DNA from: an uncultured cyanobacterium
GTDB lineage: Bacteria; Cyanobacteriota; Cyanobacteriia; Cyanobacteriales; Nostocaceae
Direction: 5' to 3'
Assembly: GCA_963706595.1 (NCBI GenBank)
Contig: OY970166.1
Coordinates: 1,120,001 to 1,184,000 of the forward strand
Length of the DNA stretch: 64,000 nt
The stretch's first letter is position 1; every line of letters begins with the position of its first letter. The translations under genes were made by a program, and so were the position numbers. The notes below the pieces were generated by a model that worked only from the letters and a program-made list of their open reading frames with translations, did no database searches and was not told the origin of the DNA. Of the stretch, positions 1-64,000 are shown in pieces.

Positions 1-1262
1 AAACTATCTAACTCATCCTGTGCCGCCTTACCAGTAATTAATTGTGCTTGCATTTCTTCCACTCGGTGGCGAGATGCAGAGAAGTGAGACAGATTTAAAC
101 GTTTAACCAACCACGGTAAACTCACACCCTGTCCCACCAGAGACAGCAACACCGTACCAAATACAATGGCAATTATGGTTTCTCGTCCTACCAGTCCAAT
201 GGGTAAACTTAACGCCAACACCATCGACAGCGAACCCTTAATATTACCAAGAAACAAAACGTGCTGCCAACGCCACGGTATAGTCCGGTCAAACCAACCC
301 ACCATTGCTAACAATGGATACACAGAAACCATCCGTCCCGTTTGGTAAGCCAGAATTGCTAACAACACCGCAGGCAAAGTATACCAAAGAGTTGTGAGGT
401 TAACTTCTAAACCAATTAACAAAAAAATCAAGCTATTAACACCAAAACCCAGAGATTCCCAAAAAGTCAGTAATGTCAAACGAGTCGAAGCCGAGACATT
501 ACCCCCAATACCTTTTGTACCCACAATTAAGCCAGCCACCACCACTGCGACCACACCGGATACACCCAGCAACTGCCCAGCTTGAAAAGCTCCCAAAGCT
601 ACCGCCATTGTCAGTAAAATACTACTAAGCGGCTCATCAGACCGCACAAATAAACCCGTACTCAAATAGCCCAGAATCAAGCCCACCAAAGTACCACCCA
701 CAATCACCACCAAAAATTCTCGGAATCCATCCAGGATTGTGAGTGAACCAGCCGCATTAAATTGTAAAATTAAGCTAAATAAAACCAACGCCACACCATC
801 GTTAAATAAGCTTTCTCCTTCCACAATGGTAGAAAGACGCGAAGGAACCGGCACTTCTTTGAACACAGCAATCATGGAAACAGTATCAGTGATTGCTAAA
901 ATCACCCCAGCTAATAGTGCTTGTATCCAATCGATTCCCAGTCCCCACTTTAAAAGTATTGCTGTCACCCCAGAAGAAATCACAACTCCCGGACCCGCTA
1001 ATAAAGCAATGGGTTTAACGGTGCTACGCAGACGACTGATATCAGTATTAATAGCTGCTTCAAACACCAAAATTGGTAAACACAAATTTAAAATGAGAGA
1101 ATCATTTAAACCAATGCGGAGTGGTAGGAATTCAGTAATTGCCAATCCCGCCAGCACTAAACCCGCGACATAAGGAACTTTTAACCGCCGGGATAGCAGC
1201 GCCACAGCTGTAGCAACCAACAGGAGAATAATTGAAACCTTGACTAATTCGGTAACATTCAC
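1..1262 (-). CDS. CPA1-family Na+/H+ antiporter (3' end runs off the window)
   Basis: Not in the ORF track because its stop is outside the window. Read manually from GTG at 1262: MNVTELVKVSIILLLVATAVALLSRRLKVPYVAGLVLAG..., later TIVEGESLFNDGVALV and GNIKGSLSMVLAL, which are CPA1/NhaP motifs. Confidence 0.9.
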   Translation of the reverse strand, partial: MNVTELVKVSIILLLVATAVALLSRRLKVPYVAGLVLAGLAITEFLPLRIGLNDSLILNLCLPILVFEAAINTDISRLRSTVKPIALLAGPGVVISSGVTAILLKWGLGIDWIQALLAGVILAITDTVSMIAVFKEVPVPSRLSTIVEGESLFNDGVALVLFSLILQFNAAGSLTILDGFREFLVVIVGGTLVGLILGYLSTGLFVRSDEPLSSILLTMAVALGAFQAGQLLGVSGVVAVVVAGLIVGTKGIGGNVSASTRLTLLTFWESLGFGVNSLIFLLIGLEVNLTTLWYTLPAVLLAILAYQTGRMVSVYPLLAMVGWFDRTIPWRWQHVLFLGNIKGSLSMVLALSLPIGLVGRETIIAIVFGTVLLSLVGQGVSLPWLVKRLNLSHFSASRHRVEEMQAQLITGKAAQDELDS

Positions 1263-1352
1263 GTAAATTTTGACAAGTTATTTGACTGTGCTGATAAATT
1301 CTAATCTGAAGCGTAGGTTCACAAAGGCAGTTTTTTCCATCTGACTGAAGAG

Positions 1353-1475
1353 GCAGGGGAGCAGGGAGCAGGGAGCAAGGGGGAGTTAGAAATTATTTTA
1401 AACTTCCGGTTACTTAACAACCATTCTTCTTCTCCCCTGCCCCCTGCCCCCTGCCCCCGTTCCTCTTCTCCCCCA
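1353..1475. repeat. Dispersed ~120-bp repeat with GGGAGCA/TGCCCCC heptamer arms; second copy at 50245-50359
   Basis: Core AGAAATTATTTTAAACTT(C/T)CGGTTACTTAACAACCATTCTTCTTCTCCCCTGCCCCCTGCCCC is near-identical at both sites. Confidence 0.85.
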
Positions 1476-1522
1476 TTCCCTCTCAAACAAAGTTAAATGC
1501 AAAAATATACCAAGTTTTACTT

Positions 1523-3088
1523 ATGAACATGGAATCAGCCATTGGTGAAGAAATTATCACCACTAATCTCAAGCAGTTTCTGTTGGTACTTTCGGTATCT
1601 TTAGGGGTAGCGACGTTACCGCAGATATTTAGTTGGTTTCGCCACATACCTTATACATTACTCCTGGTGATTGTCGGCTTAGGGCTGGCCTTTGTTGATG
1701 TCCGCCTTGTCACCCTGTCCCCGGAATTAATTTTGTTCATTTTTTTACCGCCGTTGTTGTTTGAAGCTGCCTGGAATTTGCGCTGGGCGGAGTTAAAGCG
1801 CAATTTGGTGACAATTTGTCTGTATGCAGTTTTGGGGGTAGTAATTTCTATTGCAGGCATCGCGATTGGTCTAAATCAACTAGCGGGGATATCTTTAACT
1901 ACAGCTTTGCTGATTGGTGCGAGTTTATCTGCCACTGACCCGGTTTCTGTGACTGCTTTATTCCGCGAATTGGGCGTGGGTAAAAGTCTCACCACCATGA
2001 TGGAAGGCGAAAGCTTGTTTAATGATGGCATGGCGGTGGTGGCTTTTGGTTTTTTGGTGGCGTTGTCTTTGGGAAATGCCGAATTGGGTTTCCAGCCAAT
2101 TTTGTTGCAGCTGGTGATGGTGATTGGTATTGGCGTAGCCGTGGGAGGATTAATTGGCTTTGGCATTTCTTATCTGACCCAACGCTTTGATTTACCAATG
2201 GTGGAACAGTCTTTAACTCTGGTTTCTGCTTACGGTACTTACTTGGTTATTGAAGAGTTGGGTGGTTCGGGTGTAATTGGAGTTGTCACCACAGGGTTGA
2301 TTTTAGGTAACTTTGGTTCTCGCGTCGGTATGAATCCCCGAACTAGGGTGATTGTTTCGGAATTTTGGGAATTTTTAGCTTATTTTGTCAACTCGATTGT
2401 CTTTTTGTTGATTGGTGACCAAATTCGCTTTGCTGTTTTGGGCGAAAACTTGCAAATCATTGGTATCACAGTAGCGGCCATGATTTTGATGCGGGCTGTG
2501 GCTATTTATCTTCTCAGTAAATTGAGTGCTGCGATTACGCAATATCAAATTCCTTTTCCTGAACAAACCGTTTTATGGTGGGGTGGGGTACGCGGTTCTG
2601 TTTCTATCGCCTTAGCTTTAAGTGTACCCATAGGACTACCAGAGCGAGAAACAATCATTGCGACGGTGTTTGGAGTAGTTTTATTTACTCTCCTTGTCCA
2701 AGGATTGACGATTAAACCTTTGTTACAGAAGCTGAATCTTTTGGGTGATGCACCTCTACGTGAGCGATATTCTGAACTGGCTACCCGTCATGTCGCTTTA
2801 GAACGGGTTTTGCAACACCTCCAGTCAGATAACCGTCCAGGTATTGACCCTGAGTTTTACCGTTATCAAGAGACGCTGATTAAAGGGGAGATGGAAAATC
2901 TGCAAACGAAAATTGATAAGTTACAGGTTGAGTATCCTAATCTCCGCACCTTTATAACTGAACAGTTTCGGGAGGAACTTTTGGCTATTGAGGCTGATAC
3001 TTATGCAGAGTTTGTCAAGGCTGGTCGCTTAAATACGGAATTAGCCCCGATGCTTGAAGATGTTTGGGAAAATGGGGATAGTCATTAA
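1523..3088 (+). CDS. CPA1/NhaP-type Na+/H+ antiporter
   Basis: 521 aa, many TM segments, motifs SATDPVSV, EGESLFNDG, WGGVRGSVSIALAL, and a soluble C-terminal tail. Confidence 0.93.
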   Translation: MNMESAIGEEIITTNLKQFLLVLSVSLGVATLPQIFSWFRHIPYTLLLVIVGLGLAFVDVRLVTLSPELILFIFLPPLLFEAAWNLRWAELKRNLVTICLYAVLGVVISIAGIAIGLNQLAGISLTTALLIGASLSATDPVSVTALFRELGVGKSLTTMMEGESLFNDGMAVVAFGFLVALSLGNAELGFQPILLQLVMVIGIGVAVGGLIGFGISYLTQRFDLPMVEQSLTLVSAYGTYLVIEELGGSGVIGVVTTGLILGNFGSRVGMNPRTRVIVSEFWEFLAYFVNSIVFLLIGDQIRFAVLGENLQIIGITVAAMILMRAVAIYLLSKLSAAITQYQIPFPEQTVLWWGGVRGSVSIALALSVPIGLPERETIIATVFGVVLFTLLVQGLTIKPLLQKLNLLGDAPLRERYSELATRHVALERVLQHLQSDNRPGIDPEFYRYQETLIKGEMENLQTKIDKLQVEYPNLRTFITEQFREELLAIEADTYAEFVKAGRLNTELAPMLEDVWENGDSH

Positions 3089-3434
3089 TCAGAGGAGTTT
3101 GGCGATCGCATTATCATCTTGACATCCAATATGGACTCCAACTGCAACAAAATTTCTTTTGAGCAAACTCCTAGTAATGTGCTGTTAGTTAAAGTTTGCC
3201 CATTGTTGATCTAGAGTGTGGGTTTTTAGTTGTTTGAGGGTGCGAGTTAGAAAGAATTTGTTTTCACCAAAGTACAAGTATGTTGGCATGGTAGTACGGC
3301 AATTGTATTGTCGTACATGAGCGTTAGCTATTAGACAAAATCTATGGTATTCCTATAATGTTCGCGTAATTCCTTTACATTAGTCTAAATTTGACATTAT
3401 TTTGAATTTCACGTATTATCACTGTAGATTTACT

Positions 3435-3528
3435 TACAGCTATTTTCAGGTAAATAGACCACGCGGTAGGGGCGCAAGGCCTTGCGCCCCTACTACAGAT
3501 GTGGTTCAAATAGATGAAAACTGCTGTA
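3435..3528. repeat. Miniature inverted-repeat element with a perfect internal 28-bp palindrome
   Basis: Ends TACAGCTATTTTCA...TGAAAACTGCTGTA; core GTAGGGGCGCAAGGCCTTGCGCCCCTAC at 3466-3493. Confidence 0.75.
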
Positions 3529-3578
3529 AATAAAACTTGTTCACCGAAATTTGCATTAGTAAAAATACTGTAGCACGT

Positions 3579-4631
3579 ATGAAATCAAATTTAGTAAAAG
3601 TTTCTGCTTTGATTGCTGGTTTATCAATAGCAACAGCGACAGTTAGCGTAACTAAAGTTGCTGAAGCTGTACCCCAGGATAGCAAGCTACAGTTTGTCCA
3701 AGATACGCAATCTGAGACTCAACCTGAAGTAATAAAAGAACAAATAGGCAAACTGAAGATTGTTAATAATACCCCTTTTATTGCCATAGTGCAACTGTAT
3801 CAGCCTAACGCAGACCAACCTGATAGATATGCTTACATTCCGCCTTGCTACGAAAGAAGTCTTCTCAATACATATAGTAATTTGTGGCAAGTCAGTTTTA
3901 ATAGTCAGGGGAAAAAAGCTATCGGCGATGTTTCGGAGAAGAAAGGAAACACTTTTGTCGTTAGAACATCTAACCTGAATCAGGATACAAATCGGACTTG
4001 CCTATATAAACTCACAGCAGAACCTGTTGTTGAAATACCATGGCAAGAGTTCTTGGCATTAGGGAAGACTGCATTTAAGAATATCGAGAAGTTACCAATT
4101 CCAGATTGGTTAAAGATGGACAATTTAGCAAGAATAAAAGCAAAATTAGACTTGCATTTCTTCAATTCTTTGCCAATAGAAATACAAATTTTAGGACAAC
4201 CTAAAGTTCAGGAAATTCAAGAATTATTATCATCATTATCACCAAATATTAGTGGAGGCAAAAAGACATTTTATAAAAGCAAAAAGGTATTTGATGAATT
4301 GTGGCAAAAGAATGGATTACCTCCTACTACAGATGAAGAGTTCACAAAAATTTCTAATTTTGCCTCTACAATCAATGACCAAAATCAAACAATAATGGCT
4401 ATGTTACCAAAAAATACAGTTTTTAATGGAAACCCTATTCAACAAGCACAAGGTGGTACAGGTGTTACCAACGTGTCTGCTAAGGAAGCATTAAGTTTCG
4501 CGTCAGTTATTTATAAAAACGATTTATTTCGAGTTTCTTCGATAATAGACTTTTCAAAATGGTATGCCTCTTCTGAATCTCAATCAAAACCCGCATCAGG
4601 AGCGTATAATGTAGCGGCATTAAATAATTAA
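3579..4631 (+). CDS. Hypothetical protein with a probable N-terminal signal peptide
   Basis: Long AT-rich ORF. ATG 3579 (MKSNLVKVSALIAGLSIATATVSVTKVAEA) is preferred over TTG 3537. No family recognised. Confidence 0.7.
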   Translation: MKSNLVKVSALIAGLSIATATVSVTKVAEAVPQDSKLQFVQDTQSETQPEVIKEQIGKLKIVNNTPFIAIVQLYQPNADQPDRYAYIPPCYERSLLNTYSNLWQVSFNSQGKKAIGDVSEKKGNTFVVRTSNLNQDTNRTCLYKLTAEPVVEIPWQEFLALGKTAFKNIEKLPIPDWLKMDNLARIKAKLDLHFFNSLPIEIQILGQPKVQEIQELLSSLSPNISGGKKTFYKSKKVFDELWQKNGLPPTTDEEFTKISNFASTINDQNQTIMAMLPKNTVFNGNPIQQAQGGTGVTNVSAKEALSFASVIYKNDLFRVSSIIDFSKWYASSESQSKPASGAYNVAALNN

Positions 4632-4765
4632 TCACTTACTTAATTCAATGCAATAGATATCTCCAAAACTTAGAAGGAGTCCTTGTTTTATAGTATTTCA
4701 TCAGCTTTTTTGAAGATATCTATATTTTTAGTTCCAGGAAAAATAATTAAAAAGGATAGCCAAAC

Positions 4766-5128
4766 ATGACGAGTTATATTCAATTTACAACCGAAGATAA
4801 TGAAACTATTTTAGTTGAGATTGATGCAGCAGAAATTTCTTCTAAAAAAGGAACAACAGTAAAAGTTGGACTAAAAGACAACCTTCAAGGTACTGTTGCA
4901 ATGGCTCAAAGCGTATTCTCAACGGCTATTAAAAGTGCAATTAAATACAATGTTCAAGGCTTGATTGAAGCTGTTCATAGCTTACCAAAACCTCCCAGTG
5001 AAGTTGAGATTACGTTTGGGTTAAAAGTAACAGCGGAAGTTGGGAACGTTGCTGTTGGCAAAATAAATGGCGATACAAATTACGCCGTCAAGTTAGTGTG
5101 GAAGGCAGCTTCAAATGAGTCTAAGTAA
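4766..5128 (+). CDS. Trypco1 (trypsin co-occurring / CU044_2847-like) small protein
   Basis: 120 aa with an N-terminal ILVEID strand and C-terminal PSEVEITFGLKVTAEVGNVAVGKINGDTNYAVKLVW. Overlaps the downstream trypsin-domain gene; AAGGA RBS upstream. Confidence 0.8.
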   Translation: MTSYIQFTTEDNETILVEIDAAEISSKKGTTVKVGLKDNLQGTVAMAQSVFSTAIKSAIKYNVQGLIEAVHSLPKPPSEVEITFGLKVTAEVGNVAVGKINGDTNYAVKLVWKAASNESK

Positions 5129-8100
5129 AACACAAAACGAGCTTCAAGCTGGTATTGTTCGCATTTTAGATTCAGATTCAGATTCAGATACTGCTGGCAC
5201 GGGCTTTATTGTCTCTGATAAATTAGTTGTTACCTGCGCCCATGTAATTAGTCAAGAAGAAACACCACCAGAAACTGTAGATTTAGTTTTCCTCGTAGAT
5301 GATCAGAAAATGTTTACAGCGGTGGTAGTGGCAGAGTATTGGCGTGATCAAGAACACGAAGATTTAGCTATCCTGCGGTTACAAGAACCCTTGCCTGCAA
5401 AAGCTATTCCTTTGAAGTTGGGGACTTCGATACAAATTGAAGGTCATCAATTTAAAGCCTACGGCTTTCCCCAGAGTAAACAAAATAATGGAGTGTGGGG
5501 TAAAGGAGAGATTGTTGGTCAAACTAAACATGAAAAAAATAATTGTGATTTAATTCAATTGAATAGCAATGAAATTACAAAGGGTTTCAGTGGCGGGCCA
5601 GTTTTAGATCAAAACACTAATCGCGTTGTAGGCGTAATAGTAGAGCGGACATCGCCAGATAAAGGTTACGAAGAGATAAGCACCAAAACAGAAAAAATAT
5701 CGTTTCCAGTTTTAACAGGACGAGGAATTGATACCGCGTTTGCTATTCCCACTTCTGTTTTATGCGAAGTTTGCCCCGAATTAAAAATCGCAGATATTTG
5801 TCCCTATGTAGGATTATCTGCATTCACCGAGGCAGATAAAGATTATTTTCATGGACGAAACAAATTAATTACAAATTTAGCCAAGAACTTGCGAGATTAT
5901 CCCTACTTTTTGGCTGTTGTTGGATCTTCTGGTAGTGGGAAGTCCTCAGTTGTTCGGGCAGGATTGTTTGCGGAACTAAAACAAAACTCAATTTTGGGTT
6001 TTGAAAATAGTAGAATTATTCAATTTCGTCCTGGGAATGACCCCAAAGAATCACTGGTAAAGGCTTTACAATCCGAAATTGAAACAAATAACTTTTGGGA
6101 AGAATTTGCAAAATATTTGGACTTACCACACTTACAAAATCGCACTATTATTTTTATCGATCAATTTGAAGAATTATTTGCCCTCTGTTCTCCACCTGTT
6201 CAAAAAGATTTTACAGAAGGATTGTTCAATCAGATAAAAAAATCTTCGTTTATTACCCTGATTATCACAATTCGTGCAGATTTCTATGAACCTTTGCAAA
6301 ATTCATGTTTTGGGGATTGGCTCAAAGGTGGTCAAGTAAATGTAAAATCTATGACTGATGAGGAAGTTAAGTCTGCTATCACCAACCCTGCAAGAAAAGT
6401 AGGATTACAAATACAACCTGGATTAGTAGGGATAATTGCTAGAGATATTAAAAATATAAGGCATTTTTTACCATTATTAGAGTTTACATTAACAGAACTA
6501 TGGAAGAAGGAGCATAAAAATAATTGCTTAACTTATGAAGGTTATTCAAGCATAGGAGGAGTAACAGGATCACTTGTCCAAAAAGCAGAAGAAACTTTTC
6601 ATAAATTGAATCAATTAGAGCGACAATTAACTCGTCAGATTTTTACGCGACTGATTAACTATGGTTCAGCAAATATTCCAGATACCCGACTTCCTCCTTT
6701 GTCTATAGAAGAGCTAGAAGTCAAGAGTAAAGAAAATCAAGACATTCGTAACCTAGTTACAAAGTTTGCAGATGCACGTTTATTAGTTACAAGTTTTGAT
6801 GAGGGGAGTCGTAAAGAAACTGTAGAAATTATTCATGAGGCTTTAATTCTTTACTGGAAACGCTTAGACGATTGGGTGAAAGAAGACCGTGAGAACTTGC
6901 TACTGCGTCAGACTATTGATCAACAAGCTTTAGAATGGGACGATAATAACAGAAACAAAGGAGATTTAGCGTTATCAGAGAAACGCTTAAAATCTGCTGA
7001 GGCTTTATTGGAACAGGAAAACTTTTTAAGTGAAGTTCAGGTTGATTATGTAAAAGCTTGTTTGGATAGGCGCAAGAAAGAGGAAGAACGCCAAGCCCGT
7101 GAAAAGTCTCTGACGCAAGAGAATTTAGAAGAAAAGATTTCTAAACTTGCTGAAGCCGCACGGAATGATTCAAAGGATAACAAAAAGCTGGCTGCGCTTA
7201 CCAAACTAATAAAAGCAGGAAACTTACTTCAAGAATCACCCAATCCTGAAATTTGTGCGGACGTAAAATTGCATTTTCTCATAACTTTTGGGCAAATCTT
7301 TGACGAAATTGCAGAAAAGAATAGTTTTGATGGACATATAAGTTGGATAACCGGAGTAGGCTTCAGTCCAGACAGTCAAACAATTGCTTCTTCTAGTAGT
7401 GATAAAACTGTTAAGCTCTGGAGTTTTGATGGGAATTTGTTGCAAACTTTAGAGGGACATGAAGATGAGGTGATGGATGTTAGTTTCAGCCCTGACGGCG
7501 AAATGATCGCCTCTGTAAGTCAGGATAAAACTATTAGACTTTGGAAAAAATCTACAGACACTAAAATTCAGTGGATACTAGATAAGACTCTAGAAGGTCA
7601 TAGTGGTTGGATTGTTGGTGTTAGTTTCAGTCCAGACAGTCAAATAATTGCTTCTGCTAGTGAAGATAAAACCGTCAAGCTTTGGCACAAAAATGGAAAC
7701 CTGTTACATACTTTTAGTGATCATACAGATGGTGTGATCAATGTGGCGTTTAGTCCAGACGGTAAGCTGATTGCTTCTGCTAGTAAAGACCATACTATTA
7801 AACTTTGGGACTTGGAAAAAAAAGAGCTAAAAAGCAGTTCTGAAGAGCATTGGGCGGAAGTTTCAGCAGTAAGTTTTGGACTTGATAGCAAAACTTTTAT
7901 CTCAAGTGGTTGGGATAAACTTGTCATGTTCTGGAAAATCGACGAAAATGTTCCATCAGTCATACGCAGTGAAGGGCATGAAGCAAAAGTTTACTATGTT
8001 ACGTTCAGTCCAGATGGTGAAACAATCGCCGCAGTTAGCCAAGATAGTCTGATTACTCTCTGGAATAAAAATGGTGATTCTAAAAGAACTTTTAAGGGAC

Positions 8101-9149
8101 ATAAAGACAGCGTTACAAAAGTCAGTTTTAGTGCTGATAGCAAAACTCTTGTTTCTGGTAGTCTTGATGGAACTATAAAAATTTGGGATTGCACTAGGAA
8201 GTTTAATGGACATTCTAGTGAAATTTTAAAGATTGATTTCAGCTTGGATGGTGAGACAATTGCTACAGTCAGTGAAGACGGAACTGTCAAAATTTGGCAT
8301 CGTAATGGTGAACTGCTAAGTAGCTTTCAAGGTAATGATGGCGCGGTTTTTGATATTAAATTTAATCCAGACGGAAAAACTATTGCTACTGCTAGTCAAA
8401 ATAAAGTAAAAATTTGGAATTTTAAAGGCAAGAAGAAAGAAAGCTTTTCAGAATATAACAGCTTTGTTAGTAGCATTAACTTTAATCCAGAAGGAACAGA
8501 GATTGCAATAGGCTATGATGATGGAACGGTAATACTTTGGAATATTGATGATGAAGAAAGTAGAATTTTAACAAACGATACTGAAACAAAGCATATTGAG
8601 AAAGTCTATATGCTCACTTTCAGCCCTCAAGGAACAATGATTGCTACAGCTAGTGCTGACAAGACTGTGAAGCTATGGGATCTTAACGGTGAGTTACTTG
8701 CCCATAGAGAGTATGAAAGTTCTGCTTATTATGTCAGTTTTAGTCACGATGGCAGACTAATTGCTACAGCTAGTATGACAGAAAATTATGCTCACCAAAT
8801 TGAACTTTGGCATCCTAATAATAACTATCAACAAATACTTAAAGGAAATTTTAACAGTCTGGTAATGGGACTCGGTTTTATTGCTGAGGGTAAAATTGTT
8901 GCTGCAATTAGCGATGATCAAACTATAACACTCTGGAATACTGCTGATGGAAAATTGCTACAGACTATTGAGGGAAATCATAATTCCTCCATTAGTGCTG
9001 CTTGTATTTTTAGTTCACAGAATGAAAAAAGTGCGATCACTGTAGCTAATTCTGAAAATAGGATTAGTTTGTGGAGCTTAAGCTTAGATGAATTATTAAG
9101 TAATAGCAACAACCAGATTCAAGATTATCTCTCTCGTGTCTCTCATTAA
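5115..9149 (+). CDS. Trypsin-like serine protease + STAND (nSTAND1-like) NTPase + WD40 repeat protein
   Basis: GTGF...TCAHV, DLAIL and GFSGGPV (complete triad); CPYVGLSAF, Walker A GSSGSGKSS, Walker B IFIDQFEELF, LPLLEFTLTELW, EIIHEALI; roughly 14 GH...FSPD...W WD40 repeats. Confidence 0.92.
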   Translation: MSLSKTQNELQAGIVRILDSDSDSDTAGTGFIVSDKLVVTCAHVISQEETPPETVDLVFLVDDQKMFTAVVVAEYWRDQEHEDLAILRLQEPLPAKAIPLKLGTSIQIEGHQFKAYGFPQSKQNNGVWGKGEIVGQTKHEKNNCDLIQLNSNEITKGFSGGPVLDQNTNRVVGVIVERTSPDKGYEEISTKTEKISFPVLTGRGIDTAFAIPTSVLCEVCPELKIADICPYVGLSAFTEADKDYFHGRNKLITNLAKNLRDYPYFLAVVGSSGSGKSSVVRAGLFAELKQNSILGFENSRIIQFRPGNDPKESLVKALQSEIETNNFWEEFAKYLDLPHLQNRTIIFIDQFEELFALCSPPVQKDFTEGLFNQIKKSSFITLIITIRADFYEPLQNSCFGDWLKGGQVNVKSMTDEEVKSAITNPARKVGLQIQPGLVGIIARDIKNIRHFLPLLEFTLTELWKKEHKNNCLTYEGYSSIGGVTGSLVQKAEETFHKLNQLERQLTRQIFTRLINYGSANIPDTRLPPLSIEELEVKSKENQDIRNLVTKFADARLLVTSFDEGSRKETVEIIHEALILYWKRLDDWVKEDRENLLLRQTIDQQALEWDDNNRNKGDLALSEKRLKSAEALLEQENFLSEVQVDYVKACLDRRKKEEERQAREKSLTQENLEEKISKLAEAARNDSKDNKKLAALTKLIKAGNLLQESPNPEICADVKLHFLITFGQIFDEIAEKNSFDGHISWITGVGFSPDSQTIASSSSDKTVKLWSFDGNLLQTLEGHEDEVMDVSFSPDGEMIASVSQDKTIRLWKKSTDTKIQWILDKTLEGHSGWIVGVSFSPDSQIIASASEDKTVKLWHKNGNLLHTFSDHTDGVINVAFSPDGKLIASASKDHTIKLWDLEKKELKSSSEEHWAEVSAVSFGLDSKTFISSGWDKLVMFWKIDENVPSVIRSEGHEAKVYYVTFSPDGETIAAVSQDSLITLWNKNGDSKRTFKGHKDSVTKVSFSADSKTLVSGSLDGTIKIWDCTRKFNGHSSEILKIDFSLDGETIATVSEDGTVKIWHRNGELLSSFQGNDGAVFDIKFNPDGKTIATASQNKVKIWNFKGKKKESFSEYNSFVSSINFNPEGTEIAIGYDDGTVILWNIDDEESRILTNDTETKHIEKVYMLTFSPQGTMIATASADKTVKLWDLNGELLAHREYESSAYYVSFSHDGRLIATASMTENYAHQIELWHPNNNYQQILKGNFNSLVMGLGFIAEGKIVAAISDDQTITLWNTADGKLLQTIEGNHNSSISAACIFSSQNEKSAITVANSENRISLWSLSLDELLSNSNNQIQDYLSRVSH

Positions 9150-9372
9150 AATCCCCAGTCTTGAAGTACGTGTATCTACCGTATCCGCGTTGCATTTGAT
9201 TGAAGCGTAACAAGTTAATACGTTAATGTTTTACTTACTTATGTTCCGTACACAATCGCTCTCATTATCAGTATAATCCCCCATTCAAAACAGACTCAAC
9301 TGCGCTTTAGCAAGGATTTCCAAATCAATTTTGATAAGCGATCGCCTAAGTGTAAAAATGAATAAAGTCGAG

Positions 9373-10404
9373 CTAAGAAGATGTTTGTTTCCATTTATCT
9401 AAGACATCTTTAAAGACGAGTTCTTCTATCCAAGTTTTCGCAACTACCGCTAAGGGTAGCGCCATGACTAATCCCAAAGCGCCAAAAAAGCTGGCGAAAA
9501 AGAGTTGGGCTGTGAGGGTAAAGGCTGGTAACAGCGATACTTGTTTGGCCATGACTGTGGGTGTTAGCCAGTAGCTTTCTATGTTCTGAATGATTAGGTA
9601 TAGAATTAAGACTGCGATCGCCTTCCAAGGTGCATCCAGAAAGCCGATGGTCATTGGTAAAATGACGCTTAAGGTGGGACCAATGTTGGGAATAAAGTTG
9701 AGTAATCCTGCTAACACAGCATGAGCTAATGCTAAGGGTACTCGTAAAATTAGCAATCCTAACAGACTCAAAAAGCCAATAAATGCCATTGTAATCAAAG
9801 CCCCAACTGTCCAGTGTCCCAAACCCTCGCCGCACAAAGTGAGAATTTCTTCCACCCGATGGCGGTAAAATGATGGAAAACAGCGTACAAAGACTTTACG
9901 GTAGGGTTGGGGATTAACTAACAGCATTAAAGTTAAAACTATTACTAGTAACAATTCTAAGACCGCAGTAAATCCAGTGGAAAAGAAAGCGATCGCTTGT
10001 CTGAAGAGATTTTCAGTTAATGGCTGAACTTGTTGAATTAAATTGTTAATATCTGGTAAATTTGTGACATAAGGTCCGATAATCGTACCTTCTAACCAAG
10101 TGATCATCTGCTGAATTTGAGCTACTCCACTGGGAAACAACTTCACTAATTCCTGAAACTGGGCGATAAAAGGTGGCACGATTAACACGAAACAACCAAC
10201 TAACAGCGAGAGAACAATCACTACACTTAGCCACACAGCCCAAATTCGCTGCATCCCAGATTGTTGAAACCTTCGCACTAGTTGGTTAATTGCTGTTGCT
10301 AGCACGATGGCTGTAAATAAGAGTAACAATAACTGGCGAATTTGCCAGAGTATATACAGTGAAATAACCAGCGCCAAAAATCCCAGCAATTGCCCAATGT
10401 TCAT
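9373..10404 (-). CDS. AI-2E family transporter
   Basis: 343-aa membrane protein with LLNFIPNIGP and IQNIESYWLTP motifs. Confidence 0.88.
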   Translation of the reverse strand: MNIGQLLGFLALVISLYILWQIRQLLLLLFTAIVLATAINQLVRRFQQSGMQRIWAVWLSVVIVLSLLVGCFVLIVPPFIAQFQELVKLFPSGVAQIQQMITWLEGTIIGPYVTNLPDINNLIQQVQPLTENLFRQAIAFFSTGFTAVLELLLVIVLTLMLLVNPQPYRKVFVRCFPSFYRHRVEEILTLCGEGLGHWTVGALITMAFIGFLSLLGLLILRVPLALAHAVLAGLLNFIPNIGPTLSVILPMTIGFLDAPWKAIAVLILYLIIQNIESYWLTPTVMAKQVSLLPAFTLTAQLFFASFFGALGLVMALPLAVVAKTWIEELVFKDVLDKWKQTSS

Positions 10405-10421
10405 ATTTGAATTTCCTCTGA

Positions 10422-10573
10422 TATAGGACTCATATTTGATTTATGAAACACACGTAGGGTGTGTTATCCAGGAGATTACGGCACCAAGACCCAGAAGACG
10501 GTGCGTTAGGCTAAAGCCATAACACACCCTACATATACTTAGATTTTTTCAATAATCAAATCGGATTCCTATA
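10422..10573. mobile_element. MITE-like element with an internal REP-like hairpin
   Basis: Ends TATAGGACTCATATTTGATT...AATCAAATCGGATTCCTATA; inner GTAGGGTGTGTTAT...ATAACACACCCTAC. Same shell at ~50176-50399, same core at 60611-60762. Confidence 0.7.
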
Positions 10574-10831
10574 TCTATTTAATAAATATAAGTTCTTCCA
10601 GACTGATAATCATGGTATATATTTTCTTAGGATATCAGGTGATCCAAAATAACTTGAAAACCAAGCAAGATTAAAAGCCCAAAATATTGCTAAAATACCT
10701 CAAAAGATAGATGCTTAATTAATTTAATTAACTACTAATCATTTATAAAATCAATTGCGTTTTTTGTTTATAAAATTATCTGAGATTATTCTCACTTATG
10801 CGAATTAACCTAAAAGCCTGATAAATCAAGT

Positions 10832-11386
10832 ATGAAAAATCAATTATCCCAGATTTTATGGGTTGTAGGGGCAGCGATGACGGTTGTTTTAACTGGGTGT
10901 GAACAGGTAGTTGAATATTTGCCACCCTTACCTAGAATCGAGATTCCATCAAATCAGCCGCCACAACCGCCACAACCTAAGCAATCTAGCACAACTAACC
11001 AAATGGAGATTGCTGTTCGGCAAAGCATTAATGAGGTGCGTCAAGAAAAAGAACTCCAGCCCCTAGAGCATAATGAGAATTTAGCACAGGTTGCTCGTAA
11101 TTACAGCCGACAAATGGCAGAGAATAACTTTTTTAGTCACACCGGCAATGATGGCAGCACTCTCGAAGAAAGAGTAAGGGCGGGTGGTATCGTCTACTGG
11201 GTAGTAGGTGAAAATCTCTTCAAAAGCACGAATGTTCCTCAACCTGTAAAAGTAGCGGTTGACGGTTGGATGGAAAGCCCCGGACATCGTGAGAATATTC
11301 TCCGTCCGGTGTTTACAGAAACGGGTGTAGGAGTGTGGCAAGTTAACAATACTTATTACATCACTCAGTTGTTTTTGCGGCGTTAA
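10832..11386 (+). CDS. CAP (SCP) domain lipoprotein
   Basis: Lipobox LTGC, Pro/Gln linker, FFSHTG, VGENL, WMESPGHRENIL. Confidence 0.9.
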   Translation: MKNQLSQILWVVGAAMTVVLTGCEQVVEYLPPLPRIEIPSNQPPQPPQPKQSSTTNQMEIAVRQSINEVRQEKELQPLEHNENLAQVARNYSRQMAENNFFSHTGNDGSTLEERVRAGGIVYWVVGENLFKSTNVPQPVKVAVDGWMESPGHRENILRPVFTETGVGVWQVNNTYYITQLFLRR

Positions 11387-11390
11387 GACA

Positions 11391-11464
<74 letters not shown>

Positions 11465-11467
11465 ATT

Positions 11468-11560
11468 TATCAGTTAAGTGAGATACAAGAACCCCACCCC
11501 CAACCCCCTCCCCGCAAGCGAGGAGGGGGCTATGATGTACTTCATTCAACTGCATACTGC
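11468..11560. mobile_element. MITE-like dispersed element; other copies at 15346-15438, 36827-36958 and, inverted and partial, at ~47250-47292
   Basis: Shared TATCAGTTAAGTGAGATACAAGAACCCCACCCC...GCGAGGAGGGGGCTATGATGTACTTCATT. Confidence 0.8.
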
Positions 11561-11938
11561 CATACACCCTTCTGAGGTATAAGGTTTTGGTGTGTGTCTT
11601 GGCTGCTAGGCTGATTTTTTAGGTGGTGAAACTTCCGATTAATTCTGTCTGAGGGTGGTAATAAGACTATTTCCTTAAGTGTAAAAAAGTAAGGTAGAAA
11701 TTAAATTTAAATTTTTAATATTTATAATTTTATTTTGGTCTATTTAATCTGTCCCTTTGTGAGCAAAATACGGTTACAAAACCCTGGATTTTGTCTATTT
11801 TCTTTGGAAGAATTAACTTATTAGATAGATAAAATTAAGTTTGACATTAGCGACATCAATTATTTACGAAGTTAGCAATTTTGTATTGCTTAAATTTACT
11901 CTCCATTGCACTTTAAACATGAGATTGGAATTAAGGCT

Positions 11939-12907
11939 ATGGCATTTTTTGGCTATCACGCTTCTCACGAACAATTTAAGCCGAGCGCTCTTTTAGAATA
12001 CGTACAAGCAGCGCATCAAGCTGGATTTAGTCGCATATCTTGTTCTGATCACTTTCATCCGTGGAGCGATCGCCAGGGCGAAAGCGGTTATGCTTGGTCT
12101 TGGCTAGGTGCAGCGATGCAGGCGACACCGTTGAATTTTGGTGTAGTTTGCGCCCCCGGACAGCGCTATCACCCGGCGATTATTGCCCAAGCTGCGGCTA
12201 CTTTGAGTGAAATGTTTCCCGAACGGTTTTGGCTAGCATTGGGCAGTGGACAGGCTTTAAATGAGCAAATTACAGGGGATTTTTGGCCAGCCAAAGCTGT
12301 GCGGAATATGCGGCTGAAGGAGTGCGCTGAGGTGATCCGCGCCCTGTGGACAGGTGAAACGATTACTCACTACGGTCTGGTAAATGTGGAACAAGCAAAG
12401 CTTTATACCATACCAGCAATAGCACCCTTAATTATTGGGGCTGCAATTACCCCAGCCACTGCGGAATGGTTAGGAAGTTGGGCGGATGGATTGATTACTA
12501 TTTCGCACCCTTATGAAAAGCTCAAGGAAGTTGTGGAAGCATTCCGGCGGGGTGGTGGCGCAGGAAAACCAATGTATTTGAAAGTACAGCTTTCCTATGC
12601 AGCCAATGAAACTCTAGCCCTAGAGGGAGCGTATGATCAATGGCGGACAAATATCTTCCCAAGTTATATATTGACAGACTTGCGTCACCCCCAGCAATTT
12701 GAGGCGATCGCACAATTTGTCAAACCAGAAGATATGTATAAATATGTCCGCATATCAGCAGATCCGCAACAGCATATTGATTGGTTGCAGAAAGATATTG
12801 AACTTGGTTTTAACGAAATTTATCTCCATAACGTTAACCGCCAACAGCAGAGTTTTATTGAAGTTTTTGGTAAACAAGTAATCCCAGCCCTTCAAGGTAC
12901 TAACTAA
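11939..12907 (+). CDS. LLM-class (luciferase-like) flavin-dependent oxidoreductase, non-F420 type
   Basis: GYHASHEQF, SDHFHPWS, GQRYHPAIIAQA, LGSGQALNE, IYLHNVNR; ATG at 11939. Confidence 0.88.
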   Translation: MAFFGYHASHEQFKPSALLEYVQAAHQAGFSRISCSDHFHPWSDRQGESGYAWSWLGAAMQATPLNFGVVCAPGQRYHPAIIAQAAATLSEMFPERFWLALGSGQALNEQITGDFWPAKAVRNMRLKECAEVIRALWTGETITHYGLVNVEQAKLYTIPAIAPLIIGAAITPATAEWLGSWADGLITISHPYEKLKEVVEAFRRGGGAGKPMYLKVQLSYAANETLALEGAYDQWRTNIFPSYILTDLRHPQQFEAIAQFVKPEDMYKYVRISADPQQHIDWLQKDIELGFNEIYLHNVNRQQQSFIEVFGKQVIPALQGTN

Positions 12908-12924
12908 GGAGTAAATATTCAATT

Positions 12925-15087
12925 ATGCGAGTAACAGTTGGTCCACCCATTCTGATGATTAATCATGGTAGTACCTTTATGGCCACTGACTTGGGGGGAG
13001 AAATTAATCCCCATAGCCATCTGGGAATTTTTTCCGATGATACGCGGTTTTTAAGTCACTATGCTTGTTACGTTGATGGTAAACCCTGGATTCGCTTAAC
13101 TTCCGCCACCACAACATATTATGCCGCTAGGATTTATCTGATCAATCCTCAATTCACTTCTAGAGCAGGTAAAGTTAATCAAGGTGATTTATCCTTAATT
13201 ATTAGCCGGACAGTAGAAGAGGGAATACATGAGGATTTGGACATTACAAATAATGCCTCCCACCCTGTCAACTTTAATCTAGAAATTGCTTTGGGTTCCG
13301 ACTTTGCCGATATTTTTGAAGTGGAATCACAGAAATGTGTGCGTCGGGGACATATTGAAACTAGATGGCGAGAAGCAGAAAATAAGTTAGAAACCAGTTA
13401 TAAAAATGGTAGTTTTTACCGTTGTTTGACTTACCAACCTTGTAACTTTTCATCCCCACCTCATTATGCAAACGGTCGGCTTATTTTTGAGATATCACTA
13501 AAACCGAGTCAAACTTGGCACGCCTGCTGTAAATATAATTTAATTGATCATCAACACGTGCGGGAAGCTGTTGATTTGTGTTATGGAGCAATGCTAGATC
13601 CTAGCAACATTAATACAGAAATTGAAAGGCTACATTGTCAATGGCGAGACTCGGTAACTGGTATTGTCTGCGGTAATGAGGATGTGGTGCGACTTTATCG
13701 CCAGTCAATTGAAGATTTAGGTTCATTGCGATTATATGACTATGATTTTGAACCTGATATTTGGCTACCAGCCGCAGGTGTCCCCAAGTTTGTGACTTTA
13801 TTTGGCCGTGACAGCTTAATTATTAGTCTGCAAAATATGATTGTTCATCCCGGTTTTGCTCGTGGGGCGCTGCAAAAATTAGGACAATTACAAGCGATTG
13901 AATTAGACGATTGGCGCGACGCTCAACCGGGTAAAATTCTGCATGAAGTCCGCCAAGGTGAATTAGCATATTTTGCCAAAGTTCCCCATACTCCTTACTA
14001 CGGTACTGCCGATGCGACACCTTTATTTCTGATTACTTTGCATGAAACTTGGAAGTGGTTGGGAGATGATTTATTATTGCAGAATAACCGGGATAAAGCG
14101 CTGCGTTGTCTGGAATGGATTGATAATTATGGAGATTTAGACGGTGATGGTTTTCAAGAATATCAAACGCAATCATCTGGGGGAATTGAAAATCAAGGTT
14201 GGAAAGACTCAGGTGATGCGGTTGTCTATCCCGATGGAAGTCAAGTAAAAGCACCAAAGGCATTATGTGAGTTACAAGGCTATGTCTTTGATGCTTGGAT
14301 GCGAATGGCGGAGGTGTTTGATGTTCTGGGGGAAGGGAATTTTGCGAGAGAATTACGCACGAAAGCTGCTAAACTACAAGTAAGATTTGAAGAGCATTTC
14401 TGGAGTGAAGATTTAGACTGTTATGTTTTTTGTCTAGATCCAGAGAAGAAACCAGTGCGATCGCTCACTTCAAATGCAGGTCATTGTCTGTGGAGTGGTA
14501 TCGCCAGCCCTGAACGTGCAGCCCGTGTGGTAAAGCGGCTAATGCAACCAGATATGTACAGTGGTTGGGGAATTCGCACCTTAAGCACCAAAAATGAAGC
14601 TTATAATCCTTATTCCTATCACTTAGGTTCCGTATGGCCTCATGACAACGGTATCATTGCCATGGGATTTAAGCGTTATGGTTTTACTGCGGAAGTAGCC
14701 GAAGTTGCTCACGGTATTTTTGATGCTGGAAAGTATTTTGCTAGCTATCGTTTACCAGAACTTTTTGCGGGAATTAAGCGGGAACCGGGAACTTTTCCAG
14801 TTCCTTACATTGAAGCCAATGTGCCTCAAGGCTGGGCTGCTGCGTCAGTTTTTCATCTAATGCAAGCTATGCTGGGTTTAGAAGCCGATGCGCCCAATGG
14901 GTTGCTTTACGTTGATCCACATTTACCAAAATGGCTACCGGAAATCGAACTCCAGCACGTGGAAATTGGTAATTCTCGTGTAGATTTGCAGTTTTGGCTT
15001 GAAGGTGATGTTACCCATTGGGATGCTGTGGTTAAATCTGGGGAGGTTGACGTGAAACAGCAATGTTGGCAACCTTGGAGAAAATAG
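12925..15087 (+). CDS. Amylo-alpha-1,6-glucosidase / glycogen-debranching-like glycoside hydrolase
   Basis: 720 aa; AAGVPKFVTLFGRDS, PGKILHEVR, YYGTADATP, NQGWKDSGD, YHLGSVWPHDN, RLPELF. Confidence 0.88.
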   Translation: MRVTVGPPILMINHGSTFMATDLGGEINPHSHLGIFSDDTRFLSHYACYVDGKPWIRLTSATTTYYAARIYLINPQFTSRAGKVNQGDLSLIISRTVEEGIHEDLDITNNASHPVNFNLEIALGSDFADIFEVESQKCVRRGHIETRWREAENKLETSYKNGSFYRCLTYQPCNFSSPPHYANGRLIFEISLKPSQTWHACCKYNLIDHQHVREAVDLCYGAMLDPSNINTEIERLHCQWRDSVTGIVCGNEDVVRLYRQSIEDLGSLRLYDYDFEPDIWLPAAGVPKFVTLFGRDSLIISLQNMIVHPGFARGALQKLGQLQAIELDDWRDAQPGKILHEVRQGELAYFAKVPHTPYYGTADATPLFLITLHETWKWLGDDLLLQNNRDKALRCLEWIDNYGDLDGDGFQEYQTQSSGGIENQGWKDSGDAVVYPDGSQVKAPKALCELQGYVFDAWMRMAEVFDVLGEGNFARELRTKAAKLQVRFEEHFWSEDLDCYVFCLDPEKKPVRSLTSNAGHCLWSGIASPERAARVVKRLMQPDMYSGWGIRTLSTKNEAYNPYSYHLGSVWPHDNGIIAMGFKRYGFTAEVAEVAHGIFDAGKYFASYRLPELFAGIKREPGTFPVPYIEANVPQGWAAASVFHLMQAMLGLEADAPNGLLYVDPHLPKWLPEIELQHVEIGNSRVDLQFWLEGDVTHWDAVVKSGEVDVKQQCWQPWRK

Positions 15088-15279
15088 ACATCTCCAGAAA
15101 TTATAGCAGGGGGCAGGCAGCAGGGAGCAGGGGGCAGGCTTAAAACTCCTTAATTACAAGGGTTTTATGATCTGTTTTTGTCCTAACCATCTTGGCGGTT
15201 GCTATAAATATGCGTATTCTAGAACCCTTGTAGAGACGTTACATGGAACGTCTCTACATTCTTTTTCACCAGAGGTCTA
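15085..15279. mobile_element. Nested miniature elements: outer TAGACATCT...AGAGGTCTA shell, inner TATAGCA...TTGCTATA element
   Basis: Inverted termini visible at both levels; the outer element carries the hairpin TGTAGAGACGTT...AACGTCTCTACA. Confidence 0.65.
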
Positions 15280-15345
15280 ATGATCACACCAGTGAATTAT
15301 CAGGTAAAATTGCTACCTATCCATAATAGTGTGTAAGTGTGTGTA

Positions 15346-15438
15346 TATAGCGGTTATCAGTTAAGTGAGATACAAGAACCCCACCCCGCAAGCGAGGAGG
15401 GGGCTATGATGTACTTCATTGAAGTGGATACCGCTATA
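15346..15438. mobile_element. Complete copy of the TATAGCGGT...ACCGCTATA MITE-like element
   Basis: Terminal inverted repeats; body shared with 11468-11560 and 36827-36958. Confidence 0.75.
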
Positions 15439-15544
15439 CTGCCTTTGTGTGCATAAACCGATGACGAGCAATTTCTTTGTTTGTTGTGGCGTGAAAGTAT
15501 CCCATATTGTCACCTTATTTAGGCTCAAGCAAATTAGGAAAAAA

Positions 15545-16636
15545 ATGAAAAAAATTTTAATTATTGAAGATGAAACTCACATCAGAAACAATATCCAAGA
15601 AATCTTGGAACTATCAGACTTTGGGACAGTAGTTGCAGAAAATGGGTTACATGGTTTGCGGTTGGCTAAAGAGACACTTCCTGATTTGATTATCTGTGAT
15701 TTGATGATGCCTGAGTTAGATGGTTATGGTGTTTTAACTCAACTCCGTCAGAATCATGCTACTGCAACAATTCCTTTGATTTTCTTAACTGCTAAATCGG
15801 AATGGTCAGATTTACGTCGAGGGATGGAACTTGGTGCTGATGATTACCTAACTAAGCCTTTTCAACCTGATCAATTATTGCAAGCAATTGCTACTAGGCT
15901 GGATAAACAATCTATATCTGAGCAACAAACTCAGCAAAAATTAAATACTCTTAGTAGTGCTATAAGTCATTCACTACCCCATGAAATAAATACTCCTCTT
16001 AATCATATTTTGGGAATGTCACAATTATTGATGGAAGAGGAGGGAATAGTTGACAATGCAGAAAACTTAGAAATGCTAGAATCTATTCATCAAGCTGCTC
16101 TCAGGCTGCATAGACTTACTATCAATTTCCTGATGTATGCCGACCTGGAATTATTAGCATTTAACCCGGAAAAAGCTGAACTTTTACGCAACAATTGTCT
16201 GCAAAATTCCGTGGAAACAGTAATTAAAAATATAGCTGTAAAAATCGCCAAAGAGGCAAATAGGTCGGCAGATTTAAGTATAGAAATATCGGATGCTATG
16301 GTCAAAATTTCTCCAGACCAAATGAATAAAATTGCTGAGGAAATTATTGATAATGCTTTTAAATTCTCCCAGCCCAATACACCAGTAAAAATTATTGGGC
16401 ATAGCAGTAATAATTCTTTTAATTTATATATAATTGACTTTGGTCGGGGGATGACCAATGAGCAAATTGCTAATGTTGGGGCTTATGTCCAGTTTGAACG
16501 CAAAATGTATGAACAACAAGGTTCTGGTTTAGGACTATTAATTGCTAAGAGGTTGGTGGAATTCTCTGGAGGGGAATTGACAATTGAGAGTTTGGCTGGG
16601 AAGCAAACTACAATTAAGATTGTTCTGCCCCAGTAA
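15545..16636 (+). CDS. Hybrid response regulator / histidine kinase (REC-HisKA-HATPase)
   Basis: ILIIEDE, ICDLMMPELDG, LPHEINTPL, DNAFKFS, GSGLGL. ATG at 15545; the upstream in-frame extension begins inside a repeat element. Confidence 0.9.
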   Translation: MKKILIIEDETHIRNNIQEILELSDFGTVVAENGLHGLRLAKETLPDLIICDLMMPELDGYGVLTQLRQNHATATIPLIFLTAKSEWSDLRRGMELGADDYLTKPFQPDQLLQAIATRLDKQSISEQQTQQKLNTLSSAISHSLPHEINTPLNHILGMSQLLMEEEGIVDNAENLEMLESIHQAALRLHRLTINFLMYADLELLAFNPEKAELLRNNCLQNSVETVIKNIAVKIAKEANRSADLSIEISDAMVKISPDQMNKIAEEIIDNAFKFSQPNTPVKIIGHSSNNSFNLYIIDFGRGMTNEQIANVGAYVQFERKMYEQQGSGLGLLIAKRLVEFSGGELTIESLAGKQTTIKIVLPQ

Positions 16637-16673
16637 ATTGGCGAAGTTATCAGCATCTCACCTATTTTTACCC

Positions 16674-17876
16674 TTATGAACCAGGAATACTAACTGTAAA
16701 TGTTGTTCCTTCTCCTACTCGACTATCTACGCTAATTTCTCCTTGGTGCAAATCCAGGCATTTTTTGACTATAGCCAATCCTAAACCTATTCCCGGAATC
16801 GTGCCGACGTTAGATCCTCTGGAAAAAGATGTAAATAAGTTACCTTGATCTGCTTCAGGAATACCGATACCGCGATCGCTAATTTCAAAGATCAGTTGAT
16901 TATTCTCTCTCACCATACCAAAGTTAACGACATTGTGATCAGCAGAGTAATTAATCGCATTAATCAGGAGATTAGTCAAAATTTGCCGCAACAGTTTCTG
17001 GTCGCACTGAACAATCAGAGAAGCATTTGGTATTTGCTCATCTAAATCTAAAGAAAAATTAATTGTATGTGTAGGATTGGTAGTTTCTATTTCCTCTTTG
17101 AGATGGCGACAGAAGGCGATTATATCTAATGCTTCTGGTTTAAATTCCATGTTTTCAGCTTCAGCGCGGTTGATGGTCAATACGCCATCCAGAAGTTGAG
17201 TCATGCGCTTGATAGTTTCTTGGATTGTTTGTAGGTGTCCTTGTTTTCTTTCTTCGCTCAGGCGATCGCCAAAATTTTGTAAAATGCCTGTAGATGAGGA
17301 AATAATGGCTAAAGGTGTGCGAAATTCGTGGGATGCTCTAGAAATAAATTGCGATTTTAATTGGTATAATTCCTTTTCCTTTTCCAGCGCCTGACTTAAT
17401 TCTGCTGTGCGTTCAGCAAAGATATTTTCTAACTCCTGTGTCAATTTTAGGAGTTGCTGGTTCTTAATTTCTAAACTTTTATTTAACTGCTGTAAATACA
17501 CATGGGTACGTACACGAGCCAGCAGTTCTTCTTTTTGAAATGGCTTGGTTATATAGTCTACAGCACCTATATTCAAACCTTTAACCTTATCAATGGTATC
17601 AACCAGAGCCGTCATAAAAATTATCGGGATCGACTGAGTGAGAGGATCGGCTTTCAGCTGCTGACAAACTTCAAATCCATTGATATCAGGTAACATAATA
17701 TCTAGCAGTATTAAATCAGGAATAATGCTATGCACTTGTTTAAGGACATTTAGCCCCTGTCCCTCAGTGCGGACGTTGTAACCTGCGATGCTCAAGAAAT
17801 GATTAACAATTTTTAAATTGTTGGGGTCGTCATCAACTACTAAAATTTTGGCGCAACCAGGTGAAGTTTCCAACAT
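16674..17876 (-). CDS. Hybrid response regulator / histidine kinase
   Basis: ILVVDDD, LLDIMLPDING, ASHEFRTPL, NAINYS, GIGLGLAIVK. Confidence 0.92.
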   Translation of the reverse strand: MLETSPGCAKILVVDDDPNNLKIVNHFLSIAGYNVRTEGQGLNVLKQVHSIIPDLILLDIMLPDINGFEVCQQLKADPLTQSIPIIFMTALVDTIDKVKGLNIGAVDYITKPFQKEELLARVRTHVYLQQLNKSLEIKNQQLLKLTQELENIFAERTAELSQALEKEKELYQLKSQFISRASHEFRTPLAIISSSTGILQNFGDRLSEERKQGHLQTIQETIKRMTQLLDGVLTINRAEAENMEFKPEALDIIAFCRHLKEEIETTNPTHTINFSLDLDEQIPNASLIVQCDQKLLRQILTNLLINAINYSADHNVVNFGMVRENNQLIFEISDRGIGIPEADQGNLFTSFSRGSNVGTIPGIGLGLAIVKKCLDLHQGEISVDSRVGEGTTFTVSIPGS

Positions 17877-17909
17877 CTTTTAATTTAGGCATTAATTGAA
17901 CGCTGACAG

Positions 17910-18045
17910 GATGTTTTAAAAGTATCCGGCTGTGATTTTATGCACTTAGCGATCCCCCAGAATAGTGATCAAATTCCCCCTTGCTCAGGGGGATGGAGGG
18001 GGGTCTAGAATGTTTTGCTACCGACAATAATACTTTTAAAACATC
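17910..18045. mobile_element. MITE-like element with 16-bp terminal inverted repeats
   Basis: GATGTTTTAAAAGTAT (17910-17925) and ATACTTTTAAAACATC (18030-18045). Confidence 0.75.
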
Positions 18046-18617
18046 ATCTAAGGATTCTGTCTATTTTTAGCTTGCGGCACACCTGAATAGCAAACAAAAT
18101 TATCTACAACCTACCGCATCAGTAACTTACCTTAAAGTTTGTATAGCAGGAGTAAACTGTGATATTTTCTATGTGGTAATACTGGATCTAAGCCGAGTTT
18201 ACTTTCTGGTATTTTCACTCATAGGCTACAAACTTTATTATTGTTATGATCTGCTTGAATGTAAAACAGTAGCAATTTCCATTGCATCCGTCATCATATC
18301 CTCAAAAACTGCTAAACAATGTGCAATTAAATCCTAATTTCTGTGTTTGATCAGCATAACCATGACAGCAGCCTAAAAACAGTATCGTTGTTGACCATAA
18401 ATTAGTCATATATCAAACCCCTATCATTGCCGAATTCAGAAAATAAAATGCCAAAATTACGTTTGTTTTTCTTTGAACCTTTGCGCCTAACGCACTTTCA
18501 GCTTCCCTATGGCTAGTCCACGCCAACTATCGCTGCGGGGTGTAGTCCGGTTAATTCATATTTTATACCAGAAACACAAGCCCCCTATTATAGCATTTTT
18601 GTAAATGATTAAGAAGT

Positions 18618-21600
18618 ATGTCTACAAAGTTTTTTTCGGACTCAGATATAGAAAAAAGTATTTTACCTTGTCCTTTGACACTTAGTGGTGAAACTCTGGC
18701 AATTGAAGCAGTCAGGTTAATGAGTCAAGTTCGTGACACTTGTGATCTCACTTCAACATTGGTGGAATCAGATGTTAATCGGCTGAATCATGCAGAACAA
18801 GCCAGTTGTGTTCTAGTATTTGAAAAGAAAAAATTAGTTGGCATCTTCACAGAAAGAGATATTGTTAAATATACAGCACTGGGGCTGAATCTGGAGCAAG
18901 CAACCCTCGCAGAGGTTATGACCCAAATTCCAGTAACTCTGAAAAAATCACAATTTACGAATATTTTTATTGCTCTAAATCTATTCCGTCAATACAAAAT
19001 TCGCCATCTGGTTGTGGTTGATGATCAACATGATGTTGTGGGTTTGGTAACACCTACAACAGCACGTCAATTAATACAGGCGGCTGATATGTTAAAAATC
19101 CGCTCTGTGAATGAGGCCAAGACTTGTGAAGTCATCCAAGCACCACCAACAGCATCTGTATTAAACTTAGCGCAATTAATGGCAAAGTATTCTGTGAGTT
19201 CTGTGGTGATTACAACGTCCGATTCCCAACCCATAGGAATAATCACAGAACGAGATATTGTGCAAATACAGGCGTTGGAGTTAGATATCCGCAACATTGA
19301 AGCTCATATTGTGATGAGTTCACCTTTGTTTTCTCTACATCCTCAGCAGTCTTTATGGGAAGCTCATCAACAAATGCAAGCCCAGCGAATCAGACGTTTG
19401 GTGGTGGTAGGCGATCGCAATGAATTACTAGGAATAGTCACCCAAAACAGTATACTTTATTGCATAGACCCACGGGAGATGTCTGGGACGGTGAGTTTTT
19501 TGCAGGAACAAGTCTATCAATTAGAATCAGAAAAATTGCAGATCCTGAAAAAGCAAAATATAGAATTAGAAATACAAGTTCAGGAACGTACTGCACAATT
19601 AATCCAACAGGCAAATTCCGACCGACTTCTGGCTACCCTCTCTCAACAGATTCGCAAATCCTTGGATCTCAAGTCTATTCTGCACACTACTGTCTCAGAA
19701 ATTCGGGGATATCTGCAAACAGAACGAGTAGTAATTTACCAATTTGAACCAGAATGGACGGGAAGAATTGTGGCTGAGTCCTTAGCACCAAAAACAACTT
19801 CTCTCCTCGGTCGTGCCATTGATGATCCATGCTTTGGAAGCAATTGGTTAGAAGCCTACGCCAAGGGGCGAGTGCGAAAGATAGAAGATATTTATACTTC
19901 TGGGTTTGCTGATTGTCAGATCCAGCTTTTAGAAACAGCTGAAATCCGCGCCAATTTAATTATCCCGATTGTCTATAATCAGCAGCTTTGGGGTTTGTTG
20001 TGCGCTCATCAATCCTCCCAACCACGAGCTTGGGACACTTTAGAAGTTGAATTACTAGAAAAATTATCCAACCAAATAGCGATCGCTATTCAACAATCTC
20101 AACTCTATGAACAAGCCCAACAGCAATGGACAGAACGTAAGCGCATGGAAGAAGCCTTACGAAATATTGCATTAGGAGTTTCGGCACAAACAGGAGAAGT
20201 TTTTTTCCAATCCTTGGTGCAGTATTTAGCCAAAGCCTTAACAGTTGATTATGCCCTTGTTGGTCGGTTGGTAAATGAAGGAACTGATTACATTCAAACT
20301 ATAGCAATTTGTGCAGATGGGGAAATTCGGGAAAATTTTAATTATTCTTTGCAGGACAGTCCTTGTTACCAAGCAATTAACAACAATGTTAAAGGTGTTT
20401 ATTTTCAGCCCTCGCAGGTACAGCAACAATTTCCCTTGAATAGAAATATGGCAGAGATGGAAGCAGAAGGTTATATGGGAATAACTATTTATGATTCTAC
20501 AGGTAAAGTATTAGGAATATTGGCTGTAGTTAGTCGGCAACCTCTCCATGATATCGAGTTCATAAGTGAAATTCTGCAAATTTTCTCTGTACGAATTGCC
20601 TCAGAACTAGAACGTACTCAAGCAGAAAGAAACCTAAAAAAGCTCAATGAGGAATTAGAAATCCGTATAGCGGAACGTACAGCAGAATTACAGAAAATTA
20701 ATCAAAATTTGCTACTAGAAGTTAAAGAGCGTAAACAAGCAGAAAAAACACTGCAAAAACAGTTAACAGCTATTGAAGCAACTATTGACGGCATCGCCAT
20801 TCTTGATAGTGAAAAATATGTATATTTAAATAAATCTCACGTCCAAATGTTTGGATATGACACAGCCGAAGAATTAATCAGTAAATCCTGGAAAAAATTC
20901 TATAACCCAGACGAAATAGCACGTTTTGAACGTGAAATTATTCCTATTGCGACCCAAGCAAAAAACTGGCGAGGTGAGGCTATAGCAAAGCGACGTGATG
21001 GTAGTACCTTCCATCAAGAAGTCTCACTCACCTTAACTAAAGATGGCGAGTTAATTTGTGTTTCTCGGGACATGACTGAAAGTAAACAAGCACAAGCCCA
21101 ACTACAAAAGTTACTTCTGGAATTGTCAAACTTCAAATACGCTTTAGATCAATCTGCTATTGTGGCTATTACAAATCCCCAAGGACAGATTACCTATGCC
21201 AATGATAAGTTCTGTGAAATCTCCCAATATTCGAGAGCAGAACTCATTGGTAGCAGCCATCGCATCATTAATTCTGGTTATCACTCCCACAAATATTTTC
21301 AACAGCTTTGGTCAACTATTACGAAAGGCCAAGTTTGGCGGGGAGAAATTAAAAACCGGGCTAAGGATGGAACTTACTATTGGGTGGATACAACCATCGT
21401 TCCTTTTTTGGATAATAATCGTAAACCTTGGCAGTATTTAGCCATTCGTAATGATATTACTAATCGCAAACAGGCAAAATCTGACCTCCAACATAGTGAG
21501 CAGAAGTTCCGTCAATTTGCAGAAAATCTGCATCAAGTTTTCTGGATGACTGACCCAGAACAATTTGAAATGCTCTATATCAGTCCTGCTTACGAAGAAA

Positions 21601-22952
21601 TTTGGGGTCGTTCCTGTGAAAGTCTTTATGAAAATCCCAGGTCTTTTATGGATTCTGTCTATGCTGACGATAGACAGCAAGTTACCATTGCAATGCAGAA
21701 TAAAAAACAAGGGTTTGATCTCGAATATCGCATTATTCGACCTGACGGTTCAATGCGTTGGATTCGGGATCGAGCTTTCCCCGTCAAGGATCAAACTGGG
21801 GAAGTATATCGAGTGATTGGTATTGCTGAAGACTTCACCCAGAGCAAAGAAGCCGCAGTCGCCCTTGAGCAAAGTCAAAATTTTCTCCGCCAGGTGATTG
21901 AGACCAATCCCAATCTCATTTTTGTCAAAGATTTGCAGGGAAGATATGTTCTAGCTAATCAAAATTTAGCAGCCATTTATGGGACAACAGTTAAAGAATT
22001 AATTGGTAAAACTGATGCAGATTTCCATCTTGATCCCGTTGAGTTGGCATACTTAGAATCAATAAATCAGCAGGTGATAACGACGTTGCAACCTCATACC
22101 ATACCCGAAAGAATAATCATTTCTGCTACCGGAGAAGTTCGCTATTTCCAAATTATTAAATCTCCTTTGATAGCTGCTGATGGTAAAGCCTATAGAATTC
22201 TCGGAGTATTCACTGATATCACCGAACGGAAGCGAGCCGAACTAGAAATTTGCAAAGCTTTAGAACGAGAAAAAGAACTCGGTGAACTGAAGTCGCGTTT
22301 TGTATCTATGACTTCCCATGAGTTCCGCACCCCTTTAGCTGTAATTTCTTCTTCAGCCGGCATTTTGAAAGATTTTGGTCACAAAATCGACGACGAGAGA
22401 AAGAAAAAACACTTGGATTGTATCCAAACCTATGTCAAACACACGACGCAACTATTAGATGATATTTTATTAATTAATAAAGCAGAGAATGGTAAGCTAG
22501 CTTTTGAGCCTGCTCCCTTAGATTTAATTCCTTTCTGCCAAAAGTTAACTGAGGAAATACAATTGAGTTCGCCCAATCACACCATTATTTTTTCTAGTAA
22601 TCTCCAGGCTGCTGTTAATAGGAATTTGGATAAAAAACTACTCCGGCAAATTTTAATCAATTTACTTTCCAATGCTATTAAATATTCACCCGACTGTGCT
22701 ACAGTAAAATTTGACCTGAATATTACAGATTCCAATGTGGTTTTTAGTATTCAAGACCAAGGTATTGGTATTCCGGAAGTAGACAAAGTTAAATTATTTG
22801 AATCTTTTCACCGTGCAAGCAATGTAGGTAATATTCCCGGTACAGGCTTAGGGTTATCAATTGTGGTCAAATGTGTTGAATTACACAACGGAACAATTTC
22901 GATTAATAGCACAGTGGGTAGGGGGACGACTTTTATTGTGGCAATTTCCTGA
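18618..22952 (+). CDS. Multi-sensor histidine kinase: CBS pairs, cyanobacteriochrome-type GAF, second GAF, about 4 PAS domains, HisKA, HATPase
   Basis: GIFTERDIV and GIITERDIV (CBS); ERVVIYQF...DDPCF...ADCQ...LWGLLCAHQ (CBCR-type GAF); PAS/PAC motifs; TSHEFRTPL; GTGLGLSIV. Confidence 0.92.
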   Translation: MSTKFFSDSDIEKSILPCPLTLSGETLAIEAVRLMSQVRDTCDLTSTLVESDVNRLNHAEQASCVLVFEKKKLVGIFTERDIVKYTALGLNLEQATLAEVMTQIPVTLKKSQFTNIFIALNLFRQYKIRHLVVVDDQHDVVGLVTPTTARQLIQAADMLKIRSVNEAKTCEVIQAPPTASVLNLAQLMAKYSVSSVVITTSDSQPIGIITERDIVQIQALELDIRNIEAHIVMSSPLFSLHPQQSLWEAHQQMQAQRIRRLVVVGDRNELLGIVTQNSILYCIDPREMSGTVSFLQEQVYQLESEKLQILKKQNIELEIQVQERTAQLIQQANSDRLLATLSQQIRKSLDLKSILHTTVSEIRGYLQTERVVIYQFEPEWTGRIVAESLAPKTTSLLGRAIDDPCFGSNWLEAYAKGRVRKIEDIYTSGFADCQIQLLETAEIRANLIIPIVYNQQLWGLLCAHQSSQPRAWDTLEVELLEKLSNQIAIAIQQSQLYEQAQQQWTERKRMEEALRNIALGVSAQTGEVFFQSLVQYLAKALTVDYALVGRLVNEGTDYIQTIAICADGEIRENFNYSLQDSPCYQAINNNVKGVYFQPSQVQQQFPLNRNMAEMEAEGYMGITIYDSTGKVLGILAVVSRQPLHDIEFISEILQIFSVRIASELERTQAERNLKKLNEELEIRIAERTAELQKINQNLLLEVKERKQAEKTLQKQLTAIEATIDGIAILDSEKYVYLNKSHVQMFGYDTAEELISKSWKKFYNPDEIARFEREIIPIATQAKNWRGEAIAKRRDGSTFHQEVSLTLTKDGELICVSRDMTESKQAQAQLQKLLLELSNFKYALDQSAIVAITNPQGQITYANDKFCEISQYSRAELIGSSHRIINSGYHSHKYFQQLWSTITKGQVWRGEIKNRAKDGTYYWVDTTIVPFLDNNRKPWQYLAIRNDITNRKQAKSDLQHSEQKFRQFAENLHQVFWMTDPEQFEMLYISPAYEEIWGRSCESLYENPRSFMDSVYADDRQQVTIAMQNKKQGFDLEYRIIRPDGSMRWIRDRAFPVKDQTGEVYRVIGIAEDFTQSKEAAVALEQSQNFLRQVIETNPNLIFVKDLQGRYVLANQNLAAIYGTTVKELIGKTDADFHLDPVELAYLESINQQVITTLQPHTIPERIIISATGEVRYFQIIKSPLIAADGKAYRILGVFTDITERKRAELEICKALEREKELGELKSRFVSMTSHEFRTPLAVISSSAGILKDFGHKIDDERKKKHLDCIQTYVKHTTQLLDDILLINKAENGKLAFEPAPLDLIPFCQKLTEEIQLSSPNHTIIFSSNLQAAVNRNLDKKLLRQILINLLSNAIKYSPDCATVKFDLNITDSNVVFSIQDQGIGIPEVDKVKLFESFHRASNVGNIPGTGLGLSIVVKCVELHNGTISINSTVGRGTTFIVAIS

Positions 22953-23025
22953 GTATATCTAACTTTTTTGCCCAAGTTTATCAACAATACTCTTAGATAG
23001 GTCTATATGAGGTTACTTTTCAGTT

Positions 23026-23400
23026 ATGAGCTTAATTCTAGTAATTGAAGACGAAACTCAAATTCTGTTAAATCTGCAAGAAATTTTAGAACTAGGAGAT
23101 TTCTCCGTTATTACCGCCGCAGACGGCACAATCGGCTTACAGTTAGCTAAAAGCCAAAATCCTGATTTGATTATCTGTGACATTATGATGCCAGGGTTAA
23201 ATGGCTATGAAGTGTTACAAGAATTGCGACGAGATCCTACGGTTGCTGATATCCCTCTGATTTTTCTCACCGCTAAAGCAGAACGTAATGATTTGCTTCA
23301 AGGTATGGATTTAGGGGCTGATGCTTATATTACCAAACCTTTTGAGCCGTTGGAAATCTTAGAAGCGGTAAAAGCAAGTTTAGAAAGACATGAAAATTAA
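23026..23400 (+). CDS. Single-domain response regulator
   Basis: ILVIEDE, ICDIMMPGLNG, FLTAK, YITKPF. Confidence 0.92.
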   Translation: MSLILVIEDETQILLNLQEILELGDFSVITAADGTIGLQLAKSQNPDLIICDIMMPGLNGYEVLQELRRDPTVADIPLIFLTAKAERNDLLQGMDLGADAYITKPFEPLEILEAVKASLERHEN

Positions 23401-23423
23401 GCACCTTTGAAAGAGGCTCATAT

Positions 23424-24773
23424 TTAGGCGATGCGCTTTCTCAAAGGTAACTTGACAGTAAAATTACTACCTGTTGCTAATTCACTGTGTACATCTATAC
23501 TGCCATTGTGGGCATGAACAATTGCTTGAGCGATCGCCAATCCTAATCCAGAACCGCCAGTTTTACGAGAGCGATCGCTATTAACTCGATAGAAGCGATC
23601 AAAAATTCTGGGAATCTCCGACTGGGGAATCCCAATACCTGTATCCTGCACCTGAATTACAGCATAATGGTCATTGCGACCTAAATCAATAGTAACTTTT
23701 CCCCCTGCTGGTGTGTATTGAATAGCATTAACAATTAAATTAGAAAATAGCCGATAAAGCTGATCTTCATTACCCATAACATTTAGAGATGCAGACATTC
23801 CGACCTGAGAAATTAATTTTATATCAGAGGCGATCGCTAATGCTGCAAATTCCTCAATCAAGTCACTAATAATATCATTCAAACAACACAAATTATATTG
23901 TATAGATACAGCTTGACGGTCTAAACGAGTCAGTAATAATAAATCTGTCACCAAAGTAGTAAGTCGTTGATTCTGACGTTGTATAGTTTTGAGAATCTCC
24001 CGCGCCTCCATCTCATCAAGTTGGGACATAAACAGCGTTGATTCCACCGTCGCCTGTGTTGCGGCTAAAGGTGTGCGTAACTCGTGCGCTGCGTCGGCTG
24101 TAAATTGCTGAACTTGTTGGTATGAAAGATAAATTGGCTGCATAGCTAAACCAGCTAACCACCAACTAGCAAAACCCACCAAACCCAAAGCTATTGGTAA
24201 ACCCAAAGCCAAAGTTAATTTTATAGTTTCCAAATATGTATTAAAATCTTCAAGACTTCGCCCAACTTGAATATAACCCCAATCGAGATTATCTTGAGTG
24301 TGCAGAACAAAAGAAATTTGTTGATAAATAACACCTTGATTGTCCTTCAAAGTTTGCCAATTTTCCTGATTAAACTCTGAAGATAAACCCTTTGGATAAG
24401 CGCCAGCAATAGCAATCAAACGTTTAGAATTATCAAAAAACCGCACATAATAATTACTTTGATTAATAGCACTCAAAACATGACGCTGAGAACGTGACTC
24501 TACTTGAATACAACCTTCACCAACTGCACAAATATTAGGTAAAAGCTGCTCCATTACAGGTGACAACTTCCCTGGTTCCTGTAACTTCAGTTCAATACTA
24601 TCATGTAGAGTTCCCGCAACAGATTCCAACTCACGATTTAAAGTTACCCATTGAGTATGAGAAACCACCCTATAAACCCCATACTCGCACAGGCTAAAAA
24701 TCACAGCCATCACCAGCGCATACCACAAACTCAAACGTAACCGCGTCTGCCAAAACAGCTTATTCTCATTCAT
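23424..24773 (-). CDS. Membrane sensor histidine kinase, RppB/NrsS/CopS-like
   Basis: Two TM helices, FTADAAHELRTPL, IFDRFYRV, GSGLGLAIA; lies in a metal-efflux cluster. Confidence 0.88.
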   Translation of the reverse strand: MNENKLFWQTRLRLSLWYALVMAVIFSLCEYGVYRVVSHTQWVTLNRELESVAGTLHDSIELKLQEPGKLSPVMEQLLPNICAVGEGCIQVESRSQRHVLSAINQSNYYVRFFDNSKRLIAIAGAYPKGLSSEFNQENWQTLKDNQGVIYQQISFVLHTQDNLDWGYIQVGRSLEDFNTYLETIKLTLALGLPIALGLVGFASWWLAGLAMQPIYLSYQQVQQFTADAAHELRTPLAATQATVESTLFMSQLDEMEAREILKTIQRQNQRLTTLVTDLLLLTRLDRQAVSIQYNLCCLNDIISDLIEEFAALAIASDIKLISQVGMSASLNVMGNEDQLYRLFSNLIVNAIQYTPAGGKVTIDLGRNDHYAVIQVQDTGIGIPQSEIPRIFDRFYRVNSDRSRKTGGSGLGLAIAQAIVHAHNGSIDVHSELATGSNFTVKLPLRKRIA

Positions 24774-24875
24774 AAAACCATGCAATAAGCCCTTCTCTAA
24801 CTCTTATCTTTGCGCCTAACGCACTTCGTGCTTCGCTTCGCTGATGCGCCTTTGCGTGAAACCAATCCATATTCA

Positions 24876-25568
24876 TCAATTAAAATTAAACCGATAACCC
24901 AAACCATGTAAAGTTTCAATCATATTTTCACACCCACCATTAACCAACTTCCGCCGCAACAAACGCATTTGAGCCGCCACCACATTACTAACAGGTTCAG
25001 CACTCACCTCCCAAAGCTGATGACGAATTTGTTCAGTAGTCAGAATTTGGTTTGGGTGCTTCATAAAATACTCTAATAACTGAAACTCCTTATAAGTCAG
25101 AATAATTTCCTGAAAATTCCCCACAGCATCTTGACTACAAACTACATTATTACCGTAATCTAAAGTCAGATTACCCACAGTTAATTTCTGGGGCTGAAAT
25201 TGAGGAGACCTTCTTTGCAAAGCGCGTAACCGTGCTAACAATTCCGCCATCCCAAAAGGCTTAACTAAATAATCATCAGCCCCTGCATCTAACCCAGTAA
25301 CTTTATCCTCCATACTGTCCTTAGCAGTCAGCATCAATACAGGTAGAGAATTCTGATGTTTACGCAACCTTTTACACAATTCCAAACCAGAAATTTTAGG
25401 TAACATCCAATCAAAAATAGCTAAAGTATACTCAGTCCAGCTATCTTCTAAATATACCCATGCTGCATCTCCATCAATTACCCAATCAACTAAATACTTG
25501 TGTTGAGTAAGAGTCCGTTTAATAGCAGCACCTAAATCTGGTTCATCCTCGACAAGTAAAACCCTCAT
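24876..25568 (-). CDS. OmpR-family response regulator, RppA/NrsR/CopR-like
   Basis: MRVLLVEDEPDLG (ATG 25568), DWMLP, SNVVAAQMRLLRRKL, IETLHGLGYRF. Confidence 0.9.
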   Translation of the reverse strand: MRVLLVEDEPDLGAAIKRTLTQHKYLVDWVIDGDAAWVYLEDSWTEYTLAIFDWMLPKISGLELCKRLRKHQNSLPVLMLTAKDSMEDKVTGLDAGADDYLVKPFGMAELLARLRALQRRSPQFQPQKLTVGNLTLDYGNNVVCSQDAVGNFQEIILTYKEFQLLEYFMKHPNQILTTEQIRHQLWEVSAEPVSNVVAAQMRLLRRKLVNGGCENMIETLHGLGYRFNFN

Positions 25569-25654
25569 TAGCCTTTTATTTATGTAAAAATCGGTTGTCC
25601 ATTTAAAGTTATTGTAGGTTGGGTAGAACAAAGTGAAACCCAACAAATCCGCAT

Positions 25655-25760
25655 TATAGCAATTCCCCTTCAAGTGAGGTACAAGCAGTAATAATTAAAC
25701 GCAGATGGACGCAGATAAACGCAGATAATTTTGTACTTTATTAGACTAGGAAATGCTATA
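25655..25760. mobile_element. MITE-like element with TATAGCA...TGCTATA ends and ACGCAGAT tandem core
   Basis: Terminal inverted repeats; subterminal AAGTGAGGTACAAG and TGTACTTTATT resemble the 15346 family. Confidence 0.65.
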
Positions 25761-25801
25761 GGGAATAAAGGACTAAAGTCCTTACTACGAACAAATGCTT
25801 T

Positions 25802-26380
25802 TTATGCCAAAATTTGTTGTAAATTTAAGGTGAAATCGGGAAGTACATCTTCACCTGATAAACTTGTAGGAGATTGTAAAACTTCTGGTGGTTGATGAGG
25901 ACGATAAACTTCTACTTGTTGGTCATGGGGATTAATTAACCAACCAAGTTGTAAACCATTGGCTAAATATTCACGCATTTTGGCTTGAGTGTCTGCTAAA
26001 TCATCAGTTTCAGAAACCAATTCCACAGCAAAATCAGGACACAGAGGCAGAAATTTCTTTCTTTGTTGAGGTGTGAGACTATCCCATTTTTCCATCCTTA
26101 TCCAAGCAGCATCAGGAGAACGAGTTGCACCATTAGGAAGTTTAAAGCCAGTGGAAGAATCAAAAGCTTTACCCAAATTATATTGACGGTTCCAAAACCA
26201 TACTTGACCTAATAAATCAAAATTCCGGTTTCCCGTTTCTCCCCCAGTTGGTGACATGATAACTAATTCCCCTTCAGCAGATAATTCCAAACGTAAATCC
26301 TTGTTAGCAGCAACAACCTGAGCAAATTCGTCATCAGTAAATTGGAGATTAGCAGGTAATTGTAAAGTTAAAGCGCTCAT
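25802..26380 (-). CDS. Uma2 (DUF820) family putative endonuclease
   Basis: SPTGGETG, FDSSTGF, RSPDAAW, CPDFAVELVS, KMREY, LGWLINP. Confidence 0.92.
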   Translation of the reverse strand: MSALTLQLPANLQFTDDEFAQVVAANKDLRLELSAEGELVIMSPTGGETGNRNFDLLGQVWFWNRQYNLGKAFDSSTGFKLPNGATRSPDAAWIRMEKWDSLTPQQRKKFLPLCPDFAVELVSETDDLADTQAKMREYLANGLQLGWLINPHDQQVEVYRPHQPPEVLQSPTSLSGEDVLPDFTLNLQQILA

Positions 26381-26594
26381 AATTACTTCCTCCAGCCTCT
26401 AAAACATAGGAACTGCATCTTCTAACCATTATCGGTTAAAACTAAAACGCCCGTTGAGCTTTTCACCTTGAACATCTGCAAATAATTGGTAAAATATTCC
26501 TCCTCTTTTCTTGGCGTTCTTGGCGACTTGGCGGTTCGTTCATCTTTCTAACTCATTTAAACTTGCCATACATACAAATGAAGATTTACGTAAC

Positions 26595-29500
26595 TTACCA
26601 CTCCCAAACTGCGCCCACAGCCTTACCATTTTCCACATTCCCAGAAAGCTGTATTTCCTGCGGAATTAGGAACCTACCAAATTGAGCATATAAAGCAGGT
26701 AAAACCAACAAAGTTAAAGCTGTAGAAGTAAACAAACCACCCAAGACAACCACAGCCAAAGGCTGCAAAATTTCCTTACCAGCACCCGTTCCAACCACCA
26801 AAGGAACCATTCCTAAAGCCGAAGTTAAAGCCGTCATTAAAATAGCAACTAAACGCTCCATTGAACCCTGAAAAATCACCTCCTTTAAAGGCATTCCCTC
26901 CGCCAACTTGTGATTATAATTATCTACTAACAACAAACCGTTACGTGTCGCCACCCCAAACAAAGTAATAAACCCCACCAACGAAGCCACAGAAATAATT
27001 CCCCCTCCCAGCGCAATAGAAAAGATACCCCCCACCAGTGCTAGAGGTAAATTAACCATAATCATCAACATAGCCGCAACAGACTTAACAGCAAAATACA
27101 TTAAAACTGCAATAATTAAAAATGCTATGCCCCCAAATAACAGTAGATTTGCGGTGGCGCGTTGTTCTGATTCAAACTGTCCGCCGTATTGGATAAAGTA
27201 ACCTGTGGGTAACTGTATTGACTGACTAATTTTGGTTTGAATTTCATCTACCACAGAACCTAAATCTCGACCAGATACGTTTGCAGATATGACTATCAAA
27301 CGTGAAACATTTTCGCGGTTAATCGTATTCGGTCCAGTCCCATAGTTTATACTGGCGACTTGAGCGAGGGGGATTTTTTGACCTGTGGGAGTATCTACTA
27401 ATAAGTTACGAATAATGTCTAAATTATTGCGTGATTCCGGCTGTAACCACACCACCAAATCAAATAATTGTTGTCCTTCCAGCACTTGAGACACAACTCG
27501 CCCATTCAGTGCTGTTTCTAACGTATGACTCAAATTTCCCACAGTTAAGCCATAACGGGCGGCGGCTTCTCTGCTAAATTTAATTTGCACCTGTCTAATG
27601 GGGACTTGGGGTTCGAGTTGTAAATCTACCAGTCCGGGAACATCCCCCATGACAGCTTCAATTTCTGACCCCAAACGGCGCAATTCTGGTAAATCATGGC
27701 CAAATATTTTGACTGCGATCGCACTTCTTACTCCTGATAATACCTCATCCATGCGATGGGAAATAAAACCGCCAATACTCGGCGCAACTCCGGGAATCTT
27801 AGCAAACTCAGCGCGTAGCTTCTCAATACTGGCTTCCCGATTCTGCAAACCCTCATCACTGAGTTCCACATCTAAATGACCCAAATTCACCCCTCCTGCA
27901 TCTGCATCACCAGGGGCGCGTCCAGACCTTAACTGCACAGTTTTAAATCGTTTGTCGTCCTTGAGTGCATCCTGTAAAGCAAATCCCACTTGATTAGTCG
28001 CTTCCAGGGAACTTCCAGGATAAAGCACCATCGCATTCACTAAAGATGATTCCTGAAACTCAGGTAAAAACACCCGTCCCAGAGTCGGCAAAATTACCAA
28101 GGAGGCTATTAAGGAAGCTGTAGCTACAACTAAAATCACTTTGGGAAAACCCGTAGCAAAACTGAGGAGAGGTCGATAAAAGCGCTGTGCTAAAGCACTC
28201 ACCCAAGTATCATCTGTGGGTAGTTGTCGATTTGCTAATAAAATCGCGCAAAGTGCCGGGGATAGAGTCATAGCCACGAAAGTTGAAGCAAAAATTGATA
28301 CCAAATAGGCGACTCCCATCGGTGCAAAGATTCGACCTTCTACACCTGTGAAGGTGAAAATAGGGGCAAAGACAACGGCAATAATTACTGTAGAAAAAAT
28401 TACGCTGACTCTCACAGCCACAGAGGTATCATAAACCACCTTAAAAGGATGCACCGGATTTTTGGCTACTTGGTTCTGGCGTAAACCCCGGTAACAATTT
28501 TCCATGTCCACAATGGAGTCATCCACCACCGAACCAATAGCCACGGCTAAACCTCCCAGAGTCATAGTATTGATACCTTGACCAAACCAGCCAAGAATCA
28601 TCATCCCAATTAATACTGATAGAGGAATGGCGCTTAGAGTAATGATGGCGGTACGCCAGTTCATTAAAAACATTAACAGGATAATGCAAACGATAATTAT
28701 CCCATCTCTGAGGGAACTGGTAACATTTTGAATCGCAGCTGTAATAAAGTTTTCTTGGCGAAAGGTTTCTGTAACTGTGATATCTGCGGGTAAGCCAGCT
28801 TTGACTTCTGTCATCGCTTGTTCGATGGCTTTCGTGACTGTCGGCGTGTCATTCTGCGGTTGCTTATTAATTAACACTACAACGGCTGGCTGACCATCCA
28901 AACTACCATCCCCACGCTTTAAACCTGCACCAATACGGACATCTGCCACATCTTGCAGTAACACAGGTGTATTATTACGAGAGGTTATGGCTGATTTCCC
29001 TAGTTCCTCAATAGACTCAATGCGCCCCAATCCCCGAATAATTAGCTCTTGGTCGGGATTTATCAAAAAACCACCCGCAGCGTTAACGTTAGCTTCCCTA
29101 GTGGCTGCTGTGACTTCATCCAAGGTGACATTAAAGGCTTGCAGTTTGTCCGGATTTACTAAAACCTGATATTGGCGCACATCTCCACCATAAGCAATGA
29201 CTTGGGATACTCCAGGTACAGCTAACAGCCGATTGGTAATATCTCTGTCTACTAAGCGCCGCACTTCCATGAGTGGGAGAGTTTTGGAGGTGAAGGCGTA
29301 TTGTAGAACTGTGGCGATGGGGGAAGTGATGGGGGAAATTTGCGGGTTTTCTACACCTTCTGGTAGTTTTTGTTGTGCTTGTTGTAACCTTTCTGTGACT
29401 AGTTGTCGAGCTTGATAAACGTCTGTGTTCCAGTTGAAGATGACTTTGACGACGGATATTCCTACGGCTGAGGCGGAACGGACGGTTTCTACTCCTGGTG

Positions 29501-29726
29501 TGCCATTGACGGCGCTTTCTATGGGTAGGGTGATTAAGGTTTCTATTTCTTCTGGTGCTAGTCCTGGGGCTTCTGTTTGAATTTCTACTTGGGGTGGGGC
29601 GAAGTCGGGGAGGACATCTAGGGGCATCTGGGTGAGGTTATATACTCCTAAGCAGGTGATTATGATGGCGCTGAGGACTACTAGCCAGCGTTGGATTATT
29701 GACCATTTGAGGATTGTGTTGAGCAT
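26595..29726 (-). CDS. CusA/CzcA-family heavy-metal RND efflux pump (CopA-like of the cyanobacterial CopBAC system)
   Basis: 1043 aa; PQVEIQTEAPG, TLGGLAVAIGSVVDDSIVDMEN, ILMTALTSALG. Confidence 0.93.
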   Translation of the reverse strand: MLNTILKWSIIQRWLVVLSAIIITCLGVYNLTQMPLDVLPDFAPPQVEIQTEAPGLAPEEIETLITLPIESAVNGTPGVETVRSASAVGISVVKVIFNWNTDVYQARQLVTERLQQAQQKLPEGVENPQISPITSPIATVLQYAFTSKTLPLMEVRRLVDRDITNRLLAVPGVSQVIAYGGDVRQYQVLVNPDKLQAFNVTLDEVTAATREANVNAAGGFLINPDQELIIRGLGRIESIEELGKSAITSRNNTPVLLQDVADVRIGAGLKRGDGSLDGQPAVVVLINKQPQNDTPTVTKAIEQAMTEVKAGLPADITVTETFRQENFITAAIQNVTSSLRDGIIIVCIILLMFLMNWRTAIITLSAIPLSVLIGMMILGWFGQGINTMTLGGLAVAIGSVVDDSIVDMENCYRGLRQNQVAKNPVHPFKVVYDTSVAVRVSVIFSTVIIAVVFAPIFTFTGVEGRIFAPMGVAYLVSIFASTFVAMTLSPALCAILLANRQLPTDDTWVSALAQRFYRPLLSFATGFPKVILVVATASLIASLVILPTLGRVFLPEFQESSLVNAMVLYPGSSLEATNQVGFALQDALKDDKRFKTVQLRSGRAPGDADAGGVNLGHLDVELSDEGLQNREASIEKLRAEFAKIPGVAPSIGGFISHRMDEVLSGVRSAIAVKIFGHDLPELRRLGSEIEAVMGDVPGLVDLQLEPQVPIRQVQIKFSREAAARYGLTVGNLSHTLETALNGRVVSQVLEGQQLFDLVVWLQPESRNNLDIIRNLLVDTPTGQKIPLAQVASINYGTGPNTINRENVSRLIVISANVSGRDLGSVVDEIQTKISQSIQLPTGYFIQYGGQFESEQRATANLLLFGGIAFLIIAVLMYFAVKSVAAMLMIMVNLPLALVGGIFSIALGGGIISVASLVGFITLFGVATRNGLLLVDNYNHKLAEGMPLKEVIFQGSMERLVAILMTALTSALGMVPLVVGTGAGKEILQPLAVVVLGGLFTSTALTLLVLPALYAQFGRFLIPQEIQLSGNVENGKAVGAVWEW

Positions 29727-29896
29727 GGAGGTGGAGGAGGATTTTTAACGCAAAGGGGCGCGGAGGTTAGCGCAAAGGTACGCGGAGAGTTATTTGGTGT
29801 TTTATTTGGAGGAGTAACGTTCGCGTAGCGTGCGCGAAGCGCATACCGCAGAGGCACAGAGGACTTAGAGGAATGAGGTTTTAGAGAGTTTTTGCG

Positions 29897-31450
29897 TTAT
29901 TTCTGTATTTCTTGGTCTAGGTGGGGGTTGGCTGCTGGTAGTAAATGCGACTGGCGGCGGTGTGTCCAGATGGCTCCTGTGATGAAGGCTAAACAGGCGA
30001 TCGCACTTCCTCCAATTCCTATCAGCCACAGTGGTAAACTTGATGTTGTGATCACAGGTGTGTGTTCATGTTCTGCGGTTGTGGTTGGACTTCCACCCCG
30101 CAAGGTTTGAGCATACAGTTGGGGCGCACGTTGAGTAACTATTAAGTCTCCTTCAAATAAGCCTGTTTTGATTTCTACCATGTCGCCGGAGGTTTGACCC
30201 AAGGTGACTTCTACTGGTTGATAGGCGTTACCATTTTGTATATATACTTGTTTGATATTATTGGCTTCTACTACAGCTGAACTGGGTATGACTAAGATGG
30301 GTGCAGATGTTTGGTCTGTGAGAACTTCTAATTCTGCAAACATCCCTGGTTTCAGGATTCCCCCTGGGTTACTAATTTCAGCTTTCACAGGGATAACTCG
30401 CGTTTCACCTTTGACTACAAAATCAATCACGGTAATGCGTCCAGTAAATGTCCGGTCAGGTAAAGATGCAATTCTGACTAATATCTGTTGTCCGTTTCTG
30501 ACTCGCTCTAAATCTTTTTCATATATATTCGCTGTGGCAAATACCCGACTGTCGTTGACAATGGTCATGAGTGTGTCCCCTGCATCTTGGAATGATTGAC
30601 CAAGGGTAACTTCTCGGTTTGCCACTGTACCAGAAATTGGGGCTGTAATTGTGACTAATCCTTTAGCATTACCACGAATACCTAATTGTTGCAGCCGAGT
30701 TTCATAGATATTATTACTGAGACTCACTCGTGATTTAGCTACTTCCACAGCAGCTTGGGCGCGTTGGACTTGATTTTGAGCCGCAATTACATCACGACTG
30801 CTGTTAGCTGTAGCTAGTTGTGATTTAGCTTGAGCGAGTTGAGTTTGGGACTCTAAAGCATTACGCTGTGGTAAAGCCCCCGCATCAGCTAATTCTTGGT
30901 CTTTGCTGTACTTTTCTTGAGCAAAGGCGATTTGAGTTTGGGCTTCGGCGATTTCGGCGGCGGAAATTTCTTGCAAGCGAATATAATTTTGTTGAGCCAA
31001 TTTTAAATCAGCTTGGGCTTGTTGTAACTCCGCCCGACCTTGTGCCAACTTTTCCTCAGACTCCACCCGCAGCGATACCAACTCAGGACTAGACACCACA
31101 GCCACCGGTTGACCACGTTTAACCACAGTCCCAGGTTCAACCAATAACTCTACCACTTTCGCCCCAGCAATAGGAGTCGTCACTTGAGCTTCTTGACTAG
31201 GTAAAGTTTCTATCTGTCCAGTGGATTTCATACTCACAGCTAATGGCTGGCGTTTCACTGGTTCAACTTTAATACCTAGCCGTTGAGAAGTTTGAGCATC
31301 AACTTGAATTGGAGTCACAGAAGGAGTAGCATCACCTCCACTATGAAACTCATCACCATGTCCAGGATGAGCCACAACTACTACAGGATTAGCCAATAAC
31401 AACAAACTCAGCACCGCTAAAAATGCTGGGGAACGCAGAGAATTAGGCAT
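29897..31450 (-). CDS. RND efflux periplasmic adaptor (MFP), CopB-like
   Basis: Signal peptide then AHPGHGDEF, coiled coil, ITAPISGTV, LKPGMFAELEV, and a C-terminal TM helix. Confidence 0.9.
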   Translation of the reverse strand: MPNSLRSPAFLAVLSLLLLANPVVVVAHPGHGDEFHSGGDATPSVTPIQVDAQTSQRLGIKVEPVKRQPLAVSMKSTGQIETLPSQEAQVTTPIAGAKVVELLVEPGTVVKRGQPVAVVSSPELVSLRVESEEKLAQGRAELQQAQADLKLAQQNYIRLQEISAAEIAEAQTQIAFAQEKYSKDQELADAGALPQRNALESQTQLAQAKSQLATANSSRDVIAAQNQVQRAQAAVEVAKSRVSLSNNIYETRLQQLGIRGNAKGLVTITAPISGTVANREVTLGQSFQDAGDTLMTIVNDSRVFATANIYEKDLERVRNGQQILVRIASLPDRTFTGRITVIDFVVKGETRVIPVKAEISNPGGILKPGMFAELEVLTDQTSAPILVIPSSAVVEANNIKQVYIQNGNAYQPVEVTLGQTSGDMVEIKTGLFEGDLIVTQRAPQLYAQTLRGGSPTTTAEHEHTPVITTSSLPLWLIGIGGSAIACLAFITGAIWTHRRQSHLLPAANPHLDQEIQK

Positions 31451-31586
31451 CGCAATCAAAAATCCTTACACCACGTCTTACTTACTTCTTCCTTCCTCAC
31501 TTGGCGCTCTTGGCGGCTTGGCGGTATGCGCTTCGCGCACGCTACGCGAACGATAATAAAATCCAAAACTTCATACACAACAGGTA

Positions 31587-32282
31587 TTACTGGTTATACC
31601 AAGCTTGTCGCCACTGCTTCATTTGGTTAATTTCCGTTTCTTGCGCCTTGATAATTTCTTGAGCCAATTTCTTCATTTCCGGGCGCTGAGACTTCTCCAA
31701 AGCATCTTGAGCCATAACTAAAGCCCCTTCATGGTGAGGAATCATCCCATTAATAAAGCGCAAATCAAACTCAGCATCAGCCGCACCCAAATCCATGCTC
31801 ATCATCATGGCTTGCTTTTGCTCAGGAGTCATCTCCATCGCATGACCCATTTCGGCATGATAAGCCATTGCTTTATCCCCAGCATTAGGATACCAAGCTG
31901 AACGCCACTGCTGCATCTGAGCAATTTCCTGATTTTGGGCTTTAATGATTTCGTCTGCTAGCTCCTTAATTTCAGGACGTTGTGATTTTTCCTGTGCATC
32001 CTGAGCCATAACCACCGCCCCTTGATGGTGAACAATCATCCCATCAATGAACCGTAAATCATAGCTAGCATCGGCTGGCCCCAAATCCATTGCATGATCC
32101 ATACCACCGTGCTGCATTTGCTGCTGGGCGCTTGTTTCGGTTACAGTCGTATTGGGGTTGTTAGCATTTTCGGAACTCGTTGTGGAACAAGCCGTCAAAA
32201 CTCCGCCCGATAAAGATGTCAACACTACAAAGCTCAACGCCAGAAACTTATTTTTCCCAGATAAAATTTGCATAACTCTCAT
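31587..32282 (-). CDS. copM: DUF305 / CopM-like metal-binding lipoprotein
   Basis: Lipobox LTAC; two DLRFIxGMIxHHxGAxxMAQDA repeats; Met/His-rich. Confidence 0.85.
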   Translation of the reverse strand: MRVMQILSGKNKFLALSFVVLTSLSGGVLTACSTTSSENANNPNTTVTETSAQQQMQHGGMDHAMDLGPADASYDLRFIDGMIVHHQGAVVMAQDAQEKSQRPEIKELADEIIKAQNQEIAQMQQWRSAWYPNAGDKAMAYHAEMGHAMEMTPEQKQAMMMSMDLGAADAEFDLRFINGMIPHHEGALVMAQDALEKSQRPEMKKLAQEIIKAQETEINQMKQWRQAWYNQ

Positions 32283-32306
32283 CCATAAGACATAACTCCG
32301 ATTATA

Positions 32307-32338
32307 TGATCAACTCTCCAGTTAACTAGAGAGTCAAG
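32307..32338 (-). promoter_or_regulatory. MerR-type promoter/operator upstream of copM
   Basis: Minus strand reads TTGACT, a 20-nt spacer, then GATCAT. The dyad ACTCTCTAGTTAACTGGAGAGT lies across the spacer, the architecture of ZntR/CueR-type promoters. Confidence 0.65.
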
Positions 32339-32381
32339 CTGTGCAGGAATTTTTACCCCACTATTGAGCATGGCAGACAAA

Positions 32382-32399
32382 GATGAAACCAGGATGAAA
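32382..32399 (-). promoter_or_regulatory. CopR-box-like direct repeat TTTCAT-N5-TTTCAT
   Basis: Plus strand GATGAAA at 32382 and 32393 (11-bp period), between copM and htrA. Confidence 0.65.
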
Positions 32400-32484
32400 T
32401 GCTGCTATTCCCTGACTACAATAGAAAGTAAAGTATCCCCTCCAGGTGATTGGGCATTTATTCCCCAGTCCCAGAGCATGGCTT

Positions 32485-33609
32485 ATGAAACGATTTTTCC
32501 AGCAATCGGCTTTTTGCTTAGTTATACTTCTGAATGGATGTAGTATACCTACCAGAGATGTCAGAAATATTCAACAACCACTAGACATAAACCTGCTAGC
32601 GAAATCAACCGCCAATTCTGATATAAATTATATAACGCGTGTTGTTCAACAGGTCGGTCCCGCAGTGGTGCGAATTGACTCCACGCGCACTGTAGCAATA
32701 TCTCCTGACCCTGTACTAGAAAGATTTTTTCCGGGACAGTTGCCCACGAGAGAAGAAGAGCAACAAGGACTTGGCTCAGGGTTTATTACTACTGCTGATG
32801 GTTTAATTTTTACTAATGCTCATGTGGTGGCAGATGCAGATAAGGTAACAGTTCTATTGAAAGATGGTCGCAGTTTTCAAGGCGAAGTGGTGGGTGCTGA
32901 CTCTGTTACCGATGTTGCTGTTGTCAAAATTGCAGCTACGGAATTACCAATAGTAACGTTGGGTAACTCAGATAAATTAATGCCGGGAGAACCTGCGATC
33001 GCGATCGGTAATCCTTTAGGATTAGATAATACCGTCACCCAAGGAATTATCAGCGCCACACAGCGTTCTGTAGCGGCGTTGGGTGTACCAACCGAGCGAG
33101 TAGACTTTATCCAAACCGATGCAGCCATTAACCCTGGTAACTCTGGCGGTCCTTTACTCAATGCTCAAGGAGAGGTAATTGGGATGAACACCGCCATCAT
33201 CCAGGGAGCGCAAGGATTAGGTTTTGCCATTCCCATCAATACTGCTCAACGAATTGCAGCACAATTAATCGAAAAAGGACGAGTAGACCACCCCTACATC
33301 GGTATCCAAATGGCTCAGTTAAGTCCTGAATTGCGTCAGAAAATTAATCAAAGTGATGTTGGGATTACCATTACTCAGGATAGAGGTATCATTATTCTAG
33401 GAGTCGCCCGCAACTCACCTGCTTTCCGGGCTGGAATCCGTCCCGGTGATATTATTGAAACTATTAATAATGTAGCCATTCAAGATGTCAAGCAAGTGCA
33501 GCAACAAGTAGAAGCCACCAATATTGGTGAACCGATGCAAATTACTATCAATCGTGATGGTAGCAGACAACAAATCACAGTGCAACCAGAAGCTTTACCC
33601 ACAAAATAG
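32485..33609 (+). CDS. HtrA/HhoA/HhoB-family serine protease with PDZ domain
   Basis: GLGSGFI, TNAHVV, TDVAVVKI, IQTDAAINPGNSGGPLLN, C-terminal PDZ; possible lipobox LNGC. Confidence 0.93.
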   Translation: MKRFFQQSAFCLVILLNGCSIPTRDVRNIQQPLDINLLAKSTANSDINYITRVVQQVGPAVVRIDSTRTVAISPDPVLERFFPGQLPTREEEQQGLGSGFITTADGLIFTNAHVVADADKVTVLLKDGRSFQGEVVGADSVTDVAVVKIAATELPIVTLGNSDKLMPGEPAIAIGNPLGLDNTVTQGIISATQRSVAALGVPTERVDFIQTDAAINPGNSGGPLLNAQGEVIGMNTAIIQGAQGLGFAIPINTAQRIAAQLIEKGRVDHPYIGIQMAQLSPELRQKINQSDVGITITQDRGIIILGVARNSPAFRAGIRPGDIIETINNVAIQDVKQVQQQVEATNIGEPMQITINRDGSRQQITVQPEALPTK

Positions 33610-33702
33610 CAAGAATCAAAAGATATATTCACTCTCTCTATCCTTTGCTAGAGGCAGAAGAAACTACTTTTTATTACACTGCTAATGACATTTATCAACC
33701 AA

Positions 33703-33819
33703 TACAGTTCAGTTAAACTTAGATGAGGTAAAAACAAACCAAACAAAATAATTAAACAGCTTGATTTATCGGCGTTTATCGGCGTTTATCGGCGTTCAAG
33801 TAATCTTATCTGAACTATA
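33703..33819. repeat. MITE-like element with a (TTTATCGGCG)x3 core
   Basis: TACAGTTCAGTTAA...TTATCTGAACTATA imperfect inverted ends. Confidence 0.55.
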
Positions 33820-33883
33820 TGGATTTATCACTCATTATACCATTTCTTGATGAAGAAGCGAGCTAAGAAGATAAATTCGTACC

Positions 33884-34273
33884 TTATTTAAAGAGGCTAT
33901 TTGGAGAAAACTTTCCATTTTTAGGTGAATATTCGGGGCAATCCTGCGCTTCTTCGGTGAGAACAATAGAAGGTTGTACTGCACATTTGAGATAATGATT
34001 ATTTGCATAAAAGCGACAATTTTTACACGGAACTTTATGTAAACCTTTGACAGGAAAAACCATCTTATTGTCTAAAAAAGTCCGAATTTTTTGCAATATC
34101 AGGAAAAAAAGTACCCAACTGAATAGCAAGGCTATGGGAGATAAAGTTAAAGCTATCTCAGGGATATCTAAGCCATCTGCTTGCATTTGCTCTTGTTTAA
34201 CTTCACTACGAGTAACCTGAGAAAAATTTTTAGTTTCAGCTATTGTTTTTAACAGAATTGGCTCAACAGACAT
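33884..34273 (-). CDS. Hypothetical single-TM protein with a C-terminal 4-Cys motif
   Basis: TM segment LSPIALLFSWVLFFLIL followed by CKNCRFY..HYLKCAVQP..DCPEY. Confidence 0.7.
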   Translation of the reverse strand: MSVEPILLKTIAETKNFSQVTRSEVKQEQMQADGLDIPEIALTLSPIALLFSWVLFFLILQKIRTFLDNKMVFPVKGLHKVPCKNCRFYANNHYLKCAVQPSIVLTEEAQDCPEYSPKNGKFSPNSLFK

Positions 34274-34869
34274 CTTCTTTAACCTCAACTATATACAATA
34301 CGTTGATTTTTGATCCCCAGTTAATTGGTGCTTTGAGAATAGCCATAAAATTTCATCGGCTTTGGTCGGCGGTTAATTATTGATTTATGGGAATTTGCCC
34401 AGATTTTAATTAGCAACCGCCAAAGAGGTTAAGACATAAACGGATAATCAAACTTAGACACCAAAAGGGTTTTAACCCACTCCCCACTCCCCAGCTAGAA
34501 TTAGCAAATAAGGATAAACTTTAAGAATGATCACTTTCCCAATTAAACCCAAGTTTTGGCAGGCTGAACAGTTAGTATTGTTTCTTTCCTTGATTAACTA
34601 AATTTTAGATATCGGTGATGTTTTAATTATATATTTAGCAAAATAAAATTTATCCTATATCTGTCGATAGTTTTGTTGATAAAAGTTGATAGTATACCTA
34701 AAGAAATATCTTAATAAATTGTCTTAAAAGCCGACCATTTTATGTTAAAATCGAGCAGAATAAAAGCTTTATTTCGCTGAGATAGCCAATTCAAATTATT
34801 ATCTATGTATTTTATCCAGACAAAAGGAGAATATATTTTTTATAAATTCAGTATACTGAGGAATCATTA

Positions 34870-35220
34870 ATGTTGAACCTTCTTCTGACTTGGTTAGTTA
34901 CCACAATCAGTTTTTTAATTATTTCTAGAATACCTATAGGTATTGAAATTGATAGTTTTGGCAAAGCAGCGATTTCGGCGGCTGTTTTCGGAGTATTAAA
35001 TGCAATTTTGCTACCAATTCTGAGTTTAGTGACATTACCGGCGATTATTCTGAGCTTTGGATTATTTTTCTTTGTGTTGAATGCGATAATTTTTGCGTTG
35101 GCGGCTGCTTTAGTTCCGGGTTTTACTCTCAGATGGGGCTTTTGGAGTGCATTTATTGGCTCGATTACTTTAGCAGTTGTTAATTCTATTCTTTTGGCTA
35201 TTGTCAGAACATGGGTTTAA
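34870..35220 (+). CDS. 4-TMS phage-holin-like (YvlD-type) membrane protein
   Basis: GIEIDSFGKAAISAAVFGVLNAILLPILSLVTLP...GFWSAFIGSI; GAGG RBS. Confidence 0.85.
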   Translation: MLNLLLTWLVTTISFLIISRIPIGIEIDSFGKAAISAAVFGVLNAILLPILSLVTLPAIILSFGLFFFVLNAIIFALAAALVPGFTLRWGFWSAFIGSITLAVVNSILLAIVRTWV

Positions 35221-35289
35221 AATAATGGTTAAATCACAGTAAAAGTTAACTTTTTAGTCGTCCAAATATTCATCGTGGTGTGAAGAGTT

Positions 35290-36084
35290 ATGTCCAAATT
35301 TATCAAAGAAAAAATTGCATTTGTACTCACATTAGGACTGGTGGCTATTATCCTAATTTCTTGTCAAGCAGTACCCCTGGCTGAATCACAATCTCCTCCA
35401 GCAACTCCCACTACTGTAACTTTTCCCCCTGTAGCTTCTCCTGATGGAGAACTGAGTGCTAGTCCAGCAAAATTACCACTATTACCCTATGATTATTCGG
35501 CATTAGGAAAAGCTATTGATGCAGAAACTATGAAACTACATCATGATGGACACCATGCTAGTTATGTGAATAATCTTAATGATGCTCTCAAACAAGAGCC
35601 AGATTTGCAAAAAAGCAGTGTGGAAGATTTGCTGCGAGACTTAAATAAGGTTCCGGAAAATATTCGGACAAAAGTCCGCAATAACGGTGGTGGACATCTT
35701 AACCACACGATTTTTTGGCAAATTATGAGTCCTGAAGGTGGTGGGGAACCAACAGACGAAATTGCTGCGGAAATTAACCAAACTTTTGGCAGTTTTGATG
35801 AGTTTAAAAAACAGTTTAACGCAGCTGGAGGCGATCGCTTCGGTAGTGGTTGGGTTTGGCTAGTGCGTAACCCCGCCGGAGAACTGCAAATCCTGACTAC
35901 AGCTAATCAAGATAACCCGATTATGGATGGTGCATATCCAATTATGGGTAACGATGTCTGGGAACACGCATATTACTTGAGATATCGCAACCGTCGGGCG
36001 GAGTATTTAACTAATTGGTGGAATGTGGTGAATTGGCCGGAAATTAACAAGCGATCGCTTGTTTCATTGCAGTCAGGTAGATAA
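35290..36084 (+). CDS. sodA: Mn-type superoxide dismutase with N-terminal signal/anchor
   Basis: [44 protein letters not shown]. Confidence 0.9.
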
Positions 36085-36189
36085 AATTGGTGAGGCAACA
36101 TTTTGATTTTGTTTAAACGCAGAGGGGCGCGGAGGTAGCGCAGAGGTACGCGGAGTTTTTGCGGAGGTTTTTAAGCAAGGTTCGTAGTA

Positions 36190-36780
36190 GTGAGTATTTT
36201 ACAACGGATATCTATATTTGTTCTGGCAATACTGGCTTTAATTTCACTGGTTTTGATTGCCTCTCCCGCAGTTATTATACCTCCAGTTAACCCAGTGGAG
36301 CCAGTGACTATTTATGTGGTTGATTTAGGTTTACATTCGCGGTTGGTTTTGCCTGATGGTGATGATGGTTTCATTCAGTATGCTTATGGTGATTGGCGTT
36401 ATTTTGCGTTAAATCATGACGATTTGGGTAGTGGCTTTGCAGCGTTGCTGTTTCCGACTCAGGGAACTTTGGGTAGACGAAAATATGAGAATATTGCCCA
36501 GTTGCAGCAGGCTATAGATGGTAATATTAATATCCTGAATTTTGCGGTAGCAAGGGCTAAGGCTATAGGACTACGAAATTTGTTGGATAAACGCTTTAAT
36601 CGAAATATTGCAACGCAGATTTTTAATCCAGTGAATCAAATGAATTTTGTTCAAGATGATTTGGATTATACTTTGTATCACAATAGTAATCATGAGTTGG
36701 TTCTGTGGTTACAAAGTTTAGATTGTCGGGTTGAGGGTTTTGTGTTGTTGGCTGATTTTCAAGTGCAATATTGGCGTTAA
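36190..36780 (+). CDS. Hypothetical protein (DUF2459-like)
   Basis: N-terminal TM segment, GLHSRLVLP, YAYGDWRYFA, YTLYHNSNH. Confidence 0.65.
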   Translation: MSILQRISIFVLAILALISLVLIASPAVIIPPVNPVEPVTIYVVDLGLHSRLVLPDGDDGFIQYAYGDWRYFALNHDDLGSGFAALLFPTQGTLGRRKYENIAQLQQAIDGNINILNFAVARAKAIGLRNLLDKRFNRNIATQIFNPVNQMNFVQDDLDYTLYHNSNHELVLWLQSLDCRVEGFVLLADFQVQYWR

Positions 36781-36954
36781 TTAGACTATGTTGGGTGGTT
36801 AGTGGTTAGTGTAATTTGGCTATATTTATAGCGGTTATCAGTTAAGTGAGATACAAGAACCCCACCCCCAACCCCCTCCCCCGAAGTTCACCCGGAGGGA
36901 AACCCTCCTTGTGACTTCTCTCCGCCGCGAGGAGGGGGCTATGATGTACTTCAT

Positions 36955-38013
36955 TCAAATGTAAGTATTAAGCGATCGCGCAGTTTGCACTAAGAAGTTA
37001 TCCGGATCTACAAGACATGGACTGGAAGCTAAAACTGCTGCTAAAGGAACTGCAACAACTTGTCCATTTTGCCAAGCTACCATCTGTGCAGATTGACCAT
37101 CTGCTAACAAATCTACCGCAGCTTTACCAAAGGCTGTGGCGATTAAACGGTCTAAAGCTGAGGGTATACCACCGCGTTGAATGTGTCCTAAAACGGAAAC
37201 CCGAATGTCAATTTGATGTTGAGTGCAATAACGAATCTCATCGGCGATATATTGACCCATACCACAGGATGGCCGTTCACAGGATGAATAGGTGGATGAA
37301 TCTACGGCGATTTGAGCGCCTTCTGCGACAACGACAATTGCAAATCTGCGTCCCCAGCGATCGCGCAATTCTGCCAAATGCTCACACACACCTCTAATTG
37401 AATAGGGAATTTCGGGAATTAAAATCACATCTGCACCCCCAGCTATACCGGATTGTAGTGCTAAATGACCGGCTTTGCGTCCCATGACTTCCACAATCAT
37501 TACCCGGTCATGACTAGCAGCTGTAAATGTCAAACGATTCAGCGCATCAACAATGGTATTTACAGCAGTATCAAACCCCACAACTCTTTCTGTCTGACCG
37601 ACATCATTATCAATCGTTTTGGGAATCGCCACAAACTGCCAATTTCCTAAACTTTGCAGTTGGGTAAGAATTGCTAAACTCCCATCGCCACCAATCCCAA
37701 TCAAAGCATCTAATTCTAAAGCATGATAACCTGCAATAATTTCCTCCGCATGAGCCAGAGTATCCCCTTTATTAATACTACCAAGAATCGTGCCTCCCAT
37801 ATTCAGTAAAGGGTCAATACCACGTAAATCTAGACCATGTATGTTTAGAGGAGTTGCCTTTCTTTCTAAAAGTCCTCTCGTCGCATAGGGAATACCCAAT
37901 ACCTGCCAGTTATAGGTGAGAGTAGCATGACTCACAACTGCCCGAATTACAGCATTAAGTCCTGGACAATCGCCACCACTGGTAAGAATACCCAGTCGTT
38001 TTTGCATAGTCAT
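36955..38013 (-). CDS. pfkA: ATP-dependent 6-phosphofructokinase
   Basis: TSGGDCPGLNAVIR, GGTILGS, GGDGS, PKTIDND, EVMGR, LGHIQRGG. Confidence 0.95.
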   Translation of the reverse strand: MTMQKRLGILTSGGDCPGLNAVIRAVVSHATLTYNWQVLGIPYATRGLLERKATPLNIHGLDLRGIDPLLNMGGTILGSINKGDTLAHAEEIIAGYHALELDALIGIGGDGSLAILTQLQSLGNWQFVAIPKTIDNDVGQTERVVGFDTAVNTIVDALNRLTFTAASHDRVMIVEVMGRKAGHLALQSGIAGGADVILIPEIPYSIRGVCEHLAELRDRWGRRFAIVVVAEGAQIAVDSSTYSSCERPSCGMGQYIADEIRYCTQHQIDIRVSVLGHIQRGGIPSALDRLIATAFGKAAVDLLADGQSAQMVAWQNGQVVAVPLAAVLASSPCLVDPDNFLVQTARSLNTYI

Positions 38014-38359
38014 GACACCTCAATCTAAAACTTTGTTCTGTCAATTGCAAACGAAAAAATCTACCTAAATGGTGAAGACAACTAAAATATAACAAGACTT
38101 ACGCAAAATTATGAAAAAACGAACCGCCAAGACGCAAAGAACGCCAAGGTAAGAGGGTTTAATAGGTTTTTTGCATCAATTTTCTATGTTTTGACTAAAT
38201 TGGGATGTTCCCGTATCTATGGCTGTTTTTTCTTGATATTAGTTAACTAAAACCCATGAAGAAATTAAGTTTAACTTTCGTCACAAGTTTCTCAAATTGT
38301 TCTTCTATCATCTTAATGGATTGTTAGACTTGGAGCATCGCAACTAAGAGGCGAGAGCG

Positions 38360-38899
38360 ATGGATTTAGCATCTGCTGTTAAAAATAACAACCTAGCAAA
38401 AGCTCCCTCAGCAACAGATACTCAAGGGGATAAGCGTTTAAAAATGCTGTCAGCAACTATCAAACGCTACCAGTATCAACAGGATGCACTGATTGAGATA
38501 TTGCATAAAGCGCAGGAACTTTTTGGCTATTTAGAAAAGGATATATTAGTTTATATCGCGCACCAATTAAAATTACCACCTAGTACAGTTTATGGCGTTG
38601 CGACGTTCTACCATTTTTTTTCACTTGCACCTATTGGTGTGCATAGTTGCATGGTGTGTACAGGTACAGCTTGTTATGTCAAAGGCTCTGAAGAAATCCT
38701 GAACAGTCTGGAAAAGTCTATACATATCCGCCCTGGTGAAACTTCAGCAGATGGTCAAATTTCACTGCTCACAGCCAGGTGTCTCGGTCCTTGTGGAATT
38801 GCGCCTGTTGTAGTATTTGATCATACCGTTTTAGGCGACCAAACTCCGGAATCAGTTGGCGAGTGCATCAAAGGATGGCTGCAAAATGGATCTAGCTGA
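38360..38899 (+). CDS. hoxE: Bidirectional hydrogenase diaphorase subunit HoxE
   Basis: [35 protein letters not shown] (2Fe-2S). Confidence 0.95.
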
Positions 38900-40469
38900 A
38901 TTAAAGGAAATTGCCCGCAAAGAATCTGATTCACACAAACCTGTGCAAATTCGCTGTTGTATTGCAGCTGCTTGTCTAGCTACTAATTCACAAGCAGTTA
39001 AACAGCGTCTAGAAGAGGCTGTGACAGCAGAAAATTTGGCGGAAGAAGTGGAAGTTTATGGCGTTGGCTGTATGCGTTTGTGCTGTCAAGGACCATTAGT
39101 ACAAGTAGAAAAAAACACTGAACCAGAAAGTACAAGTACGCTCTACGAAAAAGTTACACCTGATGATGCACCTTCAATTATTACTGCTCTGAATGGGGGA
39201 GAAACAACAGTTTCACAGAGTGATTTAACTCATCCATTTTTTACTTCTCAGATGTCCATTGTGTTAGAAAACAGTGGCAAAGTTGAGCCAGAACGCATTC
39301 AATCTTATATTGCGGCTCAAGGTTATCAAGTGCTTTACCATGTCTTGCGAGAAATGACTCCTACCGAGGTGGTAGATACGATTACCAGCAGTGGTTTACG
39401 AGGACGTGGTGGTGCTGGTTATCCGACAGGTTTGAAATGGGCGACTGTGGCGAAAGCTGAGGGAGAACGGAAGTTTGTGATTTGTAACGCCGATGAAGGA
39501 GATCCGGGGGCGTTTATGGATCGTAGTGTTCTCGAAAGTGACCCGCATCGGGTTTTAGAAGGAATGGCGATCGCAGCTTATGCTGTAGGTGCAAATCACG
39601 GCTACATCTACATTAGAGCCGAATATCCCATAGCGATCCATCGTCTGCAAACTGCAATTAGTCAAGCCCAAAGCTTTGGTATTTTAGGAAGTCAAATTTT
39701 TGACTCTCGCTTTGATTTTAAAATTGATATTCGCATCGGTGCGGGGGCTTATGTCTGTGGTGAAGAAACGGCTTTAATGGCTTCAATTGAGGGTAAACGC
39801 GGTACACCTCATCCCCGTCCGCCTTACCCGGCTGAGTCCGGTTTATGGGGCTATCCGACGTTAATTAATAATGTCGAAACCTACGCCAATGTTGCACCGA
39901 TTATTCGTAAAGGTGCGGAATGGTTCGCCAGTATTGGGACTGAAAAAAGCAAGGGTACAAAAGTTTTCGCTTTAGCAGGTAAAATCACTAACACTGGTTT
40001 GATTGAAGTGCCAATGGGAACTTCTTTACAGCAAATTGTGGAAGTCATGGGCGGTGGTGTACCTGAGAATGGTGTGGTGAAAGCTGTGCAAACTGGTGGA
40101 CCTTCTGGGGGATGTATTCCCGCATCGGCTTTTGATAGTCCGGTGGATTATGAATCTCTCACCCAACTTGGTTCGATTATGGGTTCGGGCGGGATGATTG
40201 TCATGGATGAGAGTACGAATATGGTGGATGTCGCCCGCTATTTTATGGAATTTTGCATGGATGAGTCTTGTGGTAAGTGTATTCCTTGTCGGGTGGGGAC
40301 GGTGCAGTTATATAACTTGTTGACGAGGATTAGTGAGGGTGAGGCTTGTCTTGCTGATTTGGAGTTGCTGGAGGAGTTATGCGACATGGTGAAGCATACG
40401 AGTTTGTGTGGTTTGGGTCAGTCTGCGCCTAATCCGGTTTTTAGGTACTTTGCGGTATTTTCGGGATGA
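38886..40469 (+). CDS. hoxF: Bidirectional hydrogenase diaphorase subunit HoxF (apparent +1 frameshift near the 3' end)
   Basis: [67 protein letters not shown] 38886 overlaps the end of hoxE. Confidence 0.95.
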
Positions 40470-40542
40470 GTATTTGGAGTTGTGTCACGCAAAGGCGCAA
40501 AGGCGCAAAGGTTGAAAGAAGAGTTATAAAGGTGAGTGAGAT

Positions 40543-41259
40543 ATGGTTGTTAAGACTTTAACTATTAATGAGCGGTTGGTTAGTGGTCGGGAGGAGGAAA
40601 CTGTTCTGCAAGCGGCGCAGGATGCGGGGATTTATATTCCGACTTTATGTCATTTGCAAGGGGTGACGGATGTGGGGGCTTGTCGGTTGTGTTTGGTGGA
40701 AGTTGCTGGTAGTAATAAGCTTCAGCCTGCTTGTGTGACTAAGGTGACTGAGGGGATGGAGGTTAGGACAGATAGCGATCGCCTACACAAATATCGGCGT
40801 ACAATTATTGAGATGCTGTTTGCTGAAGGTAATCACATTTGCTCGGTATGTGTCGCTAATGGTAATTGTGAATTGCAAGATTTAGCAATTGAGATGGGTA
40901 TGGATCATGTGCGTTTAGATTACCATTTCCCTGATCGTAAGGTCGATGTCTCTCATGATCGTTTTGGTGTTGACCATAACCGTTGTATTCTTTGCACTCG
41001 TTGCATCCGTGTTTGTGATGAAATCGAAGGAGCGCACACTTGGGATATGGCGGGTAGGGGGACAAATTCCCACGTTATCACCGATTTAAATCAGCCTTGG
41101 GGAACTTCAGATACTTGTACTTCTTGCGGTAAATGCGTTGATGCTTGTCCTACAGGTGCATTGTTTGACAAAGGTTCCAGCGTCGCAGAAATGAAACGCG
41201 ATCGCACCAAACTAGATTTTCTCGTCACCGCCAGAGATAAACACCAATGGAACCTTTAA
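40543..41259 (+). CDS. hoxU: Bidirectional hydrogenase diaphorase subunit HoxU
   Basis: [55 protein letters not shown]. Confidence 0.96.
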
Positions 41260-41299
41260 ACAATAACTGTTAACTCCCCCACTCCCCAACTACGAACTA

Positions 41300-41483
41300 G
41301 GGAGCATACCAATTTGGTAAAAATATGGAGACTGATGCAAAAACCCTCTGAAATCCTCTTCCCTTGGCGTTCTTTGCGTCTAAAGCCCTGGGGGCATACG
41401 CTGCGCGAAGGCGGTTCGTTTTCCATTCTTCTCTAAGGCAAAATCCCATAAATAAATTGAACTTGCACATTTGGGATGCTCCC
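41300..41483. mobile_element. MITE-like element GGGAGCAT...ATGCTCCC; related copies at 38115-38212, 43762-43885 and ~50080-50175
   Basis: Terminal inverted repeats; an internal ~61-bp segment is a perfect inverted match to 43764-43824. Confidence 0.75.
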
Positions 41484-41486
41484 ATG

Positions 41487-41532
41487 AACTACGAACTACG
41501 AATTACGAACTACGAATTACGAATTACGAATT
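41487..41532. repeat. Heptamer tandem repeat AA(T/C)TACG; inverted tract at ~43708-43745
   Basis: AACTACG/AATTACG about six times immediately before the hoxY ATG. Confidence 0.85.
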
Positions 41533-41535
41533 ATT

Positions 41536-42081
41536 ATGTCTCGTTTAAAATTAGCAACAGTTTGGTTAGGCGGCTGTTCCGGCTGTCATATGTCCTTTCT
41601 CGACTTAGACGAATGGCTAATAGATTTAGCTGCACAAGCAGACTTAGTTTATAGTCCCTTCGCTGATACCAAAGAATATCCCCAAGGAGTAGATGTAGTG
41701 TTAGTTGAAGGTGCAGTAGCCAACGAAGATCATTTGCAAATGATTCAGATAGTTAGAGAGCGATCGCACATTCTAGTTTCCTTTGGTGATTGTGCAGTTA
41801 CTGGCAATGTTACCGCCTTACGTAACCCTTTAGGCAGTGCCGAACCAGTCCTCCAGCGTTGTTACATAGAAACAGCAGATATTCACCGACAAATTCCCCA
41901 TGAACCTGGAATTGTCCCCACCTTACTAGACCGAGTAGTTCCAGTACATAAAATAGTCCCAGTTGATATTTATATGCCAGGATGTCCACCCTCAGCAACT
42001 AGAATAAAAGCCACATTAGAACCACTATTAAGAGGAGAAAACCCAAAACTAGAAGGACGAGACATGATTAAATTTGGCTAA
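41536..42081 (+). CDS. hoxY: Bidirectional NiFe hydrogenase small subunit HoxY
   Basis: WLGGCSGCHMSFLD, FGDCAVTGNV, MPGCPP. Confidence 0.96.
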   Translation: MSRLKLATVWLGGCSGCHMSFLDLDEWLIDLAAQADLVYSPFADTKEYPQGVDVVLVEGAVANEDHLQMIQIVRERSHILVSFGDCAVTGNVTALRNPLGSAEPVLQRCYIETADIHRQIPHEPGIVPTLLDRVVPVHKIVPVDIYMPGCPPSATRIKATLEPLLRGENPKLEGRDMIKFG

Positions 42082-42229
42082 CTTAAACACTCCAGAAAAA
42101 TGTATCTTCAAGCACAAAAATAATGTTCCCCCTCCTGCTCCCTCTCCTTACTAAGGAGAGGGCTGGGGTGAGGTTCCATCATACTCTACTGCGTGAATAA
42201 TTCCTATCATTAAAAACCCCAAAAATATT

Positions 42230-43705
42230 ATGCCTAAAAAAATCATTATAGACCCAGTTACCCGCATAGAAGGACACGCCAAAATCAGCATTTATTTAGA
42301 TGATACAGGACAAGTCAGGGATGCCCAATTTCATGTTACAGAATTTCGTGGTTTTGAGAAATTTTGTGAAGGTCGTCCCCTGTGGGAAATGCCAGGAATT
42401 ACAGCCAGAATTTGCGGAATTTGCCCAGTCAGCCATTTATTAGCCTCTGCCAAAGCAGGCGATCGCATCCTATCTGTTACAATTCCTCAAGCAGCCGAAA
42501 AACTGCGGCGGTTAATGAATTTAGCCCAAATTATTCAATCCCATTCCTTGAGTTTCTTCCACCTCAGCGCCCCAGATTTATTATTAGGAATGGATAGCGA
42601 CCCCGCAAAACGCAATATATTTGGCTTAATTGCAGCCGAACCAGAACTAGCCCGTGGCGGAATCCGCTTGCGTCAATTTGGACAAGAGATTATTGAACAA
42701 TTGGGAGGACAAAAAATACACCCATCATGGGCGGTTCCTGGTGGTGTGCGCGAAGCCTTATCCCCAGAAGGACGCACCCATATTCAGAACCGCATCCCGG
42801 AAGCACGCACCACAATCTTAAATGCACTGAGTAGATTTAAAGAATTACTCAATAATTATCAACAAGAAGCCCAAACCTTCGGGAATTTTCCGAGTTTATT
42901 TATGGGGTTAGTAACTCCTGAAGGTTTATGGGAAAACTACGACGGACATATTCGTTTTGTAGATAGTGCGGGTAATATTATCACTGACCAACTTGACCCT
43001 ACTAATTATCAAGAATTCATTGGTGAAGCAGTTGAATCCCATTCTTATTTAAAATTTCCTTACTATCGCCCTTTGGGTTATCCTGACCAGAGCGACCATT
43101 GTAATTTAAATAGTGGAATTTATCGAGTTGGTCCCCTAGCCCGGCTGAATATTTGTAGTCACATTGGTACACCTTTAGCTGATGTAGAATTACGGGAATA
43201 TAGAGACAGAGGTAAAGGCACAGTTAATTCATCATTTTTCTATCATTACGCCCGGTTAATTGAAATTTTAGCATCAATTGAGCATATAGAGATTTTATTA
43301 GATGACCCAGATTTACTACTTGGGCAGAGAGTAGCCGAAGCCTCAAATAGATTGCGGGCTGAAGCAGGGATTAATCAGTTATCAGGAGTGGGAGTAAGTG
43401 AAGCCCCCAGAGGAACATTATTTCATCATTATCAAGTAGATGAAAATGGTTTAATGCAGAAAGTAAACTTAATAATTGCCACAGGTCAAAATAATCTAGG
43501 AATGAATCGCACAGTGGCGCAAATTGCCCGACATTTTATTAATGGTGCAGAAATTGCTGAAGGAATGTTAAACCGAGTAGAAGCCGGAATTCGGGCTTTT
43601 GACCCATGTTTAAGTTGTTCAACTCATGCAGCCGGACAAATGCCTTTACATATTCAATTAATTGATACAGAGGGGAGTATAGTTAACGAAGTTTGGCGAG
43701 AATAA
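42230..43705 (+). CDS. hoxH: Bidirectional NiFe hydrogenase large subunit HoxH
   Basis: [19 protein letters not shown] (L1), [20 protein letters not shown] (L2) plus a C-terminal extension. Confidence 0.97.
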
Positions 43706-43950
43706 TTTGTAATTCGTAATTCGTAATTCGTAATTCGTAGTTCGTGGAATGGAATGGAATGGAAAAACGAACCGCCTTCGCGCAGCGTATGCCCCCAGGG
43801 CTTTAGACGCAAAGAACGCCAAGGTAAGAGGTTTAATAGGTTTTTTACGTCAGTCTTCTATGTTTTTACCAAATTGAAATGCTCCTTTCTTAAACCCTCG
43901 TTCTCTCTGCGCCTCTGCGCCTCTGCGTGACATAAATCAACCCAAATAAT

Positions 43951-44412
43951 ATGAACGCTCATGCGATGCCTGCGGCGAGCAAAGCTATCGCTATAGGATA
44001 TGGTAATGAATTGCGTAGTGATGATGGTATTGGTCAAAAAGTAGCTAAAACCTTGCAGTTATCACAGGTGAAATCTCTTGCGGTTCACCAACTCACCCCG
44101 GAACTGGCTGAGGTTTTAGCCCATGCTGATTTAGCAATATTTATTGATGCTTGTTTAATATCCGAAAGTTCTCAAGTACAAATACAATCCCTTTCACCTG
44201 CATCTTGTAACATCATCGCCGGACATACAGCCGATCCGCGATCGCTCTTAGCCCTAACTCAAGCCCTGTATAATTATAGTCCGCCGGCTTGGTGGATTAA
44301 AGTCCCAGGAGTTAATTTTGAATTAGGGTATAGTTTATCACCAATAGCGGAAATTGGAGTAGCGATCGCTTTACAAAAAATTACCCAAATTATAGACGCA
44401 AATTCCAGTTAG
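43951..44412 (+). CDS. hoxW: Hydrogenase maturation protease HoxW
   Basis: IGYGNELRSDDGIG, HQLTPELAE, IFIDA; directly downstream of hoxH. Confidence 0.88.
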   Translation: MNAHAMPAASKAIAIGYGNELRSDDGIGQKVAKTLQLSQVKSLAVHQLTPELAEVLAHADLAIFIDACLISESSQVQIQSLSPASCNIIAGHTADPRSLLALTQALYNYSPPAWWIKVPGVNFELGYSLSPIAEIGVAIALQKITQIIDANSS

Positions 44413-44454
44413 CTAATTTAAAATATTCTTTACCACCACAGGTAGTAGCAACTC

Positions 44455-47208
44455 ATGGAAAAGCCCATACATGATATTTTGCGAACTCAGAAGCAAAATC
44501 CTCTGGATGCTATCTTTGCGCCTAAAAGTGTGGCGGTAATTGGTGCTAGTGAAAAAGCTAATAGTGTGGGGCGTACATTACTATGGAACTTAATTAGTAA
44601 CCCTTTCGGTGGAACCGTTTTCCCTGTCAATCCTCAACGACACAGCATACTGGGAATTAAAGCTTACCCGAATATTTTTGATGTCCCCGAAGCAGTGGAT
44701 TTAGCAGTTATTGCTACCCCAGCCTCAACAGTTCCAACTATTATTGCTGAGTGCGTTGATGCAGGTGTCAAAGGTGCAATTATTCTCAGTGCTGGTTTTA
44801 AAGAAACTGGTGCTGAGGGTGTCATCTTAGAACAGCAAATACTAGAACAAGCCCATCGGGGTAAAATGCGGATTATTGGCCCTAACTGCTTGGGTGCAAT
44901 GAGTCCGCGCACAGGTTTAAATGCGACTTTTGCCAGTGCAATGGCACGTCCTGGAAATGTGGGCTTTATTAGTCAAAGTGGAGCGCTCTGCACCGCTATT
45001 CTTGATTGGAGTTTCCGAGAAAACGTTGGCTTTAGCGCCTTTGTTTCCCTTGGCTCCATGCTTGATGTTGGTTGGGGAGATTTAATTGACTATCTTGGTG
45101 ATGATCGGCACACCAAAAGTATTGTTATTTACATGGAATCAATTGGAAATGCCAGATCATTTCTCTCAGCAGCGCGAGAAGTTGCTTTAACTAAGCCAAT
45201 TATTGTGATTAAAGCCGGACGTACCGCAGCCGCAGCTAAAGCCGCAGCTTCCCATACTGGCGCATTAACCGGAAGTGATGAAGTTCTGGACGCAGCTTTT
45301 CGGCGTTGTGGAGTGTTGCGGGTTAACAGTATTTCTGACTTGTTCGATATGGCGGAAGTATTAGCAAAACAACCCCGTCCCCAAGGTTCACGCCTGACAA
45401 TTTTGACTAACGCCGGTGGTCCCGGAGTGCTGGCTACTGATGCTCTAATTGCTTCTGGTGGAGAAGTTGCACCAATTTCTCAGGAAACTATCGCCTCTCT
45501 TAACCAACTATTACCCACACATTGGAGTCATGGTAATCCCATTGACATTCTCGGCGATGCTGACCCCCAGAGATATACTCAAGCCTTAGAAATTGCGGCT
45601 CAAGATCCCAATAGTGATGGCTTATTGGTGATTCTCACACCCCAAGCCATGACTGACCCCACCCAAACAGCCGAACAATTAAAACCCTACGCGCAGATAC
45701 CCAATAAACCTATCCTGGCGAGTTGGATGGGAGGCGCAGATATCGCCGCAGGGGAGATGATTCTGAATCGCAACCATATTCCCACATATCCTTATCCTGA
45801 TACTGCGGCACGAATATTTAGTTATATGTGGCAGTCTAGTTATAATTTGCGTGGTATCTACGAAACTCCTGTAATGTCTGCGCTTGATTCTGCGTTAGGG
45901 ATACCAGACCGTAACTGTGTGGAGAAAATTATCCAAGCAGCGCGACAGGCACAGCGAAACATTCTTACAGAGTTTGAATCCAAGCAGATTTTAGCAGCTT
46001 ATGGTTTGCCGGTGGTAACTACTGGTGTTGCGAAAAGTGAAGATGAAGCAGTTCAATGTGCTGACAATATTGGTTATCCAGTTGTTTTAAAGCTTTTTTC
46101 CCACACAATTACCCATAAAACCGATGTTGGCGGTGTGCAGTTAAATCTGCGAGATGCTGAAGCCGTCAGACGAGCTTACAATGCTATTGCCGAATCAGTG
46201 AGTGAGAAAGTCGGTGTTCAGCATTTTTTAGGTGTCACTGTGCAGCCGATGGTCAAAATCGCTGGTTATGAATTGATTATTGGTAGTAGTATTGATGCCC
46301 AATTTGGCCCGGTGTTGCTTTTTGGTACAGGAGGACAACTTGTAGAGATTTTTTGCGATCGCACGATGCCTGCGGCGAGCGTAGCTATCGCACTTCCACC
46401 ACTAAATACCACTTTAGCACGACGCATGATCGAGCAAACACAAATTTACAAAGCCCTCAAAGGAGTCAGGGGACGTAAAAGTGTTGATATGGCAGCCCTG
46501 GAAAAATTAATGGTGGTATTTAGTCAATTAGTGGTAGAACAACGCGCAATTAAGGAAATTGATATTAACCCGTTGCTAGCTTCATCTGAGCAATTAATTA
46601 TCCTCGATGCCCGAATTATCCTGCACGAAGCAGATGTTAAAGAAGAGCAACTACCAAAGTTAGCAATTCGCCCCTATCCCATACAATATGTCAGCCAGTG
46701 GACGATGAGCAATGGCACTGCTGTGACTATTCGTCCGATTCGTCCAGAAGATGAGCCGTTGATGGTAAAATTTCATCAGACACTCTCAGAACAAAGCGTT
46801 TATTTTCGTTATTTTCACTTAATTAAGCTGCAATCGAGAGTAGCCCATGAACGATTAACACGGATTTGTTTTATTGATTATGACCGGGAAATCGCCTTAG
46901 TTGTAGAATATCAAAATCCCGAAACACAGACACGGGAAATTTTGGCAGTTGGTCGGTTAAGTAAAATACATGGTACGAATGCAGCAGAATTTGCTATTGT
47001 GGTATGCGATCGCTTTCAATCTCAAGGCATAGGAACCGAGTTACTGCGACGGTTACTAAAAGTTAGTCAAGATGAGCAACTCACCAGAATCACTGCTGAT
47101 ATCTTGAGTGATAATTATGCAATGCAAAAAATCTGTGAAAACCTGGGTTTTCAAATTGAGCGTACAGATTATCCTACTGTAGTACAAGCCCAAATCGAGA
47201 TCAATTAG
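44455..47208 (+). CDS. ADP-forming acyl-CoA synthetase-like / GNAT acetyltransferase fusion (Pat-like)
   Basis: [42 protein letters not shown], and C-terminal GNAT (IRPIRPED...QSQGIG). Confidence 0.92.
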
Positions 47209-47317
47209 ATATAAGATATAGCGTTTCCTAATCATATAAAGTATATAATAGCCCCCTCCTCGCTTGCGGGGAGGGGGTTGGGGGTGGGGTTCAAAACTAA
47301 TTATCCTGAAGCAAACA

Positions 47318-48361
47318 ATGATACCTAAAAAACTTGACAGCAATAGCTCAAATACTTTAAATCGTCTAGTAGAGCCAAGTTCTGAATTATACGCTATTTT
47401 TTCTCAGACAGAAGTTGTCGAGTTAATCCAGGCATTAGAACTGAGAAGAGAAATTCCTGTAAAATTCGCTTACAAAGGCGGAGGTGCGAAAATATGGAAT
47501 GATTTTTATGAAAAATATGTTATCCCTAAATGGTATGAACCATCCAACGTAGAAGTTGAGTTATTAAAGCAAAACTTTGAATATATTAATAGTTATCAAA
47601 ATTGTGATCAAATTAATATTGTCGATGTCGGTGCAGGTAATTCGTACCCAGTTAAAAAATTTGTTTCTCAACTGCATAAATTAGGAAGAATTAATAAATA
47701 TATCGCTTTGGATATTAGTAGTGAACTGCTGAGTTTATCAAAAGTAAACTTTACTAAATGGTTTCCATCAATTGAGTTTAAAAATCATACAGTTGATATA
47801 GAAGCTAATGCTATTCCCGCTAATATTCTGCAAAACTCAACTTCTGGTCAAATGAAAGATATAGCCAATGTATTTTTACATTTAGGTGTAACAATTGGCA
47901 ATCATCAAGATAGAGTGAGAGTCTTTCAAAACTTTAAAAACAGCATGAATCCAAATGATTTGCTTGTGTTCACCAACGAAATAGGTTCTCACTCCCAATG
48001 GGATGGAAAAGTTCGAGGTGGTTGTAAATATCATGTAGAAGGAATATATGCATGGATTACCAACAAGATGGGGATTAATTCTGAAGATTGCGAACTTGTG
48101 AGAAAGTATGATGTCAAAACAGATAGTATCACTGCCAATATAAAATTGTTGCAAAATTACACGTTCAGTTTTAGCCAATGGGGAATAAATGAGAATTTGG
48201 AAATTTTAAAAGATGAAGAAATTACCATTTGGAAACATCACAAGTATGAAATGCCTGAACTTACACAAGAGTTAGCAAAAGCTGGGTTAAAAATTGTTCA
48301 CTCTAGTTGCGATAAATATAAATCACATATTATGGTTTTTTGTCAAGTTGCTGATAGGTAG
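47318..48361 (+). CDS. EgtD-like (histidine-specific-family) SAM-dependent methyltransferase
   Basis: REIPVKFAY, VDVGAGN, YIALDIS, LGVTIGN; ATG 47318 (the upstream extension lies in a repeat element). Confidence 0.72.
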   Translation: MIPKKLDSNSSNTLNRLVEPSSELYAIFSQTEVVELIQALELRREIPVKFAYKGGGAKIWNDFYEKYVIPKWYEPSNVEVELLKQNFEYINSYQNCDQINIVDVGAGNSYPVKKFVSQLHKLGRINKYIALDISSELLSLSKVNFTKWFPSIEFKNHTVDIEANAIPANILQNSTSGQMKDIANVFLHLGVTIGNHQDRVRVFQNFKNSMNPNDLLVFTNEIGSHSQWDGKVRGGCKYHVEGIYAWITNKMGINSEDCELVRKYDVKTDSITANIKLLQNYTFSFSQWGINENLEILKDEEITIWKHHKYEMPELTQELAKAGLKIVHSSCDKYKSHIMVFCQVADR

Positions 48362-48749
48362 ATTTTCAGCACTTTAAAAAATCTAACTCTAGTACCTTCA
48401 TTTTCTGAATTGATTATATTAAAATGTGTACTGGATTTACTGACCAAGTGCTGCATATAATTATCAAGCGCCTTGTCTTTATGTGCAGTGCTGATGGCAT
48501 TTATTTCAGAAAACTAGGATAATACCAATTCTGTGTAAGGATACGCTGAAATATTAGGAGGAACTAACCACAAAGGACACAAAGGACACAAAGTAAGAAG
48601 GAAAGAAGGAAAGAAATTTAGCCCAACTTTATAAAAAAATGGATAAACTTCCCGAATTCAATGATGACAATGAGATCCATTAAAAAAAAACTGCTGTCCC
48701 TCGCAATCTTTTACGAGAACGCTTAATTGCTATTCTGGCTTTAATTAAT

Positions 48750-50078
48750 TTGGGGCTGGTGTTTTTTGATATCAGTTATCTGTATGCACGAGATTTTTAT
48801 CTACAAGCTATCCCCAGCTTAACCCAATTATACGACCCGATTAAAGGTATTAAACCCCATCCATCGACAAGGAATTATCTTCAGCAGGTGGAAAATCTAG
48901 AAGCTCAAGTTGTAGCCTCTGGATTAAAATCGCCGGAAGTAGAAAATCAACTAGCACAATTAAGCCGCCTCAGTACACAAATCATCGAAGATAATCCCTT
49001 TGCGGTAGCGGATAAAAGCAGTTCCTTGGAAAAGATTCAAGAGGAAATGCGCCAAAGGACGGGTATGAACTCGGCGCGTGATGCTTTGACTGAGTTTTGG
49101 AATCCAGATTACCTCGAAAAAGCTGGTTGGCGTGAAGAAATAGGGTTTTGGAATAGTGAGATTCTCCCTTTAATTCAAGCCAATTATTATCGAGATATTA
49201 ATAAATACGGTAAATTTATCGACTATTTTTGGTTAATTGATTTACCTTTTGTGCTGATATTTGCGTTGAATTTTTTATCGCGGACATTTCAAACCAGTCG
49301 CCGGAATCCGCAGTTAAATTGGTTAGAAGCAATGCTGCGACGCTGGTATGATATTTTCTTGCTGCTACCTTTTGCGCGATGGTTGCGAGTGTTTCCGGTA
49401 ACTGTTCGGCTTTACCAAGCTGAATTATTAAATCTTGACCCATTCAAAGCCCAAATTAACCGTGATTTTGCTGTAGGATTTGCCCAGGAAATTACAGAGA
49501 TGGTAGGAATTCAGGTGATAGAGCAAATGCAAAATTCCATTCAAAAAGGAGATGTTGCTCGTTGGTTATTTCAACCAGAATCCCGTCGTCCTTATGTGCA
49601 GATAAATAACCAAAGTGAGCTACAAGTGATTACCGCCCGCTTGGTAAAAGTGAGTATTTATGATGTCTTACCCCAAATTAAACCTGATATCACAGCTTTA
49701 ATCCAGCACACAATTCAAAGTACTTTATATGAAACTCCAGTTATCGGCCAATTACAGCAGTTTCCTGGACTAAATAAATTACCTCATCAGTTAGTCGAAC
49801 AATTAGCCGCTAACTTAACCAAATCGGCTTACGCAACTTTGGTGAAAGCACTAGAAGACCCTGTGGGTGGAGAGGTAACAACCCGGTTGCTCAAAAACTT
49901 TCGAGAGGCTTTAGAAAATGAGTTACAAAAAAGACATAATTTACAGGAGTTAGAACAATTGTTTGTTGATATGTTAGAAGAAATCAAGATTAATTATGTG
50001 AAAAATATTGCTGAAGGAGGGATAGAAAAAACTGTAGAGGAAGTAGAAAATATTCAAAGGCAATTTAGGCGTTACTAG
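48750..50078 (+). CDS. Cyanobacterial membrane-associated hypothetical protein; 5' end disrupted at an A9 run / in-frame TAA
   Basis: 442-aa ORF with TM segments. The frame stays open upstream to TAA at 48681 (..KKTAVPRNLLRERLIAILALINLGLV..), so the true start is probably earlier. Confidence 0.75.
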   Translation: MGLVFFDISYLYARDFYLQAIPSLTQLYDPIKGIKPHPSTRNYLQQVENLEAQVVASGLKSPEVENQLAQLSRLSTQIIEDNPFAVADKSSSLEKIQEEMRQRTGMNSARDALTEFWNPDYLEKAGWREEIGFWNSEILPLIQANYYRDINKYGKFIDYFWLIDLPFVLIFALNFLSRTFQTSRRNPQLNWLEAMLRRWYDIFLLLPFARWLRVFPVTVRLYQAELLNLDPFKAQINRDFAVGFAQEITEMVGIQVIEQMQNSIQKGDVARWLFQPESRRPYVQINNQSELQVITARLVKVSIYDVLPQIKPDITALIQHTIQSTLYETPVIGQLQQFPGLNKLPHQLVEQLAANLTKSAYATLVKALEDPVGGEVTTRLLKNFREALENELQKRHNLQELEQLFVDMLEEIKINYVKNIAEGGIEKTVEEVENIQRQFRRY

Positions 50079-50505
50079 AGTGAGCATCCCCATTTGGTAG
50101 AAATATAGGATGCTGAAATCTAAACTCTCTGGAATTCCCTCGTAGCGTTTTAGCGCTAAAGCGCAACTACAAACATAGGACTCCTATTTGATTTTGTGAA
50201 CATCAATACAACTCAAAATGGCTTTTTCCCACTCCCCAGAAGAAGCAGGGGAGCAGGGAGCAGGGAGTAAGGGGGAGTAAGAAATTATTTTAAACTTTCG
50301 GTTACTTAACAACCATTCTTCTTCTCCCCTGCCCCCTGCCCCTTTTCCTCTTCTCCCCACCTACGCAAGTAAGTTAAAAAATCAAAGCGGATTACTATAG
50401 ATGAGAGGGTTTGTGAACAAAAATAAAGGTGAAAATAAGCGGAGTTATTTTTATTAAAATTAAGATGGGTTATTGTTGATTCTTGAAACCTGGGGGAAGA
50501 AAATC

Positions 50506-50934
50506 ATGAATGTGGGATTTTTTCAGAGAATTCCTGTAATGCCCCTGGTACTACTCTGGATAGCTTATGCTTTATTGGGGTGGTATCTTGCTGCTCATCA
50601 CATTGTTTGGTTGGCGGGAGCGTTTGTGGTCGCTGTGACTTTAGCTATTGTCAGAAAAACTATTGTTTGGTTAGAGCAGTTAGTGGCATTTGGCTCTAGA
50701 ATCTTGGTTGTGGTTTTATTTTTAAGTCTGTCTGTGGCTTTGGTCGAAACTTGGTCGCTTTTCTTCAGCCTGTTTCTTATACCGATAGCAACTACGTTTT
50801 TAGCTGATTTAGAAATGCGTTTTGCTGGTTTCAACAGAACTGATTCATTTTGGGTTTTAACTATTTTAGCCCTCTGCGGTTTGGTTTCGGGTGAATTGAT
50901 AGATATTTTACTTTTTCCTAGCAGCAGGTTTTAA
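50506..50934 (+). CDS. Hypothetical integral membrane protein
   Basis: About 142 aa, almost entirely hydrophobic; ATG 50506. Confidence 0.75.
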   Translation: MNVGFFQRIPVMPLVLLWIAYALLGWYLAAHHIVWLAGAFVVAVTLAIVRKTIVWLEQLVAFGSRILVVVLFLSLSVALVETWSLFFSLFLIPIATTFLADLEMRFAGFNRTDSFWVLTILALCGLVSGELIDILLFPSSRF

Positions 50935-51259
50935 TCTTAATATTCATATACTACGATAAAATAGTTCTTCCTTATCAAGTTTATGATAACACAATTTCCC
51001 GCGCGTGTCAACTCCCAATACTCTCTTTATGCGTTGAACTAGAACAAAAAAATAGAGCAAAAATTAGTTTGGATGCTGAAACTTGGGGTATTGAAATTAC
51101 TTATGCAGTCAGTGCGTCAAGGAGTAAAATATGAAGTTGCTCTGGATAAGTGGCGAAAAACTGGTATTACTATTCTTTATAGAGTGGGAAGATGTCACAC
51201 TTGGTCACAGTAAAAGCAAATGAGCTTTAAAGAACACTGCGTTTATCATTAGTTCCGAT

Positions 51260-52624
51260 ATGCAAAGCAGATCCCGACAAGAGTTACAAGACCTAGTGCG
51301 CGAGCAGTTGCAAGTGCTACTTGAACAAAAAAACTTTCAGGGTGCTAAAGCTTTGTTAGTTCCAGTTCAGGTTGCAGATATTGCGGAATCCATTGGAGGT
51401 TTACCAGAGGCTACCCAGGCGATCGCATTTCGGTTACTTTCTAAAGAAGAAGCCATAGAAGTCTTTGAATACCTCGATCCCAGTGTACAGCAAACGTTAC
51501 TAGAAGATTTTAAGCGTCAGGATGTACAGGAAATTGTCGATAATATGTCGCCTGATGATCGGGCGCGGCTGTTTGACGAACTCCCGGCGAAAGTTGTCCG
51601 GCGACTATTAGAACAACTGAGTCCGACGGAACGGGATGCAACGGCTTTGCTTTTAGGTTATGCGCCTAATACTGCTGGGCGGATTATGACTCCTGAGTAT
51701 CTGTCACTGAGGGAAAATATTACGATTACTCAGGCGCTAACGCAGATTCGTTCTCTGGCTAACTTGAGAGAAACTATTTACTATATATATGTGACTGATG
51801 ATGCTCGTCGCTTGACTGGGATTCTCTCGCTGCGAGGTCTAATTTTGGCGCAACCAGAGCAAACTATTGGCAGTATCATGACCCGTGATGTGGTATTTGT
51901 GAATACTGGGACTGACCAAGAAGAAGTAGCTCGAACAATTCAGCATTATGACTTTGTAGCCATTCCTGTGGTAGATGCCGAACAGCGTCTGGTGGGGATC
52001 GTGACGGTGGATGATGTGCTGGATATTTTAGAACAAGAAACCACAGAAGATATCTATACATTGGGTGGTGTCGAATCTGGTGGTGATAATTATTTTCAAA
52101 CTAATTTATTTACTGTTGCCCGTAGACGGGTAGTATGGTTATTTGTGCTGTTGATAACTAATAGTGCGACGGCGGCGGTAATTACGAACCAAGAAGATAT
52201 TTTAGAAAAATTCGTGGCGTTAACTGCCTTTATCCCCTTATTGATTGGTACAGGGGGAAACGTGGGAGCGCAGTCTTCCACTGTGGTGATTCGGGGCTTG
52301 AATACAGAAGATGTTCACCCCGACGAAGCTTTCAATATCATCAAACGGGAAGCGATCGCTGGACTATTGCTCGGAGGTATGTTAGGTGCTGTAGTTATAG
52401 TATGGGCATATTTCTTGCAAGGGAATTTAGCAGTTGCTCTGGCTGTAGGTATTAGTCTATTATCTATCTGCGTTTTAGCCTCAGTTTCTGGTTCCGCACT
52501 GCCATTTTTATTCCGTGCTATGAAGCTAGATCCGGCTTTGATGTCTGCACCCTTTATTACCACTGCGGTGGATGTGTTGGGAGTTTTAATTTACCTCAAC
52601 TTAGCGCGATGGATTTTAGGCTAA
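51260..52624 (+). CDS. mgtE: Magnesium transporter MgtE
   Basis: MSPDDRARLFDELP, TAGRIMTPEY, CBS pair, GTGGNVGAQS, DPALMSAPFITTAVDVLG. Confidence 0.96.
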   Translation: MQSRSRQELQDLVREQLQVLLEQKNFQGAKALLVPVQVADIAESIGGLPEATQAIAFRLLSKEEAIEVFEYLDPSVQQTLLEDFKRQDVQEIVDNMSPDDRARLFDELPAKVVRRLLEQLSPTERDATALLLGYAPNTAGRIMTPEYLSLRENITITQALTQIRSLANLRETIYYIYVTDDARRLTGILSLRGLILAQPEQTIGSIMTRDVVFVNTGTDQEEVARTIQHYDFVAIPVVDAEQRLVGIVTVDDVLDILEQETTEDIYTLGGVESGGDNYFQTNLFTVARRRVVWLFVLLITNSATAAVITNQEDILEKFVALTAFIPLLIGTGGNVGAQSSTVVIRGLNTEDVHPDEAFNIIKREAIAGLLLGGMLGAVVIVWAYFLQGNLAVALAVGISLLSICVLASVSGSALPFLFRAMKLDPALMSAPFITTAVDVLGVLIYLNLARWILG

Positions 52625-52717
52625 CAGCATAAGTTGCAACCAAAGCATCTCACCAGTTTAAAGTCTTGGGTATACTGATGATAGTTCTTCGCTCGGTATG
52701 CTCAACACGAATGAGGT

Positions 52718-54081
52718 ATGAATGTGAGTAGTCAGGAAAACTACAATTTAGTTGAGTCGGGAGCGACGAATGAAGCCGCAGATCCCAAGTCATTGTTGAC
52801 ATTATCCGACGCAGTAGCGCTGATTGTCGGTATTGTGATCGGGGCGGGAATTTTTCAAACCCCCGCATTAGTAGCAGTTCAAGCAGGTAGCGATGTTGCT
52901 GTACTGCTGTTGTGGTTCGCTGGTGGCTTAATATCTCTGGTGGGTGCGTTGTGTTATGCAGAGTTAGCCACGGCTTATCCCAATGTGGGCGGTGTTTACT
53001 ATTATCTCAAGCGTTCGTTTGGGCGAGGAGTGGCCTTTTTATTTGCTTGGGCGCGCATGACTGTGATCCAAACAGGTTCGATTGTGCTGCTGGCTTTTGT
53101 ATTTGGTGACTATGCGAGTCAAATATGGCGCTTAGGTACGTTTTCGTCTTCTATTTATGCAGCCGGGGCGATCGCACTCTTAACTGCTTTAAATATCATC
53201 GGTTTAAGACTAGGTAAGTGGACACAAAACTGGCTGTCTCTGGCGAAGGTTCTGGGTTTGTTATTGGTAGTAATTTTGGGACTAACTACTCTCCCTAATT
53301 CTACAGTGACAACAGAACCTGCATCGTCAGGAAATTGGGGCTTGGCGATGGTGTTTGTACTTCTGTCTTATGGTGGCTGGAATGAAGCGGCGTATATTTC
53401 AGCAGAAATGCAGAATAAACAACGCAACATTCTGCGATCGCTGCTGTGGAGTATTGGTATCATTACTGGTATTTACCTGTTAATCAATCTAGCCTACCTG
53501 CAAGGCTTGGGCTTATCAAACATGGCTGAATCCAAAGCAGTCGCCGCCGATTTAATGCGTGCTATTGCGGGTGAACCAGGAGCCTTATTTATCAGCTTGT
53601 TGATAGCAGTTTCCACCTTGGGAGCTATTAACGCCACAATTTTCACCGGTGCGCGACTAATTACGCTTTAGCTCAGGATTTTTCCCTATTTAGTTTTATG
53701 GGGCGTTGGCAAAAAAGCCACAGCACTCCCGTTGAAGCTTTTTTATTGCAAGTGGCGATCGCCTTAGCCTTGGTTGTATTAGGCACGATTACGCGCGGAG
53801 GCTTTGAAACGATGGTGGATTATACCGCCCCCGTTTTTTGGTTATTCTTTCTGCTTTCGGGTATATCGCTGTTTGTACTGCGAATCCGGGAACCGGAAAT
53901 ATCACGCCCCTTTCGTGTCCCATTCTACCCCTTGACACCGTTAGCTTTTTGTGCATCTTGTGGTTATTTGCTTTACTCTAGCTTGGCTTATACGGGTGTG
54001 GGAGCAGTTATCGGTGTTTTAGTGGTAGCAGCCGGAATCCCTCTGTTATTCTGGAATCGCCGTCGTCAAAGGAGGGAGTAG
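52718..54081 (+). pseudogene. APC-family amino acid permease split by a 1-nt deletion near 53655
   Basis: ORFs 52718-53671 (GIVIGAGIF, YAELA, SYGGWNEA) and 53698-54081 (RPFRVPFYP) join as ...FTGAR-TNYALAQDFSLFSFMGRW... if one base is restored. Confidence 0.8.
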
Positions 54082-54184
54082 GGAGTGGGGAGTGGGGAGT
54101 GGGGAGTAGGGAGTAGGGAGTGGGGAGTGGGGAGTAGGGAGTAGGGAGTGGGGAGTGGGGAGTGGGGAATGGGGAGTGGGGAGG
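54074..54184. repeat. Heptamer tandem repeat (G/A)GGGAGT
   Basis: About 15 tandem units; the first supplies the TAG stop of the permease. Confidence 0.92.
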
Positions 54185-54238
54185 AATGAGTTAAGACTGA
54201 TCACTGATTATCACACGCTATAGGAAAGGAAAAAATTG

Positions 54239-54886
54239 ATGCGTTACAAAAAAGTCCTGTTTTTAGTGGCTACAGGAGTAAGTCTGACAAGCTGGGGATT
54301 TGTCGGATGCACACCGCAAGAAGCCCCGAAGGTGGAAGCAGAAGCGCCAGAAACGTCAACTTTAGCAGGACAGACTGAGACAGCTACAACTAAACCCCAA
54401 GAACGTCCGGGTGATGTGCCTTATGTGCCTACACCACAGGCAGTAGTAGATGCTATGTTAGAAGTAGCAAAAGTAGGTAAAGATGATGTACTTTATGACC
54501 TTGGTAGTGGTGATGGTCGCATTGTGACTACAGCCGCCCAAAAGTATGGTGTCAAAAAAGGTGTTGGTGTAGAAATCAACCCCGAACTGGTACAGGAAGC
54601 TACTGCAAATGCACAGAAAGCCGGAGTCAGCGATCGCGTAAAATTTGTACAGCAAGATTTGTTTAAATCTGATTTTAGTGAAGCTACGGTAGTTACACTT
54701 TATTTATTACCTGATATTAACCTCAAACTCCGTCCCCAGCTATTACAGCAACTCAAACCGGGAACGCGCATTGTCTCCCATGCTTTTGATATGGGCGAAT
54801 GGAAACCAGAACAGACATTGAATGTAGATGGACGGACAATTTACTACTGGGTTGTTCCTGAAGAAATTCCACCTAATTTGAAGTAA
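54239..54886 (+). CDS. Class I SAM-dependent methyltransferase with putative lipoprotein signal
   Basis: FVGC lipobox-like; DVPYVPTP, LYDLGSGDGRIV, LKPGTRIVSHAF. Confidence 0.88.
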   Translation: MRYKKVLFLVATGVSLTSWGFVGCTPQEAPKVEAEAPETSTLAGQTETATTKPQERPGDVPYVPTPQAVVDAMLEVAKVGKDDVLYDLGSGDGRIVTTAAQKYGVKKGVGVEINPELVQEATANAQKAGVSDRVKFVQQDLFKSDFSEATVVTLYLLPDINLKLRPQLLQQLKPGTRIVSHAFDMGEWKPEQTLNVDGRTIYYWVVPEEIPPNLK

Positions 54887-55030
54887 AAGTAGTCCCCAGC
54901 GCAGAAGTCAAAAAGTTAGGTATTGGGGACAATAGGTAAAAATCATGGTGGGTGACGGCGCAAAATCAAAGATGTTCATTTTTATCCTGTGATTTGGTGC
55001 GCTTCACCTACCCTACACAATTTGCAGATT

Positions 55031-55840
55031 ATGAAAGGATTACAAGGAAAAAATGCGTTAGTGACAGGCGCAACTTCAGGAATTGGTCAGGCGATCGCCA
55101 TCAAACTTGCCCAATTAGGGTGTAATATAGGGATAAACTACCGCAGAACTCCAGAATCAGCAGCCGATACCGAAGCAATGGCAGTAGAGAAAGCCTGTAA
55201 AGATATCGAAAATTGCGGAATGCGTTCGCTGTTAGTAAAAGGTGATGTTTCCCAAGAAACAGATATTGTGAAAATGGTCAACAGTGTAGTTGACAACTTT
55301 GGTAGTTTAGATATTCTCATCAATAATGCCGGAATTCAAACAGAATGCCCATCCCACGAACTGACTACCGCAGACTTCGATCAAGTCCTTGCAGTTAACC
55401 TCCGGGGTGCTTTCCTCTGCGCCCGTGAAACCATCAAACATCTTTTATCCCAGAACCGTTCGGGAGTCATCATCAATATTTCCAGTGTTCACGAAATAAT
55501 TCCCAGACCTACATATCTGAGTTATTCCATCAGCAAAGGAGGAATGAAAAATCTCACTAAAACCCTAGCATTAGAATACGCTAATCGAGGTATTCGTGTC
55601 AATGCTGTCGCACCGGGAGCGACAGTGACACCAATCAATCAAGCTTGGATAGATGACCCAGAAAAAAAGGCAACTGTGGAAAGTCATATCCCCATGTGTC
55701 GTGCGGGAACTACTGAAGAAATGGCAGCCGCAGTAGCTTTTTTAGCTTCAGATGATGCCGGCTACATTACCGGTCAAACCCTATTTGTAGACGGGGGACT
55801 GAGTTTGTACGCTGATTTCCGCGAAAACTGGTCAGCTTGA
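55031..55840 (+). CDS. Glucose 1-dehydrogenase-like SDR oxidoreductase
   Basis: TGATSGIG, NNAGIQ, ISSVHEIIP, YSISK, GQTLFVDGG. Confidence 0.9.
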   Translation: MKGLQGKNALVTGATSGIGQAIAIKLAQLGCNIGINYRRTPESAADTEAMAVEKACKDIENCGMRSLLVKGDVSQETDIVKMVNSVVDNFGSLDILINNAGIQTECPSHELTTADFDQVLAVNLRGAFLCARETIKHLLSQNRSGVIINISSVHEIIPRPTYLSYSISKGGMKNLTKTLALEYANRGIRVNAVAPGATVTPINQAWIDDPEKKATVESHIPMCRAGTTEEMAAAVAFLASDDAGYITGQTLFVDGGLSLYADFRENWSA

Positions 55841-55876
55841 GTAGGTGTTTGGGAGAATAGCGGTTCTCCCAATACG

Positions 55877-56935
55877 CTACGTAATTTGTAAAAGCTTTTC
55901 TAGACCTTCCTGAGATGTCTTCGATTCATTGACAATAAACTTTTCTGGTCTTTGATATTCACGATAAATATGCTCAATTCGTTCTAAGGATAATGGCTCC
56001 ATAAAGGCTGCTATTCTTTCTTTAGGGAGAATTTCTGTTTTCTCAATGTAGTTACTAACTTTTGAAGGATAATCACCAATACCAATATTAGGAACTCCTA
56101 GTATGTCAGCCATGATCACAGAGTGGAGACGATTTCCGAAGTGAAAATCCATTTTGCTGAGGATTTCAAAAAAACCTTCGGAGTGGTCCCAAGAATGAAT
56201 CTGACAGTGATCTTCAGGTAAATATTTTTGGAGTAATTCATGAAATCGGTTGTCATTTCTCTCATCTCCCTGGTGTGCTGGTAGTAGGTGAATGACCGAG
56301 TTAAACTTTTCAATTAATGGTATTAATTGTTGTGCATAAAATTCTGCTCTGCCTTCACCCCACCAAAACTTACCAGAAAAAGATATATGATTCAGATTAT
56401 CGGAAGATGGCTTTGCCTTTAAATATTTTTCGTATAAATCTAAGTCCAAAAAGGCTAAATCACCACCTAAATGAAGAGATTTACTATATTTAATTTTTTC
56501 AGTGACTAATATATAAGAATTATTGTCTCTGACGTATAAAAAATCTGCATTCTCAAATATTTGAGCTATGTTTTTTTCTGTTCCTGGTTTGATGCTTTCT
56601 AAACCTACACCTAAAAAACAAAAACGTTTACCCGTTAATTTGGCAAAAGTTTGCATCATCACTAAATTCTTCGGCTTGCTGCTGAAATTTAAAGTACCTC
56701 CGCCCCAAACAATATAATCACTTTTTAACATCAGCCACAGTTTGTGGATTTTCGTTAATTTATTATTGCTAAAAAATTCTATTTTTTCCCCTGAGTTACG
56801 ATAGTAGCTATCTTGGCAAAGTACAAAAACTTTTTCTATTCCTGGCTGGGATTCCCAATACTTTGTTAATTGCTGTACAAATATATCATCGCCTACATTG
56901 TTGTAACCATAATAGCCCATCAGTAGAATTTTCAT
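55877..56935 (-). CDS. Polysaccharide pyruvyl transferase family protein
   Basis: GYYGYNNVGDD, WGGGT, YVRD, NRLHSVIMA..GVPNIGI. Confidence 0.85.
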   Translation of the reverse strand: MKILLMGYYGYNNVGDDIFVQQLTKYWESQPGIEKVFVLCQDSYYRNSGEKIEFFSNNKLTKIHKLWLMLKSDYIVWGGGTLNFSSKPKNLVMMQTFAKLTGKRFCFLGVGLESIKPGTEKNIAQIFENADFLYVRDNNSYILVTEKIKYSKSLHLGGDLAFLDLDLYEKYLKAKPSSDNLNHISFSGKFWWGEGRAEFYAQQLIPLIEKFNSVIHLLPAHQGDERNDNRFHELLQKYLPEDHCQIHSWDHSEGFFEILSKMDFHFGNRLHSVIMADILGVPNIGIGDYPSKVSNYIEKTEILPKERIAAFMEPLSLERIEHIYREYQRPEKFIVNESKTSQEGLEKLLQIT

Positions 56936-57164
56936 ATTAATCACAGTATTTATACTATTAGTATTGTCTTTTACATTTTATTTTGGCAAACCTGAACAGT
57001 ATATGTCAATTGTATATAATCCAACCACCCTGGTGCGGCGTTGAAAGCAAGTAAACTCCAATCATAGTAGCCTCTTTGCTTCGCAACGCGCGTCTAAGAG
57101 ATGCAAAAAACTCTAAATGGCGATGGGCGAAGCCGCGCCGTAGGGAATCCGCACGCACCTGAGA

Positions 57165-58427
57165 TTAATTCTTACCATGAGGACGCTGAATAATTGTTTC
57201 TACTACTCGCCGTTTAGCTTTGGGATCAATTCCTACCAAGCGCACGTACTCACCCTCATATTCAGCGAGATAACCTTCTAAAGCTGATATTGCATCCCAC
57301 TCAGCATTGATCTGAGTTGTACCGCAGCTTTGCCAAGAACCCATGCGGAAGCGCCGTTCATCTACGTGTTCAAAGTTAATTCTGTGACCTTGAGCTAAAA
57401 TTTGCCGAATTTGTTCTTGTGTCTCTAGGCTTAAATGGGTATTTGATACTTCTTGTTTCTGGAAACCATTACTGTTTTTGGGTTGCTGGGAACCATTGCT
57501 AGGTGTTACAGATGCTGCTGGTGCTGGTTGATAATTTTTACTACCTCGATTCAGTCGATTGTATTCATCAACCAATTGGGAATTTTCCACTCGTTGTTGT
57601 TCACCCACGATCAAGTTACCAGCCGAAATTAGGTGAGACAAGCTGAAATCAGGCTTTTTAAACTCTGGTGGCTTCTCAGCACTGTTTACTACACGCAATG
57701 ATACACGCTCGAAACCGACTTGATGGATAAATTCACGGACTTGTTGATCATAAATGCGCGATCGCAACGCACTATAAAAGTCAATAGATTGATGAGGAAA
57801 AGTATCAACTAGCTGTGCAACTTCTCGTTGTGAAAGTCCATCTTCTTCAAAAATTCCGCCAACAATTCCCACCTTATCGTCTCTATCGGGTTCCCAGTAG
57901 AATTTCTCCATCCGTCCATCCCGAATTAACGGCGCGTAGAGAGTGGAAAAATCATTCCCTGTGACAATAATCGGGACACGATGTAAGGGTGTAGAATCGT
58001 AGCTTCCAGGTAACTGCACATCTGTAGGATTATCAGCAATATTCATCAGTGTGGCATTTACCAACTGAGTATTTACAGTATACTGAGTACCCTCATCAAA
58101 GCGTCCCGCACCTGCATCTAAATCATTAATCATCAGCACGCACATTTTACCACGCACCTTGATTAATTCTGCGGTTTCCCGATAGCGCAAACGAATCAAC
58201 CGCGCCGGATCTCCCGCATCGGGACTTTCCAATTCTCCACCGGATATGTTAGTCACTTCGATACCCATTTTCTCGAAGACTAACTGACACTGAAACGTCT
58301 TTCCCTCGCCCTTGCGTCCATGAATCCCTAAAATCACGGGAACTCTGACACCAGGAAGATTCAAGAAATTTTTAGTGATGTGAACGCCAAGTTTGTCTAG
58401 AAAGCGGGGAGCAATGTAATAACTCAT
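57165..58427 (-). CDS. rca: Rubisco activase with C-terminal RbcS-like domain
   Basis: Walker A GRKGEGKT, LMINDLDAG, LIRDGRMEKF, C-terminal EHVDERRF...YVRLVGIDPKAKRR. Confidence 0.95.
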   Translation of the reverse strand: MSYYIAPRFLDKLGVHITKNFLNLPGVRVPVILGIHGRKGEGKTFQCQLVFEKMGIEVTNISGGELESPDAGDPARLIRLRYRETAELIKVRGKMCVLMINDLDAGAGRFDEGTQYTVNTQLVNATLMNIADNPTDVQLPGSYDSTPLHRVPIIVTGNDFSTLYAPLIRDGRMEKFYWEPDRDDKVGIVGGIFEEDGLSQREVAQLVDTFPHQSIDFYSALRSRIYDQQVREFIHQVGFERVSLRVVNSAEKPPEFKKPDFSLSHLISAGNLIVGEQQRVENSQLVDEYNRLNRGSKNYQPAPAASVTPSNGSQQPKNSNGFQKQEVSNTHLSLETQEQIRQILAQGHRINFEHVDERRFRMGSWQSCGTTQINAEWDAISALEGYLAEYEGEYVRLVGIDPKAKRRVVETIIQRPHGKN

Positions 58428-58518
58428 AAAATTATTATTGATTAGGACTTATTAAAATCATGCTAAGTTTTTTTGGTGCATCTTGTTCATTTATCTTCTG
58501 GGATAAATTAAGTGCTAC

Positions 58519-58899
58519 CTACCACAAACGCTGAATTGGATACGCATCAAAAATCTGATCTGCACTCAGTAATGGTATATTTTCCACTATAGACTGTGCA
58601 ATTAACAATCTATCAAACGGATCACGATGATCTAACGGTAGTGATGAGATCACAGCAACATGGTCTATTCTGATTGGTAATAATTCAATTCCATTCATAA
58701 TTATTTGCTGTTCGATAAACTCGTTAAAGGTAGGCTCAAATTTGAGTTTACCGATACTATGCTTAATTGCCATTTCCCAAACACTGGCAATACTGAGGAG
58801 ATTATCATTATTTTCAATCTGCGATCGCATACTAGCGCTAATTCTGGGATCACCCGACACAAACCAAATCAAAATATGAGTGTCCAGTATTTGTCTCAT
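58519..58899 (-). CDS. vapC: VapC-family PIN-domain toxin
   Basis: ILDTHILIW, SIASVWEMAIK, HRDPFDRLLIAQ, LLSAD. Confidence 0.9.
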   Translation of the reverse strand: MRQILDTHILIWFVSGDPRISASMRSQIENNDNLLSIASVWEMAIKHSIGKLKFEPTFNEFIEQQIIMNGIELLPIRIDHVAVISSLPLDHRDPFDRLLIAQSIVENIPLLSADQIFDAYPIQRLW

Positions 58900-59123
58900 T
58901 CCATATATTCCTTAAAATCTTCTAATGGTTCATCAAAGTCATCAGATATTGTAATCATTCCCTTAGCACTACCAAATTTAGGACGGCGTTTTACAGGAAC
59001 TACAGGAGTTAACTTGATAACTGGTAAATTTTCCTTCATGATGATGATCTCTTCACCAGAAAGCGCTGCTTCAATCAATTCTGGTAAATTTTGAGATGCT
59101 TCAGACAAAGTAATTTGAGTCAT
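58896..59123 (-). CDS. Phd/YefM-like antitoxin
   Basis: ITLSEASQNLPELIEAALSGEEIII...FGSAKGMITISDDFDEPLEDF; 4-nt overlap with the toxin gene. Confidence 0.88.
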   Translation of the reverse strand: MTQITLSEASQNLPELIEAALSGEEIIIMKENLPVIKLTPVVPVKRRPKFGSAKGMITISDDFDEPLEDFKEYME

Positions 59124-59181
59124 GATTTTTCCCTCAATATAGCCCTAATTAGATAATTATACGAATTGAATGATGGATGTA

Positions 59182-59883
59182 TTAAGAATTTTCTGATAAT
59201 CGGGTCATAAATTCTTGATATTCTGGGGAGTTTAACCCTTGATGTAACACTGCTAAAACCTGTGTCATTTCCCCTGTTAACAATGCAGCTACATCCAACC
59301 ATAAACCAGGATAAACACGACTTTTAATAATACCGTTAGCATCAGTAACTAATGATATATATTCACCATTTTCTAGAAAAAACCAATCAAGTTTATGATC
59401 GTAAATCTGCCAAACTAAATATTCTTTAACACCATTACGGCGATATACCCGTTTTTTATCATATAAATCATTAGCAGCACTACTAGCAGCAACTTCCGCC
59501 ACTAATTCCGGTGCGCCTTCAATGTAATCATCATCACTAATATGTGCTTGTCCACCCAGTTGCTCGTCAACTATCAGCACAACATCAGGTTGTGGTTCAT
59601 TATCTAAATCCAGACGGACTGTAACATTATCACCTAACTCTACCCCAGGAGTAGCAACTTTATAAGTTCCCAACCAAATAATCAAGTCTCCATGAGGTTT
59701 CCCATGACTTCTAAAACGCAAAGGTGAGGCCACGTATACAATTCCTTCTATGAGTTCAGCTTTCTTAATATTTGGCATTGCTGTGTATCGCCGTTCAAAT
59801 TCTTGACGTGTCAGGCGATCGCCACTTTCTAAAGGTAAAATTGGGATATTCTTACTCAAGCTTGGCTCTACCGATGCTTTCAT
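59182..59883 (-). CDS. Uma2 (DUF820) family putative endonuclease
   Basis: LESGDRLTRQEFERRY, AELIEG, EPQPD, GAPELVAEVA, YRRNGVKEY. Confidence 0.92.
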   Translation of the reverse strand: MKASVEPSLSKNIPILPLESGDRLTRQEFERRYTAMPNIKKAELIEGIVYVASPLRFRSHGKPHGDLIIWLGTYKVATPGVELGDNVTVRLDLDNEPQPDVVLIVDEQLGGQAHISDDDYIEGAPELVAEVAASSAANDLYDKKRVYRRNGVKEYLVWQIYDHKLDWFFLENGEYISLVTDANGIIKSRVYPGLWLDVAALLTGEMTQVLAVLHQGLNSPEYQEFMTRLSENS

Positions 59884-59929
59884 AACAAATTCCTCAAAAT
59901 CGGATATTTACATCTAGTATAGGCAATTC

Positions 59930-60550
59930 TTATTTAAACCAATTTAACCAAGCATCCCAATTATCTACAATTTCGGCAAATTCTGCGTAACCTGCGCTTC
60001 TAGGATGAGCGCCATCATAATTTTTTGCCTCATTTATCCAAATATTTGATTTTTCTAATCTGGGAAATACATTTAAATAAGGCACATTTAATTCATCACA
60101 AACCAAAGCAAATCCTTGAGATAAATTAAGAATTCTTTCATTTCTCCCATCTTGTTCGCTATCAAAACATGGTGGTGGACTCACCATCAACACAGGATAT
60201 AACTGTTTAGCCTCACTTAAAATATTATGAATATTTTCCAGTGATTCTGTAATTGAAACACGAGTTTTGCCATTTTCTATAGTTGTATCATTAACACCAA
60301 AAGAAAACACAACTCTGCCTTCATATTCCTTTGGTAAGCGATAAGAAACTTCCTTTCGCCAACGATTTCTGAGTTCGGTACTTGTTTCTCGCCGCACCCC
60401 TAAATTATAGTAGGTAATATCATGACCTTTTTTATTCGCATTCACACATATTCGACCTGTCCAACCCAGACACTCAGGATCGCCCGCACCATTAACAAAC
60501 GATTCACCCAAAAAACAAATTCTAATTTGCTTGGGATGCTCAAAGCTCAT
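59930..60550 (-). CDS. SGNH/GDSL hydrolase
   Basis: FLGESFVNG, NLGVR, SFGVND, DGAHP. Confidence 0.88.
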   Translation of the reverse strand: MSFEHPKQIRICFLGESFVNGAGDPECLGWTGRICVNANKKGHDITYYNLGVRRETSTELRNRWRKEVSYRLPKEYEGRVVFSFGVNDTTIENGKTRVSITESLENIHNILSEAKQLYPVLMVSPPPCFDSEQDGRNERILNLSQGFALVCDELNVPYLNVFPRLEKSNIWINEAKNYDGAHPRSAGYAEFAEIVDNWDAWLNWFK

Positions 60551-60610
60551 CAAAACTCTTCCTCTATTAAGTTGGTGCTAATCTTTTCAGCTACGTTAAT
60601 AAATTTCAAT

Positions 60611-60762
60611 GTAGGGTGTGTTGTCGCGTAGCGCAACGCACCGTCAAAACTTCGGCTGCGCTCATATTCATAGGTAAGAGCAGTTATGTCCGTCAAGGCT
60701 TTACGTTTTCGCTATGCTTTAACAGTTCAAGGTGCGTTAGCCTCCGGCATAACACACCCTAC
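60611..60762. repeat. REP-like hairpin element
   Basis: GTAGGGTGTGTT...AACACACCCTAC arms with an inner ACGCACC/GGTGCGT pair; same core family as 10454-10532. Confidence 0.7.
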
Positions 60763-60766
60763 TGGG

Positions 60767-61020
60767 GTGACAAGGCTAAAATGTTGCAATAGATTTTTGA
60801 CAAAATTGAGATAAATCAATGTTTTCTGCTTTTATCTAATGCACTATTTTAAGCTTGTCAGTCCACTACTAGCGTGGCAAGGCTAAAATGTTGCAATAGA
60901 TTTTTGAGAAAATTCAGATAAATCAATGTTTTCGGCTTTTTCCTAATGCACTATTTTAAGCTTGCCACGCTACTACTAGACTACAATTTTTTGCAACATT
61001 TTAAGCTTGTCACGCCACTA
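60767..61020. repeat. Tandem dimer (107-bp period) of a MITE-like unit plus an inverted end fragment
   Basis: GTG(A/G)CAAGGCTAAAATGTTGCAATAGATTTTTGA... starts at 60767 and 60874; each unit ends ATTTTAAGCTTG(T/C)CA. Confidence 0.85.
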
Positions 61021-61031
61021 CTTTAATTAAT

Positions 61032-61060
61032 AAAAAAAAGAGGCAGAAAACTCTACCTCT
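61032..61060 (-). terminator. Rho-independent terminator after rbcS
   Basis: Minus strand AGAGGTAGA-GTTT-TCTGCCTCT followed by a T tract. Confidence 0.75.
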
Positions 61061-61117
61061 CTTCTAACGGGGAAAAACTAATTCAATTTCCCCAAAATTA
61101 ATTCAAAAATCCAACTC

Positions 61118-61453
61118 TTAGTATCTGCTGGTGCTGGGCTTGTGAACAATAAAGCTAAGAACTTGACACTGCTTGATGTTGTCAAAACCCACAACGCGGA
61201 TAAAGCAGTTGCTGTATTGAGAACGGCAAGATTGAACTTCGCTCAATACTTCTTGAGTGGACTTAGCGCCGAACAAAGGCAACTTCCACATTGTCCAGTA
61301 AAATTCTTTTGGTTCAGCAATTTCGTTAAACTCAATAGCTGGAATGTAACCTTGAGTCAAGATGTACTGAACCTGCTTGGCAATTTGAGCATCAGAAAGA
61401 GGTGGAAGGTAAGAAAGGGTTTCGTAACGACGCTCTTTTGGTAAAGTTTGCAT
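61118..61453 (-). CDS. rbcS: Rubisco small subunit
   Basis: [37 protein letters not shown]. Confidence 0.99.
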
Positions 61454-61489
61454 AGCTTTTGATAATGGGTTGCGATTGATATTAGATTG

Positions 61490-61531
61490 CAGTTATCAGT
61501 TAACAGTTATCAGTTATCAGTTATCAGTTAA
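61490..61531. repeat. Heptamer tandem repeat CAGTTA(T/A) in the rbcX-rbcS spacer
   Basis: About six tandem units. Confidence 0.85.
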
Positions 61532-61544
61532 CAATGACTACTGT

Positions 61545-61943
61545 TTACTGTTCACCGTAAGGATCTGAACTTGTCTGCTGTTCCGGTTGTGGACTGGGGT
61601 TAAATGTATCTATTCGTGTCATGCGTTCTAGATGCTGGCGACGTTGTTCCATATTGGCTTGCTGAAAGCCAGTGCGAACCATTTCGGGAAGAAAGTCGGC
61701 GACTTCCTCCGCTATGTGTTCTCTGACAGTCATAATCCGTAATGCCAAATCTGGCTTTTCGAGAAACAGTTGCTGAATATACGCTTCTCCGTCCTGGATT
61801 TTGCCAGCAGAAAAGTTATGTAGCCAAAGTTCCAACGGTGGATTCGTTTCGCCTAACTGTGCCAATACTGTTTTCAGCGCCTGATAAGTCAGGTAGCTTT
61901 GCAAAGTCTTGGCTGTATCCTTGGCAATTTGCTTAAGATTCAT
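61545..61943 (-). CDS. rbcX: Rubisco assembly chaperone RbcX
   Basis: IAKDTAKTLQSYLTYQA, LALRIMTVREHIA; lies between rbcL and rbcS. Confidence 0.98.
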   Translation of the reverse strand: MNLKQIAKDTAKTLQSYLTYQALKTVLAQLGETNPPLELWLHNFSAGKIQDGEAYIQQLFLEKPDLALRIMTVREHIAEEVADFLPEMVRTGFQQANMEQRRQHLERMTRIDTFNPSPQPEQQTSSDPYGEQ

Positions 61944-62044
61944 GTTTGTCCCCAGCCCATAAAAAGTAAAAAGCTAAAGTAAAAAGTAAAAAGAAAGAAT
62001 ATTATTTTCTTTTACTCTTTAACTTTTTACTAGTTACTTGAGGA

Positions 62045-63475
62045 TCAGACAGTATCCATGGCCTCGAACTCGAACTTGATTTCTTTCCACAGTTCGCAAG
62101 CCACAGCTAGTTCAGGACTCCACTTAGCAGCTTCACGGATAACGTCGTTACCTTCACGAGCCAAGTTGCGGCCTTCGTTACGAGCTTGGATACAAGCTTC
62201 CAAAGCTACACGGTTAGCGGTTGCACCAGGTGCGTTACCCCAGGGGTGTCCAAGAGTACCACCACCAAATTGTAGTACGGAGTCATCACCGAAGATTTCT
62301 ACAAGTGCGGGCATGTGCCATACGTGGATACCACCGGAAGCAACTGCCATTACGCCAGGTAAAGAAGCCCAGTCTTGGGTAAAGTAAATACCGCGAGACT
62401 TATCTTGCTCAATATAGTTTTCACGCAACAGGTCAACAAAGCCCATTGTGATCCCACGTTCGCCTTCTAACTTACCAACTACAGTACCTGTGTGGATGTG
62501 GTCTCCACCAGACAAGCGTAGGGCTTTAGCCAATACACGGAAGTGGATACCGTGGTTCTTTTGACGGTCGATAACTGCGTGCATAGCACGGTGAATGTGC
62601 AGCAAGATACCGTTAGCGCGACACCAATGTGACAATGTGGTGTTAGCGGTGAAACCTGCTGTCAGGTAGTCGTGCATGATGATAGGCTGTTTGAGTTCTT
62701 TAGCAAACTCAGCCCGTTCCAACATTTGTTCACAGGTGGGGGCGGTGACATTCAGGTAGTGACCTTTGATTTCACCGGTTTCAGCTTGGGCTTTGGTGAT
62801 AGCTTCAGAAACGAACAAGAAGCGATCGCGCCATCTTTGGAATGGTGCTGAGTTGATGTTTTCGTCGTCTTTGGTGAAGTCCAAACCACCGCGCAAGCAT
62901 TCGTATACAGCACGTCCGTAGTTCTTAGCGGACAAACCTAATTTGGGCTTAATGGTACAACCCAGCAAAGGACGACCGTATTTGTTTAATTTGTCACGCT
63001 CAACTTGGATACCGTGGGGAGGACCTTGGAAGGTCTTGATGTAAGCTACAGGAAAGCGGATGTCTTCCAAACGCAATGCGCGCAAGGCTTTAAAACCAAA
63101 TACGTTTCCTACGATAGAGGTCAATACGTTGGTTACAGAACCTTCCTCGAACAAATCTAGAGGATAGGCAACGTAGCAGATGTACTGGTTATCTTCGCCG
63201 GGAACTGGTTCGATATCGTAGCAACGACCTTTGTAGCGGTCGAGGTCGGTGAGCAAGTCTGTCCATACAGTTGTCCAAGTACCGGTGGAGGACTCAGCCG
63301 CCACAGCAGCACCAGCTTCTTCGGGAGGAACTCCAGGTTGGGGAGTCATCCGGAATGCTGCAAGAAGGTCTGTATCTTTAGGTGTGTAGTCTGGGGTGTA
63401 ATAAGTTAGTCTGTAATCTTTAACACCGGCTTGATACCCTGATTTGCTCTGGGTCTTGGTTTGAGCGTAAGACAT
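62045..63475 (-). CDS. rbcL: Rubisco large subunit (form IB)
   Basis: [40 protein letters not shown]. Confidence 0.99.
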
Positions 63476-63979
63476 AAATTCCCTTCCAAGAAGTCACTCT
63501 TTAATTACTTCATCAAATCACGTTCTGTGCAACTTTCTCTCACTCCCGCTTTTTACCCTCACTAATTGGGGGAAAAATTAGGAAAATTTTTGTGTTAGAG
63601 GTTGGCTTTAGTGGGTAGATTTTCTAGCAACGAACATTTAGTAACATTTATTAACAAATGTTCTCCCCAAATTGGGGTGCGTGAACTTCGCACTTGGAGC
63701 TTTTTCCTCATCCCGTGAATAAAAATTCTTTTTTATCTCTTTCTCTTGCCCCGCTAAATTTGTGTATTTCCTGCAAAAACTCCATGTTTTGCGGGAAGTA
63801 TTAAATTATTCCCCTACATATCGGGGTTTTTAAGGAATTGGGCTGGTTGATACCCATTCCCTGCGACACACTCCTAATATGTCCCCTAATAATGGGAAAC
63901 AGACCAAGAGAGAATTTGCTTGACATAAACTCAGCAGAGTGATAAGTGAAAGAAAAAGAAATTGCACACCACGTAATTT

Positions 63980-63993
63980 GTAGCTTGTCTCAC
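63980..63993 (-). promoter_or_regulatory. Possible NtcA-type site about 500 bp upstream of rbcL
   Basis: GTAGCTTGTCTCAC is GTA-N8-CAC, one mismatch to GTA-N8-TAC; NtcA binding at the rbcL promoter is known in Anabaena. Confidence 0.4.
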
Positions 63994-64000
63994 AATATAT

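Follow-up and report, generated by a model that had tools for sequence, protein, structure and literature searches.

A cyanobacterial Trypco1 and trypsin-nSTAND1-WD40 gene pair: an intact two-gene, probable self-destruct module whose effector is apparently activated by a front-end cut

Closest described systems

The modules closest to the present pair are described in a bioRxiv preprint by Evans et al. (10.1101/2025.11.14.688446), on part of whose text we draw throughout. Trypco1 and Trypco2 are there jointly named Pepco; a trypsin-STAND protein cleaves 'Pepco (Trypco1/2)', which then kills cells. In their partner effectors, the trypsin-STAND proteases cleave behind Ile; LcCaspase, which is caspase-like, cleaves behind Arg. 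SsPepco has an N-terminal amphipathic helix (L10/E15/L17 spacing), a preformed 9-11-mer barrel that is toxic after cleavage, and a charged C-terminal tail of ~20 residues past a conserved Ile. The pair reported here is intact and probably a bacterial self-destruct module of this two-gene class, already known from that work, and its gene layout alone is unsurprising. As in SsPepco-SsAvs4, the small gene lies directly upstream of a trypsin-STAND gene, the active serine is intact, an aliphatic P1 is expected, and the β-strands have a charged and a hydrophobic face (in Trypco1, as a sequence pattern only). The differences lie at both ends of the effector and in the sensor: SsPepco opens with a helix, whereas Trypco1 here opens with a β-hairpin (residues 3-19) and a linker, the helix following at 40-71; SsPepco loses its C-terminal tail, whereas Trypco1 here has no such Ile-tail; and the sensor is WD40 on nSTAND1, whereas SsAvs4 is a portal-sensing Avs4. 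The resemblance to EACC1-caspase (KrAvs12) is one of logic only: EACC1 is activated by the loss of an N-terminal β piece (Evans et al.), and Trypco1 would, on the model proposed here, likewise be cut once to leave a C-terminal pore-forming fragment. The EACC1 partner is a caspase, however, and ours a serine protease; the 120-aa protein does not match the EACC1 Pfam model at E<=0.1. An attempt to collect EACC1 sequences gave, in 5/61 genomes, only marginal matches unlike the EACC1 family.

Kaur et al. (2020, PMC7159879) described VMAP/iSTAND ternary conflict systems that share the Pfam family and the trypsin partnership, but we found no MoxR or vWA gene beside the present Trypco1-trypsin pair, whose large protein combines an active nSTAND1 NTPase and WD40 repeats. 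The parts of that article used here give no mechanism for Trypco1-trypsin. Lee et al. (Nature 2026, PMC13581612) describe bacterial WD40 STANDs of Apaf-1-like build, which have an N-terminal protease, a STAND NTPase and a double WD40 propeller in a cyanobacterial, cytoplasmic setting, as here. Those proteins are caspase-fronted and, in the text drawn on, are described by bioinformatics only with no trigger named; ours is trypsin-fronted, of the nSTAND1 type, and has a dedicated Trypco1. Membrane-anchored trypsin-nSTAND1-WD40 proteins have their domains in the same order, and their N-terminal 700 residues are 32-47% identical to ours. A membrane-spanning segment precedes the sensor in 82/113 homologues (best 19-residue hydropathy >=1.8); the present protein, with a best value of 0.93 in its connector, and its three closest orthologues have none. 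The papers searched yielded no experimental study of any Trypco1 or of a WD40-STAND trigger.

The gene pair and its genomic slot

The window, that is, the whole 64,000-nucleotide stretch of DNA analysed, carries both ORFs on the + strand (4766-5128, 120 aa; 5115-9149, 1344 aa), and the 14-nt overlap at 5115-5128 that the original prediction had reported was confirmed (Table 1). The small protein is Trypco1, as had been proposed: it scores above both cut-offs, with 55.6 bits for Pfam PF19493 (cut-off 24.6) and 40.4 bits for NCBIfam CU044_2847 (NF041216; cut-off 23), and it is the sole Trypco1 match in the host genome.

Table 1. Features of the Trypco1 and trypsin-nSTAND1-WD40 locus (positions in the window)
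Feature	Position	Strand	Basis
Variable cargo slot, Na+/H+ antiporter gene to AI-2E transporter gene	3089..9372		Flank families
Gene for the 120-aa Trypco1, a predicted effector with latent pore-forming activity	4766..5128	+	PF19493, NF041216
N-terminal β-hairpin, residues 3-19, proposed removable lock	4772..4822	+	AF2 strands 3-8, 14-19
Linker motif K33-V34-G35-L36 with predicted cut site after Val34	4862..4873	+	Disordered segment
Long amphipathic helix, residues 40-71	4883..4978	+	AF2 helix; hydrophobic moment 1.1-1.5
Amphipathic β-hairpin, residues 77-113, proposed barrel stave	4994..5104	+	Coevolution, hydropathy
HtrA-like trypsin-fold serine protease domain, His43/Asp83/Ser159, Ile154 at S1 wall	5115..5798	+	Trypsin_2
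nSTAND1 NTPase; Walker A 5922-5945, Walker B 6150-6179	5802..6959	+	PF20703
Charged connector, no membrane-spanning segment	6960..7304	+	No Pfam match
Putative cytoplasmic sensor of 14 WD40 repeats, probably two propellers of seven blades	7305..9077	+	Repeat split

All five motifs that had been read from the large protein (triad, Walker A and Walker B) are present. Of their residues, S159 is conserved in 113/114 aligned sequences, and H43, D83, K276 (Walker A) and D349/E352 (Walker B) are invariant in 114/114. Trypsin_2 matches residues 28-174 (76.6 bits), the nearest solved chains to the protease domain being HtrA2, weakly (best E 2.9e-4); nSTAND1 (PF20703) matches residues 230-615 (345 bits, covering positions 1-378 of the 379-position model), and residues 226-738 matched no solved chain at E<=0.1. 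When the sequence is divided at the Trp that closes each repeat, exactly 14 WD40 units result, over residues 731-1321, where about 14 had been predicted; the Pfam WD40 score is 365 bits, 11 stretches pass the model individually, and the region contains 11 copies of the DNA repeat family D1. Proteins of the trypsin-nSTAND1-WD40 layout are common: of 8000 candidates scored, 1833 reached E<=1e-30. Among the named Avs models of NCBIfam, only the protease part matches, to Avs1b, at 50.2 bits where the cut-off is 1500, and PADLOC gave partial matches only for the pair.

The pair is conserved as a unit, as anticipated. A trypsin gene lies directly downstream of Trypco1 at 9/15 loci, five of which encode nSTAND1-WD40 proteins (Cyanobacteriota, Chloroflexota, Acidobacteriota, Bacteroidota), and all of the family genomes with a close Trypco1 (5/388) have a trypsin-P-loop partner for it. 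For 54/131 Trypco1 rows, contig ends included, there is no adjacent trypsin gene. The slot that holds the cassette is variable, with a gap of 0.1-11 kb in the seven congeners whose flanks are adjacent, and the cassette was not found in 10/10 congeners (same-genus genomes searched). Two congeners place other defence genes in the same slot, a PLD-SNF2-methyltransferase restriction-modification gene (G156) and type III-D CRISPR genes (G099); a defence setting for the slot is supported. GC3 is 0.26-0.27 in the cassette vs 0.42 in the flanks. Phage records gave no match and plasmid records three distant ones; scans for promoters and terminators were at chance (24 sites vs 18.1 +/- 4.4). The upstream 364-aa ORF (3537-4631) matches no family and was dropped as part of the module; for seven of its nine non-self matches the loci were examined, and 0/7 had Trypco1 or trypsin within ~1.5 kb.

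Conceivably, the cassette is cargo that is decaying or silent and at present does nothing: none of the sequencing runs contains at least half of its words (small shares only), and the relative L004 has a frameshifted Trypco1 without a partner. We regard this as very improbable, as both frames are intact, the catalytic residues are complete, and orthologues at 81-86% identity retain the full length.

Trypco1 architecture and the linker motif

The AF2 model of Trypco1 is moderate (mean pLDDT 66.9). Its N-terminal β-hairpin, in which E18 is conserved in 94% of 150 aligned sequences, may act as a lock, and the K33-V34-G35-L36 motif falls in the segment with pLDDT <50 (residues 23-43). In the C-terminal hairpin, the coevolving pairs fall on an i+j~190 ladder (top pairs: 83-107, 91-99, 77-112, and 87-103; z 7-11), and over 275 Trypco1 sequences its faces alternate, with a mean hydropathy of +2.04 at even and -1.51 at odd positions. 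Coevolution of the N-terminal hairpin with the C-terminal strands is weak, at 4 of the top 45 pairs (4-88, 8-83, 18-99, and 1-97; z 2.9-3.8), which we estimate to be about chance. Searches with the model gave nothing at E<=0.001 in Foldseek, nothing clear in VIA (best Z 3.5, rmsd 6.6, 68 aligned), and Trypco1 clusters exclusively in the Atlas; a PDB sequence search gave one chance match.

If Trypco1 were a preformed barrel of the SsPepco kind, the same defence module would be activated by trimming of a C-terminal tail. Evans et al., in the text drawn on, do place both families under Pepco, and past residue 34 the helix-strand-strand-strand order of our protein agrees with the Trypco2 model. 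The tail itself argues otherwise: only eight residues, none of them Ile, follow W112 (family median 8), an Ile lies within 12 residues of this Trp in 12/150 Trypco1 sequences, I/V occurs at tail positions 4-16 in 10/75 of the trypsin-adjacent ones, and some members stop 1-3 residues past the Trp. In addition, the residues reported for SsPepco (L10, E15, L17, I97, R98) match a Trypco2 protein exactly, and their exact spacing is found in 1/19 Trypco2 but 0/275 Trypco1. We therefore consider tail trimming of our protein decidedly unlikely. Judged by these residues, the tested SsPepco is most likely a Trypco2 protein. Its mechanism, as far as the cited text describes it, is therefore not transferable to Trypco1 as it stands, and the tested 'Pepco' mechanism appears to cover Trypco2 only. 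The 120-aa protein does not match the Trypco2 profile (PF19631) at E<=0.1; hhalign of the two families was non-significant (probability 0.5%), a result still compatible with remote homology since the Trypco2 alignment is small (19 rows). Trypco1 seems instead to be switched on by a front-end cut, unlike the tail-end cut of its tested namesake.

We place this cut, provisionally, after Val34. The Val34 column is V/I/A in 71/75 trypsin-adjacent Trypco1, and a [VIA][GSA] dipeptide, a pattern defined post hoc with the alignment already seen, occurs in the linker window of 69/75 (37.8 expected from shuffles). After dereplication at 60% the count is 30/34 (18.6 expected), and at 45% the signal is modest, 19/23 (13.0 expected); non-trypsin rows, too, exceed their shuffles (32/49 vs 19.7). 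Fourteen non-trypsin loci were chosen by eye for absence of the aliphatic motif. Ten have a caspase-fold neighbour (five by Pfam, five by motif only), and at 8/10 of these the linker window has [RK][GSDE]; the aliphatic motif is found in 0/10, partly by construction because the loci were picked by eye. On the Trypco1 tree, the linker/protease label pattern takes just two changes. The pairing of P1 with the S1-wall residue in 68 pairs (I with L 23, V with I/V 26, A with V/I 12) is confounded by lineage and was discounted as support. Complex prediction for the protease domain (residues 1-228) with Trypco1 scored 0.00 in 2/2 runs, with controls not folded, and counts neither for nor against the cut.

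A loop matched to the protease could also serve as an inhibitor's bait loop, in which case Trypco1 would be a non-toxic adaptor, inhibitor or chaperone and the protease would kill or signal via other host or phage proteins. The text drawn on from one preprint (10.1101/2023.09.22.558884) terms Trypco1 an adapter domain, and Evans et al. report a protective effector-less caspase. On the other hand, the strictly alternating charged and hydrophobic pattern of the 37-residue hairpin suits a barrel stave better than an adaptor, and in the related module deletion of SsPepco abolished toxicity (Evans et al.); we consider a non-toxic role unlikely.

A profile built from the clade of our Trypco1 matched 1608 cluster representatives at E<=0.001. 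At about even odds, in our judgement, Trypco1 is a separate and very widespread family of bacterial death effectors that form pores; it would share the name Pepco with Trypco2 but be locked at the opposite end. Its N-terminal hairpin propeptide would be cut in the linker, P1 would track the protease class (Val/Ile/Ala for trypsin-like, Arg/Lys for caspase-like), and in the present pair the family would be coupled to a fully cytoplasmic, Apaf-1-like double-propeller sensor.

Proposed mechanism and its trigger

Our preferred reading, to which we give a probability of roughly 55%, is a horizontally acquired module of the abortive-infection type in which a protease cut after Val34 frees a pore-forming Trypco1 fragment. 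The double WD40 propeller would bind a ligand in the cytoplasm, probably a protein of a phage or another invader. Nucleotide exchange would then let the nSTAND1 core oligomerise and the N-terminal HtrA-like protease domains cluster, as is established for STAND, Avs and Apaf-1 proteins. The protease would cleave the co-translated Trypco1 after Val34 and so remove the 34-residue N-terminal β-hairpin lock, a step suggested by conservation and covariation. The freed helix-plus-hairpin fragment could, from its residue pattern and by analogy, form a β-barrel that is charged in its lumen and hydrophobic on its outer surface, and the barrel would permeabilise the membrane, leading to death of that cell. 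The original prediction that the protease releases a membrane-active killer is supported by analogy with the modules of Evans et al. and by the covariation of linker and protease, but the SsPepco mechanism cannot be carried over as it stands. With one predicted cut site and one truncation construct, the activation mode of Trypco1 is now directly testable. If the cleaved fragment kills alone, it would provide a read-out for ligands of bacterial WD40-STAND (Apaf-1-like) sensors.

The cleavage-and-pore output could be correct and the trigger nevertheless a host stress or developmental signal, with programmed death of filament cells as the outcome. Stress sensing has been raised by Evans et al. 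for EACC1-DnaK fusions. Close orthologues show no hypervariability in the WD40 region; in the three closest, its identity (80-91%) is no lower than that of the protease (73-78%). We assign a host trigger only a small probability, since the orthogroup is patchy within the family and among congeners, has a low GC3 and trades places with restriction and CRISPR genes, and since homologues freely exchange the sensor end for pentapeptide, FGE, HEAT or kinase domains. What does resemble a standing repertoire, and would suit a host signal, is the presence of some Trypco1 in 252/301 genomes of the Nostocaceae together with three more full nSTAND1 proteins in the host genome of the pair, which have caspase-type N-termini by motif.

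The two genes and their relatives

Both ORFs lie on the + strand and overlap by 14 nt, as the original prediction had them, and the small one is indeed a Trypco1 gene, with a profile score above the cut-off (see table). The trypsin triad and Walker A/B motifs ascribed to the large protein are intact (His43/Asp83/Ser159 and K276/D349/E352), these residues being kept in 113-114 of 114 aligned sequences, and the estimate of about 14 WD40 repeats agrees with the count. The cassette is a real, intact protease-effector module. In the comparison with defence-system models, no named model matches the cassette proteins over their full length. Their nearest homologues are found in Nostoc, Dolichospermum and Aphanizomenon, which points to a member of the Nostocales as the host.

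Features of the cassette (nucleotide positions in the window; residues of the 1344-aa protein)
Feature	Position	Strand	Details
Trypco1 gene	4766-5128	+	120 aa; PF19493, 55.6 bits (cut-off 24.6)
Trypsin-nSTAND1-WD40 gene	5115-9149	+	1344-aa ORF
Trypsin_2 domain	residues 28-174	+	profile match
nSTAND1 domain	residues 230-615	+	345 bits
Charged connector			between nSTAND1 and WD40 parts
14 WD40 repeats	residues 731-1321		

The pair is kept as a unit, as had been expected. Among 15 loci collected with the Trypco1 alignment, a trypsin gene lies immediately 3' of Trypco1 in nine, two reach a contig edge and four have no such partner. Five of the nine partners are nSTAND1-WD40 proteins, spread over four phyla, and at six of these Trypco1-trypsin loci the two genes are spaced by -17 to +22 nt. 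In the family, 5/388 genomes contain a close Trypco1 relative, each adjoining a trypsin-P-loop gene; two of these partners were scanned, and in place of WD40 they have pentapeptide repeats or an unnamed region at the C-terminus. One close relative (L004:6983-7538), its frame broken before the last strand and with no protease downstream, is a decayed copy.

The nSTAND1 domain was named by Kaur et al. 2021 (PMC8195603), and Lee et al. 2026 (PMC13581612) mention cyanobacterial Apaf-1-like WD40 STANDs from bioinformatics. The protease-nSTAND1-sensor layout is common: of 8000 candidates scored, 1833 are related to the protease-nSTAND1 core at E<=1e-30, and their C-terminal ends vary. A membrane-spanning segment precedes the sensor in 82 of 113 aligned homologues; its absence from the 1344-aa protein and its three closest orthologues predicts that the WD40 sensor should face the cytoplasm. 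Hypervariability of the WD40 region was not found in the three close orthologues compared (80-91% identity versus 73-78% for the protease); in one more distant relative it diverges faster (39-46% versus 66% for the NTPase). A signal other than an invader is a possible trigger of the cassette. The source genome contains three more nSTAND1-WD40 genes (G000:C1:743057-751952 and 1311482-1316755), whose N-termini are caspase-type by motif; two form a tandem, and none lies beside a Trypco1 gene.

The genomic slot

The cassette is flanked by a Na+/H+ antiporter gene and an AI-2E transporter gene, and was not found in any of the 10 same-genus genomes searched. The flank genes are adjacent in seven of these, with gaps of 106, 393, 734, 817, 970, 5816 and 11139 bp, and rearranged or on separate contigs in the other three. 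The 5.8-kb gap (congener G156) holds a PLD-SNF2-methyltransferase restriction-modification gene, a single type IIG restriction-like fusion of 1496 aa joining PLD-SNF2 helicase and methyltransferase (L084:593-5080). The 11.1-kb gap (congener G099) is filled by effector genes of a type III-D CRISPR system together with genes for WYL and CARF-nuclease proteins (L085, G099:C34:43000-54900); no Cas1/Cas2 ORF appeared in this stretch. The cargo has a GC3 of 0.26-0.27, either flank 0.42. These observations independently support an exchangeable defence slot at this site, on the strength of two informative genomes (G156 and G099).

At the left edge of the cargo (about 3430-3535) lies a dispersed repeat of ~100 bp with a GC-rich hairpin, copies of which, 80-98% identical, occur elsewhere in the source genome and in relatives. 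The 364-aa ORF at 3537-4631 (+; GC3 0.27) has a hydrophobic, signal-peptide-like start and no family match in profile searches. Homologues of its N-terminal half only were found in 9/300 family genomes, with Trypco1 beside none of the seven loci checked; it is separate cargo of the same slot. The gap directly upstream of Trypco1 contains a 16-nt inverted repeat (4653-4723; 94% complementary, arms 39 nt apart), which could be a terminator or operator. In congener G210, the surroundings of the AI-2E gene include a SocA/Panacea and PemK-like toxin-antitoxin pair as well as an RtcB gene that carries an intein (L093:4481-10938).

The Trypco1 linker and protease class

In the AF2 model of Trypco1 (mean pLDDT 66.9), strands 3-8 and 14-19 are followed by a linker modelled at low confidence (23-43), a helix (40-71) and C-terminal strands. 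The otherwise variable linker carries G-x-x-K-[AV]-G-L (G29 79%, K33 65%, A/V34 77%, G35 84%; n=150). All loci together gave 131 distinct rows (the downstream gene is a trypsin gene in 77 and another gene in 28, and 26 have none), and 7 rows outside 95-150 aa were removed before the motif counts. Of the 75 trypsin-adjacent rows, 71 have V, I or A in the V34 column and the other 4 have a gap. Counted free of the alignment, an aliphatic motif occurs in 69/75 (37.8 from shuffles), and after dereplication in 30/34 versus 18.6 (60%) and 19/23 versus 13.0 (45%). The non-trypsin rows, among them trypsin-type orphans and contig ends, likewise exceed shuffles (32/49 versus 19.7).

We examined the wider DNA of 14 non-trypsin loci chosen for linkers without the aliphatic motif; in most, a basic residue stands there instead. 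A trypsin motif was found in none of the 14; ten have a caspase-fold neighbour (three Pfam CHAT, two Pfam Peptidase_C14, four by His/Cys motifs, one by a weak Cys motif only), and in four, including one at a contig end, no protease neighbour was recognised. [RK][GSDE] occurs in the linker window of 8/10 caspase-linked loci and also in 28/75 trypsin-adjacent rows. The aliphatic count of 0/10 is partly by construction because the loci were hand-picked. The linker/protease tree needs only 2 label changes, one of which separates well-supported sister groups differing in both motif and protease. At L195-L199, Trypco1 genes stand head-to-head with caspase-nSTAND1 genes ending in WD40 or pentapeptide repeats; these 'trypsin-co-occurring' proteins thus pair with caspase-fold proteases too. 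L189-L194, from cyanobacteria and Chloroflexota, are operons led by Trypco1 with a ChlI/MoxR-like AAA ATPase and a large unnamed gene, most also holding CHAT-type protease genes.

HtrA proteases prefer aliphatic residues, and the S1 position of the cassette protease is Ile154 in a weak alignment with HtrA2. Evans et al. 2025 (10.1101/2025.11.14.688446) report cleavage after Ile by Avs trypsin domains and after Arg by LcCaspase, so the linker residue classes fit known specificities. This is suggestive of V34|G35 as the cut site, not proof.

Proposed mode of action and the Pepco comparison

Evans et al. 2025 (10.1101/2025.11.14.688446) describe SsPepco as a preformed 9-10-mer barrel from which trypsin-Avs4, cutting after Ile97, removes the C-terminal tail, causing cell death; EACC1 is activated through loss of an N-terminal piece. 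By analogy with these Pepco-Avs4 and EACC1-Avs12 modules, we predict from sequence that the cassette protease would cut Trypco1 at V34|G35, losing residues 1-34 and freeing a helix-plus-strands fragment. We put the probability that the cassette is some form of death module gated by cleavage at about 0.8; the full model, with N-terminal cut and invader trigger, has slightly better than an even chance.

Coevolution among 275 Trypco1 sequences (effective number 203) places four of the five strongest pairs on a single antiparallel ladder (83-107, 91-99, 77-112, 87-103), joined by weaker pairs (79-113, 81-109, 85-105), and therefore points to one extended hairpin that spans residues 77-113. Its mean hydropathy is +2.04 at even and -1.51 at odd positions, and E79, E81, K87, E91, K99, D103, K109 and K113 are charged in 59-89% of sequences, a pattern that matches the charged lumen and hydrophobic outside reported for the SsPepco barrel (10.1101/2025.11.14.688446). 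There is a faint hint that the N-terminal hairpin may pack on the C-terminal strands. Trypco1 is possibly an adaptor, as a preprint terms it (10.1101/2023.09.22.558884), or an inhibitor. In the literature covered, which is short of most subscription journals, we found no published experiment on any Trypco1 protein or WD40-STAND trigger.

The names Trypco1 and Trypco2 come from Kaur et al. 2020 (PMC7159879), for mutually exclusive families found next to trypsin-like peptidases. Evans et al. 2025 (10.1101/2025.11.14.688446) equate Pepco with both, and Lee et al. 2026 (PMC13581612) list Trypco2 among effectors used for finding STAND seeds. Judged from its published residues, SsPepco is probably a Trypco2 protein: all five residues recur at a +1 offset (L11, E16, L18, I98, R99) in 1/19 Trypco2 sequences (L075, a Pfam Trypco2 match), and their spacing in 0/275 Trypco1 sequences. 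The two profiles give no significant alignment; loss of residues 1-34 would leave the modelled Trypco1 with its helix first and the strands after it, the order seen in the Trypco2 model. The cassette Trypco1 has a tail of 8 residues after W112 (family median 8), and Ile lies <=12 residues after W112 in 12/150 sequences; with so short a tail and Ile so seldom present, the C-terminal switch that SsPepco has after Ile97 is missing. The cassette belongs to the Trypco1 and nSTAND1 families and lacks two of the features that define the SsPepco type as characterised.

Actinobacterial Trypco2 genes beside serine proteases encode proteins with a helix at the N-terminus and, in most, a short hydrophobic strand and charged tail at the C-terminus. 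Cyanobacterial Trypco2 proteins at L047-L067 have a helical C-terminal extension in place of the short tail, and their neighbours are genes other than trypsin genes, one of which has a His motif of caspase type.
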